In this document: piece after piece, positions 1 through 64,000 of the stretch
Layout of the letters: every line of letters begins with the position of its first letter
Numbering within the stretch: position 1 is the stretch's first letter
Assembly (NCBI GenBank): GCA_013265495.1
Contig: MU063896.1
Span: forward strand, 620,001 to 684,000
Origin: Vicugna vicugna
Lineage: Eukaryota
Length of the DNA: 64,000 nucleotides
Direction: 5' to 3'
Made by a program: the position numbers and the translations under genes
Notes under the pieces: generated by a model
Databases searched by the model: none
The model's input: only the letters and a program-made list of their open reading frames with translations
What the model was told of the DNA's origin: nothing

Positions 1-1329
1 TCTGGCAGCCTGGCCCTACCTAAATTCCTTTTGGCATCATTTCAAGAACTCAGTAACTACCTAAGAACAGTTGTTGGGCACTTATGGCTGGTACCAATGT
101 AATAAACCAGACCAAATTCTAAATAATTATTTTGCTGCATAATTCCACGAGACACAGTAATTCCCAGCTTAGAGACAAGGTGGGGAAGCCCCGGCATACC
201 TGGTAGGTAGGGGTCCTGATAACACCAAGCTGCGTTATTTCTAAGTCTTTCTCTATCCTTGGAGACATGGAGAAGCACCACCAGCCCCAGGAGGCCAAGT
301 CTGAGGCCTTCCCAAGTCTTGTAGTTTCTACCCTGGATCATACATGGAAGACAACGCGTATGGCAAGTCCAGCCCAGAGGTGCTGACGTAGCATGTCCAG
401 CATATGTGACACAAATCCTAGATAAAACGTGTGCATTCATGTTTGTGAGTTTACGGACAGAGGCCCAAGAGAAGAGAGCCTTCCCTTGCTGAATGGACCA
501 CAGCCCAAGGTTAGGCTCCAAAGTGAAATGGAAACGCAAGTATAGTAAGATTCCTAAAGTCTGCCAGTGGGGAGCCTATCTGATGTGCAGGCTTTCTGAA
601 ATGAGCCAGCTCCCACCATCAGGCTTGCCCAGCTGCCCCCGGCCTCACCTGCCCTGGAAACAGCCCTCTTTAGATGGCAGAGGCTGCCAGATTTCCCCCA
701 AGGGACTGGAATCAGGACTTTGGAGATACCCGGTATCCATCTGAGTTTTGAATCACTGACTTCCCTGAATCTGACTTTTGTGTCTCTGGATTAAAGGCCT
801 GACCCCGAGGAGTCAGGATACAAGGGAATCTGCAGCTGGCCTGAGCAAACTGACTGTGGCTGTTGCTTTTAGTGACTTCATTAGCCTTTGGGGTAACTTA
901 GTAGACTCAGGTGCCCCATATGACAGGCAGTATTTCAAGAATGGATCCAAGTTTGGGCTGCAAAGAACTCATTTGGGCCTCCAGCCAGACCTCGTGATGG
1001 GGCCAGAAAAAAAGCCTGTGAATGAGGACTGGGCAGAAGATCAGATACCCACTAAGGTTCCTTCCTTGTGACTGGAGGAGAGAACCAGCAGATGGAGACT
1101 GGAAGACTCAGAACTGCATCACGGAGCAAAAAGCTGAGCCCATACCCCCTCCAAGATATAGGAATAAAAAGCTCTGCTAAAGCAAAGTTACATTTTTGTT
1201 GCTGTCCCAAAGTGTCACCAAGTAACATGCAGAATTCAGCCCTCATGAAGAGGGCTGTGGTTCCACTCAGAGGTTGGCATCTTTCCACCCCTCCTTGTGA
1301 GTCAAGGCTGAAATGAGGCAATGTTGGTG

Positions 1330-1480
1330 AGCTCTCACAGTGTCTTCACCCTGACCGCACATCAGAACCCCCTGGGCAGCTTTCACAACGAGGAGGGCCT
1401 TGCCCTGACTCAATCAGAACCCCAGGAGGTAGGCTCCAGGCATCAGGGTTCTTGAGACTGCAATGTGCAGTCACGGTGAG
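1330..1480. mobile_element. MER5A-like hAT-Charlie MITE remnant
   Basis: Segments cacatcagaaccccctgggcagctt...actcaatcagaacccc...gcaatgtgcag resemble the MER5A internal consensus; heavily diverged. Confidence 0.4.
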
Positions 1481-2504
1481 AGGCCACCTGGCCCGCACAC
1501 CATTCATCTCACCACCTTCCTGCCCTGTGACCTGAAAATGCGGTTGGAGTTTAGGGTGTGGAGTTTACCTGGAAGAGAGTGATAGAGATTTGGTGTGTTA
1601 AAATTGAGATCTTAAACTTAGAATGTCAGAAGTGAGATTTTTCTTCTTGCCAGAGGATGTATCTTTTGCCCATGCATACTTTTTTTTTTTAACTTATAAA
1701 AGCCCAGGGGTGTTTCATTAGTGTCAGAAGTGATGACTTCACTTAACTCTTCAAGTCATCAGTCCCTGGCCATTGCTTGGTTGTCCACACGACTGCTGAT
1801 TCTTGCAGTGAAATACTACTTGGTCACTTTACCCAGCACTCACTACGTGCTACTAGTATCGCAGACATTATCATTTAACTCTAACAGCAAACGTACTAAA
1901 TCTGTACTAATAGCCCATTTTACAGACCCTGAAGCAAACTTGGAGAGTAACTTGCAAAAGATGACACAGTGAGTGGCCAGGGCAAGGTTAGTTAGCACCA
2001 CAGTCTACATTTACTACAATGCCAGTGTTTCTAAAATTCAGTAATCCGAGTTCCAACTGAACTATTCTTTTCCTGAAACTTTATCACAAAGAAAAAAACC
2101 ATCATTACTTGCTGTAAATAAAAGGCAACCATAAAAATGAATATTTAACTATTAAACATACAAGTATCCATGTACCATCAAAATTTACTGTCTGCCACCA
2201 CTGGTGTTATATGAACTTCATTTTTGGAAATGAGGGTCCTGATCGTTCTGATGTGTATGATGATTTTGGCTGGGCTGAGAACTCCCCTTAAAAAAGCCTT
2301 GTGAACTACATCTATGAATACAAGGCCCATTAAAACAAAATCTGCCACTGGGCGACCCTCTCATTTTGGGGCCTCAGCCATACCTTTGGAGGAACATGTA
2401 TCTAAATCCACTGATGGTGGTTTAATTTCCATGATCAAACCAGATTATAAAGAAAAAATATTTGTAAACTTGGCCATTGCTGTTCACTTAGGGTTTTTTT
2501 TTAA

Positions 2505-2940
2505 TTGTTTATAATAGCATTATTTATAATAGCCAAAAACTGGAAACAACCCAAATCTCCAATAGGTGAATAGATAAATAAATTGGAGTACACTCGTGTA
2601 GTGGAATGCTAGTCAGCAATAAAAAAGAATGAGCCCACGGGTACTCATAATAACATGGGTGAATCTCAAAAACATACTCAAAAAGAAACAGACACAAAAG
2701 AGTGCATACTGGATAGTTCTAAGAGCAGGCAAAAATCATCTATGGTAATAGAAAACAGAACCACCATTGCCCAGTAGGTACCAGTATAGACTAGAGGACT
2801 TTAGGAGATGATGGAAATGCTCTACATCTTGACTGGAGTGGCTCTTACACAGGTGTGTACATTTATCAAAACTCATCAAAATCTAGACATAAGATCTATA
2901 CATTTCATCACATACAAAATTTACTCCAATAAAAAAAGAA
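2505..2940 (+). mobile_element. Old L1 (L1MC/L1ME-type) 3' end
   Basis: atagcattatttataatagccaaaaactggaaacaacccaaat...aacatgggtgaatctcaaaaacat...gatgatggaaatgctctacatcttgactgg...ends in caataaaaaaagaa. Confidence 0.8.
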
Positions 2941-5164
2941 CACTTACTTCAGAAGTCACTAAAGAAATGAGTGATGACACTGTCTGAGACTTGGTTTTAT
3001 GACCTAGAATCAAAGTTACCATTACTAGTCTCCCAAGTTGAGAAAAATCCAACTTACATATTTCAAACCTTTTAAAACATCCACTTAGAAAGTGTTTCTC
3101 ACACAAAAGATTTGAGCACAGAAATTTTTGTAGTTAGATACACCAGTCTACTTAGAAGCTGACGGCTTACCAAAGTTAAACAGAATCCTAGAAAATTTAT
3201 ATTTGAAAAGCACTATATGGGCGAGTCCTTTTGAATGAGCTATGACTGGACAGATTTATGTGTGTGTGTTGACAAGAAATGAGCCTGAGAAGTAAAACTC
3301 AGGCTCATGTTTAAACATGTTGCCAAGAGAGAAAAGCATGTCATCCCTTTTATCTAATGATCCAAAGAGATGTGTAAATAAACCACCTCACCCACCTCGG
3401 TGCTACCCAAGCCGCGGGGAAGGAGTGTGGGAGAGGAGCCCTTTCAGCAACCACCAGAGAGGTGTTCGCAGAAAAGCAAATAGGTCAGTGAAATCAGAGG
3501 CAGAGCAGCTAATGGGATTTCTTTACCTCTACAAATGCAGAGTGGACTGAATTCAAAGGGAATCTTTGTTGGAGGTCAAGGAAATCCTTGCAGGAGAGGA
3601 AACCGTCTTAATTAATGTGCAACCGGTGAGGGAGATGAAGGAGAACAAAGGATGCAGAGCGTGTTTGGGATTCCACGGGAGGCCTCCACCCTGATGGAGA
3701 GCTGCCCTCTGCTGACCTGTGCCAGGGGCTGGACCGGGCCTCGGAGACCAGGTGCAGCCACGGGCCGCCACCCGCACAGAGACACTTCTCAGCTGGTGCT
3801 TGTCAATTCTGCCTCACGTTAGAAGAGCCTGACTTTTGACTGCAGCCTTACTCACCCTCACGATAACAGTTTGCCGTTAGGCATCTGTGTGGTGGCTTGG
3901 CTCGTGGTCTTTATGAATGCACTTATTCAGGGCAATCCTTCAAGGTTACAGACACAATAAAGGAAATTATTAGCAACCAAATTATGACTTGAATTGTATC
4001 TGTTTTAGTGTTTTTCCCTGTTTTTATGTCAGCAGCTTCACTGAAAGCAGCTGGCATGTCCCCTAAGTGGCTATTTGTGCCCACTGATGTTGCCGAATTC
4101 TAACTGGAAATCACTAAGAAGCATTTGGTGCTGTCATAATCGTCTGCGTGAGCCACAACTAGCTCTTTCATCATTAAGCCCCATCCAACGGTTGGGGAAC
4201 TTTGATAAAGACTTCATGACATGATGGGCTATTTCACCCTCCATTCACACCCCAGGGTCCCCAGAGCTGGCCAATGCACCGTCTTGCAAAAGAAATTAAA
4301 CACAACTTGTTCTGAGTCAAAGGTGTCATTCTACGATCAGTGGGAAAATCTCCAATTCTTCCTTCAGAAATGTCCTAGAACTGTTCACGTACTTCCCAAA
4401 AAGCAACACCCCTGAAGTGTGCCCTGATTTGCTGGTGATGACCTGTCATGTGTTTGGCTCCAGTGCCTTGCCAGGCTGCCACCCACTGAGTACTAAGCTA
4501 ATAAAATGACTTCAGGGAGGATGGTGCCCTTCCAGGGCCTCTCTTCAGGGTTCTGCAGTCAGCGGCCATCCCATCCCAATCCCTCTCTTTTCTTTTCAGG
4601 TGGGAGAATGAGTGCAGTGAGGTGTGCCCAGCCTCCTGGGGGCCTATAGAGAAAAGGATTCAATCCAGATGGGCTCCAGGTTGGGCATGACTGTAACAGG
4701 AGGGGGTCTGGCCATTATAGAATGGTTGTGCTGTGAGGAATGCATTTCAAGCTTTTACAAAATATTTTGTGAAGACAAACCAGGAAGCACATTCTAGAGC
4801 TGAATGATTAAAATATTTACACATCCACCAACACCCCTGCAATCATGGTTGGCCTCAGTGACCACAAGTCTCCTTTTTGTCTCAGAGCTGTGGTCAAAAG
4901 ATCATGGTGTGTTTATTCAGTTTGCAAATAATTAGGTGCTCGTTTTTTCACTTCTACTGCATGCATCCTACTTTCTAATCACTTCTTTGATCATTAACAC
5001 TTCTGTGGAGAAAAGCTATCAGGAAAGGTGCGGTGATACTGAAAATCATCGAGCCTGTCACTATATAACACCTTAATTAGAGAAAAGCTGGCCCAACACC
5101 ACCTGGAACCGCTAATATTATCCTCTGAGGCCACATCACTGGGTTGTGGTAGTGACATATCATC

Positions 5165-5560
5165 ACTGAGGAATTTTATTTGGATGATAATAACAAAGTC
5201 CCCAAAGTTGTGGCTTTAACAAGATGAGTTACAGCAGGTCTTGGATTTTTTCCTCCCTCACATACTGAAACTAGCAAAGAAAGGCAGATCAATGCTAGCA
5301 CAGTGGTTCTACAATGTCCTCAGGCACCCAGGCTCCATCCTAATCTCTGGCCATAGCCTTATCCTCATGGCTTCCCAGCTGGCTGCAGGAGCTCCACCAT
5401 CACATCCTCATTCATCAACAAGGAGAGAGAAGTCGGAAATATGGAACCAGCCAATTAAGTCAGCCTCCTAAAAAGAGGCTTCTAGAATCCACCAATACAT
5501 CTCACTGGAAGAGCAGTTTTACCTGGACTCATTGCCACCTCCATTCATGTAGGGGGTTCT
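5165..5560 (-). mobile_element. MaLR LTR (MLT1J/K-like)
   Basis: gtggctttaacaagatgag...caggcacccaggctccatc...cagctggctgcaggagctccaccatcacatcctcattc, typical of antisense old MLT1. Confidence 0.55.
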
Positions 5561-6574
5561 GTTAGAAAGGAAAATGAGGGAATGGAAAAGGGGAAAGCTC
5601 TGTAAGTCTCTGCCCAGATGATGCTACGAGGTGATCCCTCCACTTCCATTACTTGGGTTCCTACGAATGTAAGCACCAAGCCAGAGACCCACATTGTATT
5701 AATTCTGTGCTTGGGTAGAAGCCACAGTACCCATTCGTGCCTCGACATGGAAGATAAACAAAGCTGAATAAAATTTCTCAAGCTCAGGTGGTTCTAGAAA
5801 CAAGGTCAGTTTCTGTTTACTGCCCCATCCCGTAGGTTAGATGTTAAACATGGGAAGTTAGTTACCATCAATAATCTATAGTCAGAAACCCCACCCTCTG
5901 GTGGCTTCCTATCTCTGAGGGGCAGAGCCATAGGAGTCCTTAGAAGAGCCTTAGGAGTCAAGGAGAGGGAATCTGGGCTCGTGTCCCCACTGCATCAGAA
6001 ACAGCCCACCAAGAGCAGCTTTCTACATCACATGCCCGCATAAGATTATTTTAGCAAAGTTTCTACAGCTGAAAACAAACAAAAGTAATGATAGCCATTG
6101 CATGGCCAATGCCTGACCGTGTGAGCAGCTCCCTGGAGGTCTGTGTGTGCTCCTGACTGGTAAGTCTGGTGGAGTCATAGCAGCAGCAGCCTCCCTCAGC
6201 TACCCACTCAATTCACCGCGCGTCTGTGGAGCATCCCCGACAATGTCCTTGGCACTGCATGAAATGCAGAAAACTGATGAGGCTGCTATCATCCCAAGAG
6301 CTTGCAGCCCCCCAAGCCCATCAGAGCAGACAGCAGCCATCAAGCCTGAGTTCGGCTGTCAAGGTAAAGCTTGCAGAGTAAGAGGGACTCATCTTTGGGT
6401 TAATTAACTTCAGGTTAACTCTAAGCAAAGGCATCAAGAAATAAATGAGAACGGCATGGGGCAAAGGAGAAAACCTGCTGAACCCAAGGACAGGAAGAAG
6501 GTCAAGTGCAAAAGGCAGAAAGAAGCAACAAAGAGTTCCTCTCAACTAGTTTGGATAATGAATAAACCTCCTAA

Positions 6575-6770
6575 TAACCCTTTGCTGAGTGTTTACTAGG
6601 ATACTGGGTGTCAAGGACTGTCTAAGTGCTCTACCCACATTATCCCATTTCATCTTCATAACAATCCTAAAACAACGTGCAGAAGAGAAAATTGTGCTCA
6701 GAAACAGAGTAAGTGGCTCAAGGTCACATCCCTCAGTAACCTGGATCTGTTAGGCTCTAGAGCCCCCAGG
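6575..6770 (-). mobile_element. MIR SINE
   Basis: tgagtgtttactagg...ctaagtgctctacccacattatcccatttcatcttcataacaatcc...gtaagtggctcaaggtcaca. Confidence 0.65.
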
Positions 6771-6929
6771 AGCCCAGCCTGGTCTCCCCAAGGAAGCAGA
6801 AGAGCAGTCACCCCCAGCCTTCACATAATCCACATTTATGCCAAGTAAGCCCTCTCCATGGATACAGCCAGGGATCCCTCTCCAGCTTCCTACTAGCTTC
6901 TCAACCAAATTAGACAAAGAATGCCAACT

Positions 6930-7045
6930 AGCTCTGACGTTTGCCTTAGCACAGCTAGGAAACGCCATATTGGCTCAAATCAAACGAAGTTTTTACAACT
7001 ATATAAAACTATATATAAAGTGGCCTGTTCACAAACTATGCTCTG
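6930..7045 (+). promoter_or_regulatory. Candidate Pol II core promoter: CRE half-site, reverse CCAAT/YY1-like motif, tandem TATA boxes
   Basis: TGACGT at 6935-6940; CGCCATATTGG at about 6963-6972 (ATTGG = reverse CCAAT; also YY1-like); TATAAAA at 7002-7008 and TATATAAAG ending 7020, the latter overlapping MEF2-like CTATATATAA. Spacing is canonical. CpG island and donors AAG|GTAAGC (~7445) and TGG|GTGAGT (~7503) lie downstream. Confidence 0.5.
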
Positions 7046-7429
7046 AGTTTCGGCAGATCTGCAGCAAAAGACTTCATGGAATCGAACGCAAGAGAGCACC
7101 TTCCCAGCTCCGCCAGCTCGCTGCCAAAAGGAGCAACTCAGCTGGACAGTCTGAGGTCTGGGCAGGAAGGAGGAGGGGCAGGGGTCGCGGCAGTGCAGCC
7201 TGGGGAAGGGGCTGCGGCCTCACAGCCAGGGCTAGGCCCTACCCTCTGCCCTAGCTTTTGTGGAGGAAGACCATTCCCCAATGTCAGCTGACTCGCAGCC
7301 CTGCAAATCTTAAACGGGAACTCTGGACATTCTAGAAAATGCTGAAAGAAACCTTTTTATGTCTCCATTCTTCACTCACTACTTCCTCCTCACTCCTCTT
7401 CAAGGGCAGGGGAGGGACCTCCTGATGAG

Positions 7430-8520
7430 CCCAGGAAAATCCAAGGTAAGCGCAAAGGAATCTCCTGGCAGCTCTGCGCGGGGACGCCCCGAGTCCTGGT
7501 TGGGTGAGTTCCGCTCGCCCAGCTCACTAGAGAAACCTGCTTTTGCTCTGGCTCAGGCTCTAAGTCCTAAATCCACGTCCCAGTTGAGATCGCTGACACG
7601 TGTTTGAAAGCGCGGACACCTGTGCGAGTCCCGCCGCGGTCCCGCCAGAGGGGCGCGCGTCTGGCGCCGCCAGCCTGAGGGCTGCCTCCTCGGCGCACGG
7701 AGGCCTAACTGATTCTCCGGGTGGAAACCAGCACCCCCTCTCTGGGAAAAGATAAGAGGAGGTTTTGTCTTCAGTGCCTGGGGTACAGATACCGTACCCC
7801 AAGAGCGGGAGCCCGCCTGGCTAATCCGGGCAACCGCCCCAAACCCCGGGAACACAGCTGCGCTCCTGAAGAGACTGTTTTCAAAAACATGGCGCGAACC
7901 TGAGGCTGAAGCTGGATTCCCCACCTCTCCCCTCGCATCCCCACGTGGAATTTAAGACAGTCAAGTCCACAGTGCAGGTCTGAGCTTACCTACCCACCCC
8001 AGTCAGAGGCCGACAGGCCAGGGTGGAGGGCGTGCGGGTGTGGGAGCAAAACACCTGGGGCCGGGCCGGGCCGGGGTGCGGGGGCCCGTCCCCTAGCCGG
8101 GTGCCCGCGCCCCGGGCTGACATGGCTGCACGAAGTGGTAGCGCTGCGGTGTTTCACGCTGTGTCTCAGGCACTGCGCAAAATCCCTCTCGTGCATTCTC
8201 TCACTGGGAGACTGTGGGGAAAGGCCCCATTTTACAGACGAGGAAGCCCAGGAGGAGAGAGGTTAAGAAACTCACCCCAAGTGATGATGGCAGACTGTCT
8301 GCCGCCGGAGTCACCTCCCAAAATGAACACTAGGCTCTCACCTGTCGGATTTGCGACCGCCCCTCTGCCGGGAGAGCCGGGAAGGAGGGGCGGGAGCTCT
8401 CTCACCCTTTGTGGGCCAGGCGGAAACTCCATTCCAGCTTCCGTCGTGTGACTGGGAGGATAAGGCAGCTCAGACCTGCCCTCTCTTCCCATCTCTCACT
8501 GTGTCACTGCCCCCCTCTAC
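7430..8520. promoter_or_regulatory. CpG island
   Basis: Dense unmutated CpGs and high GC (e.g. cccgccgcggtcccgccagagg...cgcgcgtctggcgccgcc; gggccgggccgggccggggtgcgggggcccg) against a CpG-depleted background; YY1-like AAACATGGCG at ~7885-7894. Confidence 0.7.
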
Positions 8521-9324
8521 GACATCTTCAGTACCCGGGGTTCCCCACTAGCTCTAGAAGGCCTCCTTTTCTGCTTCTCCCCCCACCCCCCGCCCTGGGC
8601 CTGCCCTGGGCTTCCAGTCACATCTATACAACCGGATGGGGTGAATGCTTCCCAGCCGTCGCCACCCCCAAGCAAACCCACACCTGCACACCAGGAGTGA
8701 GCGTGCAGCCAGCCCTCACCTCCTCGCTGGAGCAAGCAAGTGGATTTCAGGATACTAAGCAGCTCTCCGCACTCAGGAGACCACTTCATCCTTTTGCTGA
8801 GTAAAAGAGTTTCCCATGTTCTTGGAAGATTAGTTCCACAAGTTGTCCCTAAGAAGAGTTTTATGGTCAGGTAAGTCCAGAAAATGGAGCATCTTATCTC
8901 CCTGGTGGAAATTCACAATACCTTTAATGTTCATTTTGAAGGCTCTGAAACGACTAGCAATAAATACTGGATTCAGAAGTCCAGTATATCTCAAGTTTAT
9001 TTGACCCAAGAACCTTTTCTTTTGGGGAATGGGCACCTTTTCTAGAAACAGTGTTCAATGAAACACCCTCCATGCAGTGTAAGAGTAGATAAATGCTATT
9101 TTTCCTTAGTCATAGGTGAAGGTTCTTTTTTCCTTACACAGTCTATACTTTTATAATTAAATTAGATCTTCATAGACTGTAAGATCACCTTAAATTCAAG
9201 ATAGTCTAATTAAAATCTGAACCCATTTATTTATTTATTCTGTGGAGCTAGAGAGTAGGCTAAAGCGTGGCCCAGAGGCGCTGATGCTAAGTCACGTAGG
9301 GGTGTTCTTTACCCTCAATAATGT

Positions 9325-9840
9325 CAGTGGTTCTCAAACTTATTGGTCTCAAGATCCCTTTATGGTCTTAAAAAATATTGAAAATCCTAGAGAACTTTTG
9401 TGTATGTTGGTTATAGCTACTGATGTTGATGATACTAGAAATTAAAATTTAGAAATGTTTAAAATATTTTAATATTTCATTAAAAAATAAACCCAATACA
9501 TGCTAACACAAGTTATACATTTTAGGAACAATAACTATCATTTTCCAGAACAAAAAAAAATCAGTAAGAAGAATGGCATTGTTTACATTTTTACAAATCT
9601 CTTTAATATCTGGCTTAATGGAAGACAGTTGTAATTTCATACCTGCCTCTACCTTCGGTCTGTTCCGACATCACACGTTGTGTGGTCTTCATAACATGCC
9701 ACTGTATGCTGGTGAGAGAATAAGAGTAGAAAGGGGAAAAGACATAATAGTACTTTGCCAGTAATCGTTCTGACCTTGTGGACCGCCTGAAAACGTCTCT
9801 AGGACCCCGGGGTCCCTAGACCACACTTGGAGAACTACTG
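9325..9840 (-). mobile_element. hAT-Charlie (Charlie1-type) non-autonomous DNA transposon with both termini
   Basis: Terminal inverted repeats cagtggttctcaaa (9325) and ttggagaactactg (ends 9840). Internal sequence matches the Charlie1 antisense pattern (aatggcattgtttacatttttacaaatctctttaatatctggcttaatggaagacag). Confidence 0.75.
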
Positions 9841-10689
9841 CTTCAGATGATCAGCCCAGTTCGTTCTCCCTCTGCATATACAGGAGAGGGGTTGGGGGAT
9901 GGATGCATCTCCCTGGCTCCTGAGATGAGCACATCCATGACCAAGGCGTCCACTTCTCAGTGGGCCCTGGTGCTCTGGGCTGGCTGATGCTTCTTCCTCT
10001 CCCCTGCCCACCACTTTTCATCATGGTTACTGGAGCCCAGTAGAGGAGGGGTCATTTTGCATGTTCTGGATGCAGAGGTTTTTAAAGGGCTTTGATGTAT
10101 AGAATTTCATTAACACCATAAAGTCCCCAAGGTAGCCATTGTCCAAACACAGATATTGCCTTCATTTGTAAGCCACCAAATTCCTGCAAGGATGGGTTTA
10201 AGCGCTATCTATAATCCAAGTGCTGTTCTCCTGCAGGCTTTGAGTGGGTCTGTGATATAAGTCAGCTATCTTTTATAAAGATGTGTGTTTTATTCTTCTT
10301 CACACATGAAACACTGTTTCATCCCGGCCCTGGGAAATTTGAAGCCCAGACACAGAAGAGAACAGAGGGAAAGAAAGACACCTGCTTTGGTAGATCTGAG
10401 CATCAAGGCCACATGCTGCCTGCTTGCCGGAGCCCCTCCCTTGGGTCAGCCCCCAAGACTGAGTGAGAGATGGGTCTAGATGAGTAGGACCTGGGTATGT
10501 CCTTGTTCTGTAGAGCCCGCAGGTGAACGATCAGACACAATTAACAGTTTTTCTGCCTTGGGCCAAAAGGAGAGGAAATGCAACCCTGAGAGCCCACTGA
10601 ACACCACGGCAGTAGCTGTACCCCTGTTCCCTCTGCACGAACCTGTGTTTATGAAGCTCAAGTTAGAAGTTCTGGTTTTGCAATTGGGT

Positions 10690-10865
10690 GGATAGGACAT
10701 AGTCCGAGCTCACCCACTTATTAGCAGGGTGACTCGAGCAAAGCACAAGGGTCATTTGAGTCTCAGTTTTACTGTCTGTATAATGGGTTATTATAGGACT
10801 TGCTGAGATAGTGCAAGTGAGCACGTAGCACAGTATCTGGCCCACAATAATTACTCCATAATTGC
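10690..10865 (+). mobile_element. MIR SINE
   Basis: cacttattagcagggtgact...gagtctcagttttactgtctgtataatggg...gcacgtagcacagtatctggcccacaataa. Confidence 0.6.
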
Positions 10866-11462
10866 TAGCCATGATTTTACATGTTCTAACATGATTAGAG
10901 GCACAAAAGTGTAGGCCCACCCTTAACATTTGCAGAGCACAGGGAATATATACCACACAGATATACAGATATTTTTTAAATATAAGTCAGTTAATACTGT
11001 TATACAAAATGTTTCATATATTGATCCCAACAAGTATTTCTTCATAACAGCAAAAATTTTAAAGTACACCCAAAGGTACGGTTTTTATATGACTGAAAGT
11101 TTGCAAGATGTCAAATATGACTGAATGTAATTATTATACATATCTGGGGGCTGGTATTATTTGAATGAATAATAAAGACAAACATAATTCATTATTAGAA
11201 ATATTTTTTCACAAAATACTTTCTTGTCTTCATTTTGGCAAAATCATTAGTGACGTAGCTATGATCAACTTACCAATTTTAGACACCAAAAAGGTAGGTC
11301 CATCCCCTTCTGTGTATTCCTTCTGCTCAAAGTCTTGCTTTTTCCCCCAACAGACTAGCACAGGAAATGAACTCCACAGGGACTGTATGGAGTCCATGGT
11401 TGTGGTGGCAGTTTTAAAGCTTGGCCACAAATCCTTTGGCACTCCTCCCATTGAAAGTTCCC

Positions 11463-11817
11463 TGTCTTGATCAGTTCAGGCTGCTATAACAAAATACTTA
11501 GGCTGGGCGGCTAATAGGTAAAGAAATCTATTTCCCACAGTCCTGGCTGAGAAGTCCAAGAACAAGACACCAGCAGGTTCAGTGACTGATGAGGGGCCCC
11601 TTCCTGGTTCATAGATGGCCATCTTTTTGCTGTGTCCTCATGTGGGAGAAGGGGTCAGGGAGTTCTCTGGGTCTCTTTGTTAAGGGCGCTAACAAAGTGA
11701 GAGCTCCGTCCCCATAACCTAATCAGCCTCCTAAAGGCCTCATCTCCAAATACCAACGTGTTGGGGATTCAGTTTCAACATGCAACTCTGGAGGGACGCG
11801 AACATTCAGCCGTAGCA
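11463..11817 (-). mobile_element. MLT1A-type MaLR solo LTR nested in an older MLT1E/F-like LTR
   Basis: TG...CA ends (tgtcttgatcagttcaggctgctataacaaaatac ... aacattcagccgtagca); flanks ttccc/gtccc (4/5 TSD); host LTR start tgtggtggcagttttaaagcttggccacaaatcctttggcactcctccc at 11401 continues after 11817. Confidence 0.8.
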
Positions 11818-12380
11818 GTCCCCTTCCCTTGCATCTGGGTGAGATTGTGTTAGACTTGTCCGGGGGGGCGGGGGGAGTTCAGCGGCACAGCCAGTGAGCC
11901 TGACCTTGGAGCCAGTCCCCTCTGAATCTGTGGCTCTTGCTCCTAGTCTGTACGCTGTCTTCCTTGGAGCACAGAATGTCTGGAGTGGGTACCTACACAT
12001 TCTTCAGGCAAATGAAATTTCCTGGAAGTTTGTGTTGAGAAAACTAAATTAGAGCACTGTTGAAAAGGGCACGGCATCTCAGGAAGGATTAATTGAATCA
12101 AAACATCCCTGGGGATGTTTTGCCCCAGGATGGCAAAACTAATGTTCATTTAGCTCTTTTGTGTGGATGTTTTTATTTTAAGCTCCCAGCAAATATTCTT
12201 GACAATGAGAGACCTTGTAAGGGATGGAGTCCGGTCTTCCAAGTCTAGGCCCTAGGGTTTTCTCCTCATGTCCCCTGAGAAATTATGTCCAATATGAAAA
12301 TAAAAGTAACTTGTTTACCATGTAACTTGTGGAGCGTTGAAGAAACAACTTTATATTAATTTATTTTACACAACCTTTTA

Positions 12381-13240
12381 GACTTCCAGTTTTTGGTCCA
12401 CCAGGAAAGGAGTTTGGAAGTCGCCACTCTGTTCTAACAACAAATAAAAAGCTGAGAAGCAACACCTTTTCTTAGATTCACCAGAGAACTGAGGTCACAG
12501 AGAAAACCACTGCTCCAAAAGTTGGAGAAACAAAGAGGCAGATACAGAGAATCACAATTTATCAGAGCAGAAACCTCTGTGGGAACAAGTGCTGGGGTAG
12601 GAAAAGCTAAAGTGTAATTAACAAACGCATGGAGGCTCAAAAATTCACCAGTCTCAGCTCTGAGAGCTAAAAACTCTAGGGAGCCCCGGTCTTGGGTGGC
12701 CGGAGGGCACACTTTTGTGAGTTCTGCCTCCAGAGCCCTACCAGGTTCTCACAGGGATGATGGGAGGAAGATCCCCTCATGCTTCCAGCAGGAGGAAGAG
12801 AATGACAATCATTTTGAAAGAACACCAGAGCATTCTGTTCTTCGTAACAAGGCCTCCCCTCAAGAGAAACGATTTTACCAGACCTTTCCTGTTGAGGCTT
12901 TACTAGAAACTAACTAGCCTCGGGGGAGGCAGATACCCAGTTTCTATTCCACTCCCCTCAACTTCCTGTTCCACCTAAAGTGGGAAAAAAACCAAGAAGC
13001 ACTTGGGAAGGTCACAGCCCAGGAGTGCAAACTGCAAGTCTGAGACCTAACGCAGGACTTTAGAACACCCGCTCTCCCTCTGCACCTTACCACAGCAACA
13101 CTCACTGTTCACCCCAGTTCCTTTTACCCAGAACATCATGTCTAGCTTTCAACCAAAAGTTACAAGGTATGCTACAAGGCAAAAAATAAAGTTTGAAGAG
13201 ATGGAGCAAGTATCAGAACCAGACTCTTACGGCAGGGATC
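12381..13240 (+). mobile_element. L1 5' end (L1M2-like), 3'-truncated
   Basis: Begins gacttccagttt...; ends caaggcaaaaaataaagtttgaagagatggagcaagtatcagaaccagactc...ggcagggatcttg, the 5' region leading into ORF1 of old L1M elements. Confidence 0.65.
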
Positions 13241-13244
13241 TTGT

Positions 13245-13500
13245 TTATATCAAGTGTAGAGAGAGGGGAGTTAAGGTCTCCAACTGTAATTGTGGATTTG
13301 CCTGTTTCTCCTTCCTCTTCTGTTTGGTTTTGCATCATGTATTTTGCAGCTCTCTTGTTGGATGCACACACATTGAGCACTGCTAAATTGTTTTCTTGGT
13401 TTACCGTGATATAATGTCCTTTTTTTGTCTTTGGTATTTTTCTTTGCTCTGACATCTGGTTTATCTAATATTAGTATAGCCACTCTTGCTTTCCTTTGAT
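13245..13500 (-). pseudogene. Decayed L1 ORF2 endonuclease (APE-like) domain fragment
   Basis: ORF-track peptides MAILILDKPDVRAK and KGHYITVNQENNLAVLNVCASNKRAAKYMMQNQTEEEGETGKSTITVGDLNSPLSTLD match L1 ORF2 EN motifs (AILISDKxDFK, GHYIM, LNIYAPN, TIIVGDFNTPLS); frameshifted. Confidence 0.85.
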
Positions 13501-13530
13501 TAATGTTTGCAAGATATATCCTTTACTTCT

Positions 13531-14205
13531 TTTTTTAACTGTTTAACCATTTTTAAGTGTACAGTTCAGTGGCATTAAGGGCATTCACACTGTTGTACTA
13601 CCCATATCCAGAACTTTTTCATGTTCCAGAACTGAAACTCCATACCCATTAAACCATAGTTCCCCATTTCCCTCNNNNNNNNNNNNNNNNNNNNNNNNNN
13701 NNNNNNNNNNNNNNNNNNNNNNNNNNNNNNNNNNNNNNNNNNNNNNNNNNNNNNNNNNNNNNNNNNNNNNNNNNNNNNNNNNNNNNNNNNNNNNNNNNNN
13801 NNNNNNNNACAGTTCATCCATTTCTTAACAAGTGTCAGAATTTACTTACTTTTTAAGGCTAAATAATATTGTATTGTCTGTATATACTACATTTTGTTTA
13901 CCCATTCATGCACTGATGAACACTTGGGTTGCTTCCATCATTTGGCTATTGTGAATAATGCTGCTATAAACATGGATATACAAATGTCTCTTTATATCTC
14001 CACTTTTAAGTATATACCCAGAAATGTATCATATAGTAAGTCTGTGTTAAATTTTTTGAGGAACCACCATACTGTTTTCCATGTGACTGCACCATTTTGC
14101 ATTCTATCAGCAATGGACAAGAGTTCCAATTTTCCTGCATCCTCCCCAATGCTTGTTATTTTCTGTTTTATTTTTTAAATAATAGCCATAGTAAGGAGTG
14201 TGAAG
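13531..14205 (-). mobile_element. L1MB-type 3' end inserted into the older L1 (contains N gap)
   Basis: ttttaagtgtacagttcagtggcattaag...ccagaactgaaactccatacccattaaac...ttttttgaggaaccaccatactgttttcc. Confidence 0.85.
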
Positions 14206-15184
14206 CAGTTCTGTCCTTTTACTTTTAACTTGCCTATGTCTTATTCAAAGTGAATTTCTTATAGACAGCATATAGAGTTGGGTCATATTTTTTGACTCAG
14301 TCTGCCAACCCCTGTCTTTTCATTTGTGTTTTTCAGACGATTTACAGTTAAAGTAATTATTAACATGTTAAGGCTTAAGTCTGCCATTTTATCTTTGTTT
14401 TATATTTGTTCTCTCTGCTTTTAATTTTAATTTTAATTTTAATTTTAATTTTTTCTAGTTTAAATTGGGTTACTCAGGCAGAATTCCATTTGGATTTATC
14501 TATAATTTTTTTAGTGTATCTCTTTACATAGCTTTCTGGTGGTTGCTCTAGGCATTATATTATGTAATATATCATATAATTATATTATGTAGTACATAAT
14601 GTATTACAGTCTACTGGTGGTATCATCTTGTCAATTTGAGTGAAATACAGAAAACTTAGCTCCCTTTATATCCTTTACCCTCCTCTATTTCTAACTACCT
14701 TAAGTATTTCCTCTACATACATTTAGAACCACATCAGGCAGTGTTGTAAGTTCTGTTCCAACCATCAAACATAATTTAGAAAATTTAAGAGAAGTAAAGT
14801 CTACTATCATTACCCATGTTTTTGTTTACCATATTCTTTCTTCCTTTCTGATATTCTAAAGTTCCTTCTTTTTTTCATTTTCCTTCTGTTTAGAGAAATT
14901 CCTTTAGCTATTCTTTTAGGATAGTTCTGCTTGTAACAAATTCTGTTAGTTCTCCGTCTCAGAATATCTTGACTTCCTCTTCATTTCTGAAGAATATTTT
15001 CACTGCCTATAGGATGCTGACTGTTCTTTTCTTTAAGCACTTTAAAATTACGCTGATTCCCTCTGGCCTCCACGGTTTCCGATGAGAAATCCACTGTCAG
15101 TCAAACTAGTTTTTCCTTATAGGTACGGGTGTTGTTTTTTTCTGGTTGCTTTCAAGATTTTTTATGTCTTTAGTTTTTATAATT

Positions 15185-15332
15185 TTTAAAAAAATTTTTT
15201 TTTTAATTTTAGGGAGGAGAGGTAATTAGGTTTATTTATTATCTTTTTTTATTTAATGGAGGTACTGGGGATCAAACCCATGACCTTGTACATGCTAAGG
15301 ATGCACTCTACCAATGAGCTGTAGCCTCACCC
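15185..15332 (-). mobile_element. Camelid tRNA-Ala-derived SINE (Vic-1-like)
   Basis: Reverse complement: gggtgaggctacagctcattggtagagtgcatccttagcatgtacaaggtcatgggtttgatccccagtacctcca followed by aataaataaacctaattacctc and an A-rich tail. Confidence 0.85.
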
Positions 15333-16824
15333 TAGAAATTTAGTTATTATGTGCCTTGATGTAGATTTAAGTTTATCCTATTTGGATTTTACTCAGCTTC
15401 TAGAATCTGTAGTTTTACATCTCTTGTTAAATTTTGGAATTTGTCAGTGATTGTTTCTTCAAATACTTTTCTTTCCTTTCTTCTTTTTCTTTTTGGAACA
15501 CCAATGATACAAATGTTAGATCTGTTGTTATAGTCCCACAGGTGTCTGTAGTTCTGTCTGTTTCAGTCTGTTTTCTCTCTGTTGGTCAGACTGGGTAATC
15601 TCGATTGTTCAGTCTTCTAGCTCACTGATTCTTCCTTTGTCCCCTCTATTCTGCTGTTTGGCCCATCTATCCAGGTTTTTAATTTGGTTATTGTGTTTTT
15701 CAGCTTGAAATTCCATTTGGTTCTTCTTCATATGGACTATGGTGTTCTGATACTTTCTGTTTCTTTGCTGAGGCTTTCTTTTTCACTTGTTTCATGTATC
15801 CTCATAATGGCTTACTGAAGCATTTTTATCATAACTACTTTAAAATCACATCAGATAATCCCAACATCTTTATCATTTCAGTGTTGATCAACTGTCTTTG
15901 AATTCCATTTGAGATATTCTTGGGTTTTGGTATGATGACTGTTTTCCAACTGAAATGTGGATATGTTCATATTATCTTCTGTTTTAGCTGCCTTTCTTTG
16001 ACATTGCTCAAGCAAGGGAAGCAGGAGTTGTGCTGCCTCATTATTGCCATATGGAGGTGCAATTCCTGGCTCTCCATTCAGCCTCCATTGACACACAGGA
16101 ATGAGGTGGCCCCTTGTCACTGCTGGGTGGGAGTTCTGGCTCCCACCGTGGTCTCCACTAACACCATTGTGGAGATGGCCTTGTTATCACTGGGCAAGGC
16201 TGAACATCCTGACACTCCAATAGGTCTCCGGGATACCACCCCAGCCAGGGCTGGGGGAGGAGGTGGTGAGCCATTGTTCTTGGGTGGTGGTGGAAATCTA
16301 GGCTCCCTGTGTGGTTTCCAGTAACACTGCAGGGGAGGAGGTGCATCATTACCAGCCAGCAGGGATACAAATGGGGACTCCCTACTTGGCCTTTGCAAGT
16401 AAAGAGGAGGCAGGGGCCACAGTATTTCCTGTGGTGTCTGGCTGGAGTGGACTTTTTATTGTCTAAAAGTCTTCTCTCTTATTAGAAGACTCCCTTCCTG
16501 GTCCTTTGGCAAGAGAACAGGCTTTTGTAGGAGATTGTTTTGTTTTGTTTTGTTTTGGTCTGTGTTTCTGTTTCCCACTTCTTTAACTCTAAATCTTGAT
16601 AGATGAGGCAAGAAGAAAACCCAGAGAACTCATTCCTGTGTCATTCCTCAGGTCCCACGTTCCCTAGTCAGGCTGCCTTCTTTCCTCCACCTGTTAAAGT
16701 CTTATTATGTTTGTGCTATATGCAAATGCTCATGGTTTCCAGTGGTGATTAGCAGGTGGAATAGGGAAAAGTATGTCTGCTCCACCTTCCCAGAAGCAGA
16801 ACTCTGAGAGAATGGTTTTTAGCA

Positions 16825-17155
16825 GTGGATTTCTTTTTTAATGAGGTTGATATCAAGAACAGAATAATCTTGTCTAGTTAACATCAGTAAAAACGATAGA
16901 TATTTTGTATAGCCAAAGGCATGAGAATGAACATTGACATGTACCACCCTGTATTAATGAGACACATTAATAGTTGTGCCATGAGAAAAATACTTCTCTG
17001 AGATCAAAAATACCTAGGAAAGGCTGTATATTGTGTCCCTCCTTTCGGGATTCTCAATGTAATTAGTAAATTAAAGGTTCTGAGAAGACCTGCAGTAAAG
17101 AATGTCCTAATTTTTTTAATCCAGTGTCTTCCAAATTAATTTGAGCCTGAAACAT
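16825..17155. mobile_element. hAT-Charlie-type DNA transposon fragment
   Basis: ttctgagaagacctgcagtaaagaatgtcctaatttttttaatccagtgtcttccaaattaatttga resembles a Charlie-family internal sequence. Confidence 0.45.
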
Positions 17156-18775
17156 GTTTTCCGGAATATCTGACCATATCCTGTGATAGTGTCCACTTTG
17201 GAAATACTGAGCCACACACATAATCCAGGGAGTTCCATCAGGACCCAGGCTCTACAAGGGAGGCGGCTGGCATCTCACTGTGTGAACTGCCCTCCCAGTT
17301 CTCCGGGAGGGTGGACGTTCTGTCTTGATGGAACATGCACAGTAGAGGAGTGTAGGGAACAGAGTAATCTTTTGCATTTTCCCAGCTCTGGTAACCTGTG
17401 CTTTTACCTTCTTTTAGTTGCTGATTTATTCTTATCTGTACACTACCTCTACAAGGTAAGAGGGGAAAGTATTACTAGTTCCATTTTGCAAATGATGAAC
17501 AGACATCCAAAGAAATGTGTTTTCCTAGAAGAGCCAGGTCTGATCTGTAGCCTTTGGGCCACAAAGGCTGTTCGTAATTAGTGAGTCCCTGCAATTCCTG
17601 ACTAGGGCCCTGTCCTGCCAGACACGTGTAGGGTCTGACGTCCCGGGCCTGCCCCCCGGGATCCTGTGCTGGGCCCCCTCGGGCCTCCCCAGCAGATGCA
17701 CACCTATGAGGCTTCTAGAACTTCACTGCCTGCGCCCTGCTCCACACAGGCCTCTGCCAGGATGGCCTTCCTGCTTTCCAGAAACCTTTGTTCCATGGAA
17801 AACAAGTGCTGTTTTCCAGAACAAAACCTCCGGGGAGGTGAGGGGAAGCTAGAATCCTAAATGCAGGATGAGGCTCCAAAGCGCTCCCTGACCCCCATTT
17901 CCTCTCCAGCCACCACAGCCCACCGTGCGGCTCAAGAGGGGAAGCGGCCAGGACTTCCGAAAGCAGATTTCCTGAGAAGAAATGTTCCCAGTAAGAATAA
18001 CATCCAAGTGGCATGCCCCCTGCTCCCAGAACAACACAATAGTGGCTTGTCTGCCATGTTGCCTTCAGGGAATCAGGAGGAGGAAATGACCACTCTCCTC
18101 TTTTGAAGGACGTTCAGCATGAGGGCAAAATCACTGAATAAAATGAGACGCTGGGTGATGCTGTAAAAACTAAATGTCCCAGAAAAGAGCTCCTGTCTGA
18201 GGGCCTCAATATTTACCTTCCTCCCTGGTGATGTTCATAGCTCCCCTTTCCTCTGCAAATGGTCAGAGAAGAGGGCAGTTCTTTGCTGGGGAAGAGATGA
18301 GAGAGGACAAGGGATTTTGTGGTCGACATCGCCAGAGAATGGAATTCATCGTTGCCTACAATTAGTTCCTCCTTCCTACTTAACAATGCTTTTTGCTACA
18401 AAGAACATTAACTGAGGCGTGAAATTCTTAAAGAGTTCCCCCACTGACCAGGCTGCTGCAATGGTTACAGGAGTCCTTGAAGTCATTAGTGACTGCTGTT
18501 AAAATCCAGCTATGACCTGTAAGGGGAAAAGTAGTGCCAGACGTTTACTCATTTGCTTAGATAGTTTCTCCAGCTTGACCAGATAGACTCAAGGAAATCA
18601 GACGTGGAAACAAGGCAGATTTGATTGGGAGGGAGGTCAGAAAAACACGAAGCATGTCCAAACAATAGGCCCACGAGGGGCCCAGATAAATCAGTGTGGG
18701 CAGCTTGGGGCCAGCATGAGAGCCCTGTGCACTTGAGGCAGCCTCAGAGACGCTGAGGAAGAGGGAAGGATGTGC

Positions 18776-19607
18776 TTTATTTGTTTTTCTTTTTTTGAAG
18801 TAGATTTGACATGTAACGTTGTGTACATTTAAGGTGTACAACGTCTTTGATGTGGGATACATTTGTACACTGTAATGTGATTGCTATGGTAGCAATAGTT
18901 AGCACCTCTGTCGTATCACATCATCACTTCTCTGTTGTGGTGAGAATAATTAAGACCTAGTCTCTTAGCAGGTTTGATTATTATAATATGATATTGTTGT
19001 CAGTATATTGCACATTAGATCTCCAGGACTTAATCCACTAATTGCAAGTTGTACACTTAAACGTGTCTCCTGTTTCCCCACCCCCAGCCCCTGGTAACCA
19101 CTGTTTTACTCTCTGTTTTTATGAGTTTGGCTTTTTTTAGATTCCACATATAAGTAGCATTATAGAGTGTTTGTCTTTNNNNNNNNNNNNNNNNNNNNNN
19201 NNNNNNNNNNNNNNNNNNNNNNNNNNNNNNNNNNNNNNNNNNNNNNNNNNNNNNNNNNNNNNNNNNNNNNNNNNNNNNNNNNNNNNNNNNNNNNNNNNNN
19301 NNNNNNNNNNNNNNNNNNNNNNNNNNNNNNNNNNNNNNNNNNNNNNNNNNNNNNNNNNNNNNNNNNNNNNNNNNNNNGGATGTACATCTGAAGGAAATGA
19401 AAACGGTACCGAAGAACTATCTACACTCCCACGTTCATTGCAGCGTTATTCGCAATAGCCAAGATCTGGAAACAACCTAAGGGTCCACCAAAGGATAAAT
19501 GGATGAAGAAGATGTGGTTATAGACTATTATTCAGTCATGAGAAAGAAAGAAATTCTGCCATTGACCACACCATGGATGGACCTGGAGCATATTCTGCTG
19601 AGTGAGG
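18776..19607. mobile_element. L1MA-type element with inverted internal segment (minus 18776-19178; plus 19378-19607)
   Basis: Left of the gap: antisense L1 3'UTR with a T-rich tail. Right of the gap: sense L1 (gttcattgcagcgttattcgcaatagccaagatctggaaacaacctaag...ggacctggagcatattctgctgagtgag). Confidence 0.8.
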
Positions 19608-20524
19608 AATGTAGAGAGTCAGCTGAAGGAGCCGCAAGCCCACCTCAGACCACGCCTGCTCCCGCAGGTGGAGCATGATGCGAGGACAGTCAGGACGGCG
19701 TGGGTTCTCCCCCAGATCCTGTTATCACCACCTCGCCTGCAGGACAGTTTCCTCCTTGGGTAGATCATCTCTAAGGTCATTTTCAGCAATAACATTCCAT
19801 GATTTAAAAAAATATTCTGGGGTATTTTATTTTATTTCCCCAGACATGCATTTTTATTACATATTCACCTCAACCAATGATAGAACTGTGTAACAGAAAA
19901 AGCGAAAGACCCCACCCACCTCCCCAGCCCTACTTGCCCCAGGTTATTGCCCCTGGAATTTCATTTCTACACAATGAAAGCAGAGAGTTTAAGACCCCGG
20001 GCTCTGGAACCACATGGCTTGGTGCAAATCCATTCCCTTCTCCTTCCCAGCCCTGGGCCTTGAGCTGTCCTCTCCTGCTTTTGTCCTGATCCTGATCTGT
20101 ACAACTAGGACGATAAGAGCCTGCCTGTTACTGTGAATTAACACGTCTAAGTCCAACAGTGCCTGCTACACAGCGCTCAGTACCCGCCAGCTAGTTGCCT
20201 GCAGCAGACCCCCGCCTGTAATAAGGGAACAGTAAATTTAGCAGACCTGGGTGCTACCTGCAAGGAGCTCACAGTCTAAAGTCAGCCCAGGCAAAGGCCA
20301 GGACCCACTTTGTGTCTCTTCCATGCCCCTCTGTGTGGACATTTTAGAGAGAAGGAAATGCTAGTGAGAGCAGAGAGTAGGTAAGGAGCTGCGCGGGACT
20401 GGCACGCCTGACACGCGACATCACAGGATGCAATCCCTTCAGCCAAATGAGTCCTCAGAGGAAAGCTGGACAATCCATTTAAAAACAAGCATCTGAAAAT
20501 GGCATTGCCGAAAAAAGCAACAGA

Positions 20525-20543
20525 GGGTTAGGGTTAGGGTTAG
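20525..20543 (+). repeat. Short telomere-type repeat (GGGTTA)3G
   Basis: gggttagggttagggttag read directly. Confidence 0.9.
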
Positions 20544-20939
20544 TGACGAGTTTTTTAAAATCCATTCCATGCAGAAATTCCCAATCAGGCATTGTCTGGC
20601 ACTGAATACTCTGCCCCAGAGAAATGCTTCCTGACACAGAGAACAAACAAAATCCATCGAGTCCACATATACCCTTGCCTCCCCTGACTTATATCCTGCC
20701 TTCTTCAGCCTCCACCCAAAAATGAGTTGAAGACATTTCCAGCAGTCCCCCCTGCCCAAATGCATGCTGCCTGGCTTCTCCAATTCATAACACAGCAGCT
20801 TACCCCTGGACTGATTCAGTGACCTGTGACCCCCGGCTCCCCATCTGCCCCATCAGCCAGGCCCCACTGAGGCTTTCCTGCCCTGAGTGCCAGTGGCCCC
20901 TTCCTCTGATTCTTTAAGGCTTATTCAGATTATAGAGGA

Positions 20940-21140
20940 ACATTAGGGGCTGGCAGGAAAATCATGGGCTTTGGAGTCAGGACTTAACTTCTGTAGGTCT
21001 CGGCATTCCTCATCTCTAAAATGGGCTAATAGTAGTGCCAGCTTCATAGGCTTGCAGTGAAGACTAAGTGAGGTGATAATGTAGATAAAATGCTTAGCAT
21101 TATGCCTGGCATGTAGGTGATACTCAATAAAAATTAATCC
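20940..21140 (+). mobile_element. MIR SINE
   Basis: ggctttggagtcagg...ggcattcctcatctctaaaatgggctaatagtagtgccagcttcatagg...gcttagcattatgcctggcatgtaggtgatactcaataaa. Confidence 0.8.
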
Positions 21141-21169
21141 ACTTGTCACTTCCTATTCTAAGTTTGTCA

Positions 21170-21770
21170 GCCTGTGTGCCTTAGTAGACTGAGCTCCTCC
21201 AGGGTAAGAACAATGGCTTAGCTGTCTCTGTATCTCTTACTCCCTGTAGCTCCAGACTCCAGAGCAGTGGTGGGATATAGTAAGTACCCAAGGTATTGGT
21301 TATCTATGGCCATAATAATGCTGCATAGCAAACCAAAATTAAAACAATTATTTAGCTCATGATTAAGCCAGGCTCAGCTGGGTGGTTCTTCGTGTCTGGG
21401 CTGGGCTCAGCTGCAGGTCATGTGGTCTCTGCCCTGAGGATGGGGAGGGTGATAGCCGTGGTATCTCATCAAACAGAAACTGAGCCTGGGCCTGTTCAGT
21501 GGACAGCTGGCAGAACCCTCAGAGTGGAAGAATGAAAGGCCTCTTGGGGACCAGACTGGAAACTTCCATCATCACTTCCACCACATTCTGTTGGCCAAAG
21601 CAAGTCACAAGGCCAGGCCAGGTTCAAAGGAAAGCACAGTAGATTCCATCACTCCATCTCTTAATGGGAGGAGTGGCAAAGTCACCTTTTAAAAGGCAGG
21701 ATTCAGAGAGGAGTGAGGTGTTATTGCCATGTTTGCAATTTACCACACCCAAGTTTTTGAATGAATGAGG
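21170..21770 (+). mobile_element. L2 3' tail split by an MLT1 insertion
   Basis: tagactgagctcctccagggtaagaac...gatatagtaagtaccca before the LTR; tttttgaatgaatg (L2 terminus) after it. Confidence 0.6.
21292..21747 (-). mobile_element. MLT1H/I-like MaLR solo LTR with perfect 5-bp TSD
   Basis: gtattggttatctatggccataataatgctgcatagcaaacc ... catcacttccaccacattctgttggccaaagcaagtcacaaggccaggcc ... ttaccaca; CCCAA at 21287-21291 and 21748-21752. Confidence 0.8.
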
Positions 21771-22286
21771 TTAGTTAGGGAGAGAAAAATGAACCAAAAA
21801 AGCAATAAGTAAAAAAGTCAAATTTAAGTCCTCACAGTCATAGGCAAGGACACTTAAATTCTAGGTTGCTCAATACAAGATGAAAATTGACCTCGCAAAC
21901 CATTAAATAGTCAAGCGTTCTCTAAGGTACAGTAAAGAGAATATGTGCCAATTGGGGGATAAATCAAGAACCTCCTCTCCCGGTGTCTTGGGAAGGCAGA
22001 TGAGCCCGGATTTATCGAGGACACTCGGCCTCCTGACAGCAGTATAATTACAGACTCTAGCATCATTAATCAGCAACCGCTGACGACGAAAGGAGTCTAT
22101 AAACCTCTAACTCTCCCTGTTCCAAAATTGATTTGACTTAAAAACAATTATTTAAATTCCACATACTTGAGCATTTGGCTTAGGAGAAAAAAGGAAAAAT
22201 ATTGAAAAGAGAAGTTTGTGGTTTTTCATTCATTTCCACCTCTTGAACATCTTTTATTAGCCTTTCAACAATTTGATGAACCTTTG

Positions 22287-22290
<4 letters not shown>

Positions 22291-22344
<54 letters not shown>
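22291..22344. repeat. (AC)27 microsatellite
   Basis: Perfect dinucleotide run read directly. Confidence 0.95.
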
Positions 22345-22346
<2 letters not shown>

Positions 22347-23267
22347 CTTCTATCAGAGAGACTCTCACCAACACCAAATAAAATGGATTAGGAAAGTCCT
22401 CACTCGGCCTACTGCAGGAGGCCTGTCATCCCCCAGGGTATCTGTGAATTTCCAGGAGCCCACATTCATCTTGTCATTCTTTTCTGCCACCTACTTCCTC
22501 ACTGTCACCCCAGTTCCTACAGTGCCCACCTCTCTCCTTTCTTAAGATGTCCTGGAATGGTGCAAAACCCTTTCATCCTTTCTGTGAAGTTCTTTGTCTA
22601 TAGCCTCACATAAGCAAATTTTGCTGAAGGTTTTGTGGCCAAAGAGGGTAACTACAGCACAAAGTAGAAAGTAAATTCACTGTCAGGTAGACTTCGCTGT
22701 TCCTAATTTTGATTGCTTCTACTTACCAGCGGGGCTTTCTCTCTAGCTCTCTCTTCCATGTGCTGCAGGCTTATGCCAAATCACTGTGCTCCGTGCTCTC
22801 CTCAGAGTGCTTTCTAGACCACTGTGTCCTCTCCACTGGCCTGGTCTTGTAGCCTCTCATCTCCTCCTCCTCCTCCATGCCAACAAAACTTTAATGGTTC
22901 TTGATTTCCAAGAGCTGTTTAGGTTATTTTGTCTCATCCTTACCCATCCACCTCAGGACCATGGACCTCCTTTCTCAGCACTTGGGAGGTTCTTATAATT
23001 GTTTTCCCCAAAAAAGTACACTTCTGGGTAAGAACAATTCTTCCTCCCAGACTTCCTCCCAGTTGAGCTGTGCTTAACTTCTAAAAGAGCAGGTGCCTTC
23101 TGCCATCGGTCCACTCTATCTGCCACATAACTTGAAAGCTCAGAGAGCTGTCTCACCTCCATGCCTGACACCTCCACCAGAAAGCTCATTCCTCCAGGTT
23201 AAGGAATTATATCCAGAAGACACACATACTCAATTTTTTATTTGGAAGAAGTAACTCATTGAGCTAG

Positions 23268-23470
23268 AAGTTCTCAAACTTTAGTGTATATGAAAATCTT
23301 CCGGTGCGCAGGTTAAAAACATAGCTTCCTTGGTCCCATCTGGTCAGAGTCTGATTCTGAAGATCTGAGGTGAAACCTAGGAAGCTGAATCTTTAAAAGC
23401 ATCTCACCTCCACCTCTCCCTCAGGTGATTCTGAGACAGGCAATCAGTCAATCACACCTTTAGAAACACT
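23268..23470. mobile_element. MER5-type hAT-Charlie MITE
   Basis: gttctcaaactttagtgtat...cagagtctgattctgaagatctgaggtgaaacctagg...caggtgattctgag...ctttagaaacactg. Confidence 0.65.
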
Positions 23471-23528
23471 GCTTTTCTGTTTGACCTATGGAGAGGAAAG
23501 TGGGGGTGCCGAGGATCACATTACCCAC

Positions 23529-24425
23529 TGTGTTGAATTTCCTATGACTGCTGTGACAAGTTACCATGACGTTAATTTGCAGTGTTATTCACAGTAGTCA
23601 AAAGGTGAGAACAACCCAGTGTCCATCGATGGATAAATGGGGAAACANNNNNNNNNNNNNNNNNNNNNNNNNNNNNNNNNNNNNNNNNNNNNNNNNNNNN
23701 NNNNNNNNNNNNNNNNNNNNNNNNNNNNNNNNNNNNNNNNNNNNNNNNNNNNNNNNNNNNNNNNNNNNNNNNNNNNNNNNNNNNNNNCCCACTTACACGA
23801 GGTATATTCATAGAGGCAGAAAATAGATTATTTGCTAGGGTTGGTGGGAAGGGGAAGGAGGAATTATTGTTTAACTGGTATGGAGTTTCTGTTTGAGAGA
23901 TGACGAAAAGGTCTGGAGCTGGATGGTGGTGATGGTTGCGCAACAAAGTGAATGTACTTAATGGCACGGAACTGTACACTTAAAAGTAGTTAAAATTAAT
24001 AAATCTTATGTTATAGATATTTTAGCAGAATTTTAAGAAGCTAAAAAAACCAAAACCTAGATGTTTATTCTTTCACAAACCTGGAGGCTAGAAGTTGAAA
24101 ATCAGCATCACGGGCCATGCCCTCTCCAAAAGCTCTGGGGAGGATGTGGCCCTTGGTTCTTCCAGCTTCTGAGGCTGCTGGCACCCTTGGCCTGTGGCCA
24201 CATCACTGCAGTCTCTGCCTCTACCTTCGTATTGCCCTCTTCTCTGCTTTCCCTGTGTGAAATCCCCCTCTGCCCCTCTCTTAGAAGGACTCTTTGATTG
24301 TATTTAGAGCCCACTCAGATAATCTCCCCATCTTCAGATCCTTAACCTAATCACACCTATGAAGTCCTTTTTTGCCACAGATTCCAGACATGGGTATCTG
24401 TGGGGGGCTTTTTCAGCCTGCCACA
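23529..24425 (-). mobile_element. MLT1B/C/D-type MaLR LTR split by an L1 insertion
   Basis: Start tgttgaatttcctatgactgctgtgacaagttacca (23531); resumes at ~24045 with tttattctttcacaaacctggaggctagaag...cagatccttaacctaatcacacct...cagcctgccaca. Confidence 0.8.
23575..24035 (+). mobile_element. L1MB-type 3' end inserted into MLT1 (contains N gap)
   Basis: ttattcacagtagtcaaaaggtgagaacaacccagtgtccatcg...ggagctggatggtggtgatggttgcgcaacaaagtgaatgtacttaatggcacggaactgtacacttaaaa. Confidence 0.85.
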
Positions 24426-24834
24426 CGGTCTGTCAGTGTTCCAAGGAATGTGGCCAGAATGGGAGGAAAAGAAGGTACAGAGCTGGGATTTTGGCCACAG
24501 GGAGGCAGGTCCAGGGAAAGGATGAACATCGTGGGCAGGCAAGGGCACCACTCTGTAGTTTCCTGGTGTCAGGGATGCTGTCCCAACCCAGTGGGAGGAA
24601 CCAGCTCAAGATGGGTCCACCTGTCAGGGAAGGGGTGGCCGGGATGCAGCCAGGAGTCAAGTCGCTGCCCAGCCTCACAGATGCTCCATGGCTGACCTGG
24701 TGGTACTCAGGCACTCCCAGTGTCACATGCTCTGGAGCCAAAAGGGAAGTAGAAAGTGACCACAACCTCCCTTGTGCCCACCTTAGACCCCACTAAGAAC
24801 ACCTGAGATCTATAGGAGGAACAAAGAGCCAAGT

Positions 24835-25010
24835 TGAGCTCCTGCTGTGTGCCAGGAATCAAGCCAGGCTCTCTCCATACTCAATCTCATTAAATCCCTA
24901 CTTCAGCCCTAGGAGAGGGGTCTGTCAGGCCCCTTTCACAGATGAGGCACCTGCAGCTCAGAGAGCTAAAGTGATTTGCTTATAGTTACACAGCAGATCT
25001 GTGTCCTGTC
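24835..25010 (-). mobile_element. MIR SINE
   Basis: ctgtgtgccagg...ctcattaaatccc...ccctttcacagatgaggcacctgcagctcagagagctaaagtgatttgc. Confidence 0.7.
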
Positions 25011-25127
25011 GAGCTGAAGGGCTCCAGTTCCAGCTGGACTGACCTGGGTTCACATCCTGCCCCTGTCCTTACTGGCCATGGGGCCTTGAATACACCTGTC
25101 TGCACCCGCTCCCCCATTTCTGCTCCC

Positions 25128-25143
25128 CCCCCAGGGGGCACTG
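25128..25143 (+). promoter_or_regulatory. CTCF-like motif
   Basis: CCCCCAGGGGGCACTG: 13/14 match to the core CCASYAGRKGGCRS. Confidence 0.4.
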
Positions 25144-26420
25144 CTGCAGCAAGTGTCTACTTCACAGGGTGCATTGTTACGAACATAAGCATAACGCTAA
25201 GCGTGGTGTTTGGCTCTGGTTACAAGGGAAAATGCCCAGATAACCGATATTAATATTCCCAGCCCAGCCCAGGTACAGAGAGCTAGGCCTGCCCTGGCCC
25301 GGGCCCCTCCCTCCCCTGCCCAGCAGGAGGGCCCAAGGCAGGCTGGGCGGGAAGGGGGGTTTCTGCACAGAGGAGCGCCCGGGCTTGCAACAGCTGGACC
25401 TTTCTGGTCCCTTCTTTTCTGCCTCCCCAGTGAGCCCATCACTAACCCTCAGCAAAGGAAGGGCAGGGAAGCCTCGAGATAATCCCCTGCTGGTCACCAC
25501 CCCCACCACCCCCTCCCGGGTCTCCATGGCATCAGGGACTGTTCATCCAGCTCGCTCGGGGCCCTCAGCGGGCCCAGCCTCTCTCCCAGTGCTAGCTGCA
25601 ACCGCAGGGCCGGCAGCCAGGCTGGGAAAAGCAGGCCTGACCCCACCTCCTGCTCAAGTCTCCTGGGGCTTTTGCCCACACAGAGCCCCCTCAGAGCCAG
25701 GAGTACAGTGGCAGGACAGGCCTGTGATTGTCCAAGCTGTCTTAAAGAGTTTTAGCAAACACAGCTGGCCCCACAACAGCCTGACTCACGTTGCTTCTGG
25801 AGGTCACCTAGCCAGGGTGGGGTGGGCCCCAGGGAAGTCACAGGGGCCCCGCTAAGCGCCCACGGCCTGGCGGGGAGGGGAGTGATTCCCACGGGCCTCG
25901 CTCTGGGCACACCTCACACCCGCTCAGGAAGGAAGGAGTCTGCTCATTACTGAGCACCACTGTCTGTGAACCCCTGTCCTCCCCATCCTAGGAGAGGGGC
26001 TGGTGCTAGATGAAAAGGCCCCAGGCTCGGCCCAAGGCCTTGGTGAGTTTTTCCCAAATGAACCTCCTGCCCTCCGTTCCAGACCTACCTGCTCCAACCT
26101 GCTGTCTCTGGTTCCTTTCCCGAATGCCCATAACTGGCCTCTGCCCCAGTCCCTCAAAGAGGGGGCTGTGCCAAATCTACCCCCTCGGAGCTCACTCAGC
26201 GCCCTGCTGGTTGCCCGCCAAGCACAGTCCGGTTCGTCACAGCCAGTGCCCTGGCTCCAGGGCTCTCGCCCATCAAGATCTGATGCCTTAAATCTCCTCC
26301 TTTAACTTAAAAGTGAGAAGTGCTGCAGGCCTAGCAGCAAGACCCACGTGGCCTGGGTGTGACATCAGTGACCTGAAGCATAGCCTTCCTGACATGTGAG
26401 CAGATTCCTTGTCTTTTATT

Positions 26421-26586
26421 TTTTTGTTTTCTTTTTAAAAATATCTTAACAATTTCTTTTAAACTTCCTTTTTGGGAGGAGGTAACTAGGTTTATCTGTT
26501 TATTTTTTTAATGGAGGTACTCGGGATTAAACCCAGGACTTCCTGCATGCTAAGCACACACTCTACCATGGAGCTATGCCCTCCCC
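26421..26586 (-). mobile_element. Camelid tRNA-Ala-derived SINE (Vic-1-like)
   Basis: Reverse complement: ggggagggcatagctccatggtagagtgtgtgcttagcatgcaggaagtcctgggtttaatcccgagtacctcca plus aaacagataaacctagttacctcc; imperfect TSD tccttgtcttttatt / tcctttgtttttatt. Confidence 0.85.
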
Positions 26587-28359
26587 CTCCTTTGTTTTTA
26601 TTACAGCTTCACTTAACATCTGCAGACTGTGGAGCTGCAAAGGGCCTTGAAGGATTTGAAGTCCAGCACTTCGTTTTACAAAGGAGGAACCTGGAGCAAG
26701 GACGTCCTCCAAGGCACACAGCTGGGACCGGAGGTGTAAATTGTGTGACACCCCCCCCAGGACATCATTCCCGTTGGCAGGATGACAACATGGATGACAG
26801 GGTTGGAAACTGGAGTCTTACCAGAACTCTCCCCAAACCAGGATCTAAGCCTGTGTCCCAGACGAGCGGGAGCTTACGGGACTGACTCAGGGGCCCGGGT
26901 GGGCAGGGTGATGCACAGAGAGGGCTGGGAGGCAAAACCCAGTCATAAACAGGCACAGACTGATCAAGGTGTCTTCAAGAAAGTGGGGCAGACAGAGGGG
27001 ATCCAGGTACGAGGCCCTGGGTTGGCTTCAAGGCCTGGAGGTGGGGCAGAGAAGCAGCCCTCTTCCCTACCAGGGCTGCAGCGATCGGAGAGGTGGTTAA
27101 GGTGTCCAGCAGCTCTTGCCGCCTGCTCTTACAAACTGGACAGCTGTCTGAACTATCAACTCCATCAAATTCACAGTCAGCGTCAAAACCAGCGCAAGCA
27201 GGTCGATTTTTGTAGGTGCTTCATAGTATGAGCAAGACCCCACAGAGCAGCCCCTCCCGACGCTGGGCCCAGGGAGGGCTCTTCCCACCAGACCAAGCAG
27301 CTCATTGTTCAAGCAGAGCCTAAAGTTGTTGGAAAAAATAGATTTTTATTTCTTATCTATCAATGTTTTACCCTTCTCGCTTGGCCTGTGTGAACAAGAT
27401 AGGGCACTAGGGCTTTAGCTAATTTTTAAAAGTCCGTCTAGTTCCACAACGAGTAGCAGGGGGAGGAGTGGGTCCGCCATCCGGACTCAGCCAACTCGCA
27501 GGTGGAGCAGGTACTCTGGACCTCAATGTCTCCAATTACAGAAATTAAGATAGAAGGCGAAGAACAGATTTACCTAATGAAGGATGATTTTTCAGGACTC
27601 CTCCCCTACGTGCACAAGCACTTTTCAAGGCTTATAAGTAGTCTATATATAATTTGCATTCCTTTCTTTAAAAAGGCCCCCAAATGACATACACCTAAGC
27701 CTCTAAAATTTCGTCTAACCCCAGATGGCATCAGGTAACCAGTTCAGAGGTGCTAAAGAGTCATATTTTGAGGAAAGAACCCAAACTCCCTGAGACTGTC
27801 TCTGGCTTTTACTAGCTCCTTTTTTCCCTCCACCACTAAAACGTTGGTGATGTCGGTATCCACAGCAAGCTAACATCAGACATTCACGAACATGATTCTA
27901 TTTGAAAAGCCACAGAGCTTTGGGTTGCCATGGTGTCTCTTATTAATGAGGAACTTCCACAGTGAAAAATAAAACGAAGTTCATAAAAAATTCAGCTTGC
28001 CTAATTTGACGTGAAGGTTGCGAAGCAGGAGGAAGCCAGAAGGAGGAGAAAAATTAGGTAAAAAAGGCTATGAAGGAAAGATGGAGGCTGGTCAAAGGAG
28101 AGGAAGGAGCCTCCGCACAGGGTCCCCCTACAGCACAGGGGAGAACGTCACCCTGCCCCTGCTAATACTCTTAAGTAGCAACTGAGATCTCATCCAGCAA
28201 AGACCAGCTCTTTGCTAGAAGACTGATGGCACAATGTTATGAAGAGATTCAGTCATTGGTTTTTCATTCAACAAACGGTGTAAGTATTTGTCAGTAGACG
28301 CTGGGTTTACAATGGTGAGCAAAACAGATGTGGACCCTTGTTCCAGTTAGGAGGGTAAC

Positions 28360-28814
28360 TGTCAGCCTAGGGGGGCTGAGGAGGGATTCGAGGTAAGCTG
28401 CCCAGCTGGAAAAAATGCGCGAGCAGCCAACAGGCTACGAAACAACACTTTATCGCAGTACAAGCGGGTGGTGTGTGGCGGGGGCGGCGGCAGCAGCGGA
28501 GCTCAGCACTTTCTTCTAGTTCAACAAGAGGGCCATGCCCACGTGGTGCACTTGTCCTGCTTTTACCTGTTCTGCTCACACAAGCGCATTGTTCATTTCT
28601 TTGTTCATACCGCTTACATAACGCTACTAGCGCATGCGTACCTTTACTTTCTTTGTTCATAAGGCTTACAGAACTGGCGCATGCGTAGTGGTTACGCTTC
28701 TGGCGCATGCGTCTCACACTACTAGCGCATGCGTACACTTAACGTCTTACCCGGTGTAAGCTATTGTGAACTTTGGCCTGGGCCCCACGGCCTGGTCACT
28801 TAAGGCTGCTGACA
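28360..28814 (-). mobile_element. CpG-rich ERV solo LTR (family not assigned)
   Basis: Inverted termini TGTCAGC...GCTGACA. On the minus strand: repeat-rich U3, TATA-like GTAAAAG, poly(A)-signal-like GATAAA followed by a GT-rich tract. Flanked by L2 on both sides with no PBS or internal ERV sequence. TSD only 3/5 (gtaac/ggaat). Confidence 0.75.
28585..28734. promoter_or_regulatory. Cluster of four NRF1-type motifs and three SOX/HMG-type motifs in the LTR U3
   Basis: GCGCATGCGT at 28630, 28677, 28703 and 28725; CATTGTTC once and CTTTGTTC twice; E-box CCACGTGG nearby at 28539-28546. Confidence 0.6.
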
Positions 28815-29984
28815 GGAATACAGACAAGCAGAGGTGACCGCGTGCAGTGTGAGGTGTGCTTTGAGTGAGGAGGTACAGCATGTTAGAGGAGCACAAAGAG
28901 GGCATCTAATCCAGCTTTCGGGAGTCAGGAGACTTATGTTGTGGAGCGAGGAACCAGCTGAGGCCTGCAAGATGAGTAGGCATCTGTCAGAAAAAGGAAT
29001 GAGAAGCATGTTTTAGGCAGAATAAAGAGGGAAACAGTTGAGGGTTTCTGAAGCACTGTGGACCAGGTGTGTGTTGGGTTCTGGGAGGAGGACGGAGAAG
29101 GCATGACATAAGCAGGGGCTGGACACAGCGGTTTGGAAAGTCTGAATGAGGATGGTGAACTTTACCCTAAAGGTAATGAGATTGACTTTAGGAAACCACC
29201 CAGATGGTGTGCGGAGTGGACTAGAGAGAAATAAGGGATAAGAAGACCCATTAGGAGAAGACAGTGGCCTCAGTGAAGAGAAGTGACAGCCTTGGGAGGG
29301 AGAGATGTATATGGATTCAAAAAACATTAAAAGGTACAATGGATGTGCTTTGATAATTGGTTTGAAATGAAGTGTGAAGTGTCCGAGTGTCCAACAATGA
29401 CCTCAGGTACGTCTGGCTTGAGCAGTTGGGCGTCCAGATGGTAGAGCCGTTTGGAACGGCAGTGACTCCAGAAGGAGCATGTTTAGTGCTTCTGAACTGA
29501 ATCACCCATTAGGATAAAAGGAGGCTTCAGAATTCACAGCAGAAGGCCTGGAAAGATTGAGTTATTGAAGCAACGGAGGCCAGGGCAGAGGAGGAAAAGG
29601 TAAGAGGTTGGGCAGTCCAAGAGAAAAGATACTCAGATGAGAAAAGAAGGCTATAAAAACCATATGTACAATAAAATACACACAAAATATGTGCAAAGAA
29701 AAGATGCTGGCGGTATCTTCATGACCAGGTCAGCAGCAGTGAGATTACTGGTGATTTGTGTTTCCTTCTCCTTGAGTGGCTGTATTTGCAAAGCTAAAGA
29801 TTGTAAACAAATGTGTGTTTTTTTAATAATAAAAACAAGTTATTTTTGAAAAGTTGCTATGTAGGTGAGGGAAGATGATTAAAGGGCTTTTAAATTAAAG
29901 TGAAGCACTTAATTGGAAAGGGTAGCAACAACCCAGCTAGCGGACGCTGGAGGAGATAAGTGACATGATTTACCATGTCACAAA

Positions 29985-30152
29985 TGTGGTTGCATATTGG
30001 GATCACCTGCACAATGCAACAAACACTGACCCTGGATCCCACCTCCTGAGATTCCGGTTTAATTGGCAGGAGGTGTGGCCTGAGCTCTGGAGAGTTGTTT
30101 TTTTTTAATGCTCGCAGGTGATTCTAATATCAGCAAAGATGGAGAACCACCA
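29985..30152. mobile_element. MER5A-type MITE
   Basis: ggttgcatattgggatcacctg...cccacctcctgagattccggtttaattgg...caggtgattctaat...gagaaccac. Confidence 0.7.
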
Positions 30153-30719
30153 ATGTAGTCATTAACAAGAAGTAAGGGGATCACTTCAGAGCGGCATTTT
30201 GAGTTAACTGGAAAAGAGTAAGAATCTCCAGGAGAAAATTACTGTGGCGAGGCTATGAGGAGGGGCCAAAAGCTAGCAAGGAGCCTCCTGGGTCAGGCAT
30301 GAGGCCAGTCACACAGGATGCTTTCAAATGAGAGCCAGGTGAAGTGAGCTTAACTCTAATGTTTTGGAAATAAAAGTGATGGTGGCTGGGGGGAGCTCTG
30401 AGAAACTCTGCAAGAAATGGGGGCATTTTACGTGGCAAGAAATTCTGTAGTTTCAGAGGCCTTCATGTGGTCAACAGGTGGGGAGGCTGGTACCATATTA
30501 AAGGCACGGAACTCCGGGTCGCTCAGCAAGAGGCCGTGTCAGGACAGCAACTCGGCTGAAGGCCTTCAAGTGCACAGGAGACCGTGTGGATCATATTCAC
30601 CGACTCTGAGGAGCGGTTTCACACAGTCTGCCCCAGGCTGCGTGCTGCAGTGCTCGTGGCAGAGCTGTGCTCCCAGAGACGCTAGTTGGGTGGTGCTGCG
30701 GTCACGTCTCTTTCGAATT

Positions 30720-30880
30720 CTGGTCCCATCGTTGACGATCCCCCATTCTTCTTGGGTGAGTTATTTCATTTCTGTGACCTCACTCTCTTCACTTGTGAAA
30801 AAAATGATGATAATACCTGTTTGACAGGTTTCTCAGGATTAAATGCAATAACATTGTGAAAGCCGCTAATAGGTTTTTAA
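30720..30880 (+). mobile_element. MIR SINE
   Basis: cttgggtgagttatttcatttctgtgacctcactctcttcacttgtgaaaaaaatgatgataatacctgtttgacaggtttctcaggattaaatg. Confidence 0.6.
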
Positions 30881-31222
30881 GATGTTTTGTGTTTGCCAAT
30901 GTTTGAAATAGGAACAGGAGATACAATAGCTGTTGGAGTCAGTCTGTATCCATGTCTTCCTGCTTCATTTCCATTTCTCGCCTGATAGCTTCCCCATTCT
31001 TTAACTGTCTGAATGCTGAAGTACAGCGGCTGGAGCAAACTCCATTGTTCTCAGTAGGAGATTAAAAGTGTGGAGTTGGCGGACCTAAAAAGTGCAAAAA
31101 AAGAAAAAACACAGAGTTAACAAACTCAGAACTTGATGTTGGGAATCATCAGAGTGAAATAATGATTGCTGAAATTTAAACTCTGAAAGAAAAGGCAATT
31201 GTGGTAAAGTGTGTGGGACTCT

Positions 31223-31640
31223 CACGTTTCATTAAATCTGAGATACCTTTGGTTGTAAGATACATCGTCATTTTGTGTATTATGAAGGAAAAAGAATGTT
31301 CCTAATTACACTATGACACAGTGCTTTCTTTCCTCATACAATTTTTTTTCCTTATTGAAAGCCATTTTAGGTTAAATATCTGTTGTTACTGTTTGTCACT
31401 CATGCACATCTAAGGGAAAAAACAGTGGCAAAGTTGCTTAGGTGTTCTGCAGAACTTGTTCACATTCAGTCTAATTCTCCTGAATCACTTTTCAGTCTTT
31501 GACACATGTGTTTTTCCACCCTGTAATGTCCTCTGGGCTTTCAAGTGAATTGGTAATATGTGCTGTCATTACCTCCCACACCTTCTTCTTAAGCCACTGA
31601 CATCTCTTTGCAAGCTTTTTTGCCTAGCATGTGATGAGCA
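31223..31640 (-). mobile_element. TcMar-Tigger (pogo-like) DNA transposon remnant including the transposase C-terminus
   Basis: cgtttcattaaatctgagatacc...ttgtaagatacatcgtcattt resembles a Tigger terminus. The minus strand encodes ITNSLESPEDITGWKN, similar to the pogo-type C-terminal ITNALDGTEDD motif. Confidence 0.55.
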
Positions 31641-31749
31641 GCCTTTCTGGGCCTATCTCAGTAACTAACCATAACTCAGCTTTATCTACCTGTGAATATC
31701 TTCCCTTCTTACGTGCTATAACGCTGTGCTTCTCAGACTCTCTTGTTCA

Positions 31750-31885
31750 TACAAGTCAGCTGGGGACCTTGTCAAAAGCTGATAGAAAGTAGGTCTGAGC
31801 TAGGTCTGAGATTCTGCAGTTTTCACACATCACTGGGTGAGGCCAACACGGCTGGTCCCAGTACCACAGTTTGAGTAGCAAAGCT
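31750..31885. mobile_element. MER5A-type MITE
   Basis: gtaggtctgagctaggtctgagattctgcagttttcacacatcactgggtgaggccaacacggctggtcccagtaccacagtttgagtagcaa. Confidence 0.65.
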
Positions 31886-32689
31886 ATAAAGCAATTGGTT
31901 CATTCGGTGCTTCTTTGTGGGAAAATGAGGAAGTATGGTTATTCCACCAGTAAGTACTTGTTTTGCAAATATCAAATTTCTGCCCTGCTGCTCTGTTTTC
32001 ATGCCCTTCTGTGTATACAACAATTTTTCATTTCAGTACCAAATTATAGTATAATCTCCTTGAAATTACTTAAATGGCAGTGAAACTCAACATGTGTAGC
32101 ACCAGCAATGGATGTAATTCATAGTTGTGATGGTGGAGTAAATAGCTAGGACCAAGTTAATGCATGGATGGTGAGCGCTGGCCTCCAGAGCTGATTGGAA
32201 GCTGTACTCTGATGTCAAAGATCCCAAAAATTGCAGCTTCAGCTCAAGGTAACATGGAGAATCTGTTGCAAGTCTCTATTTTAATATCTACAGTTTTTTT
32301 TCCCTACTTAAAAAAATGCTGTAATCAGCCTTACGAAGTATGAAAGATAACAGTAATAACTTGAGTGTTTCTCAGCGTCTGTGTTTTTCAACCTTTTGGC
32401 TTCACCTGTGTGAATGGAGCATGAGGATGGAAGTTGAGTGTGTGAGCGTTTGTGATACGTGTGTTTGACAACTGACTTCTCGGTGGTCAAAATCACCTGA
32501 ACCTTGTAGTAAATGCCTGAATCTATTCCCTGCACACGCTACACCCCCTCACTGAAGCAGCATCTTTGGGAGCAGATCCTGGGAGGCTCTTTCACCAAGT
32601 CCCCCAGGGAGAGCCTAACTCAGCTTAAATTTGAGAACCACTGGTTTAGTGTCTTCATACCTTGCTGCAGGATTCAGTCTGTCCACCTC

Positions 32690-33060
32690 CAAGTGGGGGC
32701 AGCTACCATCTACCAAACACTGCCAGGTGTCACAGGGAGCACCACGTGGTCTGACAGTGTTTCTCCCCGTCCTCACGGATCTTACACTCCAAATAGGTTA
32801 AGAGAGGGAGGACTGTGTCATGGGCATTCAGATGTGGGGTGGAAGGGAGGGAAGAGGAGGTTGCTTCCAATGGATATGACTGGAAAAGGCTTTATGGAGA
32901 GGTGGGAAACACTCTGGATCTTGAAAGGGGGATGAGTGTGGAGAGCAGAGGAAGAGGGCATTTCAGGCAAGTGGCACAGATAAGCAAAGGCAAGGAGGCA
33001 GAAAGCCCTAGTCCTTTTCCGGAGATGGACAGTAGACCAGGTATTCAAAGGAGATGGTTT
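32690..33060 (-). mobile_element. L2 fragment
   Basis: aaaggctttatggagaggtgggaaacactctggatcttgaaaggggg...gcatttcaggcaagtggcacagataagcaaaggcaaggaggcagaaag. Confidence 0.6.
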
Positions 33061-33842
33061 GTGTCACGGAATCACAAAGTGCAAGCTTGCAAAGCTTGAT
33101 GGGAATAAGGTGATGCTCCTGGAAAGGCATCTGGTCTCTCCATTTAGAGTTTTTTTTAATATGATTATTTCCTTTTCTTTTTCCCTCCTCCTCCTCCTCC
33201 ATTCTAGTCTCATTTCAAATTGAGATAGGAGACCCCTAGCCTTTGCTTTTCCATCAGTACCATGGGCCATACCCCTCTCCCCTTGGCGCTGGCTTCCCCT
33301 GCCACGCAGCTCGGTTCTGCACAGACTCCTGTGTCATACCCCCTCTGCTGTCAGCTGGCGCATGAGGAGAAATGCAAGCTCAATGCAATGTTCATCTGAG
33401 CAAAACACAGCTCGAGAGGAAATTGTGCTGCTCTGTTGCAAATAGCATATGGTACCTCCCAGAAGCCAAAAGAAATGATTTTTAATCATCTGCTGTTCAG
33501 AATTATCCACGCTCCCTTTCCTCAGCGTGGATAATTGAGGGTTGGCTGTATCTGGATTTCAAAGCAGTTTGGACTTTATTAAAAGCCGAGGCTCCCAGTT
33601 TGCACCCCCACCCCAGTGGGCGTTCGTGCCTGTAGTTAAAATGACCTGTGAGGGGAAGGCTGCAGAGGTACCTCTGATGGGAGTGGTCACAGGGAAGGGC
33701 ACTTCTATGTTGCGTACGTGAGACCAAAATGATTGCAGCTGCCTTCCATCAGGGGTGACGGCCTTTGTGCTCTGGATGTGGAGTGCCGTTACCTCTAGAC
33801 GTTTCAGTCAGCTCTGCAAAAAGTCTTTCGTGAGCTTAACAC

Positions 33843-34581
33843 CTTTTTATTTTATTTATTTTTAAAAAACTTAACTGAAATATAAATGATTTACAACGTA
33901 ACTTTCAGGTGTACAGCAAAGCACTTCAGTTACACATATATACACATGTATTTTTTGAGATTCTTTTCCATTATATGTTATTATGAGAAATTAAATACAG
34001 TTCCCTGTGCTATACAGTAGGTCCTTGTTTTTTATTTATTTTATTTATAGTAATGTGTACCTGTTAATCCCAAACTCCTAATTTATCCCTCCCCTGCCCT
34101 TTCCCCTTTGGCAACCATAGTTTGTTTTCTATGTCCATAAGTCTATTTTTGGTTTATAAATAAGATTTGTATCAATGTTTTTAGATTCCACATATAAATG
34201 ATATCATATGATCTTTGTCTTTCTCTGTCTGACTTACTTCACTTAGTATNNNNNNNNNNNNNNNNNNNNNNNNNNNNNNNNNNNNNNNNNNNNNNNNNNN
34301 NNNNNNNNNNNNNNNNNNNNNNNNNNNNNNNNNNNNNNNNNNNNNNNNNNNNNNNNNNNNNNNNNNNNNNNNNNNNNNNNNNNNNNNNNNNNNNNNNNNN
34401 NNNNNNNNNNNNNNNNNNNNNNNNNNNNNNNNNNNNNNNNNNNNNTTTCAAATTATAGTTTTCTTTGGATATATGCCCAGGAGTGGGATTGCTGGATCAT
34501 ATGTTAAGTCTATTTTTAGTTTCTTAAGGAACCTCCATACTGTCTTCTATAGTGGCTGCACCAATTTACAATCCCACCAAC
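33843..34581 (-). mobile_element. Cetartiodactyl/camelid-type L1 3' end, 5'-truncated, with TSD
   Basis: tcaggtgtacagcaaag...ttccctgtgctatacagtaggtccttg...atagtggctgcaccaatttacaatcccaccaac; TSD AGCTTAACAC at 33833-33842 and 34582-34591, each followed by a T-run. Confidence 0.9.
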
Positions 34582-36382
34582 AGCTTAACACTTTTTTAGA
34601 GTGAGACTTCACTGTGGTGCCCGTGGGGTTTCACAGTGATACAAGAGGAGATACTAGAAATTATTTGTTTTAAGGTGTCCAAAAGCTGGCCAATATCCTT
34701 CTCTCCTTGCCTGTATCATCTTGGAAGAGGTTCCATAGAGACTCCCTGCACTGCTGAGTATTTGCCTCCGCATGCATCCCCCTGCGCTGCGCAGACCCAC
34801 AGCCGGCAGCCTGCGTGGCCAGCTGATTCCCCACCGAAATGAGGGCGGCCTCAGGGTTAGGACAGAAAGCCATCGAAGACTTTCTTCCCTGCCCTCAGAG
34901 AGGACATCCCAGCCATTCTCATGATTAAACCCAGTAACTGCTCCCATTAGCTCTGTGACATCTTCCCCGAACCATCGTGGTTGCTGATTAAAGAGAAGCT
35001 GGATTATTTTTCTTAGAAGAAAATTAAAACCACACAGACAGTGAGACGGGGGTGGGGGGGGCTCTCCATGGCAGTGTTCTTGGTGAGAGCCACAGATGGC
35101 TCCACCTGTCTCCACTCTGGTGACATCTGCTGCCCCCCGGTCCCCGAGAAAACAGGATACTGCCCAGTAGATGTGCCTATCTTGGGGGCGCTGCCCCTCT
35201 TGCCCTGCCCTCACCAGCATATATCAACTTCCCCTGAGTGTCAGGCACTATGCTGGGTCCTGAGGGCAAAGCGAGTTGTCCCCAGGCTCCCTCTCCTGCA
35301 GGGAGACTGGCCCGCAGCTCTGAGCATCTCAGGGAGGATTTCAGGCGGTCCTCCCTCTGGAGCTGTTCCATCCTGCAAAGCTGCCGTGCATCTTGCTTTA
35401 TAGACTGCAGAACTGTGGCTCTGCCTCTGAGGCCAACGTCTCTCCTCTGGCTCAGAAGAAATGACCTGTCTATTGGCAGCTCTCCCAGCAAGAGAAAAAG
35501 CCTGTACTTCAAATACAGTTCCTCCCCCCCAAAATAATAAAAATAAGGCGCTACCCTGGTGTTTCCCATCTGTGTGCCTGCCTTTTATGGCCTGGACTCT
35601 TGACTCTCATTAGAGTTGCTGATGAAAAGCTGGTGACTGAGCATAGGAGTGGCTCCAGGATTTCTGTATGGGGGGCCTTTGGGGTGGCATTGTGGTCAAG
35701 GGCAAGGTCCCTGTTTACTGAGCACACTGGCTATTTGAAGGATGCTGATGAAGACTGTGGGAGGGTTAAACTCTCCCATCAACCCCACCAGTCCTTGGCA
35801 GCACCCCAAATTAAGCCTTTGTTCTGTGAATGAAGCCAGCCCTGGGAATCAGGAGAGCTGAGGGCTTGTTCCAGCTCTGATTGGGGGAGGGGAGGCTTGT
35901 ACAATCCCAGAGTTTTTCAGAGACTTAGGATCCTCATCTGTAAATAGACTGGGGTTGGACCACATCATCTCTAAAAATCCTTTGCAGTGAGTCCCTTGAC
36001 CTTGGAGGAAGGAAATGAAATTGCAGATACAGTCTCCAATCCAGAAAAAGCTAATGATGGTGAACATATAGCTGCAGAGGAAAAACTGCATGAAACTGTA
36101 AATGGTGGGAATAAAGTAAAGTTCTTGCTTTCCATCCACCGGCATCTGTCACCACTACTTCTGGCAACAGCCCCTAATTTCCATTTGGGAAGGTCACCAG
36201 GTTCTTCCAGGGATGGAACCCATAAACTAAAAGATACCCTGTGTCTCTCTCTTCTCACCAGCTCTGCCACCACCCCCTTGTCCCAGCCACTGTTGTCTGT
36301 GCCGGTTTCACCCCAGCCCCCCTATACAGGAGCAAGGAGAGCTTTGGTTGTTGCTGTTACCTGTTTTATATGTGTCCTTTAT

Positions 36383-37350
36383 TTTTAAAAATATTCTTTA
36401 CCGAGATATAATTGATGTATAGCATCATGTAAGTTAAGGTGTACATGTTGATTTGATACATTGATATCTTGCACTATGATTATTACAGTAGCCTTACTAA
36501 TACTTTATCGTGTCACCTATTTATCATTTCCTTTTGTGTTGAAAACAGTTAAGATTTACTCTCATAACAGCTTTGAAGTTTATAATACAGTATTGTTGAC
36601 TATAATCATACAGTATTGTTGACTATAATCACTAGGTTGTATATTCAATCTCCAGAACTTATTTATCTACTAGCTGTAAGTTTATACCCTTAAACAACAT
36701 CGCCCCAATTTTTCCACCCCCAGTTTCTGGTAACCATCATTCTACTCTCTGGTTTTATAAGTTCAGTTTTATTTAGGTTTCACATATAAGTAAGTGAAAT
36801 CACATTTTTTTTTGTCTTTTTCTGTCTGACTTATTTCACTGAGCATAAAGCCTTCAAGTTCCGTCCATGTTGTTGCATATGGCAGGACTTCCTTCTTTTT
36901 CTTAGTTGAATAATATTCCATTGTATATATACACTACATTTTCTTTATCCATGCATCCATTGGTGGACATGTTGTTTCCATAGCTTGGCTACTATGAATC
37001 ATGCTGCAATGAACAAGGGAGGACAGCTTCCCCTTCTGGATATTGATTTCAGTGCCCTCAGATACATACCTGGGAGTGGGATTGCTGAATCATATTTTAG
37101 TTCAACNNNNNNNNNNNNNNNNNNNNNNNNNNNNNNNNNNNNNNNNNNNNNNNNNNNNNNNNNNNNNNNNNNNNNNNNNNNNNNNNNNNNNNNNNNNNNN
37201 NNNNNNNNNNNNNNNNNNNNNNNNNNNNNNNNNNNNNNNNNNNNNNNNNNNNNNNNNNNNNNNNNNNNNNNNNNNNNNNNNNGATGTATATCTTCCTGAC
37301 TTAGTAATGTTGAGCAACTTTTCGTGTGCCTGTTGGCCATTTGTACTTGG
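36383..37350 (-). mobile_element. L1MA-type 3' end (contains N gap)
   Basis: gagatataattgatgtatagcatcatgtaagttaaggtgtacatg...tatatacactacattttctttatccatgcatcc...gtgcctgttggccatttgt. Confidence 0.85.
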
Positions 37351-37359
37351 AGAGCTTTT

Positions 37360-37960
37360 TCAAACCTAACTCATGTGATGTCTCTTTCCTTTGAAAAAGA
37401 AATCTCTTTACCACAGTCAGAATAAAAGTCCCTCTCCTTCCCTTGGCCTGCAAGGCCCACATCTCGTGGCTCTGCCCCTTCCCCACCTCCTCTCCCATCG
37501 CTCCCTGCTCGGTCCACACTGCTCTGGCCACACTGGCCTGTGTGGCGCTTCCTTCGTAAGCCTGGCTTACTCTGCCTCAAAGCATTTGCACTTCCTCCCT
37601 CCACCCAGAACATTCTATTCCTAGATGTTCATGCAGCCTGTATTCTCATTTCATTGGGATCTCTACTCAAATGCCACCTCCTAAGAGAGGCCTTCCCTGA
37701 CCATCTTACTTTAAATAGCACTCCACCCCACCTCACATCACTCTCTCCTTCCTCATCTTTGTTTGTTTTTTCTTAATAGCTCTTGTCATTTCCTAATTTT
37801 GTATCATTTTATACAATGTCCTTGTTTGTTTTCTCCCTACTGGTAAGTCCCGAAAGGATGGGGGTCTGATCTGTCTTGTCCCTATTATGTCCCCAGAATA
37901 TACAATAGTGACTGGCACATAGTTGCTGTGCAGTAAACACTAGGTGAGTGAGTGAGTGAG
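37360..37960 (+). mobile_element. L2 3' portion
   Basis: ctcaaatgccacctcctaagagaggccttccctgacc...atagtgactggcacatagttgctgtgcagtaaacac...tgagtgagtgagtg. Confidence 0.75.
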
Positions 37961-37964
37961 CAGT

Positions 37965-38290
37965 GAGGTCAATCCACGCATTCAGTGTCCTGGCCACACT
38001 GCTTGATTCAGGGTGGGCAAGTGACTTAACTGGGTCTAGGCAAAGTGAACCCCCAGACTTTGCCAGGACGACAGACTGCAGGGACACATTCTCCTTTGCT
38101 GCCCTAAGGGTGGTAATGATGTGAGGCTGAGGCCAGAGCTGCCAGATGTATCTGGAACCAGGGCCAACACAGGGGAAACAAGACCAAGGGGCAAAACCTG
38201 GTGGCATCCTTAGGGCCCTGAATGAAGTGACGCCTGAAGCTGGAACTTTCTACGTTCTTTTCAACCAACATGAGCCGGTGAATTTCATAA
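37965..38290 (+). mobile_element. Old MaLR LTR (MLT1J/K-like)
   Basis: ctggccacactgcttgattcagggtgggcaagtgacttaactggg...gccctgaatgaagtgacgcctgaagctgg. Confidence 0.5.
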
Positions 38291-40414
38291 GCAAAGTAGC
38301 TCTGCTTCCCCCACATCCCCCAGACGTCAAAGCAAGGCTCAGGGGAAGAAAAAATGTTGAGTGACCTAGGCAAGGTCACAAGTCAGATTAGGGCTCAGTT
38401 TCAGGTCTTCTGACCGCTGTGTCATGCTGGTGTCCTCCGCACAGCCTCCAAGGGCCCTTCTCTGGGACTGAGGGCGGCTGTGCTAACCCAGCACCCGGCA
38501 GGGTGGGGTCGGCTTGGCCTCAAGGCAGAGCCACCTGCTGTTTGTGTTCTTTCTGTTTATCCCTGGCTTTTCTTCAAAGCACCCCACCTGCTTTTGCAAC
38601 TATTACAAATATCTGCAGCAAGGCTAGAGGAGACTAGTCAGATGATGACCACAGCTGTGCTTCGGCATTAGACACCAACAGACGTCCAGCCGACAGAGCC
38701 TGGATTAGCCACGCGCGCATCTGTGATTGGGCTGGCGAAGTGACACGGCCCTTCACAGCTGTTAAATCCTCGTTGTCCGTCGGCCCCTCCAACAGTGTGA
38801 GATAGGAAGTTCTTATGTTTTAGAGGGGCAAACAGTGGCCTTCGGCCCCCACCGGCTCCTCTCCTGTGAGAGCCGCTGAGGATGCTTTTGCTGGGCTTTT
38901 CCCACGGGCCTGGCCACCTGCCCTAGGGTGAGCTTCATTTCTCAGAGCTGGGCTCACACTGTGTCAATCTCGAGCCCACCTCCTAGGTCTGAGGTCTTTC
39001 TAGCACCTTCCCGCCGACAGCCCAGGGGCTGCTCAGGAAGGAGCCTGCAGGGAAACATCTCAGCCACACTTCCCACGTCTGCCCCGGGCTGCCACGCAGT
39101 GTTGAGTGAGCTTTGTGCTGGAGGTGGTGTCCTGGGCTCCCCTGCAACACCCACAGGCACTCCCTGGGGGTCTCATTCATCCCTGGGAGCTGTCACCATC
39201 CATCCGTGGCAGCATGCACAATAGCCCACCAGGAGCCTCTCCTGGGTCTGGGATAAGGACCTGCTGTGGCTCCCACTCTGCCTCCCAGCCAGGCTGGTGG
39301 GTTTCTCCCCCGCATCAGTCTTCTCTGCCACTCCGACCAGGACATACCTCAGGCTGGACACTCGAAGATCCCGCATCTGAGGGGTGGCCCCCATCTCAAC
39401 ATACGGCCCTACAGGAGTGGGGCTGGGAAACTACCCCGTATGGAGTCCGATTCAGGGAGTAAAGAGGGGAAAGCAATTTTGACTTCCTCAGGCAGTTCCC
39501 AGAAAACTAGAGTCTGGACAGAAAAATGCCCGGTTTTGTCTGTCTTTGGACAGAACCCACTAGGGCTGTACTAAATGGCCATCTGGCTCCAGACCCCTAA
39601 GGGTTGGATGATTCCCATAAATTCATGGTCTTCCAGCAGGGAGGTGCGTCAGAATCAGGGAGGGGAACCTGGGCTCTGCCTGCGGACATCTGTGGTCAAC
39701 AGTCTGGGACAGGATCGATACACGTGTTTCTCCACACCTCTTCTCCCAAAGCCTTGAATTCTGTAGACAGAAAGGAAAGTTCTGAAGATCCAAGGAACCT
39801 GGAGAGGTGATCTCAGCTGACAGGGAAGACGGCCCCCTCCGATAGCAGACCATCAGCTCATGGGTTTCAGCTGAAGATCAGGTGTCACGTGCTGCAGAGC
39901 CGAATGGAGCCAGTGACCAGCACTTTCCCCACTACCTTCATTCTCTCCTTCACTGACATTGACAGGAATCTCCTCCTGATTTGTCCCTAGGACAGCCAAG
40001 TTCTTACTACTGGGGGAACAAAGACAGCTGCCAGTGTCTATGGGGCAACCCATGGCAGGCAGTGGAGACGGTCTACACACACCCAGTGCTTGGCTCACCC
40101 CAGCCAGGACCTCAGTGGGAGGCTGGCAAGTGGAAGCCACCCCAAGCCAGTGGGGCTCCACCCTCCTAAAGAGTTGCCACACTCAATCCCGACAGAGACA
40201 GGGGCAGGATGGATATCCCTGGGGAGAGCCTGGCCATAGTTCAGTAGGAAGCAAGTCATGCATTTGTTGGTGGTAAGGATTACATTTCACCCCGGTCAGC
40301 TGGCTCCAAGCAAGCAGCAGTAATCTCTGCCCTAAAAGGCGGTGTGTGGTAGGCTGTCTCCGCAGCTGGACTGGGAAGTGTGCAGCCACAATGCGGTTTC
40401 TACTGTCAATGATA

Positions 40415-40620
40415 ACAGCTGGCACTTTCTAAGTACTGTTCTAAACACATCCTGTTGTTAACTGACTAATCCCCATTATAGCTTTATCAGGTAGGTACTA
40501 AAGTTACCCTACTTGATAGGTAACTGAGGCACAGAAAGGTTGAGTAACCTGTCTGAGGTCACATGGCAAGTGGGGGGAGGAGCTGGAAAAGGTGCAGTGT
40601 TCTGCCTCCAGAGTTCTCCA
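40415..40620 (-). mobile_element. MIR SINE
   Basis: ggcactttctaagtactgttctaaacac...ggtaactgaggcacagaaaggttgagtaacctgtctgaggtcacatggc. Confidence 0.75.
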
Positions 40621-43244
40621 TAGCTTGGCTCTGAGGATAGGGCACGAAGTGTGTCTGTAATTCTGTCAGGTCCATGTTCAGGGACTCATCTGATCAGAGA
40701 GAGGTGGTGACAAAGGCACCTTCTGCCCAGCAGGATGGTTAGCACTGGTGTAGTCTGGGCACTTGGGGTCAAGGTTTTCATGACTCTTATCTATGTGATG
40801 GGTGACATACACACACCATCAGAGCATTCCTGACAGGTGTGGCTGGTGAGGCAGAGCCAGCCACCCACCATGGACAGCTGAAGGGCTGGGGTACCTCAAG
40901 CTTCTGCTTTCCCCAGACACAAGTTCCAGTATTGGTAAGGAGAAACCAGAACCAAGCTCCAAAAGAGCCAGCTCCACATCCCATCCTAGGCAGCTGAGTG
41001 GTCCTAGGAGACCCACTCACCTCAGGTGGGTGCCTGAAGGGGGCCCCTCTCTGTGCCAGGCTTTGGAGGCACAGAATAGAAGCACAGAACGCAGCCTCAT
41101 ACAACCCTAGCGGGCATTGTCTCTGGGTAATTCACAAGCACGGGCATATGCGAGGGAAAGAAAGGCCACCTGCCCTCTCCTCTTGTGTGTCTGCCTGGGA
41201 GCTCCCTCCCCTGCAGACCCTGAAGAGGGAAATCAGCTGAAAGCACTGTGAGGAGTCCCTGTTCCTACCTACACAGGGCGTGGGCGAGCAGGAGATGCTG
41301 AATGGCTCTGTGGGTGGAGCAGAAGGAGCAGGGCGGCGGAGAGCATGCAGAGACGGGGAGGCTGGTAAGAAAGCTGCCTGGCCCGTGGGTGCTGCACTGT
41401 GGATGTGGGAGAATGGGAACTCAGTGGGAACCAGGGCAAGAAGGACCTGAGATGGAAACAGGTGGATTTGACCAAGGGAACAAGGATTCCAGAACTCGGG
41501 GACAGAACTCCCAGGAAGAGCCCTGTCCTGGGCTGACAGAGCTGTAGTCCCTGTCACTCTGGGGATTTAACTGCTACTCTGCGTGAGACTGGCCCTCTGA
41601 GGCAGACTCCTGGCATTTATTGAGGAAGAAGAAGAAGAGAAAAAGGTGGAGGGCAACATTTGTGAGGCCCAGTGCCAGATGGAGGCTCAAAGGAAAGGCT
41701 CCCAGTCTCAGTACAACTTATACAGTGAGTGAATGTGCAACCAGCTGAGCGTTTTCTCTCTCCTCTCTCATGTGCGCCACCACAAACACACGCCCCCACA
41801 CACACTCACGCCCCACACCAGGGTAGCAGGCCCCATCTTGGAGCTCCATTCTTGGGGCCATGTTCTGGACCTGCGCTCCCACCTCATCCAGGAACTTTAG
41901 AATGGCAGTGACTGTATCCTCTGAGATAAAGTCCAGTGAGGCCTTCTTATTCTAAATCCTGTTCTCCAGTGAATGCTGGCACTGTTGGTTTCTGGCTGAT
42001 GAGCAGAACCACAAAGACAGACAACATCTCAGATGACCACTCAGTGCCTGAGGAAACAGGCAGGTCACCACCTAAATCTCCCCAATAATCGCAGTTGCAT
42101 TTTAGTCATTCTGGAAGGGAGACATGGCTCAATCTCAACCCCAGAGTCACGAGGTTCTTCTCAGGTAGAAATGGTGCATAATTATCATGGTTTGGAACCA
42201 GACTCATAATCTGCTCCTCATTATTTATCGTTATTTAAAGCATCACTTCTTGTTGGAATCGCTTCATTTTAGATTCTATACAATTTCGCTCTCAGATTCT
42301 CTCCCCCATTCACATCACAGTTGCTTTATAGTGGGAGACAGTGAGGCCGTGGCGGGTGTATTTGCAGGGTGAACTCTCTCCTGGGATGTGGGGCAGGCCC
42401 TTAGGGTGTTTGTGAAGAGGAAATGAGAAACAACAATCCAGTTGCACTAGTTCAGTGGTCACGAAAAGGCACACAAGCCTGGAGGTCTCCGTGGCCAGCA
42501 GACCCCATCCTGTACCCTGTGCACCTTTTATCTGTGATTGGGGGTGGAGGAACCCAATGCTTCAGATGAACTTTGTTGTTGCAAACACCCATCTCCTGGA
42601 TCCCTGAGTTGGTGTTGCCCAAAGCTGGGAGGCCTTTGGGGTTTGTCAGTCTTCTTACTCACGTCCTCTGTTCAGTCTTCAGAGTCCTGAGGTGAGGAAG
42701 AAGAGGGCCGCAGTAGCTTCAGAGAGCAGTGCAGCCTCACCAGAGTGCATGGTCCAAGAAGTCCTTGTGAGACTCTTGGGGACAGATGTCACAATGCTCG
42801 GGGCCGAATATCCCCGGAGCCTCAGATTCTCAGCAGTTAATGGAAAATCCCCCCTGGGGAGGATCTGCCCTTGCAGGTTCCACCCAAATTGTTCAAAGAA
42901 GGAAGCCTAATGGCAGACAAGTGTAAACATGTAGTTCAGGGTTCTTCTCAAGCTAGGAATTTATTTAAAGTTATAGGTCTTCCTACTTCTTGCAGATGTT
43001 GCATTCTAGTCTATATTTATTTGTTCAATATAAAAATACTTGAATTATTCACAAGCTAAATTACAACTTTCCCCCATAAGTCTTCTAATTAAATGGACTC
43101 TCCAGGAAAATGCCTGCTCTTGGACTTAGTGCACTAAGAGTGGACCTATTCTCTCCGTTACTATGGGAATTGGAATAATAACACAACTTTCACTACCGTT
43201 CACTGACAGTGGAATTCTGGACAGGACATTGTGCTAAGTGTTTT

Positions 43245-43450
43245 CTTCTTTTCCACTTTTTAAAATCAAGATATAATCCACATGCCATGAATTTCAACCT
43301 TTTTTCAAAGTGTATAATTCCATGGGTTTTAGTAGATTCACGAGGTTGTGCAACCCAAAAAGCCATGCTCTGTGCATCACCCCATGCCCTTTAGCAATCG
43401 CTCTGGATTCCTGTCTCCCCCAGCTCCGGGCAACCCCTTATCTACTTTGG
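43245..43450 (-). mobile_element. L1MB-type 3' tip
   Basis: aagatataatccacatgccatgaatttcaacc...aagtgtataattccatgggttttagtagattcacgaggttgtgcaacc. Confidence 0.75.
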
Positions 43451-45309
43451 CATTCTTTCAGATCATCCTAAACAACAACTTTGTGAAGGATGAGTAAACT
43501 AAGCTTCTGAGAGTTTCAGTATCTGGACCAAGTCCCACGTGTGCCTTGAGTGTCAGAGCCAGGTTTTAAACCCAGGTCTGTCTGACTGCAGTGCGTGTAC
43601 ACGCAGACGCATCCCCTCATTCCCCCCCTCCCCCCGCTGCTCTCATCCCATCCAGGTGCCCCAGTTCAACCCCAACCCATCCAAGGGACCTTGCTCATGC
43701 CCCACCTCCAAGGGACCACACAGCAAGCGCTCTCTACCAGACCCCTGCTAGGGATCAAGCCATCTCTTCTTTGCACAACTTTGGGATGAGGTCTATCCCC
43801 CACTGGCCCAGACGCTGCCGGGCAGGGCTTGTGATGAACGTAGGGACCTTGGCTGAAAGTAAAGATGTGCCAGATGCACGAAGCTGGAGAACAAGGAAGT
43901 GCCAGGAGAGCAAACAGGAGGACCAAGAACCCACCTCAAGTCTTTGGGGGCAATTCATCCTGTTCAGAACCATCCCAGTGGCTTGTCACACACTTAGGAT
44001 ATGGTTGGTAGCCCCTTGTCTTCTATTTGGAGAAAATAAAACCCATGTGGTTCTTTCATGATCAGTAAATGTTTCCAGAACAGCAAATTCAAGGAGAGTA
44101 GGGATGAGAGAGAAAAACTCCTTGGAACCTTACATGTCAGAACAACCTTACAAACAAAATAACTCGGTCATTAGGCTCAACCATCAAAAGAAGCAATTTT
44201 TTCAGGTTGTTGGCTCTCGATGTGAACTGCTCCTTCTGCCAGAGCACAGACAAAAGTTCTTGATGGCCGCGTGGTTTAAGTCGGTTCTTCTGTTTAGTGC
44301 AACAGCAAGCGGGCTTGTCCCACGTGGTACAGCATGTCTTTACCAGTGAGCACCTTCTGCGTCCCCTGAGGCCCCTCTTCCAGCGCTATTGCCAAGGGAA
44401 GCAGAGGAAAATGATGCCTTTCAGCTGTGACCTTTCTGCTGGGAACTCTCTCAGCTGATCAGTTCCCCATACATTTAATGTGATATTTGTGGGGAGAATG
44501 ACCTTCATTAAATGGCAGGGTCAAGTGCACCATTGGAGGAGGGAGCCAAGAGACATCATAAGAGTAACAAGAAGACAGAGAAAGGAGTTAGAACCCCTCT
44601 TCCCTAGAGTGTTGAATAAATCCAGAAAGACTGAAAAATGTCTCTGGGGCAATGACTACAGCTTCCCAACACTGACGGTTGCAGAGTCAAGGGCTCACCA
44701 CCAAGCTCCCGTGTACTCGCTCGGTAAGTAAAAGCAAAGGGTGAAGTGAGGCCTGGCTCCTCGGAACTCACTTTGCTGTGCTCTCGGGAGGAGTCAGTGT
44801 ACTTAATTTTATTCAGCTGGTGTGAAAGGCATAAACGTCAGCAGTTCTGTCTAGAAGCTTCCCACCCATTCTTAAAAAAACAAAACAAAACAAAACAAAA
44901 CCCCCAGGATCCCAAAGTGATTCCTAAGGGCCTTTGTAAAGAGCAATAAATAGAACGAACCACAAAGTGCAGCTGCCAGTGAGCTTTTAGAGTCGGCATT
45001 TGGTTTTCATGTGCCTACAAAAACCCAGACAATCAGAGCATGCTCAGGTAATATCCAAGGAAAAATATTTTTCTTATGGCCTTAAAGATGTCATTGCTTG
45101 GTTATCTTGTCGGTTTCTCCCCAAGACCCTTTGAAATATAGACATAGTTCACATAAGGAAGAAGTGGTATGATAAAAACAAGAGAGCATGTGTTTTGTTT
45201 TGGCGTCAAGAACATCTGTATTTGTGCCCTGGCTCTCTTTTACTAACTAGGTGACCAGGCAAGTTATTAAGGTTTGTTAGCCCGAGTTTCATTTTCTGCA
45301 GGATGGGAT

Positions 45310-45790
45310 TATCAGCTGAGGTTCTTGGGCCACAAGCCACAGAAAGTCTAACTCTTAATGCTCAGACAATGAGGGGCTGAGAGCCTGACATCCCTGAGGA
45401 CCAGAGGAGCCGCAGCGGGTGCCGGCGGGGCCTGCTCCCTCTCTCTGTGTCTGGGCTCTCTGCCCCACTACAGGTCAGCAATAGAGAAACGGCTGCAGAA
45501 GTTCCTGGCCTTTCCTGCCCACAAAGGTTCAGGAGAAAAAGACTCTCTCCTCCAGCAACTCTCAGGAGAAAGTAAATTGATTTCCCAGAAGCCCTCAGCT
45601 AACGTCCTTTTGTTTCCTGTTGGCCCAAAGAAGTCATGTGCCATTTCTTAATTAATTGCTGTGGTGACGAGGGTGTCATACCCTGATTGGCAGAGAGCTG
45701 AGTTCCTCAGCCTATCAATGGCAAATGATTCCTCTTGGATCATATAGGCCCACTTGTAGTGCTAATGCTGGGAGTGGGGCCCACCTCCTG
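45310..45790 (-). mobile_element. Old MaLR LTR (MLT1J/K-like)
   Basis: tatcagctgaggttcttgggccacaagccacagaaag...ttcccagaagccctcagctaacgtccttttgtttcctgttggcccaaagaagtcatgtgcc...ctgattggc. Confidence 0.55.
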
Positions 45791-46234
45791 GGAACGCCAA
45801 GGGCTGGGAGAGAGGGACGGGTGTCGATGCTTAGGTAGGCAGTGTTATGTTAACCATTTCACAGAAGATTGTAAGAACTGAATGAGGTGTGTGAAAGTAC
45901 TCAGCCCCACCCCTGGCACAGAGTGAATCTCAGTAGGAGAGTTTCTCCAGGTGGAAGGTGGGGAAGAATGTCTTGGATGGAGTGAAGCAGAAATGACTCC
46001 CTCACATCTGGAGGCTACAGGTTAGAGAACATGCTTCTAGATTGCTTGAAATTCTATCCCAATATTAGTCCACCACCCACCACCCCTCAAACACAAACAT
46101 TTAGCGTATTTAGAGTTAGGACCATCCTCAGGATGCTTCTAAACTCTGGACTACTTTTCCTGGCTGAAAGACACAATGTGGCTGAGCCTTCCTTTCCTCC
46201 CATTAATTTGCTCTTAGTTAATTGCCATCTTTGT

Positions 46235-46410
46235 AAGTGGTCTCACATTGATGAAATGGTTTTGGTACTGTCCAATACTTTACCCACTGGCCACTTGAAA
46301 TATGGCTAGTACAACTTAGGAGTTGAACTTTCAATTTTAGTTACTTTGCATTTTAATATAAAGAGTCACATGTGGCTAGTGGCTACCATAATGGATAATG
46401 CAGCTCTAGA
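46235..46410. mobile_element. MER3-type hAT-Charlie MITE
   Basis: ctgtccaatac...cacttgaaatatggctagtacaacttaggagttgaac...cacatgtggctagtggctaccataatggataatgcagctctaga. Confidence 0.8.
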
Positions 46411-47303
46411 CTCTAGCTTCCTAAACGCTGAGGCAGAGTTTCTGCTTCCTCTTTGTCTCACCCCAGCCTTCAGTCAAGCCCTCGGAGGGCCCTCCATCAG
46501 TGCCTTTGACCGATAGACTTAAGTGATGCCCCTTGGCACTGAATCATGAATAGGCCTGCCCCCCCCCGCAGCTGTGTGATAGAGTGCAGAAAGTGAAATT
46601 AACCTGGGCATGAGAGTGATGTGCTGCTTGCTCCATTCTCTGCAGCAGTGGCTTGCTTGATTATCTGGGTCATGATCAAGTCTCTTCCTGGCTGGGTTTG
46701 CATGCAGCCCTGTTAATCGTGTAAATAAGAATGGCCCTGGACGGTGAGAGGAGCTGCCCCCTCCTGATCTTCCTGGCACCTGGCCTGCCTTCCAAGTTGA
46801 TGGCCTTTGTCCTGGTCTCCTGCTCACTTGGGCACTTGCTGAGATGATACAGGCTTGAAAAGGGGAGGGGAGAAAAACCTACTGCAGGAGCTGAGCAGAC
46901 TGAATACATTCTTGCTTGACCGCTGAATCACCCCTTCTACCATTGTGTACCTGAAACTCTGGCGCTGACACTCTCTCGGGAGTAACAATAGCCTGGTGAA
47001 CGGGGCCCTTTCTTCTCTAGCTGAGCGTTTCCGTGGGTGCACATTACCTAGCTCTCCTCGAGGGAGAGGCCACAGCTCTTGGTCTGTGATTCTCAAGTAG
47101 ATGCAGTGCCTTTACCCTGGTCCTCATCAAGATGATACCATCTTTAAATTGGATCCAGAGGCATTTAGATTTGGGGGTTTTTCTGCTGGAGTGGGGAGTA
47201 GCTTCTTTATTTAAAAAAAAAAAAAGTCCCCCACTTCTGAACTGATCCCTGAAGCTCAATTTGCAGATGAAATCGCATCTTCTCAGGGTATTTATTACGG
47301 TGT

Positions 47304-47325
47304 GTGCGCCACCTAGAGGCCGCTG
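47304..47325 (-). promoter_or_regulatory. Strong CTCF motif
   Basis: Minus strand CAGCGG-CCTCTAGGTGGCGC-AC matches the CTCF core (CCWSYAGRKGGCRS) at all positions; CpGs retained. Confidence 0.6.
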
Positions 47326-47829
47326 CCTTAAATTCAGCCAGTTCCAGCCACCAACCTGTCCTCTCTTTTCCCTTTCTCATTTTTCTGTGTCAAACAAAAG
47401 ACCTCAGAAAACCTGTCTTTGCTGAGTAAACTCGATTTCGCTTCTGCCTCCTCAGTGTTGCCTCTCTGTGACCCCAGACTCTCCTCTCATGGAGTCCTCG
47501 GCCTAAGGGAGGCCTGGCCGTCTTCCCAGGACTTTCTGGCCTCTGTCAGAAGGAAAGAACTTTTCAGGCTGTCTTGAGACTTCAGAAAGATGCTCAAGAA
47601 AGATGAAAAGATCCTTCCTGCTTATGCCCCAGACCTACACAAGCCGTCTCAGTGCTGGCGGCCATCTGAGCCGCACTCTGGCTGGGTCCTTCTGCGTGGG
47701 ACTTGGTCCCCCAGGACTGAAGATCCAGCCAGCACCCCACATCCCCCTCCTGGGACCACAGCTGTGCCGCACAGCACAGATTACGAGCTGCCCCCAGGGA
47801 TGGACACCACGTTCAGGGAACTGATACCA

Positions 47830-48150
47830 AATATTTTATTGGGGTCATTGCTGTTTTACTGTGGCAAAATATGCATGACAGAACATTGACCATTTTAACC
47901 ACTTTCAAGTGTACAGTTTGTTGGCGTTAAACATACGCACAATGCTGTCCAGTGATCACCACTTCCATCTCCAGAGCTTTTTTGTCATTCCCAACCCAAA
48001 AAGCTCTACGTTCGCTGCACAATGACTCCCCCTCCCTCCGCTAGCCCCAGGTCCCCTCTATTCTACTTTCTGTCTCTATGAATTTGTCTAGGCTAGATAG
48101 CTTATGTGAGTGGAATCATGGCATTTTTGTCATTCTGTGTCTGGCTTAGT
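47830..48150 (-). mobile_element. L1MB-type 3' end
   Basis: gtggcaaaatatgcatgacagaacattgaccattttaaccactttcaagtgtacag...ctattctactttctgtctctatgaatttg. Confidence 0.85.
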
Positions 48151-49347
48151 CAAATATTTTTAGTTGTGGCTGTTGTACTTGGGCTCTAGAGACCTGGCTT
48201 TCGTTTCTGTTTTCTCTGGAGTCGAGATAGGAAAGAAGTCAGCAGAATGAACTTAAACCTTACCCTTGAGCCACCGCCAAGCCTGGTTATGCGCTCTGGC
48301 TGGGCGTGCCTCTGAAAACTGCTGTGGTATTGAGGAAAGGAGGAGCCACAGCTCCGGTCTCTCAAAACAAACAAGGAAGGGTCTATTGTTTCGGGGCTTA
48401 GGGGAATCAGGTCTTGGCTGGCATTTCCTGGCCGGGTTTTACAGGCATCCTGAGAAGGCAGTCCCTGTGAAATCTGACGCGAGGGGCTGTCAGGCCCATA
48501 GATAACTGGAGGATCAAGCCCTGGAGGTTTGGGGGAGACGGGAAGAGGCAGCTCTGAGGGTTTGGATGTGTGGGTGGAGTGGTTTTGGGGTTTGTGTGTC
48601 TGGGGAGAACCTGAGGATTCAGGGTGAGGGGCCAGGGTCTCCACTTCTTTCCTCCTCATTCCATGGAGAGCTGATCGCATACCTTACAGTCATCTTATTG
48701 CACTAACAGAGTGGACCCCCTGGTAGAAGTGGCCAGGACTATGTGTGTCGGCTTCAACTCTTTCTATGTGAAGAAACTGTATTTCAGAAATTCCCAGGGA
48801 GCAGGGGATTGGAGCACTGGAGTGAGTCATTATTAATAGTAACAACTAACATTCACGCAGCATTTAAATGGCTTATAAAGCACTCTTCACTGGCATGATC
48901 TCATTTTTTATCCCAGAGAACAGAAGGAGGTAAGGAGAGTTTACAAGTGGCACCAGAAAAGGATGCATCATTTACTGGCATTGATTAATGATGGTCATCT
49001 CAGATCTGCCCATGGGCTTCCGCCCTGTGAGAGCTCCTTGGCTGAAAAGAGGGACTCAACAGGAGGTTCCCCCAGGAACCAGGAAACGAGACCTCAGAAA
49101 AAAAGCATATTTGACTGGGAATTATAGCAAATTTGAAATGGCTCCTATGCTTAACAGAAAATGTTGAGTTAAATAATACCATTTCTTNNNNNNNNNNNNN
49201 NNNNNNNNNNNNNNNNNNNNNNNNNNNNNNNNNNNNNNNNNNNNNNNNNNNNNNNNNNNNNNNNNNNNNNNNNNNNNNNNNNNNNNNNNNNNNNNNNNNN
49301 NNNNNNNNNNNNNNNNNNNNNNNNNNNNNNNNNNNNNNNNNNNNNNN

Positions 49348-49945
49348 AACTCTAATTCAAAAAGACACCTGCACCCCAGTGTTCATAGCAGCACTATATA
49401 CAATAGTCAAGACATGGAAACAACCTAAATGTCCATCGACAGATGACTGGATAAAGAAGTTGCATATTTATATAATGGAATACTACTCAGCCATAAAAAA
49501 GAATAAAACAGTGCCATTTGCAGCAACATGGATGGACCTAGGGATCATCAGTCTAAGTGAAGTAAGTCAGAAAGAGAAAGGAAAATACCATATGATATCA
49601 CTTATATGTGGAACCTAAAAAAAAAAAACTTATTTACAAAACAGAAACAGACTCACAGGCATAGAAAACAAACTGTGGTTACCAGGGGGGAAAGGAGGTG
49701 GGAAGGCATAAACTGGGAGTTCAAGATTTGCAGATACTAAGTACTGTATATAAAATAGATAAACAACAGATTTATACTGTATAGCAGAGGGAACTATGTT
49801 CAATACCTCATAGTAATCTATAATGAAAGAGAATATGAAAAGGAACATATATATGTACATGTATGACTGAAACATTGTGCTGTACACCAGAAATTGACAC
49901 AACACTGTAAACTGACTATACTTTAATTTAAAAAAAAAAAGCTCA
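49348..49945 (+). mobile_element. Cetartiodactyl/camelid-type L1 3' end with poly(A); 5' part hidden in N gap
   Basis: ORF2 C-terminus TLIQKDTCTPVFIAALYTIVKTWKQPKCPSTDDWIKK...; 3'UTR gactcacaggcatagaaaacaaac...ttgcagatactaa...gtacaccagaaattgacacaacactgtaaactgactatac followed by an A-run. Confidence 0.9.
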
Positions 49946-50559
49946 AAAAATTACCATTTTTTGGCAGGACTCCTAGAGCCTCTAATGTGTTAGTGTGTAT
50001 TGTGACTTCCCAAATGGGGGTTAGTGTATCATGTGTTTCACACATATTTTATCATGGAAAAGTGTTTGAAATGAATGTTCCTCAGGATGTAGCTTGGGAA
50101 GTCTGGACTAAAGAGGTGGGTCCCTTGGTCCAGGGAGAGACAAGGATCACCACAAAATGGAACCAAAGAGCTCTGCAGAGAGGTAAAGGCAGCTAAAGAT
50201 CTAAGCAAGATGGTCTGAAGCCCCGAGGAGAGCAGCTGACAAGGGCTTCCTCAGGAAGAGCCCACATCCCCTCAGGTTCACGGAGAGTCCCTCAAACTGG
50301 CCAAACCCTCTCATGCAGGAATGCAAGGACACCTCAAATCATGTCGTCCGATGGAGATCACCCTTAAAGGGAGCCCTCAACACAGGCTGGGAAGCCCCTC
50401 AAGCATGCTTTTTGGATGACATACTCATTTGAATGGGGTTTAACTTTCAGCGTGGATAAGTGTAAAAGTTGTTGGAATTTGCTTTCCCAGCCTCTTAAAT
50501 CAGCATCATAGTTACTATCGCTGCCATTCTGGAGGGCTTTCAGGATGCCGAGTGCTGTC

Positions 50560-50745
50560 CTGAGCATTCTCCATCAGCGTTTTCACCTGACTCTCACAGC
50601 AACCGTTTGGGAGAGGTCTTATTACCATCATCATTTTATAGATGAGGAAACCGTGTCTTAGGAGTGTCAGGTGTCTTCTTGTTGATCACGGCTAGTAGGT
50701 GATAGAGCCTGATGTTAAGCCAAGTGACCTTGGAGGCTCTGTGCT
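50560..50745 (-). mobile_element. MIR SINE
   Basis: ctcacagcaaccgtttgggagaggtcttattaccatcatcattttatagatgaggaaaccgtgtcttagg. Confidence 0.75.
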
Positions 50746-50877
50746 TAATGAACCATGAGGATTTACTGCCTCGTCGCCTACAGACAAGATGGCTAGTTTC
50801 CCCACCTGCCTAATCATGCTCCCTATCTTCCTTTATTTCATATTTCCCAGCCTCCCTTCCAGCCTGTTTGATGACAT

Positions 50878-51215
50878 GTAAGCAGAAGTCGTTGGGTGTT
50901 ACTTCTGGGAAGGCTGTTTAAAAGGCTACCATGCTGAGACGCACCCTGTGGACCTCTTCCTGATTCCTCCTGCCTAAAACTTGGAGGTGATGGCTAGAGT
51001 TTCAGCAACCATCTTGGGCCATGAGGTGTCCTTGAGGATGGACCTCCCCTTGCTAAGGATGACAAAGCAGGAAAGTAGAAGTCCCTGCCGATCCTGGAAC
51101 CAACACATCCGCTGTCGACTCCACACCACCAGAGATAAATTAGCCTTCATTGTATTTAAACCATTGTTATCTGGGCTTTCGGTTCTGTGACTTGAAATCC
51201 TAACAGACATACCAG
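50878..51215 (+). mobile_element. Old MaLR LTR (MLT1-type) 3' part
   Basis: tgtaagcagaagtc...acttctgggaagg...gcaaccatcttgggccatgagg...tgtatttaaaccattgttatctgggctttc...aatcctaacagacatac. Confidence 0.7.
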
Positions 51216-52229
51216 GTCATATTTCAAACTGTGCTTCCTGGTCTGAATTTTTAACTGCCTGCCCATCAATGAATAATTTCCTCCCTGAAGCTCTGTTTCC
51301 CTCCACACCCCATGCCCCAGGGAAGCATGTTCCCTCCCTGTCTGAGTCAAGTCCTAAGTCCCAGTGACCTTTTCCACACCCGCACAGCCTCTCCCTTTCT
51401 AAATCTTGCAGTTAATACCGTACCCACATCTGGCCCTGCATTCTTTTCAGCATCATTCAAAATAGTATTAGGAATGTTTTCTACTAATGACCGTTTGGGG
51501 AGAAGCGTGGTTTAGTGTAAAAAGCATTGACCTGGTAGAAAGATAAGGGGGTGGCTCTGCCCTTTACAAGAAGCAAGGTTGTAAGGGGGGAGAGCTGGGG
51601 GGCGATCGCTTCCTCGACGTGAGCCCAAGACCCCCTGACTCGGCCAGTGATGACTTTTCCATTTTATGGGAAGCAGATGGGATTTTAATGGCCTGTGACT
51701 ATTGTCTATTTCCTTTAAGCAACTTACACTGAGATCTCCATGCCCCTTCCAGGCAATAGGATGCGTAGTCACAAAAAAGAAGGTAATCTTTGCAAATTCC
51801 TATTTAAACCCTTTTCTTTAGAAATCACACTGCTTTATCTCCCCCCCACCCCATAAAAAGAAGAGAGCCTGGCCCTTCTGTTTTCTAAATGAAACAAGGG
51901 ACTTGTGATTGGATAGTGCCACAGTGCCACTTTTTTTGCCCTGAAGAAAATAAACAAACCCCAAAACGGGTCGTTTAGTGATAAAATAAACAATAAGACA
52001 CCCTCGGCAGGGGAAGGCGGGGTAGGGCGGGACAGAGCAGTGGAGCGGACGCCTGGGACGGCTGGCACAGTGCTCCTCCTTGGGATGAGAGTTTTCACTG
52101 TGTACTCATTTATGAAGCTGTACACTTGTTTTATGCTGCTTTCTGTACTGATACTATACTTAACATAAAAGGTTAAAAAAGTGGGAGGAGGGCGGTAATC
52201 GTTGTCCAGCTAGCTACAGGTGGAAGAGT

Positions 52230-52390
52230 GTTGCATAGATTTTCTCTTCTAATCCTGAGCATGACTGCGTGAGACATCCTTTTTTATCGTCATCTTAAGA
52301 GAGGTGGAGTCAGAGGCACCGAGTGGTTGAGTGGCTGAGTAACTTGTAGTTAGGAAGTGCCCAGGTCGGACTCCAGTGCAGGTGGTCTGG
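52230..52390 (-). mobile_element. MIR SINE
   Basis: ttaagagaggtggagtcagaggcaccgagtggttgagtggctgagtaacttg...ggactccagtgcagg. Confidence 0.5.
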
Positions 52391-53404
52391 GTTTCCCTTT
52401 ACACCCACTGGACTAGGGGGTCGGGGTCAAGGGTAAAACCACTGAGGCTATTTCTCTTTAGGTGTCTTGTGTTTCCATTTTGTTGAGATAAGAATAAAAT
52501 GTGGTCTTGCTGGAGGGGGAAGACCTAATTTTGGCAAGCCCTTAAACTCTTGTGCCAACAAGCGGGCCCAAGCCCCTTGTTCCCTTCTCAGTGTGACATA
52601 CTCTGGTAACCACCCATCCTAGTGCACCCAGGTCTGAGAGGTGTCCTCACACACAGGACTTTTGGTGCCTGGGGAAAGTCTCGGGCACGCTGGGAGAATC
52701 GGTCACCATAAATGGTCCCCTGCATCAGAGGGATGCAGGGACAGTCTCCCCAGAACAAAGCTCAGGTGACAACTGGAACGTCATGACACATCATGAGCCA
52801 CAAACCCCCACCAGAGAGCACACCAAGCAACGAGGACGTCTGGCCACTTGGAACCTGGCTAGGCCGGGGGCTGCCTGGGACTGAGTCTACCTCCTAATGC
52901 AGAAAACTAAATTAACCCTAACACCTCGAGAGAAACAAAATCGATGGTAGCATAGGAAGGGTCTGAATAAGAGCAAAATTTACATCTCTTTGTATTGGGC
53001 CATAAATCCCCCTTGGACTTCCCATCAGTTGAGACCGTGTTTAATTCTGTCAGTCACTGAGCCAGCACCGCGGTCTTAGCAGACAAGGATTTGCGCGCGC
53101 TGCTATAATCCCTTGCTGTGGACCAGGGCTCCGGGCATCCACGAATGTCACAGGTGCCCCTGCAGTTGTTACCGTGTTGGACTCGTTGTCAGAGGAGACG
53201 TGATTCAGCAGAAGCCGTTCCACCTGCCACCAGCATCCTTTTCCTCTGGTTGTGTAACGGGAAGGAGGGATAGACGTGGAATTGTAGAGTCGTGGAGGTG
53301 GAAGGGACAAGAGAGGAGATGTGTGACCAGGGGAGGGGGTGGTGGGGCAGCAAGGACATTACAAATGACCACCCTGTGATTCACTTCCGTGCATATTCCT
53401 CACT

Positions 53405-53530
53405 GTATTGCCTTTAATATTCATTCAGCAGTGTTTGTTAAGCACCTGCTGAGCGTTTATTCTAGGCACTGGGGATCAGCAGTGAGCATCATAGATGAAG
53501 TCCTCGTCCTCGTAAAGTTACGTTCTGGTG
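53405..53530 (-). mobile_element. L2 3' tip
   Basis: attcattcagcagtgtttgttaagcacctgctgagcg...ctaggcactggggatcagcagtgagca. Confidence 0.7.
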
Positions 53531-54257
53531 GGGGAGCTAACCACCCGGAGGAGCCTGTATTCTCATGCCTGGGTCCCACAGTCTTGCTGCCTTTGTCTCC
53601 TGTTCAGTATGGATTTTATACATAGAGTATTATCATGTTAGCTTTAAGGATCTGTTGCAAAGTTACCATTTTTTGAAGAATATGCTTGGGAAGAGTGATT
53701 GGTACTGCTGCTCCCCAGTCTACCTGTATTTCTTCCTTGATGAACATCTCTAATCCAGTCCTAGGAACACCAAGGCCGGCCGCATGGGCTGTACACTGCA
53801 TAATGCCACAGGGCACCATGTACTTAGCTTACAGCAGGCCCTCCTTGACCGGCACAACCTTAGGTGATACCCCTGCCCACCACCATCTGCTCAGTGTAGA
53901 AACCTTACCACCCCATCCTGCCAAGGGATGAGACCTTTGAATTCTTCCGTAAAGATGAGTTTATCCTACTTGACTTCTAGTTCTGAAATCTTGACATGTC
54001 TTTGTTCTTTCTAAAATGCAAACTAATCTTATCACTCTGTTCAAACCCCTTTAAGTCAGTGGCTTTCAAACTTCAGTGCAAGGCATCTACGTTATGACCC
54101 AGCACCCATGTGCGTGTGTACACACACACATACAACGAAAGCCCTCCCCTCTTCTCCTTCCCCTGTGCTCTCCTTCCTGGTGAGGAAGGCACGTCAGTTG
54201 ACGGTAGGACTGTGGAGCCAGACTCTGGCTTTCGATCTCAGTTCCTCACTTACTAGC

Positions 54258-54697
54258 TGTGTTAACAAAGCACCACAAATGGGCGGCTTGGAACAACAGA
54301 AATATATTCCATTATAGCTCTGGACGCCAGAAGTCCAAAGTCTGGGTGTTGGCAGGTTAGGCTGCTTCTGAGAGCTGTGAGGGAGAGTATGTTCATGCCC
54401 CCTCCCCTCGCTCTGGGGACAGGCAGAACCCTTGGTGTCCTTGGCTTGGAGGTGCATTGTTCTCGCCCCGCTCCACCTTCACACGGTGATCTCCCCACGT
54501 CTCTGTCTTCACGTGGCTGCCTTCTTACAAGGACCGCGGTCATGCTGGATTAGCGGCCTGTCCTGCTCCAGTGTGACCTCATCTTAACTAAGGACATCTG
54601 CAACTACCCTATCTCCAAATAAGGACACAGTCTGAGGTAGTGAGGGTTAGCACACCGGCGTATCTGTTTTGAGGGGGTCACAGATCATCCCGTAACA
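54258..54697 (-). mobile_element. MLT1B/C-type MaLR LTR nested in a MIR (MIR halves ~54190-54257 and 54698-54840)
   Basis: aacaaagcaccacaaatgggcggcttggaacaacagaaat...gtgtgacctcatcttaactaa...ccaaataagg...cccgtaaca; MIR cacttactagctgtg | gacctgaggcaagtacttcagtttcctcacctgcagaatggagataacag. Confidence 0.85.
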
Positions 54698-55119
54698 GAC
54701 CTGAGGCAAGTACTTCAGTTTCCTCACCTGCAGAATGGAGATAACAGTGGTACCAAGATCTGAGGATCAGTGGGTTCACAGTGAATGCATAATACTCTCA
54801 GAACAGTGCTGTGACTGACTGTAGTAATTGCTGCGTAAGAATTCACCATTATTATTTTATTTTTATGTGCTGGTTATGAACCACTGTATTGATTTCACAC
54901 CTACATTTTAAAGCTCATTGCTGTAAATGTACCTGATCCATTGCTGTTGGAATAGAATTTCAACTTCCCCACATGGTTCCCGTGGTCTACCTGATGGAGC
55001 CCCGTGTTAACCACCCCGCCTGCTCTACGCCAGTCTTCCTTCCCATGGTGAACTTCTTTCAGTTATCTGAATATGTCATAATCACTCTGGCTCCCAGGGC
55101 TTTCATGCAAGCTCTCATT

Positions 55120-55400
55120 CTACTCCTACCCCTAATTATCTGGAAAAATCCTACTTTAACTCTCCAAGAATAACTCCTCCAAGAAGTCTTCCCTGACCAC
55201 CAATTACGGATTCTCATAAAGTTCTTCCTGCATAGCACCTACACACTATATTATTAATGTCAGTTTACTTGTCTGTAGCCTCCCCTACCAGCTCCGCAGG
55301 AATATGGCATCTGTCTTAAAAACTACTGTGTGCACACCACCAGCGACAGTGCCCAGAAAATACTCCTGGTTGCCTAACGTTTGTCTTTACTAATTGATCT
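55120..55400 (+). mobile_element. L2 fragment
   Basis: cctccaagaagtcttccctgacc...tttacttgtctgtagcctcccctaccagctccgcagg...cacaccaccagcgacagtgcccag. Confidence 0.55.
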
Positions 55401-55994
55401 TGTTCTGGTATCAATGACTCGGGAAGACTAAGGGACCTCTTAGGGTGAGTGATGGCTGGTCTGTTTCAATCACAGAAACCCATTCGTCTCACCAGGAACT
55501 GATTTAGGGATGGGCCGAGTGACCCACTTGTGGTCCCTGAGCCCTGAGGGGTGGTCTGCTAGGGCAACTTCTGGGAAATAGTTCCAGGAGAATCCTAAAA
55601 GTGTCATGTGAGAGGAAAGAGCCCATGCCTGCCCCCAGGTGAGCAGACGGGCAGCCGTCCTGCAGCCACGGTGAGAGGCCCCAGGACAGATGCTCGCGTG
55701 CTGAGGACGGCAGAGCCAAAATGTGGAAGGAATCAAGTCCCTGATAATTTTGCTGACTCTGCAGTAACCCTCCCTAGAACTGCCCTGCCTCTGGACTTCT
55801 TGTAATGAGGTAATACCTTTTCCTTACTCTTTACCACCATTTAGGTGAGGTTTTCCATCACTTACAGCTGAAAGCAACCTGATACAGGTACTCAGTAAAT
55901 ATTCTTGAATGAGTAAGTGTTTATACGCTAAACACATTAAAGGGGGAGAAGAGAGGAGAGAACTAGAAAGTTCCCCAGCTACCAAGAGCCACGT

Positions 55995-56150
55995 AGGAGA
56001 GGACTCTTATGCAAACTGTGTTATTTAATCTTTGCGGCAAATTTGTAACCGTGGTAGTTTTATGCATATTAGAGATGAGGAAACTAAAGCTCAGAGAAAT
56101 TGTAACTACTGTCCAAGGTCACAGAGTTGGTAAGAGCTGGAGCTGGGAAA
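55995..56150 (-). mobile_element. MIR SINE
   Basis: atattagagatgaggaaactaaagctcagagaaattgtaactactgtccaaggtcacagag. Confidence 0.75.
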
Positions 56151-59100
56151 CATTTAATTACTGTTTTATGAGGACTCAGTTCAGCATGTGAGCTGAGAGT
56201 TCTCATTGATAGCACAGGGTGTTTTGTTTTTTTGTTTTTTTAAATTTCCTCTTTTCCCCTTCTTCTTTCATTTCCATTTACATCTGAATTTTTGCCTGCT
56301 AGTTTAGAGATTAAGCAATCCAATTTTGATCTCATCTGGGTCACTTCTGACTTTTGACCCATACTCAGGTTTATTTACCCCAATTAACTTCTCCATCCCA
56401 TTACTACCTCTGTGTCCCCCTCCAGAGTAGTGTGTATCACCCCTCCTCGGAAAGGGAGTGCCCAAGGGACCCTACCCAAGGGCAAATCCATGCCACTTGG
56501 TCTCCTCAACTCCTCTCCTACCTCCCATCGAGTTGATACTGGACTTTCTGCAGGGTTGCCAGCAGCCCACGCTAGTCTGCCAGCTTGGCAGGAAGCCTGG
56601 CTATGGGAAATGAACCCCATATATATCTAATTCCAAAACACACTATTTTCACTATTCCACAAGGCTGCATAGACACAGATAGCCTACAAGTATATTCTAC
56701 TAGTAATCTTAGAAAAAACAAAACTCATTTGTTCAGCTTTCTGCAGCCCTTTTGTCCCGAGGTGGGAAGAAGTGAAGGAACAGAGAATGCAGTCTTTCCC
56801 TCCACCCACCAGAATGTCTGCCTCTCGCAGCCAACATTTCACAGATGAATGTCATAGAAAATGCCTTAGCTGCATCCAGGGAATGTCAAGTGCTTTCCTC
56901 AAGTTTCTGAGGGAAAAGCAAACAAACAAACAAAAACTGTCCTTTCTGCAGCAAAGCCCCAGGAATTGGCTGTCAGGAGGGCCTTGTGAGCTGACAGTCA
57001 TGTGCCCTCTAGTGGTCATCTGGAGGAAGTCCCAGCCAGATGGTCTTTTCTGCAGGAAATCAGCAGGGAGTGGTGGGAGAGAAAAAGAGAATGCGTCAGA
57101 ACACTTTAATGATCAACTTTAATGGTGGAAAGCTGCTTGCCTTGGAGTTTTATTTAAAATGCCGAGTACGGGTTATGGGCGTTAAAACAGACGTCTAAGC
57201 CGTCCACAAATCTGGCAGGTTTCACTGACGTTGCCCTGGCATTGGCCTCCCAGCACTGAGCCCCTAAGGCTTGGATGTGTTCCTGAAACAAGGGTGCAGA
57301 GCTGGAGGAAATCTACTTGCCAGAATTCCTCCTGGGAAGGGAAGGCTGTTTTGGGTGGGAAAACATTTGATAAGCTGACTCTTGCGTGGAGAGAATCATT
57401 CTGGCTAGACTCGGGCGGTGGTGGTGGGATCTGTTCGGTTCTGTTTATTGCAGATGAAGAAGCGAAAGATGGAAAGGATGAATGAAAAAGTGGAAGAGCC
57501 TGGTGAGGGAAGGCTGCCTGCTGCTCCATGTGTGAGCTGTCGCAGTGCCAGCCCCACCACGACCCCACCCAGCCTTCAGATTAGTCTCTACGGCCCACTA
57601 ATGAGTCAGGGGGTCCTTTGGGGCATCTCAGAAGGGGAGCTGAGTGCTGCAGTGGAGTCAGCGCACAAGTGAAAATAGCACATGGGCACAGGAGGGGTGT
57701 GGCCTTGAGAAGCAGGGGAGTGAGCCCCATGAGCTCACAGTACGGTGGGAAGGAACTGGACTGTAATTATCTGAGTTTAAGCAGCTTTCTGTGGGGGAGA
57801 AAAACCCTAGCTGGTAAAGTTGTGCAGTAGCCTAAACTTGGTTAAAGTAGATGTTCAGGCTTGGGTTTTCAGAGACAGCTACCCAACTTAACAACAACTC
57901 CGGCCTGAATGCCAAAATTTGCATTATATTAACAACAAGATACCTTGATGGTTGTCCATTCCAATTCAGAAAGGAAGCATGTGAATTAGGGTTCAGAAAC
58001 AGGGCCTGTGATCATAGAACAATGTAATAAGCTGCTGGAATGCCTTCAGATTTAGTTATTTAAACTTCCCCAAACTGGGGGGAGAGATGTCAGGGAAGAT
58101 AGACCTGGGTGAGCACCCCAGGTCCAGAGACTTGTCTGTTAGAATATGACAAATGAGCAGCAGATCTAGGACTCAAACCCAAGTCTTTCACTGCAAACCC
58201 CGCATTCCTTTCCTATCCTACATTGCTCGTCCTGTACAGAAAGCCCATTTTTATTGTTGTGTTGATGTTTTATGGTGAAGTAGCTTCAACTGAGAAAAGC
58301 TCACCAGTCAAATCCTTCTCTCTGACCTAATCTACTGCCTTTCTATTGGTACTAGAAAAATCAGAGTTATAACAGCCCTAAAAGCTGCCAACACACCTGA
58401 AAAATATTTAGCTCTTCGTCTAAGGATGGGACCCAACTGACCAAATAAAACCAAAATATAGCAACTATAACTGCCTTTGCCCATATCGTTCATGTGTGCC
58501 TGGAAACAAAGTTTATTCCTTTCCATCAAGAATTCTTTCCTTCCAAATAATCCAGGTATGTGGCTTCTTAACATGCATCGTCTTACATACAGACACGTTG
58601 AGAACAGAATGAGATCGTACTTCTCTTTGCCTTCTGAGGGCCTAGCACCTTTTGACACCTTTTGATAAATGGAAAGTGGGCAAGTGCTCCGATGTGGGCA
58701 GGCAGAGGAATTCTAAAGCTTTTCCAATTTTACAGCGAGAGAGGACAAGAAAAAAGTGCTAGTCGTGCAGGGGCACACACTCACCTCATCACTAGCCAAG
58801 TCACAGTTTCCCCGGAAGCCTCACATTTATTGCTGATGATTCATTCAGCTGCCTCCAAGCGCTATTTCTGTCCTCCGGACTGACTTGGACAGGCACGATA
58901 CAGTGAAGACAATTTGGAGTCATTTACTTTGTTTCTCCAATAAAAGAAAGACGTGGATTTACACAGCCTCTCTTCTTCAAAGAGCTCAGCATGCTTGCCC
59001 ATCTGGTGTCTCATTTGTTTTGTTTGAAGACTTTCCTGTGAAGTCAATAAAGTCAGTCAAGTGTTCAGACCAGGGCAGGTGAGAGAATATGTAGTCTTAT

Positions 59101-59604
59101 GTCCTTATTCACCACAGGGGGGAGCCCTTGAGCCCTCCAGTCACACATTCAGGCAATGGACACCTATTGCTCACCTGAGGGGCCAGCACTTCTCTGCAGG
59201 CACAAGGGCATTTCTGCCCACAAGCAAGCCCAGCCTGCCAAGTCTAACAATGGAGTGAGACACATGAACACAGAATTACAGTGTAGAATTGCCGGGTAGT
59301 GTGATAAGGGCAGTGCTGCGGGCCTGGGTCAGGTGTGAGTATGGAGAGTCTGGGGTGGGCATAAGAGGGAAGAAGTTACTGAAGAGTTTAGAAAGTAAAG
59401 CTTCAACATAAGTTGTAGTAAGTGAAATAACTGGAAAGATGGTATTAAATTCTTTCTAATTAGTTGAGTTAATTAAATCAGACACTTCACTCACCAAAAT
59501 GACTGCCTTACCCATTTTCTCTGCTTGACTGGCAAATTTGTCTAAAAGGACTAAACTGTGCTGTGTTTAATAATCACAGAGTAAATAGAAAAAATATTCC
59601 CTCT

Positions 59605-60318
59605 GCAAAAAACGTAAAGCTTCAAATAGCAAGTGTTAATGAGGATGTGGAGAAGTTGGAATGCTTGTGCATTGCTGGTTCGAATATAAAATGGTTCAGC
59701 TGTCGGGGAACACAGTTTGGCGGTTCCTCAAGAAGTTAGACATAGAATTACCATATGACCCAGTAAATCCACTCTGAGATCTATAACCAAAAGAACTGGA
59801 AATCAGTACTCAAACAAATCCTTGCGTGTGCACGTTCATAGCAGCGGTATCCACATAGCAGCAGTATCCACAATCGTGCAAACAGCCCAGGTGTCCCTCG
59901 ACAGATGAAAAGATGAACAAATTACAGGACATCCATATGGTGAAATATTATTTAGCCACAAAAAGGACTGAAGTGCTGATACACACAACAACCTAGGTGG
60001 GCCTGGAAAACATTATGCTAAGTGAAAGAAGCCAGACACAAAAGGTCACATGCTGTGTGATTCCATTCACAGGAAATATCCAGGATGTGCAAATCCATAG
60101 AGACTGAATGCAGACTGGAGGTTGCCAGGGGCTGGGAGAGTGCTGAATGAGAGTGTTAACGAGTGGAAGTTTTATTTTGGAATGCCGGCAGTGTTTTGGA
60201 ACTAGATAGGGATGGTGGTTGCATGACATTGTAAATGTACTCGATGCCGTGAAATTGTTCACTCTGTAATGATTTGTTTTGTGTGATGTGAACTTCACCT
60301 TAATCATTTGTTTTTAAA
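59605..60318 (+). mobile_element. L1MB-type 3' end (ORF2 tail plus 3'UTR)
   Basis: gaggatgtggagaagttggaatgc...ttcctcaagaagttagacatagaattaccatatgacccag...ggaaaacattatgctaagtgaaagaagccagacacaaaagg...gaacttcaccttaat. Confidence 0.9.
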
Positions 60319-60867
60319 GTAAATCTTGAGCCAAGAAGTGACTGGGCACAGGAGGACAGCCGGATCTTGACAGATGGCTGGGAGGAGGGCATCTGAGTCA
60401 GAGCCTCATGTGTAAGAGATAAGCAGGACAGAACAGAGGACACGCACAGTGTGTCTGGGCGGCTGACACGGTCCCCTGTGCTGGGTGGGGGCCCACGGGG
60501 GAGGTAGGCTTGGAGAGGGATCTACCCAGGAGTAGAGAATTAGACGGCAAATAGTTTACAGACGTATTTTCATTCAGTTTCTGTCCTGTCACAGGCCTTT
60601 CCCAATGCTTAGACAAAAGACTGAGGGAGGGCTGGAGATGGCCCAACTCGGGGAGAGGGGAAGGGGGCGCCCCAGCACTACACAGAGCAGACCAGGCCTC
60701 ACCTGAGGCCCAGACAAGATTCTTCTCAGAAACTACCCACTCTAGGTCTGTCTCAAGCCGCCGCTGGAACATGTGAGTGATTGAGGCCCCAGAGTCGGAA
60801 CCCACAGGGCAGGGCTGCAGCCATCTTTGCTGGGGAACCTTCTCGGACCTTTAAGTCACAATCCAAA

Positions 60868-61150
60868 GCAGAGGTCCTTAACCTTTACTGTGCCTCTTCA
60901 TTAACAGAAATTGTGCAATAACCTAATCCAGTGACGGTCCTAATACTTATGCTGTAGCGATAAGGATAAATGACATTCTGAGCTATCCACAGTGTCTATA
61001 ACGTGATACAAAAACGTTCATGATTTCTCCTGCTGCAGAATCACAGGAGTTGCAAACATTGTGGTGGTTTTTGCCTCTATTCATGGCTAGAGGAAAGGCT
61101 GAATTTCATTAGAGGCTAACAAAAATGAAGATGCATTTCTCAGACCCCAG
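60868..61150. mobile_element. hAT-Charlie-type fragment
   Basis: cagaggtccttaacc start and gctgaatttcattagaggctaacaaaaatgaagatg...cagacccc resemble a Charlie-family MITE. Confidence 0.4.
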
Positions 61151-61536
61151 CTTAAAAACACCTGTGTTACAACCTGGAAGGGAGGTTATGGGGCAGCAGC
61201 TCCTCCCTCACACTATCACTGGTGTGTAAGAAAAAGAACTGAAGTATTGTGCATGGCTGGCTTGGCCTGGGCCTGTTCCCATCCAGGCTGGACGGCAGGC
61301 AAGGGAGAGGTGATGAGTTGAAGGAGGGAGGGCACTGGGGAGGGGGAGATCTCAAAGGGCATGGTCAGCGGGAGGGACACATCTAGGTACTTGGGCTTCC
61401 TGCCTGCTTGGGTGGCTGGGAGTGTAGTGGTATCTGCATTTTTCTCCTGTAGAACTGGTCAAGAAAGTTCTGCTCAGGGAGGTTTGTGTACCACCAACTG
61501 AGCAGGGTTTAGTAATGACATCTTTGCTCAAGCAAC

Positions 61537-61538
<2 letters not shown>

Positions 61539-61570
<32 letters not shown>
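61539..61570. repeat. (GT)16 microsatellite
   Basis: Perfect run read directly. Confidence 0.95.
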
Positions 61571-61571
<1 letters not shown>

Positions 61572-62119
61572 TAGGGGTAGAACATGTATAAAAAAAAACT
61601 CCCCAGAAATTGCTCTTATCAGACAAAGGATGGAAGAGGGAGAAACCCAGCTCAGTGCAGTGTGCCTCTCATTCTGTCACAACAACCAAAATGCAAGCCT
61701 GCCCCCGGTTATAAAGACCCTCCTTCCCTTGTAGGGACCTCATGGGCACTTGGAAGGAATGGCTATTAAATGCGTGACTTACTCTCTGTCCTGGTTCCTG
61801 TACCCCATCCCTGCAGCTGCATCCTCAGTGCAGCCCCAGGCTACCCCCACCCTCTTCTCCCCTCCCATCCGTCTGTACTCTCTGCCTAAATGTCATCACT
61901 CTTCAATTTGGCCTCCAAGTAGAAGAGGGGTCTTTGGATCCAGAGGATCTTGAGAGAACCAACCACAGCGTCTGGTCCTTCCAGATGCTCGGAGTGCAGC
62001 TTCTCCAACCCGTGCGTTCTTGCTGCCGTGCAGTTCTAGGCCCTCCTCTGACCAACTGTAGCACTGCTGGCCAGGCAGGTGGTGCTGATGCTGCAGGACC
62101 CAGACTTAGCTCTAAGTTT

Positions 62120-62506
62120 TGTTATGGACTGAGTCATTACCCACCCCCCACCAAATTCATATATTGAAGCCCTAATCCCCAATGTAACTATATTTGGAGA
62201 TAGAGCCTTTAAGGAGGTAATTAAAGTCAAATAAGGTCATGAGGGCAGGCCTCTAATCCAACAGCACTGGTGTCCTTATAAAAAGAGGAAGAGACATGAG
62301 AGGTCTCACTCTGTCCGCNNNNNNNNNNNNNNNNNNNNNNNNNNNNNNNNNNNNNNNNNNNNNNNNNNNNNNNNNNNNNNNNNNNNNNNNNNNNNNNNNN
62401 NNNNNNNNNNNNNNNNNNNNNNNNNNNNNNNNNNNNNNNNNNNNNNNNNNNNNNNNNTAAGTCACCCAATCTGTGGTTTTTATGGCAGCCTGAGGAGACT
62501 AGTATA
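62120..62506 (+). mobile_element. MLT1A/B-type MaLR solo LTR (contains N gap)
   Basis: tgttatggactga...aaattcatatattgaagccctaatccccaatgtaactatatttggagatagagcctttaaggaggtaattaaag...taagtcacccaatctgtggtttttatggcagcctgaggagactagtata. Confidence 0.9.
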
Positions 62507-62514
62507 ATCTTGTA

Positions 62515-62615
62515 AGACATGAAGAATCCCACATCCCACCCCAGACTGGCTGAATGAGAACCTGCATTTAACAGGTTCATTCATGAGCAAATTGCAGTTT
62601 GAGAAGCATTGTCTT
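62515..62615. mobile_element. MER5A-type fragment
   Basis: cccaccccagactggctgaatgagaacctgcatttaacagg...gtttgagaagcattgtctta. Confidence 0.6.
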
Positions 62616-62919
62616 AAAACTGTATGCTGCTTTTGATACAAAAAAATTGTAGCACTCATGAACCTCAGCTATACTGAGAGCTAACAAACAAATTGGTTGA
62701 AATGGCTTTTTATGCCAAAAACATGCAACTGGAGTGGACATCTGATGATTTTATCTGCCCAGTGCTCCTTTTCCTGCTCGAGAACTAGCACCTCCCCTGT
62801 GGTTCCCACAGTGCTGGTCATTCACGGAGCTCCATCAGCTGCCTGTCCGCAGGGGTGGACACAGGGCCCAGGGCTGGCCAGTCCTGGTACCTCGTCTGTA
62901 TGTCCACTATGACTGGTCA

Positions 62920-63240
62920 ACTCATATGCATATGACCAAACAGGTCCAAGCAGCCTCCCTTGAGATCTGATGTGTGGATGCTGAGATAGAGAAGGTCTCT
63001 TTCCTTTGGATCATAAGCTGTAAGGAAATAGGCTTAGAGCCTCCTTGCATCAGCGGGAAAAAATGAGGCCAACCTGCAAAGAAAATGGGAGATGAGATGG
63101 TGAGAGACCCCTGACAGCCTTGTTTGGGCACCCCACCCCACCCCAACCAGCTGTACCATTGGAGTTACCAATTCTATAAGCCAGCTTGTGCTTGAACTTG
63201 GTAGAGATGGCTTTCTGCACCCAATACATTTAGGTATATT
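62920..63240 (+). mobile_element. Old MaLR LTR fragment (MLT1-type)
   Basis: gagaaggtctctttcctttgg...aaaatgaggccaac...gagatggtgagagacccctgacagc. Confidence 0.45.
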
Positions 63241-63294
63241 AGCATAGTTCCCCTCACAAACCCTGTTTGCCATAAGGCAATATTGAGTCCAGAG

Positions 63295-63995
63295 TCCAAT
63301 CTAGTGTCTACATATTTCATGTGCACCAGGCATCAAGTGGAGAGCCAGGGATACCAAGGTGAAGAAGGCACAGCCTCTGCCTTCAAGTTGCTGACAGTCT
63401 GGAATCCAGACTGATGGAGATTCAAAGATGGGAGGAAATCATGCACTAAAAGTGCTAGGTTCTGTCATGGAGCTCTGAGCAAAGGTGCAGGTGAATGCAG
63501 AAGACAGAGGGAGAAACTTTGCAGGAGACCCAAGAACAGAGGAAGGCTTGACAAAGGAGTTAACATTTGAGCAGAATCTCAAAAAGTGAGGGTGTCCCAA
63601 GCGTTTGAAATGGAGAATGAGAAATGAGCATGTGTAAAAACAAGGATCTGTGAAACACCTGTGGGTTCCCTGGTTGAGGGGATGGTGAGAGGTGAGACCA
63701 TAGAGATGGGTTTAAGGACGTTGTGAAAAGACCTTGTGCAGCCATAGAATCGGATCTCATCTCGAGGCAACAGAGCCAGTGTGGATCATTGAGCAGAGAA
63801 GAGCTATGAGCAGATTTGTAATTTAGAAACATCCCTCTGTAGGTTAAATAGGATCATTAAACCATGAACCCCTGGATGGCAGAAATGGCTCTGGTACATG
63901 GTAGCAGTTAATATTTATTGAAACAGAGACAATGACAGACTCAGTGGAGGCAGAAGCATTGGGACTAGGGAAAAAGGGAGCAATTTTGAAAGACA
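63295..63995 (-). mobile_element. L2 fragment
   Basis: gtgcaccaggcatcaagtggagagccagggataccaaggtgaagaaggcacagcctctgccttcaagttgctgacagtct...ggagttaacatttgagcagaatctc...gagcagagaagagctatgagcagatttgtaatttag. Confidence 0.8.
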
Positions 63996-64000
63996 TTTTT

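Follow-up and report, generated by a model that had tools for sequence, protein, structure and literature searches.

Class III endogenous retroviruses (ERVs) duplicate 5 bp of their target site, and within ERV-L elements the primer is tRNA-Leu. The ERVS lineage is described in PMC4724089 and PMC5753468 as lacking a dUTPase and carrying a class I envelope. Outside class III, unmethylated IAP LTRs of mouse spermatogonia are bound and activated by NRF1, according to PMC12420836. The element examined here is a 455-bp LTR at positions 28360..28814 of a 64,000-nucleotide stretch of Vicugna vicugna DNA (the window). Its family resembles HERV-S/HERV18, with their LTR18A-C (ERV3, ERVS), in the tRNA-Ser primer, the absence of a dUTPase match (at locus L137) and a putative short env-like remnant. 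However, it is a camelid expansion with its own LTR, and the likeness noted lies in internal traits. With ERV-L/MuERV-L (MLT2 and MT2 LTRs) it shares the 5-bp target duplication, complete in 40 of 70 copies, and the YIDD motif of the reverse transcriptase (RT), whereas the serine primer, the absence of a dUTPase match and a locus with nothing that points to co-option as an embryonic promoter set it apart. Mouse IAP LTRs offer another parallel, since in both cases CpG-containing NRF1-type sites would form a germ-cell enhancer under methylation control; IAPs are class II, young and active, while the camelid LTR is old, carries a weaker variant of the site and is a predicted target of binding. 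Equine EqERV-S, as described in PMC5682256, is likewise a Ser-primed ungulate ERV with members of several ages.

A solo LTR and its proviral relatives

The sequence-only reading had described a 455-bp, minus-strand insertion with inverted ends and a target-site duplication matching at 3 of 5 positions, and each of these points was confirmed. A sequence check placed the inverted termini TGTCAGC and GCTGACA at 28360 and 28814, respectively, and the two copies of the duplicated target (28355..28359 and 28815..28819, plus strand) agree at three of their five positions. The element thus displays the TG...CA ends, short inverted termini and target-site duplication of a solo LTR. Its orientation, with the U3 at the high-coordinate end, was taken from proviral relatives that carry a primer site and a polypurine tract. 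Among 70 other solo copies (seven proviral or mis-bounded copies were left out), the duplication was 5/5 in 40 and 3/5 or worse in 12, while a mismatch of two in five is expected in 7-15% of copies at this divergence. The poor duplication therefore fits the age of the copy and is uninformative on its use, although it had earlier been read as slightly favouring an element in use. Both flanks (28230..28354 on the left and 28820..29420 on the right), which we take to be L2, found no confirmation by nhmmer or genome search. Specifically, the genome search returned only the site itself, and nhmmer gave no other copy below E 0.1 in 863 kb of fetched DNA. The ORFs within the LTR (102-123 aa) had no Pfam match.

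A genome search with the LTR produced 406 candidates. Forty of them were scored; the best place of each was 70-86% identical and none was near-identical. Because an LTR query favours query-like copies, sampling was extended with two CpG-free 17-mers, which gave 30 and 49 matches, compared with 3 and 0 for the controls. Three of the 30 loci of the first motif (L045, L049 and L055) had no LTR and were dropped, and a 26-mer search that returned only 5 copies was too strict to serve as a sample. The final set comprised 81 distinct copies, 78 of them with both ends (L025, L079 and L091, which are not complete at both, were dropped), and 62 of the 77 other full-length copies carry a CpG-free sampling motif. 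Judged by these counts, 28360..28814 is one of dozens to hundreds of copies in the camelid genome. A search of published papers returned no camelid ERV-S family, and Dfam or Repbase may already contain this one under a name.

Elsewhere in the genome, LTRs of this family flank retroviral internal sequence. At L031, a deleted provirus, two LTRs spaced 3.1 kb apart enclose 2.6 kb of internal sequence in which a primer site, a pol remnant and a polypurine tract are recognisable, and the 5-bp flanks of the provirus match. LTR pairs were obtained at 20 of the 21 proviral loci (L140 had no usable pair), and in 15 of the 21 a tRNA-Ser primer site directly follows the 5' LTR. The complementary 15-mer of this site had 17 matches in the genome, 12 of which were fetched; five were proviral, and at all seven non-proviral loci scanned it lay inside a tRNA-Ser gene. 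One 46-kb segment (G000:C8693:60592-106572) contained eight matches to the tRNA-Ser 3' end, and the five that were fetched were all tRNA-Ser genes.

Proviral members retain gag-pro-pol remnants, and all proviruses seen were internally deleted or interrupted. Pfam analysis of three frames of L137, a member of a sister subfamily (stops read as X), recognised RVP, RVT_1, RNase H and rve, and gave no match to a dUTPase after the integrase at this single, internally deleted locus. The YIDD motif was present in the RT, and a short env-like remnant was recognisable by eye, without a Pfam match. Against PDB structures, in a library without a class III RT, the RT scored 131-135 bits with MLV-type, 120-124 with foamy-type, 78 with betaretrovirus-type (7sr6) and 40-55 with HIV enzymes, the virus names being in part those we presume for the matches. 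Because of the tRNA-Ser primer, the 5-bp duplications and the pol remnants without a dUTPase match, the family fits an ERV-S-like (class III) assignment, a name given from these traits. The earlier reader was right to see an ERV solo LTR of a camelid whose U3 carries NRF1-like repeats. The sister LTR subfamily, which is younger (L135-L139, L141-L143, L146, L149 and L150), flanks interrupted, deleted Ser-primed proviruses. Its proviral LTR pairs are 0.8-7.3% apart at non-CpG sites, so the Ser-primed lineage was still inserting long after 28360..28814.

Repeat units and other sites of the LTR

Four ACGCATGCGC units start at 28630, 28677, 28703 and 28725, exactly where the sequence-only reading had seen them, and their number is far above chance: eight matches on both strands compared to 0.87 expected, a count reached in none of 100 shuffles. 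All four lie on the minus strand. Unit 1 (28725..28734) is NRF1-like and one base off the 10-mer, unit 2 (28703..28712) is an extra unit with a private junction, unit 3 occupies 28677..28686, and unit 4 (28630..28639) is found in nearly all copies, with 70-71 of them informative. The NRF1 motif proposed earlier needs correction, as the exact 10-mer GCGCATGCGC, with its two GCGC half-sites, is absent from the LTR and each unit is one mismatch away from it (four single-mismatch sites). According to Table 2 of PMC10810270, the unit's core variant binds NRF1 in vitro with a Kd of 1.27 uM, about 4-fold more weakly than the 0.31 uM of the reference (isothermal titration, ITC); the oligonucleotide described there has the identical core variant and different flanks.

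The U3 also contains two 51-nt repeat units that are 73% alike. A search with the junction of the extra unit gave one true match, its own copy, and one chance match, so that this junction is private to 28360..28814. The related four-unit layout of copy L009 suggests that the extra unit was probably already there at insertion. Family copies carry 0-4 units, most commonly two, and this varying number accounts for LTR lengths of 285-499 bp. Such variation marks the ACGCATGCGC array, as far as the sampled copies tell, as an inherited trait of the family's U3 that is not peculiar to 28360..28814. Among the 78 copies, this is the only one with four intact units, and it has kept all 8 of its 8 unit CpGs.

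Three SOX-type sites, an E-box and a TATA-like box had been reported in the LTR, and all were present. The SOX-type sites (28587-93, 28599-605 and 28651-57; span 28587..28657, minus strand) have one to three counterparts in each of the 37 other long-type copies. In addition, the motif scan revealed TTATGTAA at 28614..28621 (minus strand), unnoticed by the earlier reader and presumably a PAR-bZIP/D-box-like site, which occurs once or twice per copy in 29 of those 37. From their distribution, the SOX-type and D-box-like sites are traits of the family. The core elements are decayed in this copy by comparison with its relatives. Specifically, the TATA-like box (28560..28567, minus strand) differs from the form present in 23 of the 37 other long-type copies, a motif that we take to be YY1-type is decayed at 28525..28533 (minus strand) and intact in 17 of the 37, and the poly(A) signal position at 28448..28454 (minus strand) lacks the canonical hexamer that 39 of the 77 other copies carry. 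The E-box CCACGTGG (28539..28546, minus strand) coincides with the decayed form of a family CpG site (alignment position 274, CG in 18 of 43 informative copies) and was likely produced by CpG decay.

Antisense to the LTR, a splice-donor-like site at 28390..28398 (plus strand) recurs in 29 of the 37 other long-type copies; it is strong and could cause exonisation of copies lying antisense in introns. A shorter LTR subfamily (L067-L109, 285-370 bp) combines a canonical TATA box with a TGAGTCA site between the units, presumably of AP-1 type. Locus L110 (G000:C12403:22543000-22547500) holds two independent, co-oriented solo LTRs about 650 bp apart, each with its own 5/5 duplication.

CpG retention, age and rate of change

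The sequence-only reading had counted some 25 CpGs by eye and judged the insert richer in them than its surroundings; there are 26, with an observed/expected ratio (o/e) of 0.80 compared to 0.27 for the window. Elsewhere in the window, 26 CpGs per 455 bp are reached only at a CpG island (7351-8425). Within the family, an o/e of 0.80 is reached by 18 of the 77 other copies (15 of 62 in the sample drawn by CpG-free motifs). The copy keeps 20 of 29 family CpG sites, the other nine having already decayed, against a pooled 1005 of 1695 (59%; p=0.19), and its pairwise retention of 0.68 ranks 21st of 78. Measured against its sampled relatives, it falls in the family's upper third for overall CpG retention, which is within binomial noise. 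Outside the units, 12 of 21 sites are kept, which equals the family average. Neither constraint nor CpG retention beyond that of sister copies was found, save for the 8/8 unit CpGs, which have a chance of 0.08 at the family unit rate and a one-sided p=0.03 against the copy's own 12/21.

Equal retention in all copies had earlier been named as counting against use of the LTR, and this was not what the copies showed. Retention values for the 78 copies, which are similarly diverged at non-CpG sites, spanned 0.17-0.94 (chi2 225, df 77) and tracked the CpG o/e of the flanks (rho 0.33, p=0.004). This overdispersion, together with the flank correlation, suggests that some copies were probably less methylated in the germline. 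A further difference separated the units from the rest of the LTR. In the 62 motif-sampled copies, 146 of 200 unit CpGs (73%) were kept. Nine anchored sites outside the units kept 160 of 311 (51%), and every one of these sites lay below the unit rate (0.39-0.66). Unit retention was the higher in 39 and the lower in 12 of 56 copies (Wilcoxon p=0.0007), and in 31 disjoint nearest-neighbour pairs it was 0.74 for units and 0.49 for other sites. Older proviral LTR pairs gave 0.65 versus 0.50 (p=0.14). Matching sites by ACGC/GCGC context narrowed the nearest-neighbour result to 0.74 versus 0.60 (p=0.04), and p rose to 0.13 once CpG gains had been roughly corrected for by hand. The better-kept unit CpGs are possibly a footprint of germline binding.

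At non-CpG sites, 28360..28814 is 9.0% away from its nearest copy (85.5% identical overall), with 9.7% for the ten nearest and a median of 9.4%, and in six proviruses with this LTR type the two LTRs differ by 5.1-9.2%. The earlier impression that the element is not very young holds up at this distance. Rates of 1.2-2.5e-9 per year translate into 16-40 million years, and the rate of 5e-9 per year, as used in PMC8605555, into 8-10 million years by simple arithmetic. The terminal branch of 28360..28814 measured 0.056, and 30 of the 78 copies had one as long or longer, in a tree built on 105 of 684 columns whose branch lengths are rough. By this comparison, the non-CpG sites of the copy are evolving at the family rate, without slowing.

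Genomic neighbourhood and competing explanations

Plus-strand exons of PKP4 lie upstream, the last coding exon ending about 29 kb from the LTR and on the opposite strand. These exons are 98.9-99.5% identical to five camelid proteins and 95.2-98.3% to nine others (horse, bat, primate, rodent and sirenian), so that among these groups, which do not include pig, cattle or whale, the host is placed with the camelids. Downstream, two plus-strand exons start about 64 kb behind the LTR; their weak Pfam DAP match (E 0.094) accompanies the name DAPL1, which we assume for them. The LTR is oriented toward the 3' end of PKP4, with DAPL1 behind it. No sense-oriented gene was found downstream of it, no sense-strand donor scoring above 4.5 lies between the TATA-like box and position 27300, and neither the 250 ORFs of the window (four sub-threshold Pfam matches) nor an exon scan contained a convincing coding exon. 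With this arrangement, the LTR could as a promoter yield only antisense or intergenic RNA, and it may act on DAPL1 as an enhancer. Among the papers listed by a literature search, none concerned an LTR at PKP4/DAPL1. Of the words of the 3-kb stretch, 0.11-0.32 occurred in five RNA runs and a further presumed RNA run, values that are not evidence of expression.

On the comparison with sister copies, we consider it quite probable that 28360..28814, a member of a multi-copy camelid ERV-S-like family, is no recruited promoter but a relic silenced by methylation and decaying neutrally. A provirus would have inserted some 8-40 million years ago, depending on the rate, and recombined between its LTRs to leave the solo LTR. 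The ACGCATGCGC array would have served the virus as its U3 enhancer, likely adapted to NRF1 for transcription in germ cells, as in mouse IAP, and the copy would now be mostly methylated and neutral, although NRF1 may still bind if it is demethylated. Its CpG-rich look would then reflect a CpG-dense source LTR, the survival of about 60% of family CpG sites to this age and a slower decay of unit CpGs throughout the family. Neither a target gene nor selective constraint is visible at the level of sequence. Counterpoints to the relic explanation are the four intact units with 8 of 8 CpGs, the overdispersed retention with its flank correlation and the better-kept unit CpGs of the family. Enhancer use, moreover, needs no TATA box, particular orientation or CpG excess, and sequence tests on 455 bp are weak at detecting recent co-option. 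Partly compatible with it is the idea that, without any co-option, NRF1 or a similar factor shields unit CpGs in germ cells, family-wide and most clearly in this four-unit copy. The gap between unit and anchored sites, its recurrence in nearest-neighbour pairs and in the same direction in older proviral LTR pairs argue for such shielding, as do the in vitro binding of the unit's core variant (PMC10810270) and the activation of unmethylated IAP LTRs by NRF1 (PMC12420836). The gap, however, shrinks with context matching and again after correction for CpG gains, the comparison of LTR pairs is not significant, source elements may have been unlike one another at the remaining sites, and flanking-sequence effects on methylation or deamination could mimic the pattern. 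We regard shielding as a tentative possibility that is more doubtful than not.

The sequence-only reading had slightly favoured a copy kept specially unmethylated through use. In concrete form, the LTR would either act as a germline promoter and drive an antisense non-coding RNA toward the 3' end of PKP4, or serve DAPL1 as an NRF1/SOX enhancer. Such a use might explain the four intact units, unique among 78 copies, the preserved three SOX-type sites and D-box-like site, and a filled site that is likely common to four or five organism labels, as 14 DNA runs contain 0.85-0.89 of the words of the 3-kb stretch where about 0.84 is the ceiling without the LTR, the lower values being borderline. Fixation is nevertheless expected anyway at the age of the insertion, and the unslowed non-CpG evolution, the ordinary overall CpG retention, the decayed core elements, the missing sense donor near the LTR and the orientation relative to the genes all speak against it, so that co-option appears very improbable. 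A simply young insertion with CpGs not yet decayed could draw on the recent proviral pairs of the sister subfamily (0.8-7.3% apart), but even the closest of the older copies sampled share only 72-80% identity with that subfamily, and there was no near-identical copy among the 40 scored. The 9.0% non-CpG distance to the nearest copy (85.5% identical overall) and the nine of 29 decayed CpG sites largely refute youth, which we consider the least credible explanation. Unlikely, too, though less so than co-option as such, is a combination in which the ERV-S LTR family bears a mutational footprint of NRF1 occupancy in the germline, with unit CpGs decaying about half as fast as its other CpGs, and 28360..28814, lying between PKP4 and DAPL1, would be bound by NRF1, partly free of methylation and active in germ cells as an enhancer or antisense promoter.

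The single locus matters little, being an aged solo LTR that has decayed as is typical of its family and has no gene to drive, and the family-level result on unit CpGs is the part worth keeping. If a factor does shield unit CpGs, LTR CpG decay would be a sequence-only readout of germline binding in species without ChIP. It would also suggest that a class III ERV relied on NRF1 to be expressed in germ cells, as mouse IAP does.

At 7351-8425 of the window, the CpG island (1075 bp, GC 0.61, o/e 0.64) is located about 8 kb beyond the 3' end of PKP4. No coding exon was found at the island, which is possibly a non-coding RNA promoter or an enhancer.
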